Assembly (NCBI GenBank): GCA_024137785.1 | Contig: JAHRHZ010000062.1 | Coordinates: forward strand, 27,142,244 to 27,206,243 | Direction of reading: 5' to 3' | Source: Ginglymostoma cirratum | Taxonomy: Eukaryota | Length of the DNA stretch: 64,000 nucleotides | Shown: positions 1-64,000 of the stretch, in pieces | Numbering within the stretch: the first letter of the stretch is position 1 | How the letters are laid out: each line of letters opens with the position of its first letter | The notes under the pieces: generated by a model | The model's input: the letters and a program-made list of their open reading frames with translations, nothing else | What the model was told of the DNA's origin: nothing | The model's database searches: none | Program-made: the position numbers and the translations under genes

Positions 1-1159
1 GTACTTAGAAATTGAAAATAAGAAGTATCCTAGTCTAATCTACTTGATTGGTGACTTCTTATGAGCATTTTGTACTTTCTTTAGAACACCAGCAGTCAGC
101 AGTACAGAGTTATACTGCTCGCCCCGAATTCCATATTGGCTTAAGCCATTCAGAATTATGTGTACTCATACTTTCACAGTATCCAAACACTTTTTTTAAA
201 GGTGTATGAAATCTCAATATCATGACTACAAAGGAGGGTGGAAATTTCTGATAATATGACGATACTTCTTATCCTGTCTGCTTCTGTGCAGGCTAGTTTA
301 AAACACCAGGATGCTCACTGGCAGGATTATCAGCCCTCCAAGAAAAAAAGAAAAGGAAATGGTTCTTTCTTTTTAAAAGCAGAAACAAGGCTATCACTGT
401 TATTAAACAAATGCCGTCTTCTTGATTTCTAAATTACCAGTGTTCTGTACTTCAGCATGGATACTGTGCCCAGATAACTTCTTTGTATTTTGGGTGACAT
501 CATGAAGAAAATGTCAGTTTTGGAAATGACCCAGGCTGTTCCAGACATTGTGTAGCTTCACATGGGCCTATGGGACAATGCCAGTCCTTTCAAACATTAT
601 GATAAAATGTTTATTTGAACTGAAAAGAAGATTTCTTCAAAACACAAAAAAGTCTGTAAATAGAATGCAGGAATGCCTTAAAATGGAACAGTTTATCTTT
701 AACTAACTTTGTACAATGGGTTCAAAGTTTGCAGCTGGCCCTTAGAGAGGCTCTTCCTTTAGAATCCATAAATGTAAGCCTTCCACTGTCTCAAATTTTG
801 TTTAGTTAACACTGGTGAATACTGCATGCCATTCTATTTTCCATCATCCTCTCCTGCCACACAGGATCACCAATATCCGATTTCCATGCAACTTATGCTC
901 CTTGTTATTATCTCTGCTGTGGTAGTGGTGCTGTGCATTTGGAAAATTGGGAAGTATAATACATTATAACAAATAATATATTAACAAAGAACTGCAAGCT
1001 GAATTCACTTTCTAACGTGCTTCCTTCCTTCGTTGGCACAGTTCCATGGATCCAGCCTCTGGTACCTTACCCAAATGGCTATCCTTCATGCATAAGAGCA
1101 AGTTAGTGTGCACTAGTAGCTCATTTAATATAGCAGACACCGCATCCACAGATAGATAG

Positions 1160-2211
1160 TCATAGACTCATAAAGGTATACAGCACAGAAACAGACCCTT
1201 TGAACCAACTTGTCCATGCCAACCAGATATCCTATATAAATCTAGTCCCATTTGCCAGCTGTTGGTCTATATCCTTCTAAACCCTTTCTATTCATATACC
1301 CACCTAGATGCCTTTTAAATGTTGTAATTGTACCAACCTCACCATTTCCTCTGGCAGCTCATTTCATAAGTGCACCACCCTCTGCATGGTAATGTTGCCC
1401 CTTAGGTCCCTTTTATAGTTTTCCCCTCTCACCTTAAACATATGCCCTCTAGTTTTGGACTCCACTACCCCAGGGAAAAGACTTTGTCTATTTACCCTAA
1501 CCATGCTTCTCATGATTTTAGAAACCTCTATAAGGTCAGCCCTCAGCCTCAGACTCTCCAGGGAAAATAGCCTCAGCCTATTCAGCCTCTCCCTATAGCT
1601 CAAACCCTCCAACCCTGGCAACACCCTTGTAAATCTTTTCTGAACCTTTTCAAGTTTCGCAACATCCTTCCTTTAGGAGGAAAACCAGAATTGCATGCAA
1701 TACTCCAAAAGTGGCCAAACCAATGTCCTGTACAGCAGCAACATGACCTCCAAACTCCTACACGCAATGCACTTCTTAACTCTCCTTTGTACCTGCAACT
1801 CCACTTTCAAGGAACTGTCAACCTGTACTCCAAGGTCTCTTTGTTCAGCAACGCTCCCCAGGACCTTACCATTAAGTGTATAAGTCCTGCCTGATATGCC
1901 TTTCCAAAATGCAGCACCTCATATTTATCTAAATTAAATGCCATCTGCCACTCCTCAGCCCATTGGCCCATCTGATCTAGATCCCGTTGTACTCTGAGGT
2001 AACCTTCTTTGCTGTCCACTACACCTCCAATTTTGGTGGCATCTGCAAACTTACTAACCATACCTTCTTTATTCACATCCAAATCGTTTATATAAATGAC
2101 AAAAAGCGGTGGACCCAGCACCGATCCTTGTGGCACACCAGAGGCAACAGGCCTCCAGTCTGAAATGCAACCATCTACTACCGACCTCTGTTTTACACAT
2201 TTGAGATCCAA
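1160..2211 (-). mobile_element. CR1-clade LINE (shark HER1-like), 5'-truncated: RT domain, C-terminus and 3' tail
   Basis: Minus-strand ORFs 1807-2211 (SGVPQGSVLGPPLFVIYINDLD...FADATKIGG) and 1364-1624 (LSYRERLNRLRLFSLE..RLRADLIEV) are typical CR1 ORF2. The 3' tail ends in ...tatgagtctatg near 1160. Confidence 0.93.
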
Positions 2212-3121
2212 ATAGCTAGTTTTCCCTGTGTTCTGTGTGATTTCTTGTTATTGCTTGACAATTACATACATGCTCTTTCTACCTTACTCACAGCTGACTG
2301 TGGTTCAAAGCTGAAATATTACTGGACTGTAGGCTTCAGTACCAAAGTTTTAGTATGGTTATAAAGTGAATTCTTGAGGATGCTGGAAAAACAATATTCT
2401 TTTAAATATAGAGATTTTACAAGCAGACATTAAAGTTGACAATTATTGGTGGCTCAGCAGAATTTCAAAGCCGTGTTGAATGTAAAGTTTTGGGGCAATG
2501 GTGTGACTATGTAGTGGTTACATTTCATCCATGCAAGTTGATCTTTGGGACTATAAAAATCAAAAGTAACTGAACTGAATACTTTAGTGTTGAGTCACTT
2601 CCCTATGGTGTGGAGACCCCCACACTCATATAAACATACACAGATACTCTCACACTCACACACACTGCAGAATTAGAGGGCACACACTTTATGGTAAATC
2701 TGAGGATTGGAGAATAATTACAACATTCTATTTAAATGACATTTAAATGTTGTCTTGTGGTAATTGTACAATCACAAACTGCAATTTAATGTCGGCATTT
2801 TTTAAAAAATGGCAGCATATTATATTCAGAGCTGACTCTAAATATAGGATTGTGTTATTAAAAAGGTTCATTTAGCACCTTAATATAGCACAAAGAATAC
2901 ATATGTTTTAAATTCAGATGTAAAATTTCATACATCATAACTTATTTAGTGACTGACTGTCTTAATAGAATAATGAATGATCCTGCATGACTAGTACTGA
3001 AATAAGGGACAGAAAATTGCTTAAAGTATAAAGTAAAAGCAGAACACATTAATTAGTTTGAAATCCTGATTGTCATTTAATATTCTATTAGTGGATAAGC
3101 CCACACATACATAATACTGAC

Positions 3122-3362
3122 TAATTCAAAGCTCAAAAACAGACATCGTTGGGAAAGCCCAGCAGGTCTGGCAGCATCTGTGGAGAGAAATCAGAGTTAA
3201 TATTTCGGGTCTATTGATCTTTCTTCAGAACTAGGTAGAAACGTTAACTGTGATTTCTCTCCACAGATGCCCCCAGACCTGCTGAACCTCTCCAGCAATT
3301 TCTGCTTTTTTTTCCGATTTTTCAGCACCCACCATTCTTTTGGTTTTTAGTTAATTCAAAGC
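3122..3362. mobile_element. Short fold-back Penelope-like terminal-repeat (pLTR) insertion
   Basis: Inverted arms (cagcaggtctggcagcatctgtggagagaaatcagagttaa / gttaactgtgatttctctccacagatgc...cagacctgctg), flanked by direct repeat TAATTCAAAGC at 3122-3132 and 3352-3362. Confidence 0.8.
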
Positions 3363-6300
3363 ATGTTGTGAAGAGCTGACTTGAACCAATTACCCTTATT
3401 GATCAGATTAATTGATTCCTGTCTTCATTAGTGTAGCTTAACTTGTGTCGATGTGAGTAAATAGTAAATGATGTACAGTTTTAACTGTACTGCTGTTTGC
3501 ATGGCTTTGCATTGTGTCAAAAGTCCCATTCCCTACTGTCTTATTATTGAGATTACCAATGAAATCTCTTTCTAGTAACCAGCATTGCTTTAGTGTACTC
3601 TGTGTTCTTGTTCATGTTGGGCCCAGCTAAGCCCACTTAAACTTGTAACTTATCTTTTTCATTTAGGTGCTGACCTTCCAGTATTTTCTGCTTCATTTCA
3701 GAGTTCCTTCGTTGACAGTTGATTTTCAAACCTGTGTCTGAGTTACTGAGTTCTTAGCGAGACTGACAATGAGTGCTTTCGATAAGTGGGTCCTTAGAAA
3801 TGGGAAATTGACTCTTGATTCTGACTAACTTTCATCCAGTTCTTTTGCTTTTAGTCCATATTTCATCAGGTGAGGAAGGGGTGTGGCACTTGAATCTTTC
3901 TTCACCCTATACTGCTCAAGTTGAAAAAATTAGTTTTATTTTTAAACCCCAGCTATGGAATTGGAAGCTTTGGCTGTTATGTGATTGTGGCACAAGTTTG
4001 TATCGGAACCTAGCACTATGTTATCAGTGGAGCCTAGCATCAGACTGTGTTGGTCAATTGTTCCTTAGATCTGTTCAAACAAATAGGCATATGTTTGTGA
4101 ACTTCACTGTGCAGCCAGTGATTACTGCCTTGTCTGTCCTTCATAACATTTCAGACTTCTTGTCTGCTCCAGACTGATTTTGCGCTTGGAAAGTGAGCCC
4201 TATCTGAGCACGATAATCATCAGTATGATACTGTAGAGAGAACTCTAACTATGGGAACCAAAGTTACATTGAAGACCTTAAATCTGTCATTGTGCTTTGG
4301 AGCCTGGTTCAGAAATAGCTAAGATTTTTTTTTAAATGAAAAAAATCAGTGTGAACAAGAACAGATGTTGATGTGCATAATTTTATCTGTTGTGATCCCA
4401 TGTGCAGGGGTCAGGAAGGGCAAATGCTAAGAATTGTGCTTAACATGCCAATGACATGATAGCCTGTGCAGTATTTCCCAGAGTTAGAGCTAAAAAAAAT
4501 CTTCCTTTTAAAATACTTTCAGTGCTTAAGGACATTCCACAAAGCCACAAGTTTCTGCATGGCAGATATTTAACTGTCATATAACAGAACTGAAAGAACC
4601 AGGGCAAATGATGTGACCCCATGTGCAAGATGGGAATTCAGGGTGCTGTACATTTCTTTTTATTTTCCTGTAAATTGATTGGGTGGCTGCACCACAGTTC
4701 AATTTGTGCTGCTGCCTGGTGGTATTTTCAAATTTCCTCCCTTTCTCTCTTTCTCATATTAGCTCACATCAGTCCCAAGTGGATTCTCTTTTGAATACCT
4801 CACCCAGTGTGCAATAACTATACCTTGAACCTAGATCAAGACCAATCCTTTACTATTTAAAAGGGAGAAAGGTGGCGGGGGGTGGGGGAGATGTAGACAT
4901 CACAGAATTACCTGGAACTTCAACGAGGAGTATCTACCAGTGCAAATCGACAGGAACAGAGCGGACCCATCACAGGTGAATAAATGGCGGGCTGTTGGTA
5001 TAGTCGATCTGAGAATTCCTTTGGGTTCCCATGGAAGTTATGGCAGGAGAAAAGCATGGCTCCTTGCAAGGTTTCCAGACCAGTGTATTGTTGTATTAAA
5101 CCAACAGCCTAATGATGCCTTGAGCTGACGAAAATATATTCTGCAAATGAAGCTAAGATCCAAACTGTGATGTTCTGAAAGTTCTTGTGTTTCAAGGTGG
5201 ATATAAATTTGGTTCAAAGCTCAATTCATTTTGAATTTTGGCTGTGGCTAATTCACAATGCTGAATCTACAACCATCAATGCATGCCACAATATATTGTG
5301 CCAAGTGCTGTGTATAAAATACTCATTGACACATGATAATAAGTCTATAGTGAGTGATCCAGCAGGTTTTATACTGGAATGGGACACAAAGAGCTAATTC
5401 AAGCATGAAGTGAGAGCTGCTGGATTCATTACTACAGCCATTCAAACATAGTGGGGGAGGACCTTCTTTTAACATTTATTTTACATTCATAGTGAAGAAT
5501 TTTGAGTTTGTTTTTGAAACTTTACTAGTTTGTTCTTTTATACTGACCCTTTTAGGAATTTAAAATATGTTCAGCAATTCAAATACTTTTTACTGGCGTT
5601 ATTGATCAAATACTGCTAGACAAATGAGAATATCAGCTTTTGTCCCATGTGCAGCAATTAAAAATGCAATTGCAAAAGTGAGGTGACACACTTATAATTT
5701 TGATTCCGGTCTGTTTATAAAAGGGAAGAGTTTTCTAAAGGTCAATTTAGCTGGCCAACATGCACTGTATGGGTTCAGATATGAAGAATTAACATTTGGG
5801 TAAAGCTATCATTGAATATTATCTCAACAGAATCTTCAGTAGCAGAAAGCAGAAAACAGTGAAGAGTTACACGACATTTAAACTTGGAAAACATTAAAAC
5901 TTCACTCAAAATAGTTTTAGATAAGATACAAGGATTTTCATAATTTTACTCCTCCGTAACAACCTCGTAATTGTACATTCCAGGAGTTCTGAAGATCCAA
6001 TCTCAACAATACATGTAAGCATTATATTAGGTGTTGATACTACTAACTTCTAGAACATTGATTGTTGAGAAGTACAGAATTGTTTGCATACTACACAGTG
6101 AGGACATTCTGTGTACACAGGACACTTTTCAAGAAAACCCAGAATGGATTTCAAGTTCAGTGGGATGAAAAGTTTGGTGGAGTTGTGGGTGGTTGGGGTG
6201 GGGGGATGGTGGGGGGGTTGGTGGTGGTGGCAGGGCGCATGTTGTCTGTTTTTTGGAATGTGCTCATTAGGATATTTTAACTCCCTAGTCTTTGTTTCTT

Positions 6301-6677
6301 GTCACTTTCTGCAAAAGACAGGTGCTCAAAAGTAGAAAGAATGGTGACTGGTCAGCAAATATCAGGCAACCCTTGGCCATCTTATAACTTTGAAGTAATG
6401 GTAGCCGCAGTGCTGGAGGAGAATGTAATAGTATTGTGCAGAGTAGGAGATGGGGAGAGTGGAAGGGAATTTCTGAGCAAGGAACTGAAACTTGCTCTGG
6501 GACCCAGAGGGTAGCTCCAGCTTTTACTAGTCCCAGAAAAGAAACGTTCAAATCAGCTTATTTGTCTCAAAGCCAAAACAGATCTGCTTCTGTCCACTGT
6601 GAAATTTACAATAATTTCTCCACTTAGGTCCTTCCTAAAAACCTACACGTAGTCTTAGGCATCGAAGTGGTAAGTAA

Positions 6678-7102
6678 TACCATGCAGGACAAAGCAGCCC
6701 ACTTGATTCATATCACATCCACAAACATCCATTCCCTCCACCAGTGACATTTAGTAGCAGCAGTGTGTACTATCTACAAGATGCACTGCAGAAATTCTCC
6801 AACGATCCTTAGAAAACACTTTCCAAACCCACAACAATTACCATCTAGAAGGACAAGGACAGCAGATACATGGGAACTCCACCACCTGCAAGTTCCTCCA
6901 AGCCACTCATTATCCTGACTTGGAAATATATTGCCATTCCTTCACTGTCGCTGGATCAAAATCCTGGAACTCCCTCCCTAAGGGCACAGTGGTTTGTCTC
7001 TTGAACTGGTTCAAGAAAGCAACTCACAAGGACAGCGTCTCAAGGACAACTAGGGATGGCTCAGCTAATGTTGTCCTTGTCCCACGAGTGAATTAAAAAA
7101 AA
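6678..7102 (+). mobile_element. 3' fragment of a second CR1/L2-group LINE family
   Basis: Decayed ORF2 C-terminus (QDKAA.LI...NIHSLH...VAAVCTIYKMHC) and a tail ending gggatgg...gtgaattaaaaaaaa. Related copies lie at 7355-8260, 37360-37570 and 38030-38890. Confidence 0.75.
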
Positions 7103-7354
7103 CTTGATTGAGTTTAAACAGCACCTGCACAGTTTATATTACATGGGTAGTGTTAAGATTGATTCTGTGATGTGAAATCATATTCAAAGTAATCAGTTTT
7201 GATCACTTAATTAGTAATTACGCTATTAGATATGTGACTAATACATACAAGCCAGCATGGTTCCTGGTTCAATCCCCAATCTGTATTGAATCAAGGTAGG
7301 AGTGTGGCAGTTGGTTTCTGTACCAGCAAATTTAAAAGATCATTCATGGGTGCC

Positions 7355-8260
7355 ACTTTTTAAAATTTGCTCTTAGGTTAAGGACTAAATTGGCTATGTC
7401 AATATTTGTTGCCCATCACTAGTAGTCATAGAGAAGATCATGGTGAGCTGCCTTCTTACACTGCTGTAATTCTTAGCATGTGGGAACGTTGATACTGCTA
7501 TTAAGTAGTATGTTCCACGGTGTTGATAACTGCAACACTGAAGAAACTACAAAATAATTCTAAGTGAGGATGATGAGTAACTTGAAGGGAACTTGCAGGT
7601 AATGATGTTTCCATGTATCTACTGCCCTTATCCTTCTAGGTGGTAGATGTTGCGGGTTAAACTGTTCTGCTGAAGAAGCTTAGGCAGGTTGCTGCAGTGC
7701 AGCTTGCAAATGGTATGTATTGCTATCATTGTATGTATATCAGTGCTAGGGTGTTGTAAGTTGAATGTGGTAAATGGGATGCCAATCAAACAAGTCGCAG
7801 TGTGCTGAATGGTGTCGAGTTTCTTGAGAGCTGTTGGAGCTGCTCTCATCAGGCTTGACTTATACCTTGACTCACCCTGACTTATACCTTATAACTTGTA
7901 GACCATGAGGAATTAGGGAGAGAACACATCAGTTTTTGCCATGGAATTCCTCGTCTCTGACCTGTTCCTGTAACTACAGTATTTATATGGCTGTTTCATT
8001 CTGATTCTGGTTGATGTTAACCCCATGATGTTGATAGTTTGAGATTCAACAATGGTAATGTTATTGAAGTTTAGATTCTTTCCCTTGTTTGAGAAGGTCA
8101 TTGCCTGACCCTGCTGTGGTATGTGGTACTTGCAACTTAACAGCCCAAGTCTAGATGTTGCACTATATGTGATATTTCATTATCTGAGGAATTGTGAATG
8201 GTGCTGAACTCTGTGCAATCATCAGGGAACATACCCATATCTGGGGGTTTGTTGGAGGGA
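7355..8260 (-). mobile_element. Same LINE family, older and longer 3' fragment
   Basis: Minus-strand ORFs RAAPTALKKLDTIQHTATCLIGIP, ITIVESQTINIMGLT and DMGMFPDDCTEFSTI (decayed RT ADD motif). Confidence 0.75.
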
Positions 8261-8721
8261 AGGTCAGAGCCATTGGAAAAGTAGGTTAGCATCTTCATGG
8301 GAGAAAAGGAAAGGTAGTACATTCTTTGAGTAAAAGACCAAGTTAAAGTGGAATAAAAACTTTTAAGTCCAGCTTTTACAACACAATGTGATTACAATTC
8401 TTAATTTTTAACATTCTTTTCTATATTATGTTCATATATGTCCTGTGATGTTAATAAATGTAAATCAGAAGATTAAAAACTCATATTGAATTAATTTCAA
8501 ATCTATCAGAACACGCAAATAGAATGCAAACTCTAGTAAAGTGGTGGGTTGCCAAAATAATCTACAAATCTCAAACTTCTGCAGCTTTAGTTTGGATAAT
8601 TCTGTGAATTGGCCCAGTATTGAGAAACAGACAACTAAAGGGTAAGTATTAAGTAGACACCAAACACAGTTTATGTCAAAATAGTTCAAACCAAACTTAG
8701 CTGCTAAATCAAATCTAATCA

Positions 8722-9300
8722 TGACTTGATCATATTAACATGCTACAGGTTATTTGTTGCTCCGGTCTTTGACCTGCAAGCTTAACCTTGTCTAATTAGC
8801 ATGCTATAGGCATTCATTGTTCCAGTCTACAAACTGGGAACCTGACCTTATCCAATTAACATGCTACAGGTACTTACAGCTCCAGTGGATGAGCTGCTTC
8901 ACCTTATCTAATCCACAAGCTGCAGGTATTTACAGCTCCAGTGTATCGGCTGTGAGCGTGTCTTTCTAATTAAAGTGCTACAGGTATTTACTGCGTCGGT
9001 GTATTCGCTGTGAACGTGACCTTATCTAATTAGCATACTGTGAATATTTACTGCACGAGTGTATCAGGTGTGAGCCTGACTTCATCTAATTGAAGTAGTA
9101 CAACTAATTGCTTGCCGATAGTATCAATCCTTAACTTGACTTGATCTAATTAAAATGCTACAATTATCTGCTCCTGCAGTGCATAAATGCCGAATTTCAT
9201 CTGATCTATTTAAAGTGCTGGTATCCACTCTTATGGTCTATCATCACTGATGTGAACATAGGGTGGTTTAACTGAAGTGTTGCAGGTATAAGTATCTCCA
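8722..9300. repeat. Degenerate ~60-bp tandem array, about 10 units
   Basis: TCTAATTA-like anchors at 8730, 8791, 8851, 8907, 8965, 9025, 9085, 9145 and 9205. Approximate unit: TGACCTTATCTAATTARMRTGCTACAGGTATTTACTGCTCCAGTGTATC..CTGTGA. Confidence 0.85.
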
Positions 9301-10129
9301 GTTATTTGTTGCCTGAAAACAGCCAATGCTTTAATCTAACTCTGTGTGACGACATTGAAAGTTGACCTTGCTGAAACATTTGTTTCTTTTTCAATATGGT
9401 CAAATCAGCACTGGATAAAAAACAAACTGGAAACTGAGTTTGTCAAAACCCCAAATCAAACTGGCCAATACTTGGGGAGGAAATGGGCAGCTTTTGATAA
9501 TGTTTATACTTTTCTATTTAAAATTTTGACCCAAACTCATTATTGGGACAGCAACCTTCCATTTCTGTGTCGTCAGGGTAAGAGTTTCTTCTAATAATGA
9601 CTCAAAACAGCAAAAGAGTAAGGCTTGCTACTTCTAACATGTATTGTTTATCCATTGTATTTCAAATTCCATGCAAGCAATATGCTTGAGATGCCATACT
9701 GCCCAGAAAGGTTATCTTTGGCTTGATGTACTTTCTTTCAATACGACACCCAAACACTCCCATCCACATGCATTGTTAACTTATTTGGAATCCAGTTGTC
9801 TGCAACTATTATTAAATGGATGGTGGAATAGAATTCTTTAACTAACCTATGATAGCTGCAAATATTTCAATATTTAATTTTACAAACTTTATTTTGAATT
9901 GTTACATTGTAGAAGATCATTTAATGGTGATACTTTTGAATATCAAATTAAAATGATCTTAATCAACACCTGAAGAATCTTTTAAAAATGTATTTTCACA
10001 GTTATATGTGAAAAAATGAGGAAATTCAAGTTTGGAGCCATAGTGTTTCTCTGTGACCTCATCTTCCATGTCTCTGTAACCTCATCCAGTTCTACAAAAT
10101 TCTTGAAATGTGGCTTTTCCTCCAATTTT

Positions 10130-10380
10130 GGCAGGTCAGTTTCCTTCGCCTCATTGTTGAAGGCCCTAGCCTTCAGCTGTCTTGGCTTGACTTTTTGAAA
10201 TTCCATATGAGGTCTCCACCTCATTACATCCTATTCCTTCTTTAAGACCCCCTCGAAATTGCTTTTGACTAAGCTTTTGATCAATGGACCTCAGTGTCAG
10301 AAATTGTCTGATAATGCTCCTGTGGCATAGCTTGAGAGGTATTACTACATAAAGGTGCAGTATAAATGCATGTCGCTGTT
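10130..10380 (+). mobile_element. L2-type LINE 3' tail relic
   Basis: ccttcagctgtcttggc...tttaagac...aagcttttg...ctcctgtg...ttactacataaaggtgcagtataaatgca, which resembles L2-like 3' ends. Confidence 0.55.
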
Positions 10381-12664
10381 TATGTTCTGTGATGAATTAA
10401 ACTTAATTTTGTCAACTATCAACTGGTCTGCTAGTTGGAATGTCATGCTATGGCACAATCCAACATAGAGTTGAAGAAAGGAAAACAGTCAATTCATCCT
10501 GCTATAAAGCAATATTTTTTGCCATCAAATCACTACAGTGTTAAATGGAGCCGAGGGGGAAAAAAAAATTCTCTCAGCCGAAGATGTGAGGCAACGATCA
10601 GATTTGCTCCTTATTTGCAAAGAATAAAACAATCAAGGAAAGAGCTTTCTAAAAAAAAGACAAGAGGAGGACACAGTGTTACGCAAGATGGACACTTACT
10701 TAAAGGAAGAAGAAACCTAAATATATTTAGTTCTAGAAGATGACCTTGTGGTGCATTGAAGTATGTCATCTTGGCACTTCACAGCTGCAGACATGACATC
10801 CATGAGGGCACAATCATGCAGAGTCCTAACACCGGAGGCTGATACATATGTTGATTTTTATTTTATTCTTATGACATTAATCCTATTTGCCAGCTGTTCA
10901 GCCAGCTGCCATTCTCCAGCTCAGTGGAGATTGGAGTGACGGAGCAGGGACAGTGAGGGTTAAGCCTTACAGCATTCTTTTTCCATTCGACATACAGCCA
11001 GCTAGTGAAAGCTGAGCTCTGATTTTAAGTTCCGTTAGTTCGAGACGTTCACTGATAGACAGTCAGTCTTTGCTTGTGGGTGTGTTTTAAAGTGAAGTCT
11101 TGATTCATTAACTCCTCCAATGCTGAGGCGATTCTATAATTAGCATTCATTGTAAATTCAAAATAATTACTTAGAATAGCTTTTCTGCTTGTTCCTGCTA
11201 ACTGATTTCAAGAAATAGGATCATGATTTCACCAAACTTTCCTGACAGAACTTTTCAGACAGTAGAAAATTTAGGTTATGTTGGTCATCATGTTTGCGTC
11301 CACTTGACTCAACCAACACTATGCAAATTTAGTGAAGACAACATTTTTAAGGTATTGTCAGTAATGTGAATAAGTATAGCTTTCTTGTTTAACGTTTGCT
11401 AAATGCTCAGATAGTTACATGTGTTCTGTGTGATAGCCTTTTGGCCAATGCAGCAACTGGTTTGGAAAGAGTTAATTCTGGCCTAAGGGTTATAATGTTG
11501 ACCCACTGTTGTAAACTGAGAAACGAGTGAAAATGTCATTGTGGTCAAGGGTCATGCATTTCGCAGCACCAACTGCAACAGGACAGCACTGTAGGATTAG
11601 CACCTGGGCGTAATGAAAACGTGACATTAAGTATGTTTAGTAGAGTACACGGATTTTAATTAACCTTGCTTGAGATAAAGTACTGTCTCTGAAACCAACC
11701 ATCTGATATTAACCCTTTTTTCTGACAAATTAGTAGGAACTCCAGTTGGTTAGCACCACAAGTTATGAAACTCATGCTTTAAGAGTTAGTAATTGCCAGC
11801 AAACTCTAAATTCCATGTGCATATGGCTGAAAGGACAGATTATAAGATGTAAGAAAGATAAAACTTTATGGCACATTTAATACTGGCAAAGTAAATTTTT
11901 GACATAAATTAGAAAAAAGTTTCAAACAATAGGACATTAAGACCCCAGAAAGTATACAACGCCTTGCTTGAATACAACATTTATACTAAAGTTCAGGATA
12001 GTACAGTTTGTATGTTTAGTTCTAAATGATACAAGATGCATCTATTGGGTCTTAAGAAAGCCTTTTCATTCAGAGTTCATGTATGCCAGACAGCAATGGA
12101 CAGTGACATCAATTGCAATTGTATCTAACTTTTCATTGATTGCTTTTTATCAGTTACAGTCTTGGGAACAACATTCTGATTACTGGTGCAGAAGCCCCAA
12201 AGTGAAAAAGGCACCTTTGGTTGCATCTGACCACTTTCTGCATGACCCAAGCAAACCAGGAGTCTGGGAACGGTGCAAGCGCGTATTTGCTGTGCGTGCA
12301 CTTGAGGTGTTGAGTGGGCACAAATTATAAAATCCGCAGTTACTTTATACACTTTTTTTAATGTTGACTGCTCAAATCCAATACAACCATGTTACAAAAG
12401 CCTTGTCGTCACAAGAAACAATGGCCCATAGATACTACTGGCCAGATAGTTGTCAGAGCAGCAAAGACTGGAGTTACACATCAGAACTCTGTGTTAGACC
12501 CAACACGGCTGACTTTGAAGGAATTGCCTGGGAGATTGAGTTTTCTGATGGGTATTTTCCTTGTATCTGGTGCCCTCCAAAAAGGTCCATTAACGTTAGA
12601 GATTTCAGATGGTTTCAACTTACTCAAGCTTAATAGTTGCTCAGGAAAGAATTAGAGCATAAAC

Positions 12665-12915
12665 TCAATGACAACCTCCACAGCCCTCTAGGGATAGATT
12701 TTTCCAAAGATATACACTGGTCTGAATGAAGAAATGCCTGCTCACCTCCGTTCTAAGTGACTTATCTCTTATTCTGAGACTGTGTTCCCTACTGCAAGGT
12801 CCATCAGTTCTAGAGAAAACATCCTGCACCTACAGTATCAAGCCCTGTCCTGTAATAATTTTGCATGCTTCTAGCTCGCCTTTCATTCCTCTAAACACTA
12901 GAGAACATAAAATGA
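12665..12915 (-). mobile_element. CR1 LINE relic (ORF2 C-terminus)
   Basis: Similar to 1330-1560 and 38320-38560 (acctccacagccctc...ttccaaaga...gaagaaatgcctgctcacctc). Confidence 0.6.
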
Positions 12916-13140
12916 GGCAGGCTGGGTGAATCTGGGACTCCTTTATTCGAGGTGGTCTGTTGCAGGACTCAGATTCTTTTCTTTTGTTCGGAAAATATCC
13001 CTTCAGAACCCCTTCAACATTCCCTACCTTAGCATCATGCCGAGCATCTCATCCATGAACTTCCTTAACCAAGATCCTGCAACAACAACCTCCACCAGTA
13101 AAATTTTTAAAATGTTTTATCTAAACACACATCAGCAAAA

Positions 13141-13430
13141 GCACGGCGCCAGGGACCTGAGTTTGATTCCACCCTTGGGCGACTATGTGGAGTTTGCACA
13201 TTCTCCCTGTGTCTGCGTGGGTTTCCTCCAGGTGCTCTGGTTTCCTCCCACAGTCCAAAGATGTGCAGGTCAGGTGGATTGGCCGTGCTAAATTGCCCGT
13301 AGTGTTCAGGGATGTGTAGATTAGGTGGGTTAAAGGGGGATGGGTCTGGGTGGGATACTCTGAGGGTCGGCATGGACTTGTTGGGCTGAAGGGCTTGTTT
13401 CTACACTGTAGGGATTCTATGACCTATGAA
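13141..13430 (+). mobile_element. V-SINE (shark HE1-like): partial tRNA head, V-domain core, CR1-derived tail
   Basis: B-box-like gtttgattcc; core GTGGAGTTTGCACATTCTCCCTGTGTCTGCGTGGGTTTCCTCC...CCCACAGTCCAAAGATGTGCAGG; tail matches the CR1 3' end at 1160-1230. Confidence 0.9.
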
Positions 13431-13698
13431 AAGAAGCAAAAATGGGCTACTAACCCTGTACTTCCTTATAGTGTCTGTTTTTAGTTTGCATTAGGCTGGC
13501 CTGATGTACTGACACAGTGCTACTGCAGTGGCTGCAATGTATCTCATGAAAGGCTGCTGACTTTTAAAGGGGGAGACAACAGATAGCCTTTGGAGTTGTT
13601 CTCAAGCTGCTCTGAGCCTAAAAATCCTGCTTTCATACAACACTACGTTGACATGAGCATAAGCAATCTCAGCTGGTCGACTGACTGGCAACAGTTTT

Positions 13699-14082
13699 GG
13701 GGAGAGTGGTGTAGTGGTAATGTCATTAGACTAGTAATGCAGAATCCCAGACTAATGGTCTGGAGACATGGGTTTGAATCCCACCACTGCAGAGTTATTT
13801 TAACAATAAACAAATAAACAATAAACAAGAAGTCTGGAATTGAATGCTAGCCTGTTGGTAACCATGTAACCATTGTCAGTTGTCATTAAAAAATCTCATC
13901 TAGTTCACTAATGTCCTTTCCTGTCCTATTGTGCTTGCCTGTTCTGGACTCCAAACATGCAGCAATGTAGTTGACTATTCACTGCCCTGTATAATCTGCC
14001 ATCAGATCAAGGGACAATTAGAATGGGCAATAAATTCTGGGAAAGCCAGCAATGTCCACACCCTATTAAAGATTAAAAAAAA
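13699..14082 (+). mobile_element. tRNA-derived SINE with a tail from the 6678-7102 LINE family (possibly SacSINE1-like)
   Basis: A-box-like tggtgtagtggtaa and B-box ggtttgaatccc; tail gggacaattagaatgggcaataaattctgg...aaaaaaa; second copy at 23812-24186. Confidence 0.7.
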
Positions 14083-15247
14083 CATAACTAGGACACTGGC
14101 TTGGTGGGACCAGAAATTCCATCCTGAGAGAGTGCAGTGTGGTGTGCTCAATGGTGCTTTAGCCATTGCCATGAGTTGGTACCTGGTCATTTCTAGTAAT
14201 CTGTTAAAGTACAGATTGCTGGATTACCATAACACCCTCTATACCCTGTTGACTTCCACAGGAATAATGGCAGCAGCCTGGGTCTGCAAAGCAGCAAGCT
14301 TGAACCTCAGGACCTCCATCTGAGCTTCCACTGAGACACCGGGTGATTTCCACCTGTATTGAGATAGGAACGGTGACATCTGCCGCCATACGCTGCAACA
14401 CAGCTGAACCCATAAGTACTGCCATACAGTCAGCCCCCATTACTACACTGGAAAAGGTGAGCTTCAAACTCTGAGCAGAATACTGGATCCAGACTCCTCC
14501 AAGCATCTTTCATTGACAAGACAAGTGTTTGTTAGGCCCAGAATTGCTTCAAGTTGATTGCGTTTGTTCTTCCGTTCTTTTGAAAGCTGCCCAAATAAAG
14601 TTTTCATCTGAATTCCTTGCAGTAAACTCATTGATGACTTCTCCCTCTGGGGAGCCTTTCTTTCTGGTAGGCCTGCAGTCTACTTGGCCCAGCATATGGT
14701 GCAGGACCCAGAATCAGGTCCAAGCAGTGGGCTGTTGAGGGGGTCATCTCTGCTGACTGTCTGTCCCTGTTCTGCGATTATGTTCGTGCCTGGGTACCCT
14801 TGGAAAGAGAACACACGATGTCTATCAATGCTCTCAATGTCTTTAGAGGCAGGTGGGCACCACAGGGTTATACAGTGTTTTACTTCCGCCTCCACCCCCA
14901 TTTTGATTTGGTCCCTTCCTGCTCTCCCTAAACACTCTCTCACCTTTAATGGTTTGCAGTCCCCATAATGGGCTTTGCTTGTAAATATTGAATTAGCAAC
15001 ATGACTGTTTTTACTGAAGGTGGTTATTAGTTGAAAAAAAGATGGAAAAAGATAAGTCGCAGTGGTTTTGGTAGTGGGAAGGTTGCTCAGTTGTGCGTAA
15101 TAGCAATTCTGGCTATAATGAAAAAGAAAGAGGGGAAAAAGATAAAACAGACTTACGGGTCTAGTGAACATTCTTCAGAATAGAATATGAAATGTTGATA
15201 TGCTGCCCATACAACAATAAGCTGGTGACTATCAGGATATCAGTCAA

Positions 15248-15360
15248 AGTAGTTGATGAACAAAAACAAAGTTGCTGGAAAAGCTCAGCAGGTCTGGCAG
15301 CATCTGTGGAGGAAAAAACAGAGTTAACGTTTCGGGTCCGGTGACCCAGTAGTTGATGAA
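15248..15360 (-). mobile_element. Short PLE terminal-repeat insertion
   Basis: 87-bp insert between 13-bp direct repeats AGTAGTTGATGAA (15248-15260, 15348-15360). On the minus strand it starts GGGTCACCGGACCCGAAACGTTAAC. Confidence 0.85.
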
Positions 15361-16659
15361 TGCTGATGACAGTTTGTCATGTCTATTATTGCTTGCATTC
15401 CCCAAAGGCAGATGTGTTGCTGCCAACAGCCATTTCTCTGACTGATCTCTAGGTTCTTGTCTATTCCTCTGCCACCCTCATGTGCAACTCCTCTCCTGTG
15501 CACTGCTGTTTCTTAAGCACATATAGAACATTTCCAGAAAAGGATAAAGCAGATCCAGGGATGGGTCTGCAGAATATCCTATGCTGAGACAAGCCTGCGA
15601 ACGCCATGAGTAGTGGCTCTATTTTGGTGTTAACAATAAATGATGTTCCTTTTCAGTCAGGCTTCCGGACTGTAGAATTGAAAACTGCTGGAAGACTCTT
15701 TGGATATTTGAAAATATTGACCTAGAATTTCTTCCATGGTTGTAACCCAGAAATTACTCTCAGTAATTTTGCCCATTTTGTCAATAGCAAGTTATGCTCA
15801 AAGTATTTGCCAACTGCATTAGAATGCACCTGAATGTAAAAATTGACATAGATCAACATAGGTAATAAAATAGGTAATAAAGTCCCAAGGAAAGCATCAA
15901 GCTTGCAACTTCTTTAAGTGTGAAAGTTAAACTTTCGACACATGCACCCATCATTCGTCCACATTAGACACACATGTTTACTTACCTGCAATGGCAAAAG
16001 AATTTCAATTTTTAAAATGATCTTGATCTCAGCCATAAATATGCATGAAGAGAACCAGAAAACACGCATATCTCAGTCAAAATATTTTAAAATTCCAAAT
16101 TGTAATAGAACACTAGACAAGTTACTTTACTTCCTGCATTGCCTGAAAATCTGATCATAATTTGATGAAAGGCTCTGAGCAAATGCAGGAAATCCATATC
16201 TAAGTCTGTGTAAGTTAGCGGAGTGGCCAGTTTTATGGGTGGGGATGTGTACCAGCAGAAGGATTGATGGATAGCTGCAAAAGATAGAGAAGGATTGGAC
16301 ATATTACAGCCACAAATACTTGCACTCAATATGTTCCAATTGTTTCAGCAATGTGGTTGGTTTGCAACAGGTTGTACATGTCTCTGGATGAGGTCATGCA
16401 TTGTGATGACTAGCTGGTTTTGAAAGTATTCTTGAAGACTAAGACCAGACTTCAAATTTTTAGGTTTATTGAGGAAGTGATTATAACTGCTTTATTATCA
16501 ATGACCAAATTCAACTCTTTTTCATAAGTAAGGTCCAATGCTTCTAAGTTTGTCACTGATACTTCCAGCTTTGGGTTTGACTTTGATTGCTTTCAGCAAA
16601 CGGCGGTACTAATCACTTAGTCCTCGTCACTGTCTTACATTACCATGACAATTGTTTAT

Positions 16660-17130
16660 TTGGAACATGGAAACAGAAGTAGTCCACTCACCTCTTTAAG
16701 CCTGTACCACAGTTAAGGTGGATCATGTCTGGTCTTGTATCTCACCTCCATTTACCTTAGCTCCATTTTGCCTGATGCCCTTAAGTAAACAAAAATCTAT
16801 CACTTTCAGTCTCAAAGTCTCTAACTTCCCCAATTTCTATTTGGTTGAAGCAATCCCAAATTTTCACCACCTGTTGTGTGCTAAAAGTGCTTCATGACTT
16901 CCTTTGCAACTGAACCAGTTATAATTTAAAATCAATCCTCTCATTTGAATTCACCCAACGTAAGAAATAAATTCTGTGTCTGCCCTACTGAATCCTTTCA
17001 AACAGTTGAAACACTCAATTATATTGCTCCGTTATCTTCAAACCTAAAAGACATGCAAGTGAAAATTGTGCCATCTCCTCTTATTTTAGCCTTCTAACAT
17101 CTAGTATCATTCTGAGGGTTTTATAGTGTA
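16660..17130 (-). mobile_element. Old CR1 LINE 3' relic
   Basis: Starts gaacatggaaacagaagtagtccact...agcctgtaccac, the decayed counterpart of the CR1 3' end at 38140-38290. Confidence 0.55.
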
Positions 17131-20100
17131 TATTGCTTTAGTCCTTGGGGAAAGGCAACCATCTCCAGTTACATATAAACCACTTTTCTGTGTGAGCCTT
17201 CTTCCCTGCTAAACTTTTGTGAATAAACTTCAGGATCACAAAATATATAAATGTAACCCTTTGTCTAACTCAGAACTTTCAGATGTTTTCCTATTCTGAC
17301 CCCATTTCAAAGCTTCAAAATTATTGCCACTTCTCAGTGAGTAGTCTAGCATGTGGGGGCAAAGGAAAGGAGTGGTGGGAGATATGTTCAATCATTGCCG
17401 CCCTAGGGCTCGTGATCCCAAAATTTCAACTCATGACCATATTTCAGGACTCAACTCCCATTGTGTGAAGGTCTGCTCTGAATACTTTTTGTGGAAGAAG
17501 GGTTCAAGAAATCAAAAAAAAACTTTTAAAAATTTGATGGATTTTATGGGAAAGCAATCTTCCTGGTTAACATCTATCTGCCTTATGCAAATCCATTGGA
17601 AACTAATCTACTGAGCATCTTTGCTGTCTAAAACCAAAGTAAGTGAATTGTTACTACACATAAGATGACTGTATCATTCTGGGTATGTGAACATACGGTG
17701 CATAATGCAAATACAAAGGGTTTATTTCCCATTTTTATCAATGGAAACATTTATCTTTGTCAAAGTGATTCTGACCAGTGGAGTATGGCAGCGGGCAATT
17801 TCATACTTGATCAGTGTTATTTTATTACTGTGGATTGGGTGCCCACAACTTTTGTAGAATCCCATTTGAGAATAGATCTGGAGATTTTCTGTTGGAACTC
17901 TCTACAATTGAAACAGTAAAATTCAAGCATTTTTAATATATCTTTCAAAAGTTGGCAACCCTCCTCCCTGGCTCATGGACCTGAAAGAAAGCAACTAGTC
18001 AGCAAATACCATACCCAATTCCCAGGTATTGGGACTTATTAAAATTTGCAATGTTATTGGTATGATGTATGAAGTATTATTTCTCATTACTCAGGGAGCT
18101 TTGTCTAGTGTTTAACACTGGAGTTCTTGAGAGGTGGGCAAATAACCTCCAAGTTCAAATCAAATTAGAATGATTAAAACCATAATTGTTTTCCCTACTA
18201 TAACAAAAGGCAAATGAGCTCAATTTCCAGTTTCCATCTCAATATTGAAAGACAAATTCCACCAGGACATACTTAAGAAAAACTCATTTCTCCTAAAGAG
18301 CCCAACTTCAAATGCCTGTATTTGTGTTCTATCCATGTCTTTATATCTCCTGTCCTAACACTGACATCTTAAGCTGTTCCTGAAAGATCATATCATTATT
18401 GCACTCAAAATAAGGGCACCCTTGTGGAAGTGATTTATGCTAAAAAGTTCTTGTTATCATTGAGGATGAAATATATCATGTAAAGTTATATGGCAGTCTT
18501 TATGAAAACCATCTGGTGTAAGTATAGGGCAGACAGAATTGAGCTACAGTCAACTCCACTGAAATGAATACCTGGTAAGTAAATATTTCTTTTAAGTCAA
18601 TAGAAACTGAAAATCACAAACTGTTTCTGGCTACATCCTTTGTACTTAATCTTGTTCACGTTAACTGAAGAGTCTACTTAATGTTACCTGTTTTGTTATT
18701 TCAACCATTTAGCAAACTGCAGAAACTTACATTAAATGCTTCTCATTATGAAAAATGTAGGAAAGTGCATGACAGAAAATTCTTTGCCATGTTTCACTGT
18801 GAGCTGTAGGCTTCTTTTTAATTGCAACTTGAAAGGGACTCCAGAATAGTACAGTTTATAAAGTGTGGTTAAGCATTGTGTGACTCTAAATTTGACGAAC
18901 ATTCCAGTGTCAAATCCACTCTACCATTACATATGATGGATTTACAATGTACATCTTGTCTATTTATAGGCAAAGTGCACAGTTGCTATTGGTGATCTGG
19001 GCACCACCTAAATGAAAACCTACAGGTGACTATTAGTTGTATTCATTAAGTGGAATAATGATGGATATTTGGCGTCACTGAAATCAGAATTCCCTGAGGT
19101 GCAGGTGCTCCACAAAGTACTGACACATGTCAAATAGTGCAGGCACTTCACCCATGCATATGAACCACATTTGCATATTAAAGAGGCCTGAAATTATTTA
19201 ACTGAACTAAAGTCTTTTCAGAGATGATGGAGGTTATTAAAACTGTTGACAAGAAAAGGGTAATTGCCTGAAAATGAGAGATCAGATTCTGTTGTACAGA
19301 GAGAATTTTGTTTTCCTTGTATTGTGCTAAGCTGGCTGAGTCTAGCCTATTGCATTCAGATTGCTCCCTTGCAATTAGCCCTTTTTGTCTTGCATTCAAT
19401 TAGACTATGATTATGAGGGATTTGAAAACACTTGATGTATGTTCTATTCTCTATTGTGAAGTAACTTCATCATAGATGAGCAAATGTTGATTTTGTTTTC
19501 TCCCCCCACCGTGTTCTTTGAAAGTTTGAGAAGATTAATGTAATTATTATTACAGTTTTTGTTAAAGCGTGGTTCACCATTTGATACTTACACAGGCTTG
19601 TCATTCTTCACAGAGGCTTTCCAGCTACTCAACTAATTATTTAAAATGGGGAGGGCTTTAAAAAAGTCACTTGCATTTAGTTTGAAACCTTCCATACTCC
19701 ATTTTCAAATTGTCTTTTTTTTACAAGCATTTGTATTTTGAGCAGTGGGCAAAGTAGCAATAAGTTAGCAGGACACGAAAACAGCCAAGGGGTTCAGATG
19801 ACATTGTAAAGAGCAAAGGCAAGCTCAAGTGATTTGTATAAGTTACCTCAACCAAGAGATTGTGTTACACTCTTTAACTCTCTCTTATTTCATAGATTCT
19901 TTTTGAGTATTACTATTTGCCTATTCAAACTGTTTGGAAATTAACAGCAATTTACTGATGGGCTGATTGAAAAATACTTTCGGAAGCGATGTGTGAGTGT
20001 GGATTACATATGTCATAAGCAAATCTAGCAGTCTTATGATAATGGAAGGGTATTGATGGCTTGAATGTTTTGCAATGAAATACTGGACTTTTTATTGTGT

Positions 20101-22004
20101 AACAGCTATTATTGTTCTTTATCAATAAGATTTCTATTAATTTTCTGTGTCGTGAACTAAGATGACATCACACAATGCATCTTTAGAAGTATGTATGGTG
20201 CTCCAGATTCCTTTTTCCAGAAATATTGTTTCTTGTCAGTAGAGACTTAGAGTTGGGTCTAAACAGGAGGCATATGTTCTTATACTCACCATGCATTTTA
20301 AAATGTTTTGACAAAGGCAATAAATCACAATCCAAGTGAACTCCAAAGATATAAATTAAGCTTTATTTTCCAATACAACAGTCAAACCAAGTGTACAAAA
20401 GATCAAAAACTAATATACATTTACACTACCAAAGATTCAGATCCATGTAGAATTTACTTCCACAGACTTGAAGAAGCTTTCCATACTGTGTGCATGTATA
20501 ACTGCAATGTAGAACAACTGAAAACTTTTGGGACATTTAGTCAAGAACATTAGCCATTTAGGAAAAGAAGAAGTGAACTCATTATATTATCTTTAAAACA
20601 TTATATTTCAAGAGTATGCATTTATATTTTATAGGTGTTATGCTTTCAGAAAAATGCGTTGATTGAGGATTCTTAGGATGACTGTTTAGAATTGGGAATG
20701 ATACACGTTTAAGAATTAAAGCACTTCGATTATTCTGGATCTCGGGAATTAAGTTGGTTTGGTTTAAACTTGCATGTATTCAGGTTAATTTTGCTGATAA
20801 GTTCACGACAAAAATAGGAATCAAAGTTTTCTTAATTACCCAATTGGCAAGTTTGTAGCCCAATGTACTAGACCAAACCAATCCCAGGTTCAATCTTCAG
20901 TCTATACAAAACTAATTGCAGCTGAGCCAACAGTAGAAATTGCAGTACTTGAGCTAGAATTTTGCAGAGGCAGCAGAAGTTCGACTACAAGAGCCATAAT
21001 TGGGGGAGGGGAATGGGAGTGACTCCACTTCAGTCTTTGACAGGGTCTGGAGTCCCAATTTACTAATGAAGTATCTACTGTCAGAGCTGTCAACCTAATA
21101 AGGGTGAAGACATGACCACAGGACAGTGCTCCCACTGGCTATGTCTATTCTGGGCTGTAGATGGAGAATGTGGGTACCTCATTGGCTGTGCATCCTCACA
21201 GCCAGGTAAGATTATCAGATCCCAACAAAGGGTGGAGGGGGAGGTTCACTGAGGGTGTATGAAGTTAGAAAACCTGTATTGGCTCACAGTTGATGAATAT
21301 TTGTCAGGGTGAGGTACTAGAGGCAATGCTCCCTTCAAAGCGTTGTCCAACTTGAATTAGCACTTAGAGTAAATAGTAATCACTACAAATTGCTTTGGTG
21401 TGTCGCAATACTTCTAAAGTTTAGTTCAGATTAGTGATTTGACATTTTGGATTCAGCTCATTTAGATTCTATTAGATCTACAATCTGACTGTAAAGTAGA
21501 TTTATTTCAAGTTCATGTTAGCTTAGCCCTGATATGACTTGTTAATCTGTTCATATTTATTGCAGTCAAGTTCTGGTGAATCGTATAAATAGGCAGAGAA
21601 AAATAAATGCATATAATGAGTACATTCTGTCAGATTATTGGAAGCTGCTTAAAGAAACTAGGCTAAAATGCTGTGATGCAGTTGAGAGCTGGACATTGCT
21701 ACATAATGTTTATTGGAATGAGAAAAAGCTAGCTTGATGGGAATTAGTTTCCCCTAGAAGGACACATGGAATTATTAAACAAGTTAAGCATCAAACAGAA
21801 CTTGGATGCTTTACTACTTATTAAAATTTAGGTTCACTGGAAAAGAATTGCTTCTAAAATGATTTGACATAGCTGCATCTGGAAGGTTAAACAAAGCCCT
21901 TTTTTTATTTTGTTTATACAAGTATGATTTTTATTCATTCAGCTGACAGTGACTGTACTCAATTCTGTCTGGTTCATTTGATGGCTACCATTTAAATCAT
22001 AATT

Positions 22005-22520
22005 TCAATTTTTTTTGCTCCATTTTCTGTCTCAAATTCTTTCCAAAATTCTCATATTTTTTGGTTCTCATTATTTTTGTCTCTTTCCCATAATCTCATT
22101 TTTTCTCTCTCTCTTTCTCAATTTTCTCACTTCCCATTATCTTTCCCTTTTCATTGTTTCACTGTCTCATCCTTTATTCTTCCCCATTTTCATTTTCTTA
22201 AGTGTTAACATACCTCTCTTACAATGATAAATTCTATCATTTTTCTCTTACTATTTTTTATGCTCTCTTTGCTGGTTTTCTTTTCCTCAATATTTCTCAA
22301 TTTCTTTCTCACTAATTCTCTCTAGCTCTTTTCTCACATTCTTATCCAGTTTCTTTCTCAAATTCTGTATCTTTAATTCTTTTTCTCATGTTTGATCGCT
22401 TCTCATTTCTCTCTAACATCCTTTAAGTTTCATCTATTTAGTTTCACATGTTCCTTGCTCTCTCTCATTCACTTTTTCTACTTCAATTAATCCCCTTATT
22501 TATTTCCCTGTTGTTGTCCT
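22005..22520 (+). repeat. Pyrimidine-rich (T/C) low-complexity tract
   Basis: About 500 bp with very few G on the + strand and recurrent ttttctc/tctcaatt words. Confidence 0.8.
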
Positions 22521-23811
22521 TCTGCTGTGTCAGTAAGAGGTCAACTTCGACCTCACAAATACTGAATGCCTTTCCTGATTGTAACACAAAGAGACGTTTT
22601 TTTCATCACAGACTTTTATTTTAAAGATAGTTATTATGTGGATTATAAGGCAGAATATCGCTGAAGGGGAGAAGGATAAAAGTTCAGAATTCATTATTCC
22701 TTTGCAGTATCCTCAAAACCCTGTCATCATTTTGGAATGCGCAAAATTTGTTCCACACTTTAAAGTACCAAATATGTATTGCAGCTTGCTTGGTTGCAAT
22801 GCCTTTCAGCCAGCTGAAGTACTGTTTGGAAATATGATCATGAATAATTATACTTGGAAGATTGCTTAATTAACAGTATTCTAATAATAAACTGAAGATT
22901 GCTGACCTTGTCTTTGGATAGAATGGAAATGCTGCTGTATTATCTTACCGACCTACGCAGGTCTTTACTAAGACAGATTAAGAAACCAAAAGTCCCTCCT
23001 TACTCTCTTGTTTCTCTTAAAAAAGAAACATATCAGTTGTTTGTAAAATATCGAGCAGCTGCCCTACAGTTTTGTATGTCAAGGGCCTGTAGTCTATAAT
23101 ACACCTTCAGTCTGCTCTTGAGTTTATGAAACGTACAAAATCTCTGGCTAATTCAATAACAACAGGAACTTTAACAACCTTTTCAGCAGAATTGATTAGC
23201 CTATTCATAGTGAAAAGATAGGATTGAGATTTTTTTAGTTATCTTAAACTATATTTTTGCTGAAATATACTGAGCAACTTTTTGGTTTCATATTCCATGG
23301 AATTACTTTTTGTTTTGAAATTGCAATATCTTGTCTTAAAATATTATACAAGATTAGTTCTCATCAGTGCCTTTAATGTAATGCAATAAAATGAGAATAT
23401 TTTTCAATTAGGATTTGCATGCATTCTCTGAAGTGTCTTATTTAATTTCCAAGTTGTCTGTAGAAACCTATAAGATTGGCTGAGATGCCAGTGCTGCTGT
23501 AGGGCATGCACTCAAGGGCAGAGGGTGATTAATGTTTCAGTTTTATGCAACAGGACAAGGGATCAAATGCTAAAAGAATCTTTTGTAAATTTAATTAACA
23601 TGATAAAACATATACTATGTTATGTGACTTTTACCATTAAAGAAATAAATGAAGCACAATTACAACATGGCAATAACAAAGCATGAAAGAAAGATAAAAT
23701 TTAAGGGCAACAAATGGTGATTAATTTAAGTAAATTATTGTACTTTAGGTGCTCTGTAATGCTAATGTTTGGGCCTTTGGTGCTTAATAACCAATGTTAC
23801 TCTGCTTTAAG

Positions 23812-24186
23812 GGAGGAAGTGGAGTAGTGGCAGTATCAGTGGATTGGTAATCCTGAGTCCAACGCTAATGTGGGACAGGCTAATGAGGACGTGGGTTCAA
23901 ATCCACTGCAGCAGCTGGTGAAATTTGAATTTAGTAACAATCTGGAAAGATGAAATAGCCTCATGGAGACCATACATCCACTGCTAATTGTCCCAAAAAA
24001 TCATTTGGTTCACTAATGTTCTCTGGGGAAAGAAATCTGCCAACCTTACCCAGTATGACCACAGACCCATAGTACCTGACTTTTACCCGAACCCTGAAAT
24101 GGCCCAGCAAGCCACTCAGTTGAAGGGTAATAGCGGATGGACAACAAATGCTGGCCTTGCTCGTAACACATTAATGAAAAGAAATA
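23812..24186 (+). mobile_element. tRNA-derived SINE, same family as 13699-14082
   Basis: gtggagtagtggcagt...gtgggttcaaatcca...catttggttcactaatg...acaaatgctggccttgc. Confidence 0.7.
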
Positions 24187-25199
24187 ATAGAACCAGACTT
24201 ATTTAGCCCTTGTGATTTTAATTTTAATCTATTTAAATAGAAAACAAAAGGTTTTATTTGGACAATTTTTAGTGCATTCCCTCTTTGACTAAAAGATGTC
24301 TTTCAAGGGCCATTGTCACATGGAATTTCTGGTTTACATGCCAAAAATTCTTGTATGTAACCAGAACTCAATTGACAAGGGCTTCAGAATAGCAGTAGCC
24401 ATTTACACAGTATGGAGTAGTTTGTTAATAACTTAGAGTAATTCTTTCTATAAGTATCAGCGTATTACTATTAGTTCTGATTATTTATTCCTCAAAGGTT
24501 ATTCAAAGCTTTTAATTTAGAAATTTTAAGTTTCTAATCACATATTCCTCATGATACTACTAATGTTCTTATATGTTGTATATAAGTTATTATATGCCCT
24601 ATAGTCAAACTCTAGTAAAATCTTGCCAATAGATACATATTGATTTTTTTTTTATAAGCAATGTGTTACTTTAAGCTACATGTCTGGATCTGTTCATTAA
24701 TTTTGCTTTACGTAAGTTGTACGCTTACATTTTATTAGGATTAAAGTTAGTGACATTTCCATTTTATTTCCTTTTTTTTCATTTTCAAGTTTTAAGAGTA
24801 AAATGAATCCTGCTATCTTAAGGAAATATTTAGACAATATGCGTGAAAATAGAGTAATAGACCATTTAGATAAAAACACAATCATAAAATTGTGAGAATT
24901 CATACAGGGAGTCCAAAGCACCAACTGAAACAATTAGTTTTAGTTCCCAGTGTATTTTTTTTTAAACAGTGTGACAGTAGCCGTGGCTAGAAATTCATCC
25001 AGCTCCTTTTGAGCAACTTTCATTTGTTCACACCTATTGCATAAGTCAGCACCTTGTTCCAATGGTCTGGAAAAGGCAAATCTATATCTAGTTTAATTCT
25101 GTGGTTATGGAATTTCCCCTGGTTCTCCATGACCTAACTCATTGACACTATCCACATGGGCTGACTTTGGACCCTTCCCTATCTTAAACACCTGAATCA

Positions 25200-25700
25200 A
25201 ATCTCCTTACAGCTATGCTATTGAAGTACAAAGACCCACTGTTTAAATTTATCATTGCACAAATCTTTCTATAAACTGTAACATTCGGGGCACAGGAGAT
25301 TTCCCCAGTGCCTTCAGTGACGTCGTCACCTAAGACCAATAGAACTACCCCAGTCCTTAAAGTTCCCACTAATAACTGATTTCCAGCCAAAGTGATTATC
25401 ACTTACAGCAATTTTTTTTGCCAAAAGAATTTAACAAACTTTATCCAAACCCAAGATTTGGCTGCCAGTCCTATATGATGCAATCTTTTAAAGTAGCCTA
25501 ATTAAGTCAATACCAATTTTTCAAGGTAAAATACTGCACATGCTGGAATATGAAATAACAACAGGTAACGATTTTTCTCATCACATTGAATCTAGACAGG
25601 GCGCTTTCTATTGCCTCATTAATTTTTGTAATAGAATTGAGGCCAAAATGCAAATGGTATTCTATGTATAGTCTTGCTAATATTTTAGATAGATTTCCCA
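25200..25700 (-). mobile_element. Highly decayed LINE RT relic
   Basis: The minus strand shows remnants of AVF.DL..K.ASYGL and a G.P.G..L.P-like segment, broken by many stops. Confidence 0.35.
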
Positions 25701-28700
25701 TTAAATCTTGCCACCCCTAGTCTGTAACTCTTGCCATTTTAGCGAATGAAGTTTGTGAAAGTTCGTACTTGAGCTTACCAAGACACAAGTTTATCAAAAA
25801 AAATGCCTTATATGCATAATTAATAAAATTCCATTAAATTCATGCTTACTTGCTTTACTGTATTTTCTTTTCATGCTCCTTTATGCAATTATTTGGGAAA
25901 TACTTCGGTTGTGGGAAGATTTTTGTTGCTTCAATATCTACCTTTGATTTTGAAGGGCTTCACTCCCAGCAACTCCCCAGCAAATAAAAAGGGGGACAAT
26001 AAAGGCTTACACGTGAGTTCCTCATGTCCCTACATAATTTTTCAGATCTTATCACATTGTAGTAAGGACAACTACCTTAGCTTGCTACGGTTTAGCTTTG
26101 TCACTTGGAGCAAATTTAGCACAGAATGCAATCGCGCTGCTTTTATTTATTTGCTCACCTCTAATTCCAAAAGCTAGCACATAAATATCAAGTACCATGT
26201 CAATCAACAAGGTGACGTATTGGTAAACTGGTCATATTGATCATGTGCCCTGTACCCTTATCTCTCTTTTAATTGAATATTGTTGCATGAATGGCCAGGA
26301 TTATCATATTAATGCATTTCCCAGAGTTTAATAATGAAGATCTTGCAAGATGTTGGTGTGAAAAACCTTTTGACTGTATTTTTCCTTTCCTCTGTACTAA
26401 AGTACCAAAAGCACACAATTAAACGAAACAGCTATCAGATTTTGTGAAAGTTTAGCCTTATATCTGTTATATAATAATGTTGGTTAGACTTACTATGCTA
26501 GATTCCTTAAACTATGCTATCTTCTTCCATATCTGTTTTCAGGTCCTGCAGATATGGTAGAAAGTGATCAGTCTGGTGGCTCCTTCCTGCCAGATCTGTT
26601 GCATTGTTATCCTCCAGGGACGTTGCCCTGGTATGCCAAGCAGGGTGGACTTCCTTGCACCCATTTCTTGCAGCAGAATCTCAATTTTGCCAGCCATCAA
26701 AAGAGTGTAAGTGCCACAGTACCAGTTGCCCACAGACTCGCTGTTGTGCCTCCACATTATGCTGTCTGTCCTTTCGACTTTTCTCCATCCGTCCTTTCCC
26801 TTACTCTTTATGCAATCTTAGAAAAGGTGGAAAAATGTTGTGACCACTTTGAGGTTTGAGCAAAGCTCTAATACCTTACTGCTCAACACAGACTGTTACT
26901 ACTTTTAATTGGTCACATCCCTTTGTGAAGGAACAAGGTCTAAATATATGGAATCCTAAATAGTTAAAATTATTTTGCAGTGAAAAGTACACGCAGGATA
27001 TAATTTTTGACAAAACCGACTTGCAAACACATCCCCCTTCTCGACAATGTGAATTTGCCAAGAGGAAATACACCCACTTACTCTGTAGTCTGTGCTATTA
27101 CACTAATAGATAATATACAATGTTCACCCTGATATGTAAAGCATTAATCAGATCCATGAATATTAGGCCCCCAAGTCCTACTATCTTGTTGGAAGCTATG
27201 CCTTGACTTAGCAAAATTGACCAATGTGAGCACTAACTAACTACAGTTTTAGAGAATAAATTGAAAATAACAACATTTCTTAGAAATTGAACAGGCTCCC
27301 TCATTAAAACAGATGGTCCTCCACCAAATATGGGAAAATAATTAGGGTGGTTTAGTATTGATCAAATGAGCATCTCTATGTGACCATTCATTTCAAAATC
27401 CCAAAGAAGATTCATTTTAAATACCTCAATTTAACTCAACTAGCATTAGATTTGTTTAGATTAATGGCATATTCATTCTGAAGCCAAAGTCTCGTACATT
27501 TCGGTATAAAGCTAATCTTTGATATTTGATATATATATTTATGTTATTTTAAAAATCTTATATCTGTAACAATTAAAGTTTAAACTTTGTTTTTGAAATT
27601 TATGTAGTTTTGCAATTTATGCATTTAATATAACCACCAATCTGCATAATTTTTTGCTATAATATGTTTGTGTATGGTAAAATATTAAATTTAGACTCAT
27701 GTATCAACTGCTCAGTAAACCCAACTCCTATTCCCATTGGGTGGGGAAGTATTTACTGAGAAGTTTCACCTGGACCCATACAATATCCAGGAAAATTACA
27801 ATCTGGTTAAAAACCTAATTGAGAATATGTCTATTAGGAATAAGGTAATAAGGTCAGCTGATTCTGGATGACTAGACCTAGTGAGCCAACTTATGCATCT
27901 TTGAGTCTGGCTGTTTCGAGCTGAATTTGAAGGGAGGGTTATTTGAGAGGTACACCAGATCTTATATAGCTCCAAGTGTGGATCAATGTTGTAATTTGCC
28001 GCACCTTTAATATATTCTCGACTCAGTAGCACTCCTTTAATACATTCTTGTAAAAGGCACAAGATGTGTAGAGAAAAAAAGAAAATTATCGAATTAGATG
28101 ATTTTGATTAATCTGATCAGGTCAGCTTCCAGTCCAGGTCTGCTAGTGTGCTTATGTGTATAGTAATGATAGAGCTATTGTAGTTACGCTTGTGGAATGG
28201 ACCCAAAAAGTAAAATATATATTGAAATTAAATCAGCAAGATAGGCATTGTATTTAAAATTATTTCCTAAGTCCGATTATAGTTATATGAATCATTAATT
28301 AGAGCCATGTCAATGAAGATACAAGTAGAAATCACTCCTTGCTCTTTGAGAAATTATAGACATGATGTTAACCTGCCCATGGTGGGAGTTGAGGATTGTA
28401 GTTGCGTTAACATCCACCACTTGCCTTGATGTGCTTGTGGCTGCTCTCATTTTATTAGCCAGGTTTTCGACAGTTCTGAGAATGCCTGCCGCATGCAGGG
28501 AAGAGTATTGTTAATATTTAAAAGACAAAAACCAATGACATTGTTTGGATCCAGATTTATTTTGCTGATTGTAATGGTGATATTCAGTATTAGGCCTGGC
28601 AATGTAAGCTGGCGGCACCTGGAACTGTAACAGAAAAGACCCAAGCAAGTTTCACTTTCTGACTCTAACACTGACCTGAATCCTAACCCTAAGAGGAGCA

Positions 28701-30595
28701 ATAAGTGGGAGGATTGACTCAATCTCTTTTCTTTCCATTGCTGAATTTTTTTCTTAACCTAGTAATACTAACAACAGCGTCATTGTTAGAGTCTGCAGTT
28801 TCTTTTATTTCTGTATTTTAAAATAAGGGCAATAAAATTCTGTGAAAATAAACATATACCAGATCCAGTGGACAAGGGCATAACCTGTCAGTGCCATTGT
28901 ACAGAATTCCTAATGCAAATCCAATATTAAAGAATTCCAGCTCCAACCATAAAATATTCTCCAGCTTTCCGGTTTAAATGTCAGGCTCTTTAAATATAAT
29001 TAGTCCTCTGTAAACTTCATCAGAAACCAGCAGCATAGTCTAGAAGTTGAATCAGATTATCCTCTCTGTTAAATCATTTCTATTGCTTTTTGTCTATATT
29101 GAATATTTGAATGAATACACTAGGTTGCAGGACAAAGATCTAAGCATTTCTCATACACTTGCTATACATTTTTGGTAAATATCAGTTTATGGCAAATCAT
29201 ATATTTATTAAAAGTCTGCTCTATCACCAGACGCTATTGCCTTCGCATGATTCCTAGGCAATGGGTCTGCATTGTAGAGCTTGTGCAATGGTACAGGATG
29301 GCTTAACATTAGGATGTGGGTCACTCCAGTGAAGGATTTTATTCAGGCTGTAAAGCTGAGCTCTTGGGTGTAATTGCTTGTTCATTCACTTATATCAGAA
29401 CTATCCCAGCACCTCAGAAAATAAAAGGACTCCAGATTTGCTTCTAGGCTGCTGCTTGAATAAGTCATTGTTCCAACTGGAAAATTTCAACACTGGCTTG
29501 TCCCTGTTGCGTGATATTACAATAACACACGGAATCTTATGACTCTGTCTGACAGTTGTGTTGTCAGCTGGCCACGGTATGATGGGTGAGGTTTGTGAAT
29601 GGCACACAATGGTTAGCAATCTCACGATGAGATTTCCAACAAATTCCAAAATGAAAATCACTTTCTTTCCACATATCTCTTGCCCTAACAGGGTGGGTTA
29701 TTCATCACATCATTGAAAAGCTTGAAACCTTGGAGGAAAGAGATAATCCAACTACAGGTAATTGGAGGCATTTGCACAGTTTGTGAACCAAAATGGATTT
29801 ACTTTTCTTCTGTTTTATCCCATCTTCCCTGAAGGCAGTGATTCATGCTATGAGATGGTTCCAAGGTCATTGGAAGTCTTCCAGTACATCACCCAAGTGG
29901 CTATTCTTTGTGTGACTGTAGAGATCAAGAAGTTGCATGAAATTTAATGGTAATGGACAATGTAGAAATGCCACAGGCTTGATAAAGCAGAAATGACCCA
30001 ACATTGCCCAGTTAGATTGGAACTTTGATGAGAACAGAGCCCTTGGCAGAAGTTCAAATAAAGACTCTTATCAGATCAGTGTAGACCCTTAGGCCAGTTG
30101 GAAACCACATGAAACCACAGAATCAAACAGGACCTGAGAGAAGCTTGGCCTGGGTTTCTATGTTGCATTTCATTGCAAACAAGACAAAGAGGACAGGGAA
30201 TACTGTAAACACCATGTTCCCATTGGTAGAAAAGGTGATCTGTAGAAATAGGAATGAAGAATGGCAAACCTGGCTGAGGCCAATTGGAGTATCTCTGGAG
30301 ACTCACTGAATGAGATCAAGATGTTCTGCATAAATTGGGAATTGAGCCTAAACTTCTCAGTGTTAGAAATTCCTTTGCAGGCTTCTTATTGATGAGTGTG
30401 TATACAAAAATTCCAACGCTATTGTAACAAAGATATTTAAAATAAATGAATTAAAGTCTTTGTTAAAATAGCAAAGACATAATTTGGGCAAATGAACAAA
30501 TACATTACCAGCTGTGTATAGACAACTTATACTTCCTGTTCTGAATGTTTCAGTGTTACTCTATTTGCTCACTAAGCTCTTCGGGGAACTCTATT

Positions 30596-30780
30596 GGTTG
30601 GTTCGATTCCTGCACCAGCTGAGGTTACCATGAAGGAATGTCCTTGTCAATCTCTCCCCTCAGCCAAGGTGTAGAAGCCACCATCAGTTGTTTCTCTTTC
30701 TCTCTCTATCTGTCTCTCTATCTTATGAGAGAGTAGCCTTATGGTGTAGTAAGACTATGATGACTTTACATTTACTTTTA
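30596..30780 (+). mobile_element. Short tRNA-derived SINE-like element
   Basis: B-box ggttcgattcc, internal (TC)n tract, tail gactatgatgactttacatttacttt. Confidence 0.5.
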
Positions 30781-33700
30781 TCCTGAATACTGCAAAGATC
30801 CCACATCTTAATCATCTGATCTTCTGGATTCAGAATTGCTGAGTTTTGTAAAAAAAAATGCCACCTCTCATATTCCAGATTGCTGTTCAACAACCCAAAT
30901 TAGACATTGTACTATGAGGGCATTGCTGAAGTTTGAATGGGACTTGGTTATAATATTTTCCACAGCTGAATGGGTTTCTGTTTAGCCTTCTACATGAAGA
31001 ATAACCAGCTGCTTATATGAACTACTGAAGGATTGCTAACAGCATTGGCCTACGGTCAGTTCCTGCAGCATGAGAGGAGCACGATGGGTGAGGGAATCAT
31101 CAGATAAATCGAATGGCCATCATGCAGCTTGCAAAGAATGGAACCAATCGGACTTTTTGTGTGTATTTGTTTTCACATAGCACTTAGGCTGCCATTTGTT
31201 CATGTCCTTCCTGTGTCCAATTTGCACAGTAATTTCACTAATTAGAATAGATGGATAGGGAATCCTAATAAAACAGTAATGTACAAGTACAAATTATCAC
31301 ACAGCAGTCTGTACTGCACAGGGTGTGCTGAAATCATTTCAGTTCTCTATTCTAAGTAGAACTAAGAGTGATTTGCTATCAGCGTCTATTTCCATGAGAT
31401 GGTAAAGATCTACTCATCACGCACAAGTCTGTGATGCTTTGGAACTCTGGATACTGTACCAGCCTAACTCAGTATCTTTTTGACTAAGTATGACACTGGA
31501 AAATGATGCAGTGATTTCAGCAAAGAAGGCATAATCTGGCAGGGCAGGTCATTGGAGCTACTCCCAGCTCTGCTCTAGCTGTGCACTTCAGTTTCAACAG
31601 TTTTGAACATCAAGGAAACCAGAATTTCAAACTTGTTGTAATGATTCACAGCAAATGTAGGGAGACAACTAGCAAATCCCTCTTCTTAAAGATGACGACC
31701 AGGAACACCATCATTTTTCAATTTACAAATGATGTATTTTGGAAAAGTGATTGGAATTTGAGGTGTAATTCAGATATGTTAGTGTTATACCCATTTTAGA
31801 ATGCATATCAAATTCTGGTAGATTTGGCTTCAGGCAGAAGATTGGCACAGGATGCTAACGATAGTGTAGTGGGTGCCAAAACTGCTGTCAATAATTTAGA
31901 CCAGGATTATACCTTGATTTCTTTTGAATTGGTAGAAGAGAAGGATCATGACAACTCAAACCAGGATTTGGTTGAGCCGACAGCTTTGAATACCCAGAAG
32001 CTTTGTGGAAAATATTAGTTTTGACTAAATTGATGAAAACGATATTTCCATAACTATAAAATGCAAAGAGTTCTGCAGTTTGTCTTTTAACAGTTTCATC
32101 TTTGATTCCCATGCTACTGTTATGGAGCGTTATGTCAGTATGATGAGGTCAAAAAGGAGTAGGAGGAAGAGTAAGTGAGAGTGCAGTACATGATATAGGT
32201 ACAGGGAATCAAATTAGAATTCAGCCCCTTAGGAATCTTATATATTTCAATATAATATCTTGCATTTTCATAAACTTCAATGAGTACATTGGTTACTTGT
32301 GTTAGATCCTGGATCTGAATGCACATTGATCAATCGAAGGTGAGACATGATGACATCAGTTTGGACCAGTCAGGTATTGCATGCTTTGAGTACTGTCTTT
32401 GAGAAATTCTTGAGAAATTCCAGTCTCTTGGAAAACACTTCCCACAATTTTCTCTAAATGATTCCCTTGAGACCAAGTGGCCAATGGTCAAAGTATCTGC
32501 CTTGGATGCTGTTGGGAAGTGATGATACATGTGTTCATAACACTCTCACCAATTTCAGGTAACACAATATTATGTTGAATTCTTTCCAACTATTGGGACT
32601 GAGGGAACAATGAATCTTACAGTCATCTCTAGCATCTGTGTCCATTCCTCTATCATGGTTTGCATTGTCTCTATGTTAGTGCGTTAATTTCAGGATCAAG
32701 CCACAGGATTCAGAACCAGGGTTTAACTTCTACAAAGCCTCTGCACCCTCTAATATATCCCACTGTCATTTCTGACTCCTTGATGTTAATAAGTGCATGC
32801 CACCCATATGAGGAGACTGCAAGTAAGGGTCAGGGAGCAAATAGTTGACATTATTTGCTCTGCCACAATTACTAAACTTATTCCAGACCTGCTGTCTTCA
32901 TGGCTTCTGCTATATTTTCTTCCTCCCATGTCTGTCAGTGCAATTCAGTTGCATGACATATTTGGATATAACATAGCAGAAGGTGCAATGATATAGTTTT
33001 CAGTCCAACTTAATTGACATGTGAACAATTGGAGATAAATATTCATAAAATTTTGGACTTTACTGTTGCCTAACGTGCTGTAAGTGGGCTGTGTGACTAT
33101 CGCTTCTCAGTTTATGCATCTATTTCTTACCATTTAATACTGCAGTGGAAACTTTAATTTCTTCACGTTTTAAACATGAAATAGGCATCCAGGATTGTTA
33201 TATAGTACTAACTATATGGAAGTTCATTGCAACGAGGCAGACGTATTAAGATATGTGTGCTTCTTGGCTGTGCTTGTTCTTTTTTTTTCCTGCTATTGGT
33301 TAGGTTTTCACACACTCCTTGTGTTGTTTTTCATTAGCACCACAACTGAATCCAGTGGACTTCTGAAAGAATATGTGTCCTTTTGATCTTTTAGGTAAAA
33401 GAAGAGGAGGACCAACGGAGAGTTGTCAGTTAGAGCTGGCTTTAATAGAGACATTCTTTCTCCGCCTCTTGGACCTGCACATCCTTACGTGCATACAGAG
33501 GTGCCTACCTTTCATCTTGGCAGAAAATTAGTTCAAATGACAGTTTCTATTTTGAGAGGAAGCTGGCACAGCATGCAGGCTGGCAGAAAGAAAATCTTTG
33601 AGTGTTTTACTACTGAGTGCTGGGTATTTTATCACATAGACCTGTTGGGATGAGTTTTATTATTGGTTTTCAGATCTCGATGATGGATTGAGAAACCTCC

Positions 33701-34751
33701 CTAATGTAGGTGAACTTCCCATTTGGACAGGGATAAATTCATCATTGCCAAAACGTTGGTGGTTTGGTAAAGCGGACATTAAGATGATCACTAAGTGTAA
33801 AAACTGCCTGCTTGAAAATATGCACTGGGAAGCTTCCCTGATTGTTGAATCGACTTGGGGAGCCTCCCTGTTATCTTGTCCAAGGTCCATCCACCTAGGG
33901 TCAGGTCAAATTCTGCGCATGCTAATCTCTAATGAGACTATTTGAAGGGGGCAATGTTGCGTTGTCAATCTGCCATTATCTAATTGCTCATATTTATCGA
34001 GATACCTGCAGCCAGAAGTAAACTCAACCATCTGCAATAGCTATGAGTTGCTGTCACTAGTAAACAGATACCATCTCCCATTAGTAACTGACACAGCTAA
34101 TGAATAGTCTATGGTTAATGTTGCCCTCCACTCCTCACAGCAATCTTCTGTAGCCTTTGACCAATTGTGTGAATACTGAGTTCCAGCTTACAGACTTATG
34201 CCTGCACCTTAGGCTCCTGTCAATTTCACTTTTGCCTGTTATGTCTTTACTTTCCCTTCTGCAAAGATTGTTAATAGTCAAATCAGCTTTTGTGGAAGGA
34301 TTTTCATGCCCCTATTTTGGTGCTTCTCGTTAAGTGTCTGCATCCCTATGGGATAAATTTAAGGACAGACAATAAATGTTGACCAGCCAGCAATGGCCCA
34401 CATCCCATGAGTGAATAATTTTTAAAAAAATTATCTGTGTGGAATCCTGGGTTGGGAGCTGATCAGTTGAAAGCACTAATCTGACCGCTGATGGTCCTGT
34501 CGTGAGGCCTAGTCCTTTTTAAAGACTGGTCCTCATTTATATTGAACTGGTAAACTGTGGCCAATAACCTGGAGCCCTTGGACAATGATCCAGCTCAGAC
34601 CTGAAAGAATATTGGCATCTAGGTGAAGGGAGAGTAGTTTTGCCAGATTGGCTGCAGCTGCAGCTCAAGCTAGCTTTACTACAGTTCTCCTTCAGCTATC
34701 ACAATTTGATCAACCAGTAATCTTAAATTGAAGATTAAATCTGTGATGTTG

Positions 34752-34880
34752 CACAAAAGCAAAATCCTGAAGATGATATAAATCTGAAGTAAAATTTTAA
34801 AATGCTGTGAAAGCACAGCAGGTCTGGCATCTGTGGAGAGAGAAACTGAGTTACTGTTTCAGACCTATGCCCGTCATCAG
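34752..34880 (-). mobile_element. Old PLE terminal-repeat fragment
   Basis: cagcaggtctggcatctgtggagagagaaactgagttac...catcaga, the same family as 3122 and 15248. Confidence 0.6.
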
Positions 34881-37359
34881 AAGCAACAAAGGCATCAAGA
34901 AAGTTTCGGCATTTTTAGTGGCTACAGCAGGTGATGAATTGTGTCAGTGGCTGTGATTGTGTATCTCAGAGTGCGTACTTAAGTCTTAAATAGCTTTGAC
35001 TGACTGGTTGTAATTCACTTGCTGTTGAGTTACACAGTGAATAGCACGGTCATGAGGACAGTTAAAGCCTCACCAATGTCACATATAGCAGGCCCTTAAT
35101 CTTTTTGGTTGAGCTGGAAGGCATTTGAAAATACGAGCTGCTGAACATCACCAGCTGGCCCGATGGACATTATTGTAACACAGCTAAAAGTAGTGAACTT
35201 GAAAGATGCTTTTCCTTCCTCAAATAATGCATAACAGATTAACCTTTGGCATTTACCACATATTCATATTATTTCATTTACTGTGAAAAGATGGTTATAC
35301 AAAGAAACCTACAGAAATGCCGGAGGCTTACAAAAAGAAGGAAAACCTCTGAGTGACTTACGTATTCTACAACTGTGCAGGAGACTATTGGCATTTTGTT
35401 ATTTGTAGGGCAAGTATGTGCAGTGGAGCTTATGATGATGCTAATATTCAAACCAAACAAAGAGCTGGAATAGCTCATGGACAAACCATTTTTTCCATCT
35501 GTTCAACAGTTCCTTCGGAAATGAAGGATTTACAGTGAATCATCCAGTCAGTTCCTTACTGTTTTATGAGGGATCACCCACTTCAGTTTGTTGCCAGTGC
35601 TGGCAAAGGTTCTCTTAGCACTAATGCTTTAACAAGCTGTAAAATTCACTGTGGCTCCTCTGGGATCGAATTTACCTGTATATTTTTCAGGTTTAGGCAA
35701 GTACCAGTTGTTTGGATTACTGACTGCAACCTTCTTTATTCTTTTGATGAAATGTTTAAAGAATGTTTGTTGATTTCCCAACAAGGGTATGTTAACATAT
35801 TCCATACTCTAAGCAGCATCTACCTTTAAGGATACTGGTACAATTCTCTCAGTGTTACCCCAAAACATCTAAATAAACTAATGCTAAATGTTTCTATTGA
35901 AGTTTACTATCAAAGGACCATGGTTGACCATTTCCACCATTTCAGACACTTATTTGGTGCCTTTACCAAAACCTTAATGGACTAGTTTCACCACTTGACA
36001 TGTCCTTGATTCTTATCCATGCCAGCTTCACCCTCTTGATGTGACGTTACTTCTCTTCCAACTTCCTTCAAGCTATTTCCAGATATTTCATTCTCCAATT
36101 TAGATTGGCATCTCAACCAGTAGCCTAAGGGTAATGCATATGTACAGAGCCAAATACTAAAAATGTAAAATCTCTCTTTATCACAGTATTCAATTGAGGT
36201 TTATCACTCTCATTAAATTCTTGCTTCATGTTTTATTTTCGAAACTTTCATAATGTGTTAGGTTTCACACAAGAGTGCAGGAAACTCTAACTCATTAGTA
36301 CTGTCCTATACTTGAAATTCAATCTTCACTTGAGCATTTTCTTAGAACTTCAAAACTACTGCAATGAATCAGAGACGTATTAAGAAGTTTGAAATCAGTT
36401 TCTGACTGTTCTGATTAAAGGGGCACTTTCATCAATAAAATAAAAAGTGGTAATCTTCTCCTCTGTATTGTCAAGCACTGTGACTGAAAGATGCAAATCA
36501 TGTCACAACGTATAATTGCACCACAAGAATGTAATCTGAATGATAATGAAAAATGCTGTATCAATAAACCGTCTCCCATGACACAAGGGTGATGCACCTT
36601 TAAACCGTAACATTTTAAGCCTGTCTTAACAATTTGACTGCTGAATGTATGTATTTTCATGCTATTGCTCCCGTGAAGTGAACAATTTGATGGGAGCTGC
36701 TTTAAATATGTTTGTATGGAGCTATGAAGTATCACATAGTGTTCTAGGTCAGTGGAATGAGAGATTCACACTGTCCTCTTTCCCCTCCTCCATTATGAAA
36801 GTAAGACAAATATCACGTGTCTGGCATCTCTTGTAAATATTTACTTTATGTTTTATAAGTTGTTGATCTGGGACAGTATGACCTGCTTTGTGCTATCACA
36901 AACAATATATTTAAAGCAGAACAACACTCCAATGGTGCAGTATCCCTGGAAATATGCTTTTAGCTTTCTTGTACATGAGTAGTTTAGTTTTAATTTTTTC
37001 TCACACTTTCCAACCATTTTGTCCATTATGCCTCCATGCATCCTGTTTCAAAGGATTTGTTTCAGCTGTTGTTTTCCAGCTGATGAAAATTTCAGTATTT
37101 CACCAAGTAGTAATTTATTGGGGTAATTTTAATCAAATCTGCTTGTTAGGAAGTTGACTGCCTGTTTTATATCCCCCTCTTCCCCACCAACCCATAACCA
37201 CTCTATGTCCTACAAATCTCCTTCCATCCATTCACCAACAAGCCAATGGATCACAAAATGGAGGCATACGTAAAATAAGAAATGAACAGATTCTGCCTCC
37301 TTTCTATCTGGCTGATTAGATAAGAAAGACAGAACAATTATTGTAAGCTCTTGCACATT

Positions 37360-37570
37360 CCCCTCCAAGGCATGCACCATACTGACGACTTGGAAATGGA
37401 CTAGTGTAGCTTGACTGTCACTGGGTCAAACTCCTGGAACTCTCCTCTTTAAGCACTCCATAGGTACATCTAGCCAAGATGGCTCACTGTGACCTCCTCA
37501 AGGTGAAGTTTAGTTTGGAAATAAATGGTGACCTTGCCAGCAATGCCCACATTTTGTGAACAAATGAAAA
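37360..37570 (+). mobile_element. LINE 3' fragment (family of 6678-7102)
   Basis: ttcccctccaagg...acttggaaat...actgtcactgggtcaaactcctggaactc...aaataaatggtgaccttgccagcaatgcccac. Confidence 0.6.
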
Positions 37571-38029
37571 GGTGACCCAGTTCCGTGGTGTTCGTACACA
37601 GGACATTGAACAACAATTAGAAATGAAACTTTCTTTCTATTCACAATCGTTCTGCATCTTTAATGCTAGCCTGCTTCTTGCCTGTACAAACCAGGGTTAG
37701 GAGTGTACACTTCTTACTTAAATCAAATTGTTGAGTAATATATTTGAATATAGTTTCTTGTTGTTTGATGTGGAATGCACACTGTCACCCTGTAGAAATA
37801 CATTTCACTTATCCAAGCTGAGGAAATTTAGCTGTTGAATGGCAAGAGGCAAGAGGTAGGGAATTTAAAGGGGTTAATGCTCAAGCTTAGTCAGTTAAAA
37901 CCATGCAATTTAACAGTAGTTTCTTGGCAAGCATTCCCACCGAATTGGCAAATATGAATGATGAAGTATTTATGGAACTCAAGTGATCCATGAATAAAGC
38001 AAGAATAACAATTTATGTAAATTTTCTTT

Positions 38030-38890
38030 ATTCATTCATAAGATGTGGGTTTTCTGGGTGGGCCAGCACTTATTGGACATCCCTAACTGCCATTGAGAAG
38101 ATGGTGAGCTGCCTTCTTGAACCACTGCAGTCCATTTAAGAATGTAAGAGATAGGAGCCAGGGAAAAGCCATCTATCTGGCCCCTCGAGCCTGTTCCACC
38201 ATTCAATAAGTTCAGGACCGATCTCTTTGTGGATTCAGCTCCACTTACCCGCCTGCTCACCATAACCCTTAATTAATTTACTGTTCAAAAATCTACCTAT
38301 CTTTAAAAAATTCAATGAGGTAGCCTCAACTACTTCATTGGGCAGGGAATTCCACAGGTTCACAACCCTTTGGGTGAAGAAGTTCCTCCTTAATTCAGTC
38401 CTAAATCTGATCACCATTATTTTGAGGCTATGCTCCATCATTTTAGTTTCACCTGCCAGTAGAAACAACCTCCCTGCTTCTATCTCATCTATTCCCTTCA
38501 TAATTTTGTATGTTTCTATAAGATCCCACCGCATTTTCCTAAGTTCCAATGAGTATAGTCCCAGTCTATTAAATCTCTCCTCGTAAGCCAACCCGCTCAA
38601 CTCTGAAATCAGCCTAGTGAACCTCCTCTGCACTCTTTCCAGTGCTAGTTATCATTTCTCTAGTATGGAGACCAAAACGGTAGACAGTACTCCAGGTGTG
38701 GCCTCACCAGCACCCTATACACCCTATTTGGTGTAGGTAGATGAACAATGTTGTTAGGGATGGCCGTTCCAGAATTTCGACCCAGCAACACTGGAGGAAT
38801 AGCAATAGATATTACAAGACTGGAAAATGAGTGACTTGGAGGAAAAAACTGCAAGTGCTGGTGTTGCCTGTATTTACTGTCCTTACCCAT
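38030..38890 (-). mobile_element. LINE 3' end (family of 6678-7102), interrupted by a CR1 insertion at ~38136-38720
   Basis: The host sequence gccttcttgaaccactgcagtccattt resumes at ...tttggtgtaggtag...gttagggatgg. Confidence 0.7.
38136..38720 (-). mobile_element. CR1 LINE 3' fragment
   Basis: ORF 38235-38633 QRRFTRLISELSGLAYEERFNRLGLYSLE...FFTQRVVNLWNSLP, preceded by YRVLVRPHLEYC. Confidence 0.92.
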
Positions 38891-40606
38891 GAGTTTAAAA
38901 GGGGCTGTCTAATGGGCCAGGTTAATAGTATATCAGGTAAAGCTTTACACATGAACTGCGAGACTGCAGGTACGTTATTTGACAGTAATTCGTATTAAGT
39001 AAAAAAAAAAGTAAAAATATTATGATCAGAGCACTGAAAAACAAGAGGAAAGCTTCCTCATTCACTGCACCTCCCCCCACTACCACTGGCCTCTTCAAGA
39101 GTTTTATGAATATTTGATTAAGAAATTTTTATTTGAAAATGAATAAGTTAAGCCCTCAAAGACTATAGCAGCTAGAAGGTTAATTTCAGGTTTGTCATAA
39201 ATCATAAATCACAGTGTGATGTCCACAGGCAAATGTTCACTTTAAACAGAGCAATGTCCTCACTAATAACTGACAGCTCAGAAATTCTTGCTCCAAATCC
39301 AAATGTTATTAATTTTCCAAATGTATAAATGTTTTACACACAACTTTGCCAGTAGGTTCCAAACACAAGCATTATTTTATAGCTTCAGACTCAATGCTAG
39401 GCAAGTCAATTTTAATTAAGGTACATGGAATAGTGGCTCATATTTCTGCATAACGTCCCCTGAAAAAGAAATCTAGCTCTCTCCCCACAAGTTTCGTTGT
39501 TTTTCCCTGCCATCCAGAAGGGTTAACTGCTTTGGAAAATATGGTTCCACACCCTGAACCATTATTAACATGTACGTTTTGAGAGTGAGCATTCAATTAT
39601 GTGACCATCACTGTGTGCGTGCAGTTACCCCCACTTGACATCCACATAAGTGCTCTTTCCAGCAGGTTGCTTGATTGTATTTAGAAACGGAAACTCTGTT
39701 AAACTATTCTCCCTCCCCAAGGTAGGACAGAAGGGCCAAATGCAATATCCCCCATATCCCCAACCACTGTTAATTGAATCTATGATCCTACCGATCACTT
39801 TGTCTTGATGATGCATTGTAAGTACTCTTTGAGCTAACAATAGAGCGCTCAATAAAATCTTAGAGTCAGATGAGTTGCTGTTTAATTCTGGTGTGTGATG
39901 TTGTATTCATGGCAATGATGGATTAAAACAGTTCATTGCAGATAATTATCTGTAATTCTGCCCTTTCTACCATCCATAAACACTGGCTAATGATGATTGA
40001 ACCTTGGGTACAATGGAGCAACAAAAACATTTGGTTCTTCCTTTTTTGTTCTATATTGCCAGTGACGGTCTAGTGGGATATTGTAAAGTCTTGAATGCAA
40101 TCCAAATGCAACTTTTTCCATGGGCTTGCCAGCTCTGAGCCAAGCTCTTTGAGGGACTGCATGGTATGCCGTGAAGACCTTGAGAAAATGTAAATACTGA
40201 CAAGGGATGAGCTATTGTTTTCATTCCACTCTTTTTTGGAGTTTTCAAGTTATTTGCAAGACATTCTTGTCTTCATTCTTCATTACTTTCCCAGTGTTTG
40301 GATATATTTCAACCCACAAAGCTGAAGTTTAACCCTTTCACCAAAGCAATGGAAGCACAAATGTCAATAGCTTTTTCAATAACTCTAATAGTAAGTTTAC
40401 TATATGCTGTGGTTTTGAGCCTCTCACAGCATTAGCGTCCCAGGTTTGATCCCTAGGCTGTGCTGAGTTTGCTGAAATTAGCCAGACGCCAACAGAAAGA
40501 GGGAAAAGAAATTCTGCTAAATTCAAGTACCACCTACTCTGGATGTGCGTAATAACATCTCTGAAGAGGTTGAGTAGATAGTTAAAAAGAGAAACAACCA
40601 ACATTC

Positions 40607-41848
40607 CGTGATTTTAAACAAAAACACTGCAGATTCTAGAAATCTGAAATAAAAACACGAAATGCCAAAAATATTCAGCATGGCACTGGGAGCACCCAAA
40701 GAAGAATACATAGTGTTACTGTTTTAGATCTTTTTGTCCGATCTGGGAAAAGTTAAAGAGGAATCACATTTTAAGCAAGTACAGAGGCAGAATGAAAAAT
40801 GGCAATGGGTAAATCTGTGATAAAATGCAATATAGGAAGGGAGAAGAGATGAAATGATAAAAGAGCTGATAGTGAAAGGCAGAAGGGATGGTTTTTGGAA
40901 CACGTAAAGCAACAAAAGATGGGATCTAGAAATGTTGTAAATTGAAACAGTATAATCATCACTCAGTACATGCCATCTGGAAAAATGGAGACAGAAATTA
41001 CTCATCTCTGAGTCCAGAAGGTGTAAAGTAATATCACAAGATGGAGTGCTGTTGTTGAGCTTACAGTGAGCTTTATCAGTCAAACTCAAGACTCTTCAAC
41101 TTCCCTTCTCATTTCACTTTACCATGCAAGCACAGGAGTTGTAATGTCTGTCTTTTTACCTCTTCCATTCCCATCTCCCGTCAGCCCCAAGCACTCCTTC
41201 CAGCTTAAATAGTGATTTAAATATCCTCCTTTCAATTTAACATTTGTTACACATGATGCTTTTCCCTCCGCACTTGAGCAACCAGAGCAGACAATGTTAC
41301 CACCTTGTGAGCATCCAGTCAGTCTAGGGTGATCATATGCAAGCTTCTGGCCCTCTCTGCTTTTAGTTTTCTGGTCCACTCATATTTTGTTTTTTTTTGT
41401 TATTAGCCTCCTGCACTGTTTCAATAAAGCTCAACATAAACTCAAGGAACAGCACCTCATCTTTCCATTAGGTGTTTTAGATCCTTCTAAACTCCATGCT
41501 GTGTTGAACAATTTTAGATCTTGACCTCTACATCTTTTTCTTTCAGATGGCAGTAATTGGTGATAATTATATCATTTCCATTTGCACTTCCTCTCAACCC
41601 GCCTTTTCTTCTTTACTTATTCATTGCCATCCTTTGCCTTCTCCATAATCTCTTCTATCATTTAATCACTCTTGTGTTTCACCTGATCACACATCTCTTT
41701 TGCTCTTTCCACATCCACCAGCCTATTTTCCTGCCTTTGTCCTTGCCTAGGATCTGTCACATCTCTGATGAAAAAGTGTTAACCTGAAATGTTAACTCTG
41801 ATTCTCCCTGTAAATGCTGCAAACCGTTTCCAGCATTCATTTTTGTTC
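40607..41848. mobile_element. Old inverted (head-to-head) PLE relic
   Basis: The left arm 40607-41085 is the reverse of a PLE 3' end. The right arm has a decayed GIY-YIG tail (aaactcaaggaacagcacctcatctttcca), a pyrimidine tract and ctgatgaaaaagtgttaacctgaaatgttaactctg. Confidence 0.65.
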
Positions 41849-42124
41849 AATTGTTTATATAACAGCTTTCATACCTCATAAATTCTGAAAAGGCTTCCAT
41901 ACCATGATTGGAGTTACCTGTGCAATTGCTGTTGGTACAGAGCTATCATCATCCTTTCTGCTCAGTGTTCAGTGACAACTGCTGCTGCTGCAAATGCAAA
42001 TGAGGACCAACTATTAGTCACCTTCTGAGTCCTCATTCTATGGTTCACACACAAGAATTGACTCCTTAAATGAGGTACTGTAGTGTGACAGCCAGATCTT
42101 GGTCCTAAAGGATATTTCCTATTC

Positions 42125-43710
42125 TTGAAGAGAAAAATGAGCTCCCTCTTCCGTGCCTACACTGGCCCTAAATCCCACCTCTTCCTCCATTACATTGATG
42201 ACTGCATCAGCGCCGCCTCGTGCTCCCACGAGGAGCTCGAACAGTTCATCCACTTCACCAACACCTTCCACCCCAACCTGAAGTTCACCTGGACCATCTC
42301 CAACACTTCTCTCTCCTTCCTGGACCTCTCTGTCTCCATCTCGGGTAACCACCTAGAAACCGATGTCCATTTCAAGCCCACTGACTCCCACAGCTACCTG
42401 GAATACACCTCCTCCCACCCACCTTCCTGCAAAAATGCCATCCCCTATTCCCAATTCCTTCGCCTCCGCCGCATCTGCTCCCAGGATGAGACATTCCACT
42501 CCCGTACATCTCAGATGTCCTCATTCTTCAAGGACCGCAACTTCCCCCCAACAGTGGTCGAGAACGCCCTCGACCGTGTCTCCCGCATTTCCCGTAACAC
42601 ATCCCTCACGCCCCGTCCCCACAATAATAACCAAAAAAGAATCCCCCTCGTCCTCACGTACCACCCCACCAACCTCCGGATCCAACGCATCATCCTCCGA
42701 CACTTCCGCCACCTGCAATCAGACCCCACCACCAAAGACATTTTTCCCTCCCCACCCTCATCTGCCTTCCGGAGGGACCACTCCCTCCGCGACTCCCTTG
42801 TCCGCTCCACACTCCCCTCCAGCCCCACCACACCCGGCACTTTTCCCTGCAACCGCAGGAAGTGCTACACCTGCCCCCACACCTCCTCGCTCACCCCAAT
42901 CCCAGGCCCCAAGAAGACTTTCCACATCAGGCAGATGTTCACCTGCACATCTGCCAATGTGGTATACTGCATCCGCTGTACCCGTTGTGGCTTCCTCTAC
43001 ATCGGGGAAACCAAGCGGAGGCTTGGGGACCGCTTTGCAAAACACCTGCGCTCAGTTCGCAACAAACAACTGCACCTCCCAGTCGCGAACCATTTCAACT
43101 CCCCCTCCCATTCCTCAGACGACATGTCCATCCTGGGCCTCCTGCAATGCCACAGTGATGCCACCTGCAGGCTGCAGGAACAGCAAATCATATTCAGCCT
43201 GGGAACCCTGCAGCCCAATGGTATCAATGTGGATTTCACAAGCTTCAAAATCTCCCTTCCCCCAACCGCATCCCAAAACCAGCCCAGCTCATCTCCACCT
43301 CCCTAACCTGTTTTCCCTCTCACCTATCCCCTCCTCCCACCTCAAGCCCCACCCCCATCTCCTATCTACTAACATCATCCCGCCCCCTTGACCTGTCCGT
43401 CCTCCCTGGACTGACCTATCTCCTCCCCTCCCCCCCCACCTACACTCACCTTTACTGGCTCCATCCCCGCCTCTTCAACTTGTCTGCCTCCTCTCCACCT
43501 ATCCTCTCCTCTATCCATCCTCTATCCGCCTCCCTCTCTCTCCCTATTTATTTCAGAACCCTCTTCCCCTCCCCCATTTCTGATGAAGGGTCTAGGCCCA
43601 AAATGTCAAGTTTTCCTGCTCCTATGATGCTGCTTGGCCTGCTGTGTTCATCCAGCCCCACGCCTTTTTATCTCGGATTCTCCAGCATCTGCAGTACCTT
43701 TTATCTCTTC
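42125..43710 (+). mobile_element. Penelope-like retroelement, 5'-truncated: open 393-codon frame (RT C-terminal half, Cys/His linker, GIY-YIG endonuclease) plus 3' terminal repeat
   Basis: ORF 42125-43306 contains HYIDD, FLDL, KPTDSHSYL..SSHP, IPYSQFLRLRRICS, C..C..C, VVYCIRC..C...YIGETKRRLGDRFAKH. It is followed by a C-rich tract and the ctgatgaagggtctaggccc terminal repeat. Confidence 0.95.
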
Positions 43711-44929
43711 CATAGTTGAAGTTGCACTCTCTGTAATGGGAGACTTAATCTTGTTTGTTTGGTAAATGAGATTTGGTAGGATCATTTTAATGTCTGTCAT
43801 TAGGTGAAAAATTGTTGACTTCAATGGAAAAGAAATTAGTCCCACCATTACTACGAAGGATTCAGCAGAATGGGCACTGACATTGCAAAGTCAGGAGATG
43901 CCAGTGCACAGGCTGACTGTGAGTTTTCCCATGACCATGCCTGAAGATGAAGTCTCTGACTGCACCCAAACAAGATTGCTGATTCCGATGGGTCGGTGTT
44001 GAAGGCAGGTTCTCTGTCCTGTTGTATCTTATTTTTTGACCTCCAGGGATCGCGGTAACTTTGACTGTGGTATCATTGACATATAAGACATATATAAGAC
44101 ATATCAAGACATATCAAGAACTGACCTCATCACCGAAGATTGAGGGCAGTGGTTGCAAGGTGAATTATTATTTGTGAATTATACAGTGAATCCTTAGACA
44201 CAATACAGCTGCTATGAGGGACCAAACCCCAATCCCTTTTCTTAATCAAGCTATAGATGCACCCACACACGCCAAATATCTATTCTTGAAGAATCCGTCT
44301 CCTAACTCCACTAACTTTGATTAGCAATAATGCTAATCCAATAGCCCTATTGATTTTTTTGGGTCAGATACAGGCTCACTATATTCAAAGATTCCTGAAT
44401 TTGTCCATTTTTTCACAGTAGAATAATTTTGGCTGTTATAATAGGCAACTTGTGTTGGTATCTTTTGCTGAACATAAATATTAAATTTAAGACATGGCTG
44501 AAAACTTATCCAGAAATTGTTATTTTGCAAAAGATCAATTAACAAATCTAGCTTTATATCTAACAGTGCAAAAGTGAGTACAGATGAGCTAAATCCAATA
44601 CCATTCTCATAACAGCAAAATGCCCAGTGCGGTAGATTGCCAAGGAGCTGGTTAGCAGTGCAACTATTTAAAATTTGCTACCAATTGATTTTCAGCCTAA
44701 AATGCCTTCTGGCATGTAATCAACAGCTATAGAGCTGAGTTTCTGTACAAGGTTTGAATCTGAAGTTGAACAGAATGTGGCTTGAACAGAAGTGTTGCTC
44801 CACTGCCAGTTCCCTACTCTGCAAAACGGTGAGTTTTCTCCAGTGTTTAAGTTTGTGAAGAAATGACTAGGAGGATCTGAGCCATCAGTTCAACAAAATC
44901 ATGGGTTCTGCTGGCCCTTTTACTTGCTC

Positions 44930-45690
44930 CCTCCTTACTGTGTAAGATCACAACTGCTGTACCCAGGAAAAACATTGATTTGCTTGGATTTCTTTCAATC
45001 TTGTCTACTGCATCCACAGCTCACAATGTGGTCTCCTCTACTCTGGGAAGGCCAAACACAGACTGGCTGGTTGCTTAATGGGACACGTCTACTCAGTCTG
45101 CAAGCTCGACCCTAACCTCAAGTGACTTGACATTTTAATGCACCATCTTTCCCTCACGCTCATATTTCTGTCCTAGTTCAGTTGTAATGCTCCAGTGAAG
45201 CCCAATGTACGCTGAAGGTACAGCACTGCATTTCCGTTTTGAAACTTTATAACCTTCTGGACTCAACATTGAGTTAAACAATCTCAAACCACAAACTCTG
45301 ACCCCACTCCCCCATTTTTGCCCCTCCCCCCACACCAATGTCTTGTTTATTTTGCTTTCAGCGTAGCTGGCCTATATTCTGCTATTAACGCTTCCTGGCA
45401 CATGATCTATATCCCAGGTTTACAATGATTTCAACCTTTGTCCTTTGACTTATGTCACCTCTCACCTTCTGACATTCCCTGATCTTTCCTTCCTTCCTTT
45501 TTCACTAACTCCTTCCCACCTTTTTCATAACCATCACTCTTCAGTATTATAACCATCATCCTTCAGTTCTGAATAAAAGTCATATTCAGCTTCAAATGTT
45601 AACTCAGTCAGATTCTTCACAGATGCTGTCAAGCATGGTGAATTTTTCAAGCACTTTGATTTTCGGCATCTGCAATACCTTGCTTTTGCT
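44930..45690 (+). mobile_element. Old PLE 3' relic (GIY-YIG region plus terminal repeat)
   Basis: cttgtctactgcatcc...tgtggtctcctctactctgggaaggccaaac parallels 42960-43020; terminal aatgttaactcag...cacagatgctg. Confidence 0.7.
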
Positions 45691-46004
45691 TTAACAAAGT
45701 GAATATAATTTACTGCAACACCCTTGGCTGAGGAGTGAGCCTAAGTCACTACTGGAGAGTGCATGTCAGAACATTGATTGAGGGCAGCATTGGGTTTAGC
45801 AAAAGTGTTTATCCCAGAAATTAATTACATGGGATAGATATGAATAATGACACTCAACTAGGTTCAGATAATGATGAATTTCTACCTGTCTTGAGCCAGC
45901 AGCTGAGCTCGAGTTGGTGTCCTCCAAAGAGGACGCTGAAGGAAATAAAGTAATAACTGACAGAAAATCCAACGGAAAACTCTCCAAATATCTCAATGCA
46001 CAAC

Positions 46005-46171
46005 TGACCAGAGTTATTGAGGAAGGGTCACCAGACCCGAAATGTTAACTCTGATTTTTCTTTATCTTCACAGATGCTGCCAGACCTGCTGAGCTTTTCC
46101 AGCAACTTCTGTTTTTGTCCCTGATTTACAACATCCGCAGTTCTTTCGGTTTTTATTTGACCAGAGTTATT
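46005..46171 (+). mobile_element. Short PLE terminal-repeat insertion
   Basis: 14-bp direct repeat TGACCAGAGTTATT (46005-46018, 46158-46171). The insert starts at (T)GAGGAAGGGTCACCAGACCCGAAATGTTAACT. Confidence 0.88.
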
Positions 46172-49100
46172 TAACCCTGGAAGTCAAGGGGTTAATTGTT
46201 TCCGGTCTTTGTCATTTTTGGGAAAAGCCATTCAATACCAGTACGCTTTGCGTACAAAGCGTTTCTTTTCCTGCAACCTGAAGTTTGAGGTGAAGGGAGT
46301 AAAAAGTGAAAAATTAGGACCAGGCTTGAATGTGGCCCTTCCCTGAGGGGAGCATGGTGCACAAACTGGGCTGGCACCGGATTATCTTAAACAGTTGACA
46401 CATTCCTGGATGATCAAGTGCTCAAGAAACCCAGGCCCCTTCTCATGGAGCGTCTGTGTTGATGTTTATGTCAATAACTTCTTATATGGGAAGAAATAAA
46501 ATAATTTATAGGAACCAAGAGGCAGGTCACCATGGCAGCAACCAGCTGCTTTTGGGGACATTTTCTCCAAAGCATAAATCCCTATTATTAGAAAAATAAG
46601 CCTTCCTGCCTAACAATTCAAGAGTTTAAGCCATTTAAAGTTAAATTATGTCGCTCTGGCAGTTTCTTGTATTTATAGGGTCCTGTCAGTTGTATTTATA
46701 AAACTATGAATTTAAATTTAGTAGTATACCTTTGTTTGAATTAAGTACAGATGTAGACCTGAATTATGGACTGTAATTCTTTTTGACTCATACCAATAAA
46801 TAATAAGGGTGATGCCTTTATTGCTAAGAACTTACACTTAGTGTTTAGTTTTAATAGTTGGGATTCATTCAGCCACAACTGTCCACTATAAATGTAACTG
46901 TATTAACCCATTAATTTTCAGTAAAACCAACATTAAAATTATTTTTAAAAGTTGAAATGCCAATATTTGCAAATAAAATATATTTTTAAAAATGGGTCTA
47001 ACCACACGAATCTTTTGAATAGAAAATTTGGACATCTAAAATGCTTTGATGTTGAAGCTCTGGCAGTTCTGTTTTTACCTTTTTCCATTTTTCTCCACTC
47101 CCTCTTCATCATAAAGTGAAGACTGATGCCTGTGAGTAACCCCACACTTTTTGCCCAAATGGTCAGTCTTCATGTATGAGCCCAGCAATAAGTGATGACA
47201 GGTTATTTGATAGTGGACAGATGCTGTGCACTCCCCAGAAGAGGTCACTGATTAGAAATCAGGAAGGAGAGGCCAGGCTGGTTCATAGTTGTCCTCTCTC
47301 TCAGGAGTGTTGAGGCGTCGTCTGAAATCAGGTAACCCATGATAGCAAAAGAATTAATTGCGAGATGAACCAATGCAAGTCTATTCTGCTAAGGGCCATA
47401 CCAAATGCCCACATCTAGTTGTCACTCTGATTAAAAGATAATCAAATTGACGAACGGGAGTCTACTTCAAAGTGAACTAAATCTTGCTTGATGTCCACTT
47501 TCCTATTTTGATATATTAGTTATTTTAAAATTATCCTGGCTGTGTAAACTGCATTAATTAGTATTGAAAAATAAAATCTCATGCCAATATAATCATGTGA
47601 ACTCAATCTGGCAGCACAGCAATTCTTTAATTCATTTCACATACATCTCCCAACAACATGTTAGTCTTGGTGGGGACTAGGAAACCAACACACTAGTGCC
47701 TAACTGAACACCTGAAGAAATGGACTAAGATCTGGAGTTGGTAATAGACATGTACAGCTTGCACGTTGGACTAAGAATTTTCACTTTTCACAAATCGTTG
47801 TTCTAGGTAATATTATTCAGCAGAGCGGCTGAATGTTCTGGATTTTATTCGTAATTTTAACCACATCCTTTTACGTAGGTAAAATCAACCTATGATTACA
47901 ACAGTCTCACAAATGCAAAAGACTGGCTGACATGTAGAAAGTATGCTCCTGTCCATCCTTTATGTTCATCCAGGGCCTCCTTAACTTACAATCAATCAGT
48001 TACCATGGATATCTCTGAACACATTCACAATTAAAAGATAGTGAATCAGGATTTTCATTTACAATATCCGTTTCAACCCATTTGTGTATGGGTGCGCAAC
48101 ATTGCTAAAAGTATCAAATCTCTTTTTAACAAACACACAGTGGTGAGGTAAATTGCATTAAATGTCATCATTGCATTGCTGACAAGACACAATATTTGCA
48201 TCTCAGTGTTACAACTCAGCCAAGTGGTGAAGGATCAAATTGAATCCAAGACTCTATGCACAAGCTTTTTATTTACACAAGCACACCTCATATATTGTGC
48301 GCCTCCAACTGAACAATTACAGTTTCAGGCTGTTCGTTTATTTATAAGCACACGTGAATCCCTGATTAATCCTTAGCACCTGAATATAGTTAAACACCCA
48401 GAATAATATACAATTAACACTATCTCCATGTGACAAAAGTTCTGGCATAAAAACAGAAAATACTGGCAGGTCAGACAGTGTCAGAGAAGAGAAAGAGAAC
48501 AAAGTTAGCATTGCAGATTGATAATCTTGTATCACTAACTGATTACAACACAAATTTCTTGGCCAGAATATAGGGTGTGCAGATGAAAAAAATGTTTTAT
48601 GTTTATTATGTTTTAACATGAAGACTTAGGATCCTGTTTCAGGTGAGTGGCCTCGTGCTGTCCAACTTTAGCAGGCAAGCTTTGTAGGGCTGCTGGGCTG
48701 CAATGTTAATAGAGACCCAGAGGGCATGATGTGAGCCAGCCAGCTCTCCACATTTACTTTTCTCCATAACAGAGCAGATCGTGCAAATTCTGATCTTTCA
48801 CTAGAACAGGAAATGTAAATTCTCATCCACAGTTGGCTGCAGCCTTATAATGTAAAAAAAACCTTTAAAGTAGCAGGTACTTTCTGTCAAACAGAGTTAT
48901 TTAGAAAAAAATCTGAATCATATTTGCAGTTACAATATAGCTGAGGAAATCATAGGCATGACATTCTCAGTGGTGAGCTTCATCTTAGTGAATAATGAGG
49001 TGTTAAAGTGACCTATTTAGATACACAATTGACAGATTAGCATTTACAAGAGGTAACAATAGAGCCATTAATCTGCACTGGGTATTGTGTTTGTAGCTGC

Positions 49101-49662
49101 AACCCATAGAGCACGTCGAAAATGACCCTTATTAGAATGCACTTTACAGAACAGACTCTCACTGAATTGAACAAGGAACAATTGTACCTTTAGACAAGCT
49201 GTACAGTTAACAGCTATACAATAATCAGGCCGTACGCTCTTCTTCCGTTACCTTTACATTATGGAGAAATCGTTCTTTTTGTCCGGGCTGTTGGAACTGC
49301 AGGACTTTGCCACTTTACAAATAGGGTGGATTTCATAGCACATTGTAGTTAATCAAAAATGATGTTTCTGACTTTTAATTCTGAGCTTTTACCTTAAACT
49401 GGGGAAAGCTTGTACCAAGCAGTGACTTCAAAACCTCAGGGTAACATGGCAGGTAGTAGTATGTGATTGTATTGCTAGCCCAGCTCTGAAGGCTCTAAAG
49501 TATTAGTGGTGCAGTTGAAAATACCTTATGGATTATTTGCCCATACCACTGGCTGCAGTTATGCTGCTAGCACTGGGTTTAGAGCTTCCTAGTTTAGATT
49601 GGGAAATGTTTCAGAGGTCTTTCGACACTCAGGAGACATTACAGTACCCCTCAAACACAAAG

Positions 49663-49785
49663 CAAATAATTGAATTTTTTTCTGATGAAGGGTCTAGGCC
49701 CGAAACATCAAGCTTTCCTGCTCCTATGATGCTGCTTGGCCTGCTGTGTTCATCCAGCCCCACACCTTGTTATCTCAAATAGTTG
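49663..49785 (+). mobile_element. Short PLE terminal-repeat insertion
   Basis: Near-identical to 43579-43670. Flanks caaataattg / caaatagttg form an imperfect target-site duplication. Confidence 0.85.
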
Positions 49786-50686
49786 TGACCCCTTTTAAAA
49801 GAACCACAACAAATATAAACAAACTCACCAATAAAAGAAAAAGGAAATGAAGAAAATTAGTTAATAAGGTTGTCAACATCTTTTACACATTGCTGTTGCT
49901 GTAAGAGCAAAGTGCTTCTCCGTATAATTGTGTTAGTTAATGCCCTCGCATGGTGTTGAGTTTTTATAACTCGTGAGAAATTAAGTTTAACATTTGCTCT
50001 TATTTGAGATTTGAGAAAATTTTGACTGCAAAGAAAGAATTGCTTTAGTTAATATTGATTATAGTGCGGCCATTTCAAGTGATCTTTGTTCTTTACTGAT
50101 GCAAACTGTTATTGATTGATAATGCATTATATTAATGTTAGAATACTGTGCGGTTCAAGGCAGCCAAGAATAAATCACCAGGAGGCAATCGCATTGTGTG
50201 ACTTTGTGATCAGGAGGGATCTTCTGATGTTGTGTGAAGTGCTGGATCTGGCATCCCTTGGTTGAAGACAATGGGTGGTATTTGTAAAGGCCGCAGCAAG
50301 AAACAAAACATAAATAGAAAATGAGAGTCATCGGGAGCAGTAACTGTAGAAAGAGCAGACTTAATGTTTTGGATGATGAATCTTCTTCAAACGTATAGCT
50401 TAACAGGTACAACTCTGAGAAAGCATGACGATTCATAATGACCAGCACTAGTTTAACATCAGACAGGGTCAGTCACTAAAAATGCTGTTGGCAGGCACAC
50501 ATTTTGAATACACGAGTGTGAAACAGCAAGGGGGGCCCACCTGTTCATATGGGAAAACGTATCAAACCTTGCTGGTGCATGCCTGCACTAGTCATTAAAG
50601 TTAAGCAAATGAAACCAAAACTTTTTCTGTCCAGATTTCAATTATTAAAATGAGCAGATGGTCACCCTCCCAAATAAAACTGTTAT

Positions 50687-50756
50687 GCTACATTGCAACA
50701 GTGGCTACACTTCAAACGTTATTCATTGGCTTGTGAAAGGTGCTATGTACATGCCA
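50687..50756 (+). mobile_element. DeuSINE/AmnSINE-like 3' tail relic
   Basis: acattgcaacagtggctacacttcaaa...ttcattggc...gtgaaaggtgctat. Confidence 0.45.
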
Positions 50757-53700
50757 CTGTTTCCATTTTTAGCCTGACAGGTTCAAAACCAGATGGGTGG
50801 TTGCCTTGTCTGACCTCCATTTATGTTTAAATTCCTGTAACCTATGGTATTGTTCACTGTTTACATTTCCACAGAAAATAGGAGAAAGCATAAGCAGCAA
50901 TGTTGAGTGAATGCTTGCAGTAGAATCAGCATGTGGAGCTCCTTAAAAACCAAGGTGTAGCACAGGGAGTTGTAAAGACAAGGTTGTAAAAACTCTTGTC
51001 AACTATAGATTGATAATATACTGATATTGAAGTTGCAATATGTCTGAAAGTATTATAAATGTAACCTATTACAAAGGAATCTAAAAATAATTTGTATTGT
51101 ACAATATCATTTGTTCTAATATGAAACATTTTTTAAATTGCGTTTTCATTGAAGAAACTCAACTGGCTTATTTAATCATTAGCAATGGTATACTATCAGA
51201 GAACTTTATACAAAGAGATTTCTGTTGGTTTTTTCCAATCATAGCTGACACACTCCTGCTCCACCAGCACAATTAAGGTGATCGTACACTGCAAAAATAT
51301 ACATGTTACATGTGTGTGATTCTTTCACAGCCAACTGCTGGTAGATCCATCAGCCTGATTCATCTTGTTCTGGTGAAGAGAGAGACCCCACTGTTTGGGG
51401 AATTTTGGAATCTGTGGTAGAATCTGCTAATTCTACCTCCTGGCTGGCATCTGGTGGAGAATTAGCACTGAGTGGAAAAAAAATAAGCAGGACAGCAAGA
51501 CGGAAAGCTGGCAGTTTAGTGCTGCTCCCCCGAACACAGGCACAATGAAGATTTTTCTTAAAAACAGTTATTTGAGGCATGCCTTTTTATTACGGAATAG
51601 TCCGAAAATTCATCAACGCCGACACTCCACTTGTGGATCAAACATTTCAACACGTATTGTCATGAAGCTTTTTCCATTGTAACTCTGAAGTAATCATTTC
51701 AAACATTGGAATCAGGATCCAGTGCAGAAGTTGATCATTGTATTAGTGCTCAGATTCCATAGGTTTCCATATACTATCAGCTCTTCAAGTAGAATGCAAG
51801 AGATCAGTTTGTAATGCCAGGAATAAATTGATCACTGCAGTTCCAAGGAGGGCTGCAGAATCCCATCTGTGGTTCCTGTGTCTGGGCCAGATCACATTTG
51901 CAGCTCAAATTGTGCACTGCTGTTCATGTATAATGCTTGTGGAGCCACTTGTACCAAGGTAGAGCACGCTGTATAATAACAAGCTAACTATTGACCATCG
52001 AATACTATTAAGAGTTTGAATATTATTAAAAGTCCATGGTGACTAATTCTCGGCAGTCACTTAATTGTTTACTGTGTTTTGATTGCAGAACTCCTACGGC
52101 TGGAGTATGTACAAAGCCTGAACCATTAGCAACTGAAAGAGATGGGTTTCCTTGTTTCAAGTATAGGTTCAACCGGAAATGACATGTTTGATATCGGTGA
52201 CTAATCCTGTTTACTGGTCCTTATGTAGTGATTACAAGTGTTTGATCCCTCCTTTTACTCTGAGGTGTTTCACCTTCACTTTGGGAAATCACCATGATCA
52301 ATTTGAAGCTAAAAATCTGCAGGACTTCAAAGTCCACCTCTTAATTTTTGAGGAAATCATAAATTGATGCACAAGATGTGGGTCTTAGAGCGAGCTAACT
52401 TAACAGAGAGGGACAGTCTTATGCTGATGCTCATCTATACTTAAGAATATGAGGAGGCATTGCAATCAATTTGACAAATTTATTTGCTTTTCGGCCTTTA
52501 ATCCTGGTACTCATACAGGTGCTGACACTCATCTGAAGAGAAAGAATAGAAGAAATTCAAGACTTATTTTTAGAGAGCTGTGAAAATTATTATGCTGTGA
52601 AAATGTCTGAAATCATTTTTCATGATGATTTATTCTGGGGGTCAGTGAGTGTTGTTTTGCAGACAAAGATGGTAATTAACAACGTCAAATGTCATAATGA
52701 TGTCAGACCTACTGACTCTGCTGAAGAATATTTTTATGTTAGATTCTTGTTTAGTGCAGAGACTTAACTTGCAGTAATTTAAATAATCTGAGCTCTCTTC
52801 TTAACCCCATTTTATAAATGAAAGGCTTTTTTTTTGAGAATGGAGGTAATAAGCAAATATGAGATATTTTTGATCTTATGACTACTTTCGTAAATGTGCA
52901 AATTAAATGATGCAAAAGAAGAATCTAATTTCTGGAACAGTCTAGTTCTTGCTGCACAACATGGTTGTTGCCGTTGCTTTGAACACTGTAGCCTTTCAGA
53001 TCAAAATGGGAGAGGATGAATACAGAGCACAATTGTTCCCAGATATTGCTTCTTCCAGATTTATAGGCCCAGGCTGCCTACCAGAGCTACCCCACAGGGA
53101 TAAAACTCAGTGAGTCAATTTATTTATGCAATATTGCATGTATTTTTTAATGGGGAGGCACACCAGCCTTGCTAAGCATCCTTTGATCTTCTGTCTTTAG
53201 TTTTCAATGTCTGGGTTCCAGCACTGATCTGTGCTGTCAAAAAAAAATACGCAAGACTGCACAAGAAAAAGTTCAACTTGATGAGAACAAGCTGACCCCC
53301 AGCTTCGAAGAAGACTTCAGAGCCCAGGCTTTGATTGTTAGCTACATGCTCTTTATCATAGACCTTGCGACAGAAAGCGGCATTCCAGCAATTCCTGGCC
53401 TGATTCATTACAGCAGGAGAAGATGTTAATTGTTTTCATTGCTGGATACCAATAGTGTGTACTTCATGTCATCTTTTACCTAGCGCTTGCTTTTACGTTT
53501 GCTTTGTAGTGTTGCTTATCAGTGCAGACAGTCTTCTGATCCACCTTTCTAAAGCTGTCAGCCTGAGATAACTCGTCTTCTTTGAATAAACTGCAAACTG
53601 CATCAATAAGGTGACAGAGACAGAATGATCCAAACAATATTATTTTTCTTCTTCCTGGATGATAGTGTTTATTTCTCAAAATTGAGGAGCTAAATATTTT

Positions 53701-54671
53701 TATTATAAAAATATAGTCTCTGATACTTTTCTGTAAAGTGTCTTCCCTGCTCACATGACATAAAACTATATGCCAAATCTAATGCTTTCAATGATAGCAG
53801 AAATAGGTTGGCTGTGCAAAGACAAACTCTTAAAGGAGAAAGTGAACCAAGAACAGAAAGTGTCTCATACATGAAATGCTGATTTTTAAGATTCATTTGC
53901 CTACCCTTCAGACGCCTTAGAAGTTTGAGTTTCTCAACATTATATTTCAAATGCTCCAGGCTTCTATAGCTATTCTAATTCTGACACTTTGAATTAGTTA
54001 AATGAATTTTTTACATCAGGAATGATTCAGATCTGCTACATTATAAACCAAGGTTTTATTTTTCTGATAGTAATTACTATTTTGTTCAAACCTTAGTTGA
54101 CCTTATAACTTAACAGATAAAAACTGGACTGGGTCCACAATTTACCTACAGATCTTGAGGAGGTATCAAGTCACCTTTGACTCAAACATGTACAATGTTT
54201 TGGTGAAGGCACCCTAATTCTTCTTACATTAATAAAAATCCTCAACTGTAACGAATGAATGGTGAGCTATAGTATTGTGCACATCACTACAATGAAAGAT
54301 AAATAGGGAGGATTAAAGGGTAAGTTAAACTAGAAAGCGAAATGTCAGAAGAAAAATTAATTCTATGTCTGGATAGTTTCGTTAAAGAAATAAAATCTTT
54401 ACCAATAAGAAAAGAAATAGGTCAAAATTATTGCAGCTCACTGAGGACATCCAGTGAAATCTAAAAGCCAATTATTTTAAAAAAAACACTTATTTGAAGT
54501 TGGAGATGAGGCATTACAAGGGACTCAGGAGATTGGAAGGTAGGCCAAGACATGATGTTGCCATTCTTTATCCTGTGAGGAAGTCAATGCATGTACAAAT
54601 ATTAGGTCAATACAGTCAGGAGCAATTATATTCATAGTTGAATATCAGGCTCATTCATGAAGATTTGCTAC

Positions 54672-55668
54672 TCAGAAAATGCTGGAGAAACTCAGCAGGA
54701 CCCTTCTTCAGAAATGGGGGAGGAGGAAGGGAGCTCTGAAATAAATAGAGAGAGGACGGGTTGGGCTGGGGAAGGTAGGTGAGATGGGATAGGTGAGTGC
54801 AGGTAGGCGGTGGTGGGGATTGGTCAGTGAGGTAGGAGGAGCGGATAGGTTGGAGAGAAGATATAAGTCAAGGTGGCGGGGATGAGATGGAGGGTTGGTC
54901 ATGGGATGAGGCCAGGGGTGGGGAGATTTTAAAACTGGTGATGTCCACATTGAGACCGTTGTGTTGTAGGCTCCCAAGGTGGAATATGAGGTGCTGCTCC
55001 TCCAGTTTCCAGGTGGCATTGTTGTGACACCGGAGAAGGCCCAAGATGGACATGTCGTACAGGGAGTGGGAGGGGGAGTTGAAGTGATTCGCGACTGGAA
55101 AGTGTTGTTGTTTGTCGCGAACAGAGCGGAAGTGCTCTACAAAGCAGTGTCCGAGCCTCTGCTTGGTGTCACTGATGTAGAAGAGGCCACATCGGGAGCA
55201 GCGGACACAGTAGCCACATTGGGAGCAGTGGATGTAGCACCACTCCCTACCTGCACTCCCCTTTCACCATCCCACCTAACTTGCCCAGTCCCACCCCTCC
55301 TGTATCTATTTATTTAACAGCTCCCTTCCCCCTCCCCCATTTCTGAAGAAGGGTCCCAACCCGAGAAATGTTAGCTTTCCTGCTCCTCTGATGCTGCCTG
55401 ACCTGCTGTGCTCCTCCAGCTCCACATTGTATTATCTCTGACTCCAGCATCGACAGTTCTTACTATCTCTGAGAAACTCAGCAGGCCTGGCAGTGTGTGT
55501 GGAGAGAAAGAGAGTTAATGTTTTGAGTCTTCAGAACTGAAGAAGAGTCATTGTGTATTGAGACAACTTTGTTTCTCTCTTCGCCCATGCTACGAGAACA
55601 GCTGAACTTTTCCAGCATTTTCTGCATTTGTTTCAGATTTCTGGCATCTGCAGTATTTTGCATTTATA
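54672..55668. mobile_element. PLE with inverted 5' segment (54700-55470) inserted into an older fold-back PLE terminal repeat
   Basis: 15-bp direct repeat GAGAAACTCAGCAGG at 54685-54699 and 55471-55485. Minus-strand GIY-YIG tail (MSILGLLRCHNNATWKLEEQHLIFHLGSLQ) followed by a plus-strand terminal repeat. Confidence 0.85.
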
Positions 55669-55784
55669 AAATTTGCTGTTTATTTGAGATACTGGTTCCC
55701 TGAAATACAGTTCATTTGCAGTTTACTCCATTGTTTTCCATCCCAATATGTGAAACGTCCGAAAAGGTGTAAATCAATCAGGAG

Positions 55785-56394
55785 ACACATATCTAGGTTG
55801 TATCAGAGATAAAAGGTACTGCAGATGCTGGAGAATCCGAGATAACAAGGCGTGGGGCTGGATGAACACAGCAGGCNNNNNNNNNNNNNNNNNNNNNNNN
55901 NNNNNNNNNNNNNNNNNNNNNNNNNNNNNNNNNNNNNNNNNNNNNNNNNNNNNNNNNNNNNNNNNNNNNNNNNNNNNNNNNNNNNNNNNNNNNNNNNNNN
56001 NNNNNNNNNNNNNNNNNNNNNNNNNNNNNNNNNNNNNNNNNNNNNNNNNNNNNNNNNNNNNNNNNNNNNNNNNNNNNNNNNNNNNNNNNNNNNNNNNNNN
56101 NNNNNNNNNNNNNNNNNNNNNNNNNNNNNNNNNNNNNNNNNNNNNNNNNNNNNNNNNNNNNNNNNNNNNNNNNNNNNNNNNNNNNNNNNNNNNNNNNNNN
56201 NNNNNNNNNNNNNNNNNNNNNNNNNNNNNNNNNNNNNNNNNNNNNNNNNNNNNNNNNNNNNNNNNNNNNNNNNNNNGGGCCTAGACCCTGATGAAGGGTC
56301 TAGGCCCGAAACGTCAAGTTTTCCTGCTCCTATGATGCTGCTTGGCCTGCTGTGTTCATCCAGCCCCACGCCTTGTTATCACACATATCTAGGT
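55785..56394. mobile_element. Young fold-back PLE terminal-repeat insertion spanning a 400-N assembly gap (55877-56276)
   Basis: 14-bp direct repeat ACACATATCTAGGT at 55785-55798 and 56381-56394. The sequenced parts of the arms are exact reverse complements. Confidence 0.88.
56288..56319 (+). ncRNA. Minimal hammerhead ribozyme core in PLE terminal repeat
   Basis: CUGAUGA-A-GGGUC(UA)GGCCC-GAAA-CGUC. The same core, with substitutions, occurs at 43580, 49682, 46018, 55343, 60507 and on the minus strand at ~3198-3233 and ~15324-15347. Confidence 0.65.
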
Positions 56395-56859
56395 GACTGG
56401 TTCCAGTTATTTTAATGACATGTTATTTTAAGTTCACACTGAGACCTGCTCATTGATTGTTTCATGAACTGACTTAACTGGTGGTCAGGTGATCACTGTG
56501 GCCCCCTTACGTCAGTGTTTTCCTTTTTTAAAAATGTTTAGTCCATGAAAGATCCATGTGTTGAAAATTGGATATTGTGTGTTGAAAATTTATCGTCTAT
56601 TTTTACTACTATCATAACAATAGTATTGAATTACATGCCTACAGGGCACCTGGAGTCAAAGGGATGAATCATTATGAAAATTATTGGGTCCTGGTTCTTG
56701 CAATCTCTACATAGGTATGCATGTAGAAACTGTAGCTTAGGATAGTAAATGAAATTTCCAATATAAAAGAAAGCAAGAGATAAATTGGGAGATTAGAAGC
56801 AAGTTCACTTAACGTTCATAATGGGAAAAATGGTTGAAAGAATTTTATGAGGTGCTATC

Positions 56860-57330
56860 AATGTTCATGTAAAGAATAAAGGAGCAATAAGAAATAGTCA
56901 TCATGAATTTGGTGGCAATACTTCATGCCCCACAAACTCACTGGAATTCTTTGAGCAGGTAACTGAATGAGTAGGTGCACTTTGCTGGATTTTCTAAAGG
57001 CATATTGATGAAGTTCTACACACTCTACTTTCAAAAATGGTTGGGGCTTATTGAATTAATGGCAAATTAACTTGCTGGGTTGAAAGCTGTCTTGGCATAG
57101 GCATTAGAAACTGATGATGAATGGTGGGGAAAAATAGCTGCCATGGGATTTATTTTGCAGAATAATACAGATTCAGCTAACACCTCACAGGACAATATCT
57201 TGTAACCAAATAAAATGAATGTTATTTTTCACTTTGAAACATTCCATGATTAAGCCACAAAGCACAACAGCTAGAAGAGGCAAAGTTTGTATGCCTATTT
57301 AGATGAGGGTTGTTAGTTCTGTGGAGTGGA
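56860..57330 (+). mobile_element. Decayed CR1 RT relic
   Basis: aatagtcatcatgaattt...acaaactcactggaattctttgagcaggtaact...ctggattttctaaaggca reads approximately SQHGF..TNLLEFFE.VT..LDF.KA. Confidence 0.6.
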
Positions 57331-57743
57331 ACATTTTTGATTTGTGCTTTCAATAATGGGAAGACGTCCTTCAGCTCTAGTAAACCCACTCTACTCTGTC
57401 AAAGCATTCTGCTTTAAACTTACTACACCGAGTGTTCTGTTTCATATCAACAGCCATGTGATTGTCTATTTAGTGCAAACTAAAGGCTGCTCTGCTTTGT
57501 GGGCCTTTGAACTTATGATTCACATGTGGCCAAATGGAATAAAAGTTTTGGCAATTATCAATGGAATTTGGGGAGTTGCTGTTTAGTAATTAATCGGTAA
57601 TAAATGTTGATTATGTTAGGACAATATACATGATATTCATTAGTACAGACGCCAATGAAATGTAGTTCCATGTAAGGACCAGCGTTGTTTCCTGAGCAGT
57701 GGTTCTGATTATTTTCATGTGATATGTTTTTTTTTCTCCACAG

Positions 57744-57833
57744 AATCATCTTGTGTTGAGAAGTTTCTCTCAAAGGACTGGAAAGAGAAGATGGCTGGAC
57801 TCAATACAGGGGAGATACTTGGTGAGATCAAAG
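57744..57833 (+). CDS. sox6: Internal coding exon of SoxD transcription factor SOX6 (segment just N-terminal to the coiled coil)
   Basis: Acceptor tttttttttctccacag and donor AAG|gtatgt; 90 nt, phase 1-1. Translation (E)[29 protein letters not shown](G) compared with recalled human SOX6 [31 protein letters not shown]; SOX5 and SOX13 match less well. Confidence 0.9.
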
Positions 57834-57998
57834 GTATGTTGTCAATTTGAATTGATGCTTGACGCTCAGGGGCCAGTAATATTATGAGAAAAAAAAGTTC
57901 CAACGCTAAATAGAGAACAACTAGTGAAACTAATGTTAACTAAATTAATTTCATAGTAATTAGGGGGATTAGGCTTGAAATCCCTTATGGCAGATGGA

Positions 57999-58130
57999 TG
58001 CAGGGAAAGTTTTCACCCGAAACATCGACTTTCCTGCTGCTCTGATGGTGCCTGACCTGTTCTGTTCCTCCAGCAACACATTATATTGACTCTGACTCCA
58101 GCATCTGCAGTTCTTGCTATCTGCAGGGAA
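57999..58130 (+). mobile_element. Short PLE terminal-repeat insertion
   Basis: Direct repeat TGCAGGGAA (57999-58007, 58122-58130). The insert starts at ...cacccgaaacatcgactttcctgc. Confidence 0.8.
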
Positions 58131-58849
58131 TGCCTTCAATGCCTTATACAATAACATTTGTGTAAACTTGTGTTTTGTGCATGGTTAGACTTCTTTTTAC
58201 ATCCATAATAAACTTGAGTAGAATAATTTCACCATGACTGTGACTGAGTGCATAACCTTTGCATCAGGCTCACTCAGAGTACCTCATGTAGTGCCATATG
58301 TGTTATTGATTATTAATGCAGAGAATATTCCAGGATATACAATTATTGTTACAATAACACAAAGATTTTCTAATTTTGATATCCTGGACATGTTTTATAA
58401 TAATTTGTATTTTGTCCCAATGTCCAAACATCCCATTTTAATGCACAGTAGAAATTAGATGGAGGAAACAGAGATGAGTGTAAAATTCCTCTAACCTCCC
58501 AATCTCCCAGTCTATACATTTTTAGTGCACTGCTTTCAGTTTCTCAGTAATCACACCTAGGCTTGACTAGCAACACTTAGTAAAGAGTGAACAGATGTAC
58601 ATAATCAAACCATAAATTGAATGTTAAATCTTGCTACCCCTTGTATCTTAAATCAAGTCATCATAAACAACAAATATTTCTACATCTAGTCATGTCTTAA
58701 GAGTTCAGTGTCTTTTTTCTTCAAGTTTTTGAAATATGAAAGTTGTTGATCATGGCACTGAGATTTAGTAACTTGAGGTGTGGTTCTACATGATAAGCTC
58801 AATTATGCAGTTGATAACATATGGTCACTCATTGGAAACAGAATGTATC

Positions 58850-59384
58850 CTCACAATGCAGTCCTCAAAATTATCCTGGTCTATTCACTGTCAAATGTCT
58901 CGCATTCCAATTTGTGTTGTCATCTTACAGACAAACATTGGTACCAAGCAACCACTTGATCTACTTTGATGTGAGTTTATGTTCATGATTTAGCCTGTGA
59001 TACACACCCAATCTCCAATTCCCAATCATGGTTCCCTTGCATGTGTTCACTTGTTTAAGTATGCTTTTGCGTTATCTTGTTTTTTGATTTCATCTATTTT
59101 CACATCGACATTGTCTTCAGATAATATTGATGGTTGAAGGATGGTCATCACCATGCAGTCATGAATTTGGCTGGCGTCTTTTTAGTCACTGTGCCCGCTT
59201 TAGATCAATATTTGAAAAGAAGGATATGAATGGATTGTTCAAATGTTTTCCCCTCTGACATGCCACCTCTCAAGACTGTCTATGGTCACACTATTGATTC
59301 ATTCAAAGCAATAATTTGATTGCAGGTTATTTGCGGTGTTGTCTGGTGCCTCTTCAAACAAGTTGCAGGCAGCTCCGACCAGAA
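58850..59384 (-). pseudogene. Gypsy/Ty3 integrase, C-terminal half (decayed)
   Basis: Minus-strand pieces RHQTTP/NLQSN..E*INSV..DSL, SEGKTFEQSIHILLFKY*SKAGTVTKKTPAKFM, KQDNAKAYLNK*THAREP*LGIGDWV and WNARHL correspond to PQSNG.VERFN / LL.YR.TP..TG.SPAELM / GDWV / WNA motifs. Confidence 0.75.
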
Positions 59385-60944
59385 TGTTACCAATGAATGT
59401 GCCCAAGCGTCCCACGTTACCAAAGCGGTCAAATCAATCCGAACGCAAGCTGGTACCAAAGCAAAACTTCCCATTTTATTAGGAACAAAATTACAATCAT
59501 TTTTAGTACTAAACATACTATCCCTAATCCTATTTGGCCACTTACAGTTTCAATACTTCCTGAATTTCTTATAAATTTACACAGTTGCGCTCCCTGTGGC
59601 TCTATCTCTGAGTCTGTGAAGCTGCTTTCGCCCTCTGTCTCTCTGGATAGTCAGCTGGTCTCTACCTCTTGCCGTACTGGTGTCTTCAAAAGGCCTCCGA
59701 CGACTCCAAGAGTGGTTCTAAGAAAGAGGTCTGCAGTGAACTCCGTTTTTATATGTTTTAGATGGTTTTCTGGAACTTCCTGCATTTCTGACCAAGCAGG
59801 GAGATACCACTCTCCCCACAACTCCCTTGTCTGCTCCACAGTCCCCACTAACCCTATCACATCCAGTACCAGACCCTACAACAGCAGGGAGTGCTAAAAC
59901 CTACCCCTACATCTCCCCCATCACCTCCATTCAAAGCCCAAAGCAAACCTTTCATATCCAAGAGGGGTTCACCTGTACATCCATCAACTAGGTCTACTGT
60001 ATCTGCTGCTCCCGATGTAGCCTCCTCTACATTGGTGAGACCAAGTGTAGACTTGGAGACCATTTCATAGAGCATCTGCGCTCTGTACATGACAAACGAC
60101 AACGCCTTCTGATTGCCAACCATTTCAACTCCCCCTCCCACTCACTGGGTGAAATGTCCATCTTGGGCCTCCTCCAGTATCACAATGAAATCACCCGCAA
60201 ACTGGAGGAGCAACACCACATATTCTGCCTCGGGAGCCTACAGCCTGATGGTTTAAATTTGGAATTCACCGGTTTAAAATCTCCCCAATCCCGGCCCCAT
60301 CCTATGTCCAACCCTCCGTCTCATCCCCACCTCCTTAACCTGTCATAACCTGTCCATCTTCTCTACCACCTATCCATCCCACCCATTCCACTGACTAATC
60401 CCCACCACTCCCTACCTGCACTCACCTATTACCATCCCACCTACCTTCCCTGGCCCCACCCCTCCTCTGTCTATTTATTTCCCAGCTCCCTCGCACCTCC
60501 CTATTTCTGAAGAAGAGTCCTGACCGAAAAGTCAACTTTCCTGTTCCTCTGGTGCCGCCTGGCCCGCTGTGTTCCTCCAGCTCCACACTGGGTTGTCTCT
60601 AACACCAGCATCTGCAGTTCTTGCTATCTCATGGAGATACACTTCATAGTTTGTAACAAGAGTTAATCATTTAGATGGCATGTTACCATCTTTCTGTAGC
60701 AGAACCGGGTGCCTTTCTGTCTGGCTGTCCTTTGTTCAGTGGATAAGTTGTTGGGGGGGTCTGTGCAGACTAACTGTTGCCTTTTACATTAGGCGAATGT
60801 CATTAGCCCCTGACTGCTGTGTTTGCATTGTGTGTGATCTGTGGGTTTTGTGATTTCCGGGTTTCACTTGGCCAATGTACCCAGCATCCCTTGCTGTATA
60901 GCTAAGTTGGCAATCTGTGCTTTAGCACCCAGGAGGCTGCTACA
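59385..60944 (-). mobile_element. Retroviral-type LTR (~730 bp net), split by a PLE
   Basis: Starts TGTAG at 60944 immediately after polypurine tract AAAATGGGGGGAA (60957-60945). TATAAAA at 59753-59747, AATAAA at 59480-59475; ends ...GTAACA at 59385. Confidence 0.7.
59800..60640 (+). mobile_element. 5'-truncated PLE (GIY-YIG region plus terminal repeat)
   Basis: Colinear with 42770-43710 (VYCICCSRCSLLYIGETK; MSILGLLQYHNEITRKLEEQH). GGAGATAC is repeated at 59800-59807 and 60633-60640. Confidence 0.9.
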
Positions 60945-61099
60945 TTCCCCCCATTTTGCCCAGAAAAAAGCTAATGCAAATAAAGTTCAAACCTAATTAT
61001 GAAAGTTGGTTATGTTTGTTGTCAGGGGAGCCTACATGTCCATGTGGAAACCATTATGTACATTGGTCAAGCTTATCATATTAATATATGTACAAGAAA

Positions 61100-62270
61100 G
61101 AAAGTAAACTCCTTTTGCAACAATCCATACAGGATTATAGTGCATAGACAACATTAAGCAATCAGAACAAGTAAAAGTGATAATAGTACTCACCCCGGGA
61201 TTCTACCTTAAATTCCTATGTGCTGGAGCAGTATTATTCATAGTAAGTGTGCCAATCTCTTGGGATATTTGCCTTTCCCAGCATGCAGTCTTAACTGCCA
61301 GTATCCTGAGGTATAGAACGGTGATCGCAATTAAGACCACAACAAGATATGAGAGGAGCCACATTCATGGATGACAGGCTAGGGGTACAATGGCATGGCC
61401 TGCTTGTTCGTATTTACTTAAAAGTGGCCCTATCAATGTCCCCTGTCTTTCCACAGCATATAGAAGAGTGTCATGGTAACCCATCTAAATACCTTTTCTT
61501 TATAATTCTGATACTTTGACTTCAAGGGTCCTCAACCCAATTTTGTCACTAGAGATAATTAGAATCCCTAGCATCAAGCCCAGCGCCTGACCAAAAGTGT
61601 CCTTGCAGTTGTCATTATACCACACCTTAGTGAGTGAGCCACCATCGCTGACAACTAGAGATGTTAGTGTGAGTTCTCTCCTGGAACAGATTTTTAAGCT
61701 GTTCACAGTCAGTGTCATACAGTGCACATTACTGATCCAGAATGGGACTTGCCCTGGGCTACTCTGTCTGGGATCCTCCCTCAGCTATTCAATCATCCAG
61801 TTTCTGTAGCTGCTGCACAGGGTGCAGTTTTCCTGCTCATTGTCATCCCTGATTTTGCCCTGGATGATCTGCTTTATCATCTTGGCGTGACCCCCTAGTA
61901 TGATCACTTAGCAGTGGCTAGCCTGATTCTCCGTAGGTATCCTGTAATCTCTTATTGATTGTATTTAGTCCTTCTAGGGCTCATTTGACTTGTTGGTTCA
62001 AGATCCTGAGTTTATTTTCCAAAATAGCCAAATCAAGGGTATTGACCATTTGTCACCCCTGCCCCATATGCTGTGGCCAGATCATCAGACCCTTTTCTTT
62101 CCTCTATTAAAAGCAAAGGGTGTCCCATCTATACATACCATGATGTCTGGTGGGTTGTACCACCGGTATCCTGGGTACATAATTTTCCCTTGTTCCTGCG
62201 CGACACTTTTGGATACAGCCATTACAATAATATATAATACACAATAAATGCTCTGTAAGGGTTGCGTCAT
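61100..62270 (-). pseudogene. Decayed env-like (class I fusion glycoprotein) gene
   Basis: Signal-like IYCVLYIIVMAVS; basic cleavage site RGKKR; fusion-peptide-like DLATAYGAGV; heptad VNTLDLAILENKLRILNQQVK*ALEGLNTIN; CSSYRNW...GQVPFWISN; TM-like VLLSLLLVLIA*CCLCTIILYGLL. Several frameshifts and stops. Lies directly upstream of the PPT-LTR. Confidence 0.6.
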
Positions 62271-62274
62271 TGTT

Positions 62275-64000
62275 TTGGAGCAGTTGTTATCAAAGAATGC
62301 AAGTTCATTGCATACTCTTGTGTGGAACCAGTTCTTCCTTTAATTCTTAAGACCACTGAGTTTTAGGTACCGGCATTTTTGCAATATACTGTCTATTGCG
62401 AATTCATCCTTTAAACCCTCCTGTTTAAGAATAGGTACAGTTGTGTCTGAAATCACAGTTTCCAATAACCTCTCTATTGCTAATACTGTATGAGATAATA
62501 GTATGACTAAACATGATGGCTACTCAGCTGCACCACACTCTGAGATACCCAACCTCAAATTTGTACTGATGAAGATGATCTGCCATCTACAGATCTGCAG
62601 GGATCAAAGCCCTAATCCTGATGAACTAGTCAACACTTGTGACTGTTGCAGAGATTGAATTTTCTGCCATAAAGATATATGTGCCAATGTTCACAAGTAT
62701 AGGTGCAAGATAAGATCTCCCAATTTTCAGTAGCATATTTGCAATTTCCAGCAATGCTCATGATGTATATATAAATGATTGGTAATTTCCTTCCTTCAGT
62801 CCACGGTGAGAGTACAGCTCCTCTCACGTTTCTTAGTACATTTTTTGTGACATATGATTCAGAAGGTGGATTAGAATGTGTAAGGATTGACAGAGATACT
62901 GTCTTCACCTTTAACATGTCAATGATGTTTGCAGCGCATTTGCACATTCCAATTGCGCATCTTCACATAGTAACAATTGAAGTGACTAAGCAATCTTTGC
63001 ATTGGTATGATTGAATTTGTGAGGAGCTCTGTGGTACAATGGCAGTGCCCCACCTCTGAGCCAGGAGGTCTGGGTTCAAGTTGCGTAGTAACAGCGCTGA
63101 ACAGATTGATTAGAAAATGCATACAAAAAAAGAACAAATTTGTAATGAAAGTCAGTGGAACCAAGCAACAATGCCAACCCGTTCACTTTAGACAGGGTCA
63201 GAAGTGCATGAATAACTCAGATGTTGTCACCTCTAGCTGCCACTCCTGTTGCTGTCACTGTACCATGAGAAGTTAGTCTGGGATGCTGCAGATGTAGAGT
63301 GTTAAATTGCGTTCAAGTGAAGTGAGAACTGCTGATTGTGTGCTGCTTTGTCCTTTCCATGGACAAGGATGATATCCCATCAATATATGACAAGCATTTA
63401 GAAATGATCGTCTGAAATATGGTAGGTGTGAACTTAGTCTGTCAGTGATACTGCAGTACTGGAAAACACCTCTGTGAGTAACGAAAGCTGTAACATATCA
63501 ACTTGCTTCACTAGTGACGATTAAAGATCGTTTCATTGTATGTTGAGCTGTATGAAAACTAGTATATTCATGAGAATATGCTGATAATCCTTGGATCGTG
63601 TAAAATGGATAATATCTGCAACAATTGATTTGTTGACTGGCTGAAGGTTGACACATGGACTAAGTTTGTCAACTTATACACCCTGCAATGACTGGGTTCC
63701 AAACCCACAGTGGTAAATTGATTCACTCAATTTTTTGATCTACTTCAAGAAACTTGTGATATTGCAGTCCGTGATATTAGTGCCCACATCACAATTAGCG
63801 ACCATCTCAAAGTTTGCATAATTGGCGGAATTAATATGTCAATATAAGGTGAATAAACCGTTTAAACACCACCAATACAGGAAATAAAGGATCTTGTTGG
63901 CTTTAGAAAATGTCATGTAAATCATGACAGTGATCATGTAAATATACTAACCAGTCAAGTCTTCAAGTTTGAAGTAAAACCTATGAAAATGGTTTGTGTC
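62275..64000 (-). pseudogene. Gypsy/Ty3 pol relic: RT, RNase H and linker
   Basis: CVNLQPVNKSIVAD; YVTAFVTHRGVFQYC; DIILVHGKDKAAHNQ; ORF 62630-62947 GAVLS...KYATE..EIL.C...CEHWHIYLYGRKF.L..H; ICRW.DHLHQYKFEV.Y; RVCNELA. Confidence 0.85.
63014..63143 (+). mobile_element. Short tRNA-derived SINE inserted in the Gypsy pol
   Basis: gtggtacaatggcag (A-box-like) and ggttcaagt (B-box-like), A-rich tail, flanking AATTTGT duplication (63014-63020, 63137-63143). A related fragment lies at ~40520-40590. Confidence 0.65.

Follow-up and report, generated by a model that had tools for sequence, protein, structure and literature searches.

A dead, twice-deleted endogenous retrovirus of Ginglymostoma cirratum with a probable F-type Env

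Introduction

Lokiretroviruses are defined by their reverse transcriptase (RT) and carry an F-like Env (PMC7947760, available text); in the same source and in the accessible part of PMC9040795, no similarity between lokiretrovirus and canonical Env is reported and independent gains are preferred. The six chondrichthyan genomes in the available portion of PMC7947760 are without the mark taken here as 'positive' for lokiretroviruses. In the class Ia/Ib scheme given with the structure of foamy Env, orthoretrovirus Env belongs to class Ia (PMC11468914, in excerpt); F-like proteins are described in Metaviridae, and more are expected in Retroviridae (PMC12583693, in excerpt); epsilonretrovirus Env is given as uncharacterised, with a distinct predicted structure (PMC3758190, in excerpt). 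As far as the accessible texts go, endogenous retroviruses (ERVs) related to snakehead retrovirus (SnRV), clade Huo, are widespread (PMC6001957, PMC12193657, PMC4131045), and lineage I of CmiERV from the elephant shark clusters with SnRV (PMC4422223). The available texts of bioRxiv 2023.10.26.564294, PMC13709493 and PMC11521997 make no mention of SnRV Env, and in the literature searched (largely open-access main texts) no Env of the SnRV clade or of epsilonretroviruses was found to be called F-type.

The present work concerns a stretch of 64,000 nucleotides of Ginglymostoma cirratum DNA (assembly GCA_024137785.1, contig JAHRHZ010000062.1, positions 27,142,244 to 27,206,243; the window), in which an initial annotation, made from the sequence alone, had proposed a lokiretrovirus-like or otherwise unclassified F-type env. 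The locus is read here, with good though not full confidence, as a dead 5'-truncated, pol-less and twice-deleted ERV from an early canonical branch near SnRV, with an Env that is likely F-type (class Ib).

Results and Discussion

Structure of the relic. The env relic, the polypurine tract (PPT) and the 3' LTR span 62283–59337 on the minus strand of the G. cirratum window, as follows:

62120–62283, minus strand: 5' edge of the relic and start of env; 62283 is where similarity to other copies starts.
62108–62123, minus strand: join of deletion 1; ca. 490 bp, ca. 165 surface-subunit codons, gone.
62091–62105, minus strand: basic furin-type site RGKKR; other copies, like Mustelus P0015, have a K/R-rich site at the equivalent position.
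61387–62090, minus strand: transmembrane subunit, first part; read in three frames, 47–55% identical to individual relatives.
61373–61387, minus strand: join of deletion 2; ca. 495 bp gone, with the late ectodomain, the second heptad region and the Trp-rich membrane-proximal stretch.
61203–61373, minus strand: membrane anchor (61358–61293) and tail; weak match to P0017 residues 205–250 (E 0.008).
60945–60957, minus strand: PPT; precedes the 3' LTR likewise in 6 of 7 two-LTR copies (the seventh read at an offset).
60633–60944, minus strand: 3' LTR, first 312 bp; begins TGTAGCAGCC (TG at 60944).
59808–60632, plus strand: later insertion inside the LTR, 825 bp; 8-bp duplication at 60640–60633 and 59807–59800.
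59337–59807, minus strand: 3' LTR, remainder; AATAAA at 59480; terminates ...ACAACA at 59337.

The first Met of env in the window copy lies at 62270 and the leader (hydrophobic, signal-peptide-like) at 62249–62214; the first listed feature also holds the first ca. 25 codons of the surface subunit, residues 1–24 of L103 aligning to 62180–62109. A G/A-rich peptide (62086–62054) is read in a frame other than that of RGKKR, and the Cys/Trp motifs are CSSYRNW (61817–61797) and GQVPFWIS (61754–61731). The segment 61387–62090 contains a fusion-peptide-like stretch, a heptad region, these motifs and the start of a beta-rich region, interrupted by frameshifts and stops, and is the region that aligns with lokiretrovirus, walleye dermal sarcoma virus (walleye) and SnRV Env and with paramyxovirus F. 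Leader, RGKKR, G/A-rich peptide, Cys/Trp motifs, TM-like stretch and PPT were all located on the minus strand where the initial annotation had placed them. The long ectodomain it described is present in part, ca. 495 bp being lost near 61387/61373; its TG..CA LTR does begin with TG at 60944, but ends at 59337 instead of 59385 and is interrupted by the 825-bp insertion. The frameshift-aware translation it called for recovers env, though as no open gene, because the reading shifts among three frames and meets at least six stops inside the aligned parts; the relic makes no working protein.

Both LTR parts are contiguous in other copies; the LTR end was set by the flanks of 7 copies, the length without the insertion is ca. 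775 bp, and the first part is 82–86% identical to the 39 best other copies. The inserted 825 bp are likely a truncated Penelope-type element (GIY-YIG match, E 0.037, short of the cut-off). Related fragments, likely Penelope-type and GIY-YIG-bearing, were noted at 42869–43285, 54698–55443 and 59808–60632 of the window, in both orientations. Upstream of the relic, 30 kb of sequence gave no match to gag, to the region before env or to a 5' LTR. The window also has exon-like frames (57715–57850, plus strand; 51350–51586; 53187–53435; no Pfam match), and the relic may therefore sit, in antisense orientation, within an intron of a gene on the plus strand. Also observed in the window were a unit of ca. 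59 bases in five tandem copies (8785–9082) and 400 N inside a repeat (55877–56276).

The family in its own genome. At least 60 matches to the window env (69–84% identity; 40 of 122 candidates scored) were obtained in the same genome, so that the env relic is not a chance reading; the LTR gave 629 first-look candidates (40 scored). The other genomic copies whose absence was to speak against the initial annotation thus exist for both env and LTR, and the window locus is a 5'-truncated member of a family with many copies. Gag ends less than 450 bp from env in 15 of the 17 copies fetched around the best matches, and these 15 are therefore pol-less; most of the close copies have the form LTR-gag-env-LTR.

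Deletion 1: the block is present as 487 bp extra in L070 and 494 bp in L024; 10 of 12 copies lacking the block bridge the join, and none of the 3 that carry it. Deletion 2: ca. 498 bp extra in L070 and ca. 492 bp in L107; here 15 of 16 copies lacking the block bridge the join, and again none of the 3 that carry it. Since the joins are common to so many copies, each deletion arose once and was then amplified. A 570-bp block in L027, L032, L034 and L037 was also considered as deletion 2 and ruled out, being absent only from L020. L103 has 195 codons between MYPGY and the basic site and the window 25, from which an intact first subunit of ca. 225 residues follows; the second has ca. 450 (P0018). 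The first subunit of ca. 55 codons before RGKKR in the initial annotation is accordingly a real stretch of the window, but as a native layout it dissolves into a deletion join near 62120/62110; the alternative mentioned there, shortening by deletion, is borne out by the ca. 490 bp extra in fuller copies, and the F2/F1-like layout falls away as an argument for an F-type protein.

The copies form nested classes: pol and whole env (L102–L104, L107); env whole but pol gone (L070); env short of its late ectodomain (L064–L068, L164, L174); both deletions (the window copy and most of L162–L178). This nesting suggests an order of loss. TG..CA ends mark seven copies that have both LTRs, and the 4-bp duplication of the target is exact in 3 of them, has one mismatch in 3 and is unclear in 1. 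Their LTR–LTR distances of 0.09–0.19 correspond to 21–44 million years at a mammalian rate and, with the shark rate that the accessible part of PMC4422223 assumes, to tenfold that range, and because of this tenfold difference the age of the family is poorly fixed. A putative primer site directly after the 5' LTR (L162–L177) starts TGG(C/T)GTCCCTG-like and resembles tRNA-Asn in its first 11 bases only; as only 7–13 of 18 bases match in 10 copies, tRNA-Asn is no more than a candidate primer.

Annotated relatives of env come from the shark genera Heptranchias, Heterodontus, Chiloscyllium, Pristiophorus and Mustelus, five in all, and also from Scyliorhinus. One of them, P0006 (Heterodontus fbxo15 isoform X3), is annotated as an F-box protein, its C-terminal 190 residues being env of the shark family; the gene model may be in error, or else a provirus has been exonised. 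Fusions of a similar sort are P0024 and P0027 from Pristiophorus. L007 and L008 (G000:C222, 58 kb apart) are near-identical proviral loci including their flanks, a segmental or assembly duplicate.

Pol of the parent virus. Pol domains followed by env of the shark family were found in 8 loci (2 of 20 and 6 of 20 stretches in two fetched sets), with the order gag, RT, tether, RH, integrase, env in L099 and L107. RT, RNase H-like and integrase matches were found in the parent loci (RT not found in 3 of the 8). Shark Gag has a CCHC knuckle (E 0.006); the best PDB match of the integrase is PFV; pol contains a dual RNase H (tether and RH), which is not diagnostic for lokiretroviruses, SnRV having both. 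At L098, L100, L101, L105, L109, L110, L112 and L113 there are pol relics that belong to the same RT clade but for which hardly any env, or none, was detected in the stretch fetched; these are possibly env-less sister families.

By identity, SnRV is the closest RT reference in 13 of 13 shark rows (31–52%), and the motifs LP(Q/K)GF..SP and QYVDD are those of SnRV; lokiretrovirus rows have CPFGY.NSP. In the outgroup RT tree (like the first, built without ERV-L, ERV-S, CmiERV and fish foamy-like ERV references), nine shark rows, five of them env-linked, form a clade (97/85) with four intact Pol (coelacanth, Xenopus, two others); this clade sits inside the canonical retroviruses (98.7/100), with lokiretroviruses outside, and epsilonretroviruses join gamma/delta (97.1/99). 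AU test with outgroups: rejected, shark + lokiretroviruses (0.0017), shark + SnRV + lokiretroviruses (0.019), shark outside all (0.016); retained, shark + SnRV (0.66), shark + foamy (0.125). AU test without outgroups: SnRV (0.46) and lokiretroviruses (0.59) both retained; epsilon (0.002) and gamma (0.012) rejected. SnRV as sister is unsupported (21.6/42 in the first RT tree; 17.6/34, in an alternative order, in the outgroup tree).

Shark tether and integrase are 29–38% and 31–43% identical, respectively, to those of lokiretroviruses and 17–30% to those of SnRV; both are closest to lokiretroviruses in all shark rows (integrase 8 of 8), RH is mixed, and Pol after RT scores best with lokiretroviruses in 8 of 8 loci. 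The tether, RH and integrase trees do not resolve and contain no supported join of shark and lokiretrovirus rows. One relative, P0029, is named NYNRIN-like (tested feature: integrase grouping lokiretroviruses/CGIN1). Of the traits of canonical retroviruses, an RT inside the clade, gag-pol-env order, a TG..CA LTR, a PPT, a primer site and a short target duplication were found, and the shark ERV is likely an early branch among them. The tree of the linked RT that had been suggested for the locus thus leads to the canonical clade and away from the lokiretroviruses.

Type of the Env protein. ISD and CX6CC are absent from all 32 shark Env rows and both present in 11 of 11 gamma controls; on its motifs shark Env is not gamma-type, in agreement with the initial annotation, and its second subunit is long (ca. 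450 residues in P0018).

Database searches: Pfam on env pieces, no match; PF00523, no shark Env row matched; word-based protein search with the env stretch, 0 of 1,071 candidates; PDB, queried with the sequence and with a profile (HMMER), no fusion protein and hence no F; the own genome scanned with PF00523 and PF12259, 0 matches, with the positive controls silent too; P0006 against Baculo_F, E 0.0011. ESM Atlas (P0018): best clusters Baculo_F (0.94) and Fusion_gly (0.93), also gypsy Env (all three kinds 0.91–0.94), 10 of 10 best clusters lying in one clan; the score is weakened by the low recognition value (1641). SnRV Env 500–1010 gave F-type clusters as P0018 did. The SnRV env (L116:6131–9535) has as its best Atlas cluster a 545-aa chordate family of 820 members without a name, and an Ig-domain-like Cys-Trp-Tyr-x-Cys spacing was seen by eye at the N-terminus of SnRV Env.

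Two structure models of shark Env were obtained, both of low confidence (pLDDT 53 and 46). Foldseek against PDB with the second: ranks 1–10, RSV F, foamy Env and hMPV F (E 0.04–0.2); ranks 18–19, measles and Langya F; no match at E 0.001, TM-scores ca. 0.1. BFVD: model 1, torovirus spike (E 4e-4, TM 0.15) and F proteins (E 0.04–0.3); model 2, no match. VIA: coiled coils only, in both searches.

Profile alignment (hhalign) of the shark Env profile (A4) gave: lokiretrovirus Env, probability 81–83%, E 1e-5, 204–290 columns, 0 of 44 shuffles; walleye Env, 55%, E 1.2e-4, 378 columns, 0 of 44 shuffles, over residues 481–895 (L286) from cleavage site to anchor with matching Cys/Trp motifs; SnRV Env, 27%, E 7e-4, 299 columns, 0 of 56 shuffles, marginal without context pseudocounts; foamy Env, 17%, 138 columns; paramyxovirus F, 7–8%, 270 columns; gamma Env, 2%, 41 columns; delta Env, 1%, 39 columns. 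None of the local shuffles (n 33–56, six sets) reached the real score, the gamma set (33 shuffles) included. Among themselves the five long-matching sets have no direct match (probability ≤6%), and with HMMER or BLAST shark Env gave no significant match to SnRV Env; lokiretrovirus Env itself matches PF00523. From the ESM Atlas, Foldseek on a poor model and the profile alignments, shark Env is probably an F-type (class Ib) fusion protein, with lokiretrovirus Env as its best profile match; 'otherwise unclassified F-type env' is the part of the initial proposal that holds. The walleye alignment suggests that epsilonretrovirus Env, too, may be F-type.

Comparison with described systems. SnRV resembles the shark ERV in having the closest RT, the same RT motifs, a CCHC Gag and a dual RNase H, and its Env likewise lacks CX6CC, aligns weakly over 299 columns and is F-type in the Atlas; it differs in the unsupported sister grouping, in tether and integrase (the shark ones being much closer to lokiretroviruses), in Env length (ca. 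1,100 versus ca. 680 residues) and in the primer site. Lokiretroviruses (lokiorterviruses) share an F-like Env with profile homology, a well-kept tether and a similar integrase, but their RT lies outside the clade, the first Env subunit of the shark family is about twice as long as theirs, and no lokiretrovirus is reported from the host class of the shark family. With walleye dermal sarcoma virus the 378-column Env alignment and Cys/Trp motifs are in common; unlike the shark family, epsilonretroviruses have an Env of 1,229 residues, and the RT grouping with them is rejected (0.002). Foamy Env and paramyxo-/pneumovirus F share with shark Env a Cys-rich beta region between two heptad regions and a long second subunit; this similarity is near the detection limit, and the extra domain of the shark protein would be N-terminal to the F2-like part.

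Alternative readings. The tether and integrase identities, together with lokiretrovirus Env as best match, would also fit an old recombination that joined an SnRV-like canonical RT to lokiretrovirus tether, integrase and env, repeated domain swaps being on record (Wang and Han, PMC7947760, available text). The pattern recurs in the relatives from coelacanth and Xenopus and is therefore old and lineage-wide; the tether and integrase trees give no supported join, slow evolution from a common ancestor accounts for the identities, and shark Env matches walleye and SnRV Env as well, so that a mosaic is considered unlikely. That the family represents a true lokiretrovirus, the first in cartilaginous fish, agrees with the F-like Env closest to that of lokiretroviruses, with the dual RNase H, with the similar tether and integrase and with the AU test without outgroup; it is nevertheless held to be highly improbable, since the AU test with outgroups rejects it, the RT motifs are of the SnRV type, the first subunit has ca. 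225 residues versus ca. 115 in lokiretrovirus L157, and SnRV has the dual RNase H as well. In the accessible part of PMC7947760, moreover, Orectolobiformes score 0 of 3, yet Chiloscyllium punctatum holds the shark env.

The weak structure models, the coiled coils found by VIA, the HMMER result and the probability of 7–8% for paramyxovirus F would be expected if Env were a separate kind of class I protein, matching F through long helices and composition. We regard this as very unlikely: the lokiretrovirus, walleye and foamy alignments lie mostly in the beta-/Cys-rich region and not in helices, three methods converge on one family, and composition-preserving local shuffles score far lower. An origin from a foamy-like ERV, to which the PFV integrase match, the second place of foamy Env in Foldseek and the AU value of 0.125 point, hardly deserves credence, RT identity to foamy being lower than to SnRV in 13 of 13 rows and Env having ca. 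680 versus ca. 990 residues; the shark Gag also carries a CCHC knuckle, which foamy Gag is not known to have.

Proposed history. On the preferred reading, an early canonical branch near SnRV, the parent Env of ca. 680 residues would have been cut by furin after ca. 225, the N-terminal ca. 120 residues binding the receptor and the ca. 100 residues before the cut acting as F2; in the ca. 450-residue second subunit the fusion peptide would insert, the two heptad regions fold back and the membranes fuse. Pol would have been lost before the late ectodomain and most of the surface subunit last. The short LTR-gag-env-LTR forms would have retained LTRs, primer site and PPT and have been copied in trans by parent enzymes, probably in germ cells; the window copy would afterwards have lost its 5' part and taken up the Penelope-type insertion.

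Experimental

References: Motif searches supplied SnRV (L116), genomes of gamma-, delta-, epsilon- and foamy viruses, three lokiretrovirus-type contigs and, as outgroups, four gypsy/caulimovirus-type sequences. The labels of PFV, of the delta and outgroup sequences and of 24 paramyxovirus F rows are provisional and were assigned with the help of motifs. The labels SnRV, WDSV, MuLV, FLV, KoRV, REV, BFV, EFV and SFV were given by RT rows matched in the accessible portion of the PMC7947760 supplement; the lokiretrovirus label was given by motifs, likeness to the RT rows available from PMC7947760 and the PF00523 match of lokiretrovirus Env.

Trees: The RT rows from the shark are degraded, and a relative served as their anchor. 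Eight reference/database rows were dropped as redundant from the no-outgroup tree and four short shark rows from the outgroup tree; the RH and integrase trees contain spurious rows of loki3, whose frame ends earlier, and these were ignored.

Conclusion

The family is best described as an SnRV-adjacent shark ERV with a probable F-type Env. For the reading of ERV relics it carries a warning: a deletion can create an F2/F1-like layout. The shark Env profile links lokiretrovirus, epsilonretrovirus, SnRV and foamy Env and paramyxovirus F, and a virus of the canonical clade whose Env aligns with the four retroviral ones makes a single ancient F-type Env testable. That F-type Env was the ancestral envelope of all retroviruses, with the gamma/beta type a later replacement and epsilonretroviruses and SnRV in class Ib, is put forward tentatively, at somewhat less than even chances; if true, it would go against the preferred view of independent Env gains in lokiretroviruses and canonical retroviruses, and the shark lineage would stand at the base of the canonical retroviruses with a lokiretrovirus-like tether and integrase retained. 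Taken alone, the locus is an ordinary fossil; what bears on the origin of retroviral Env is the family.
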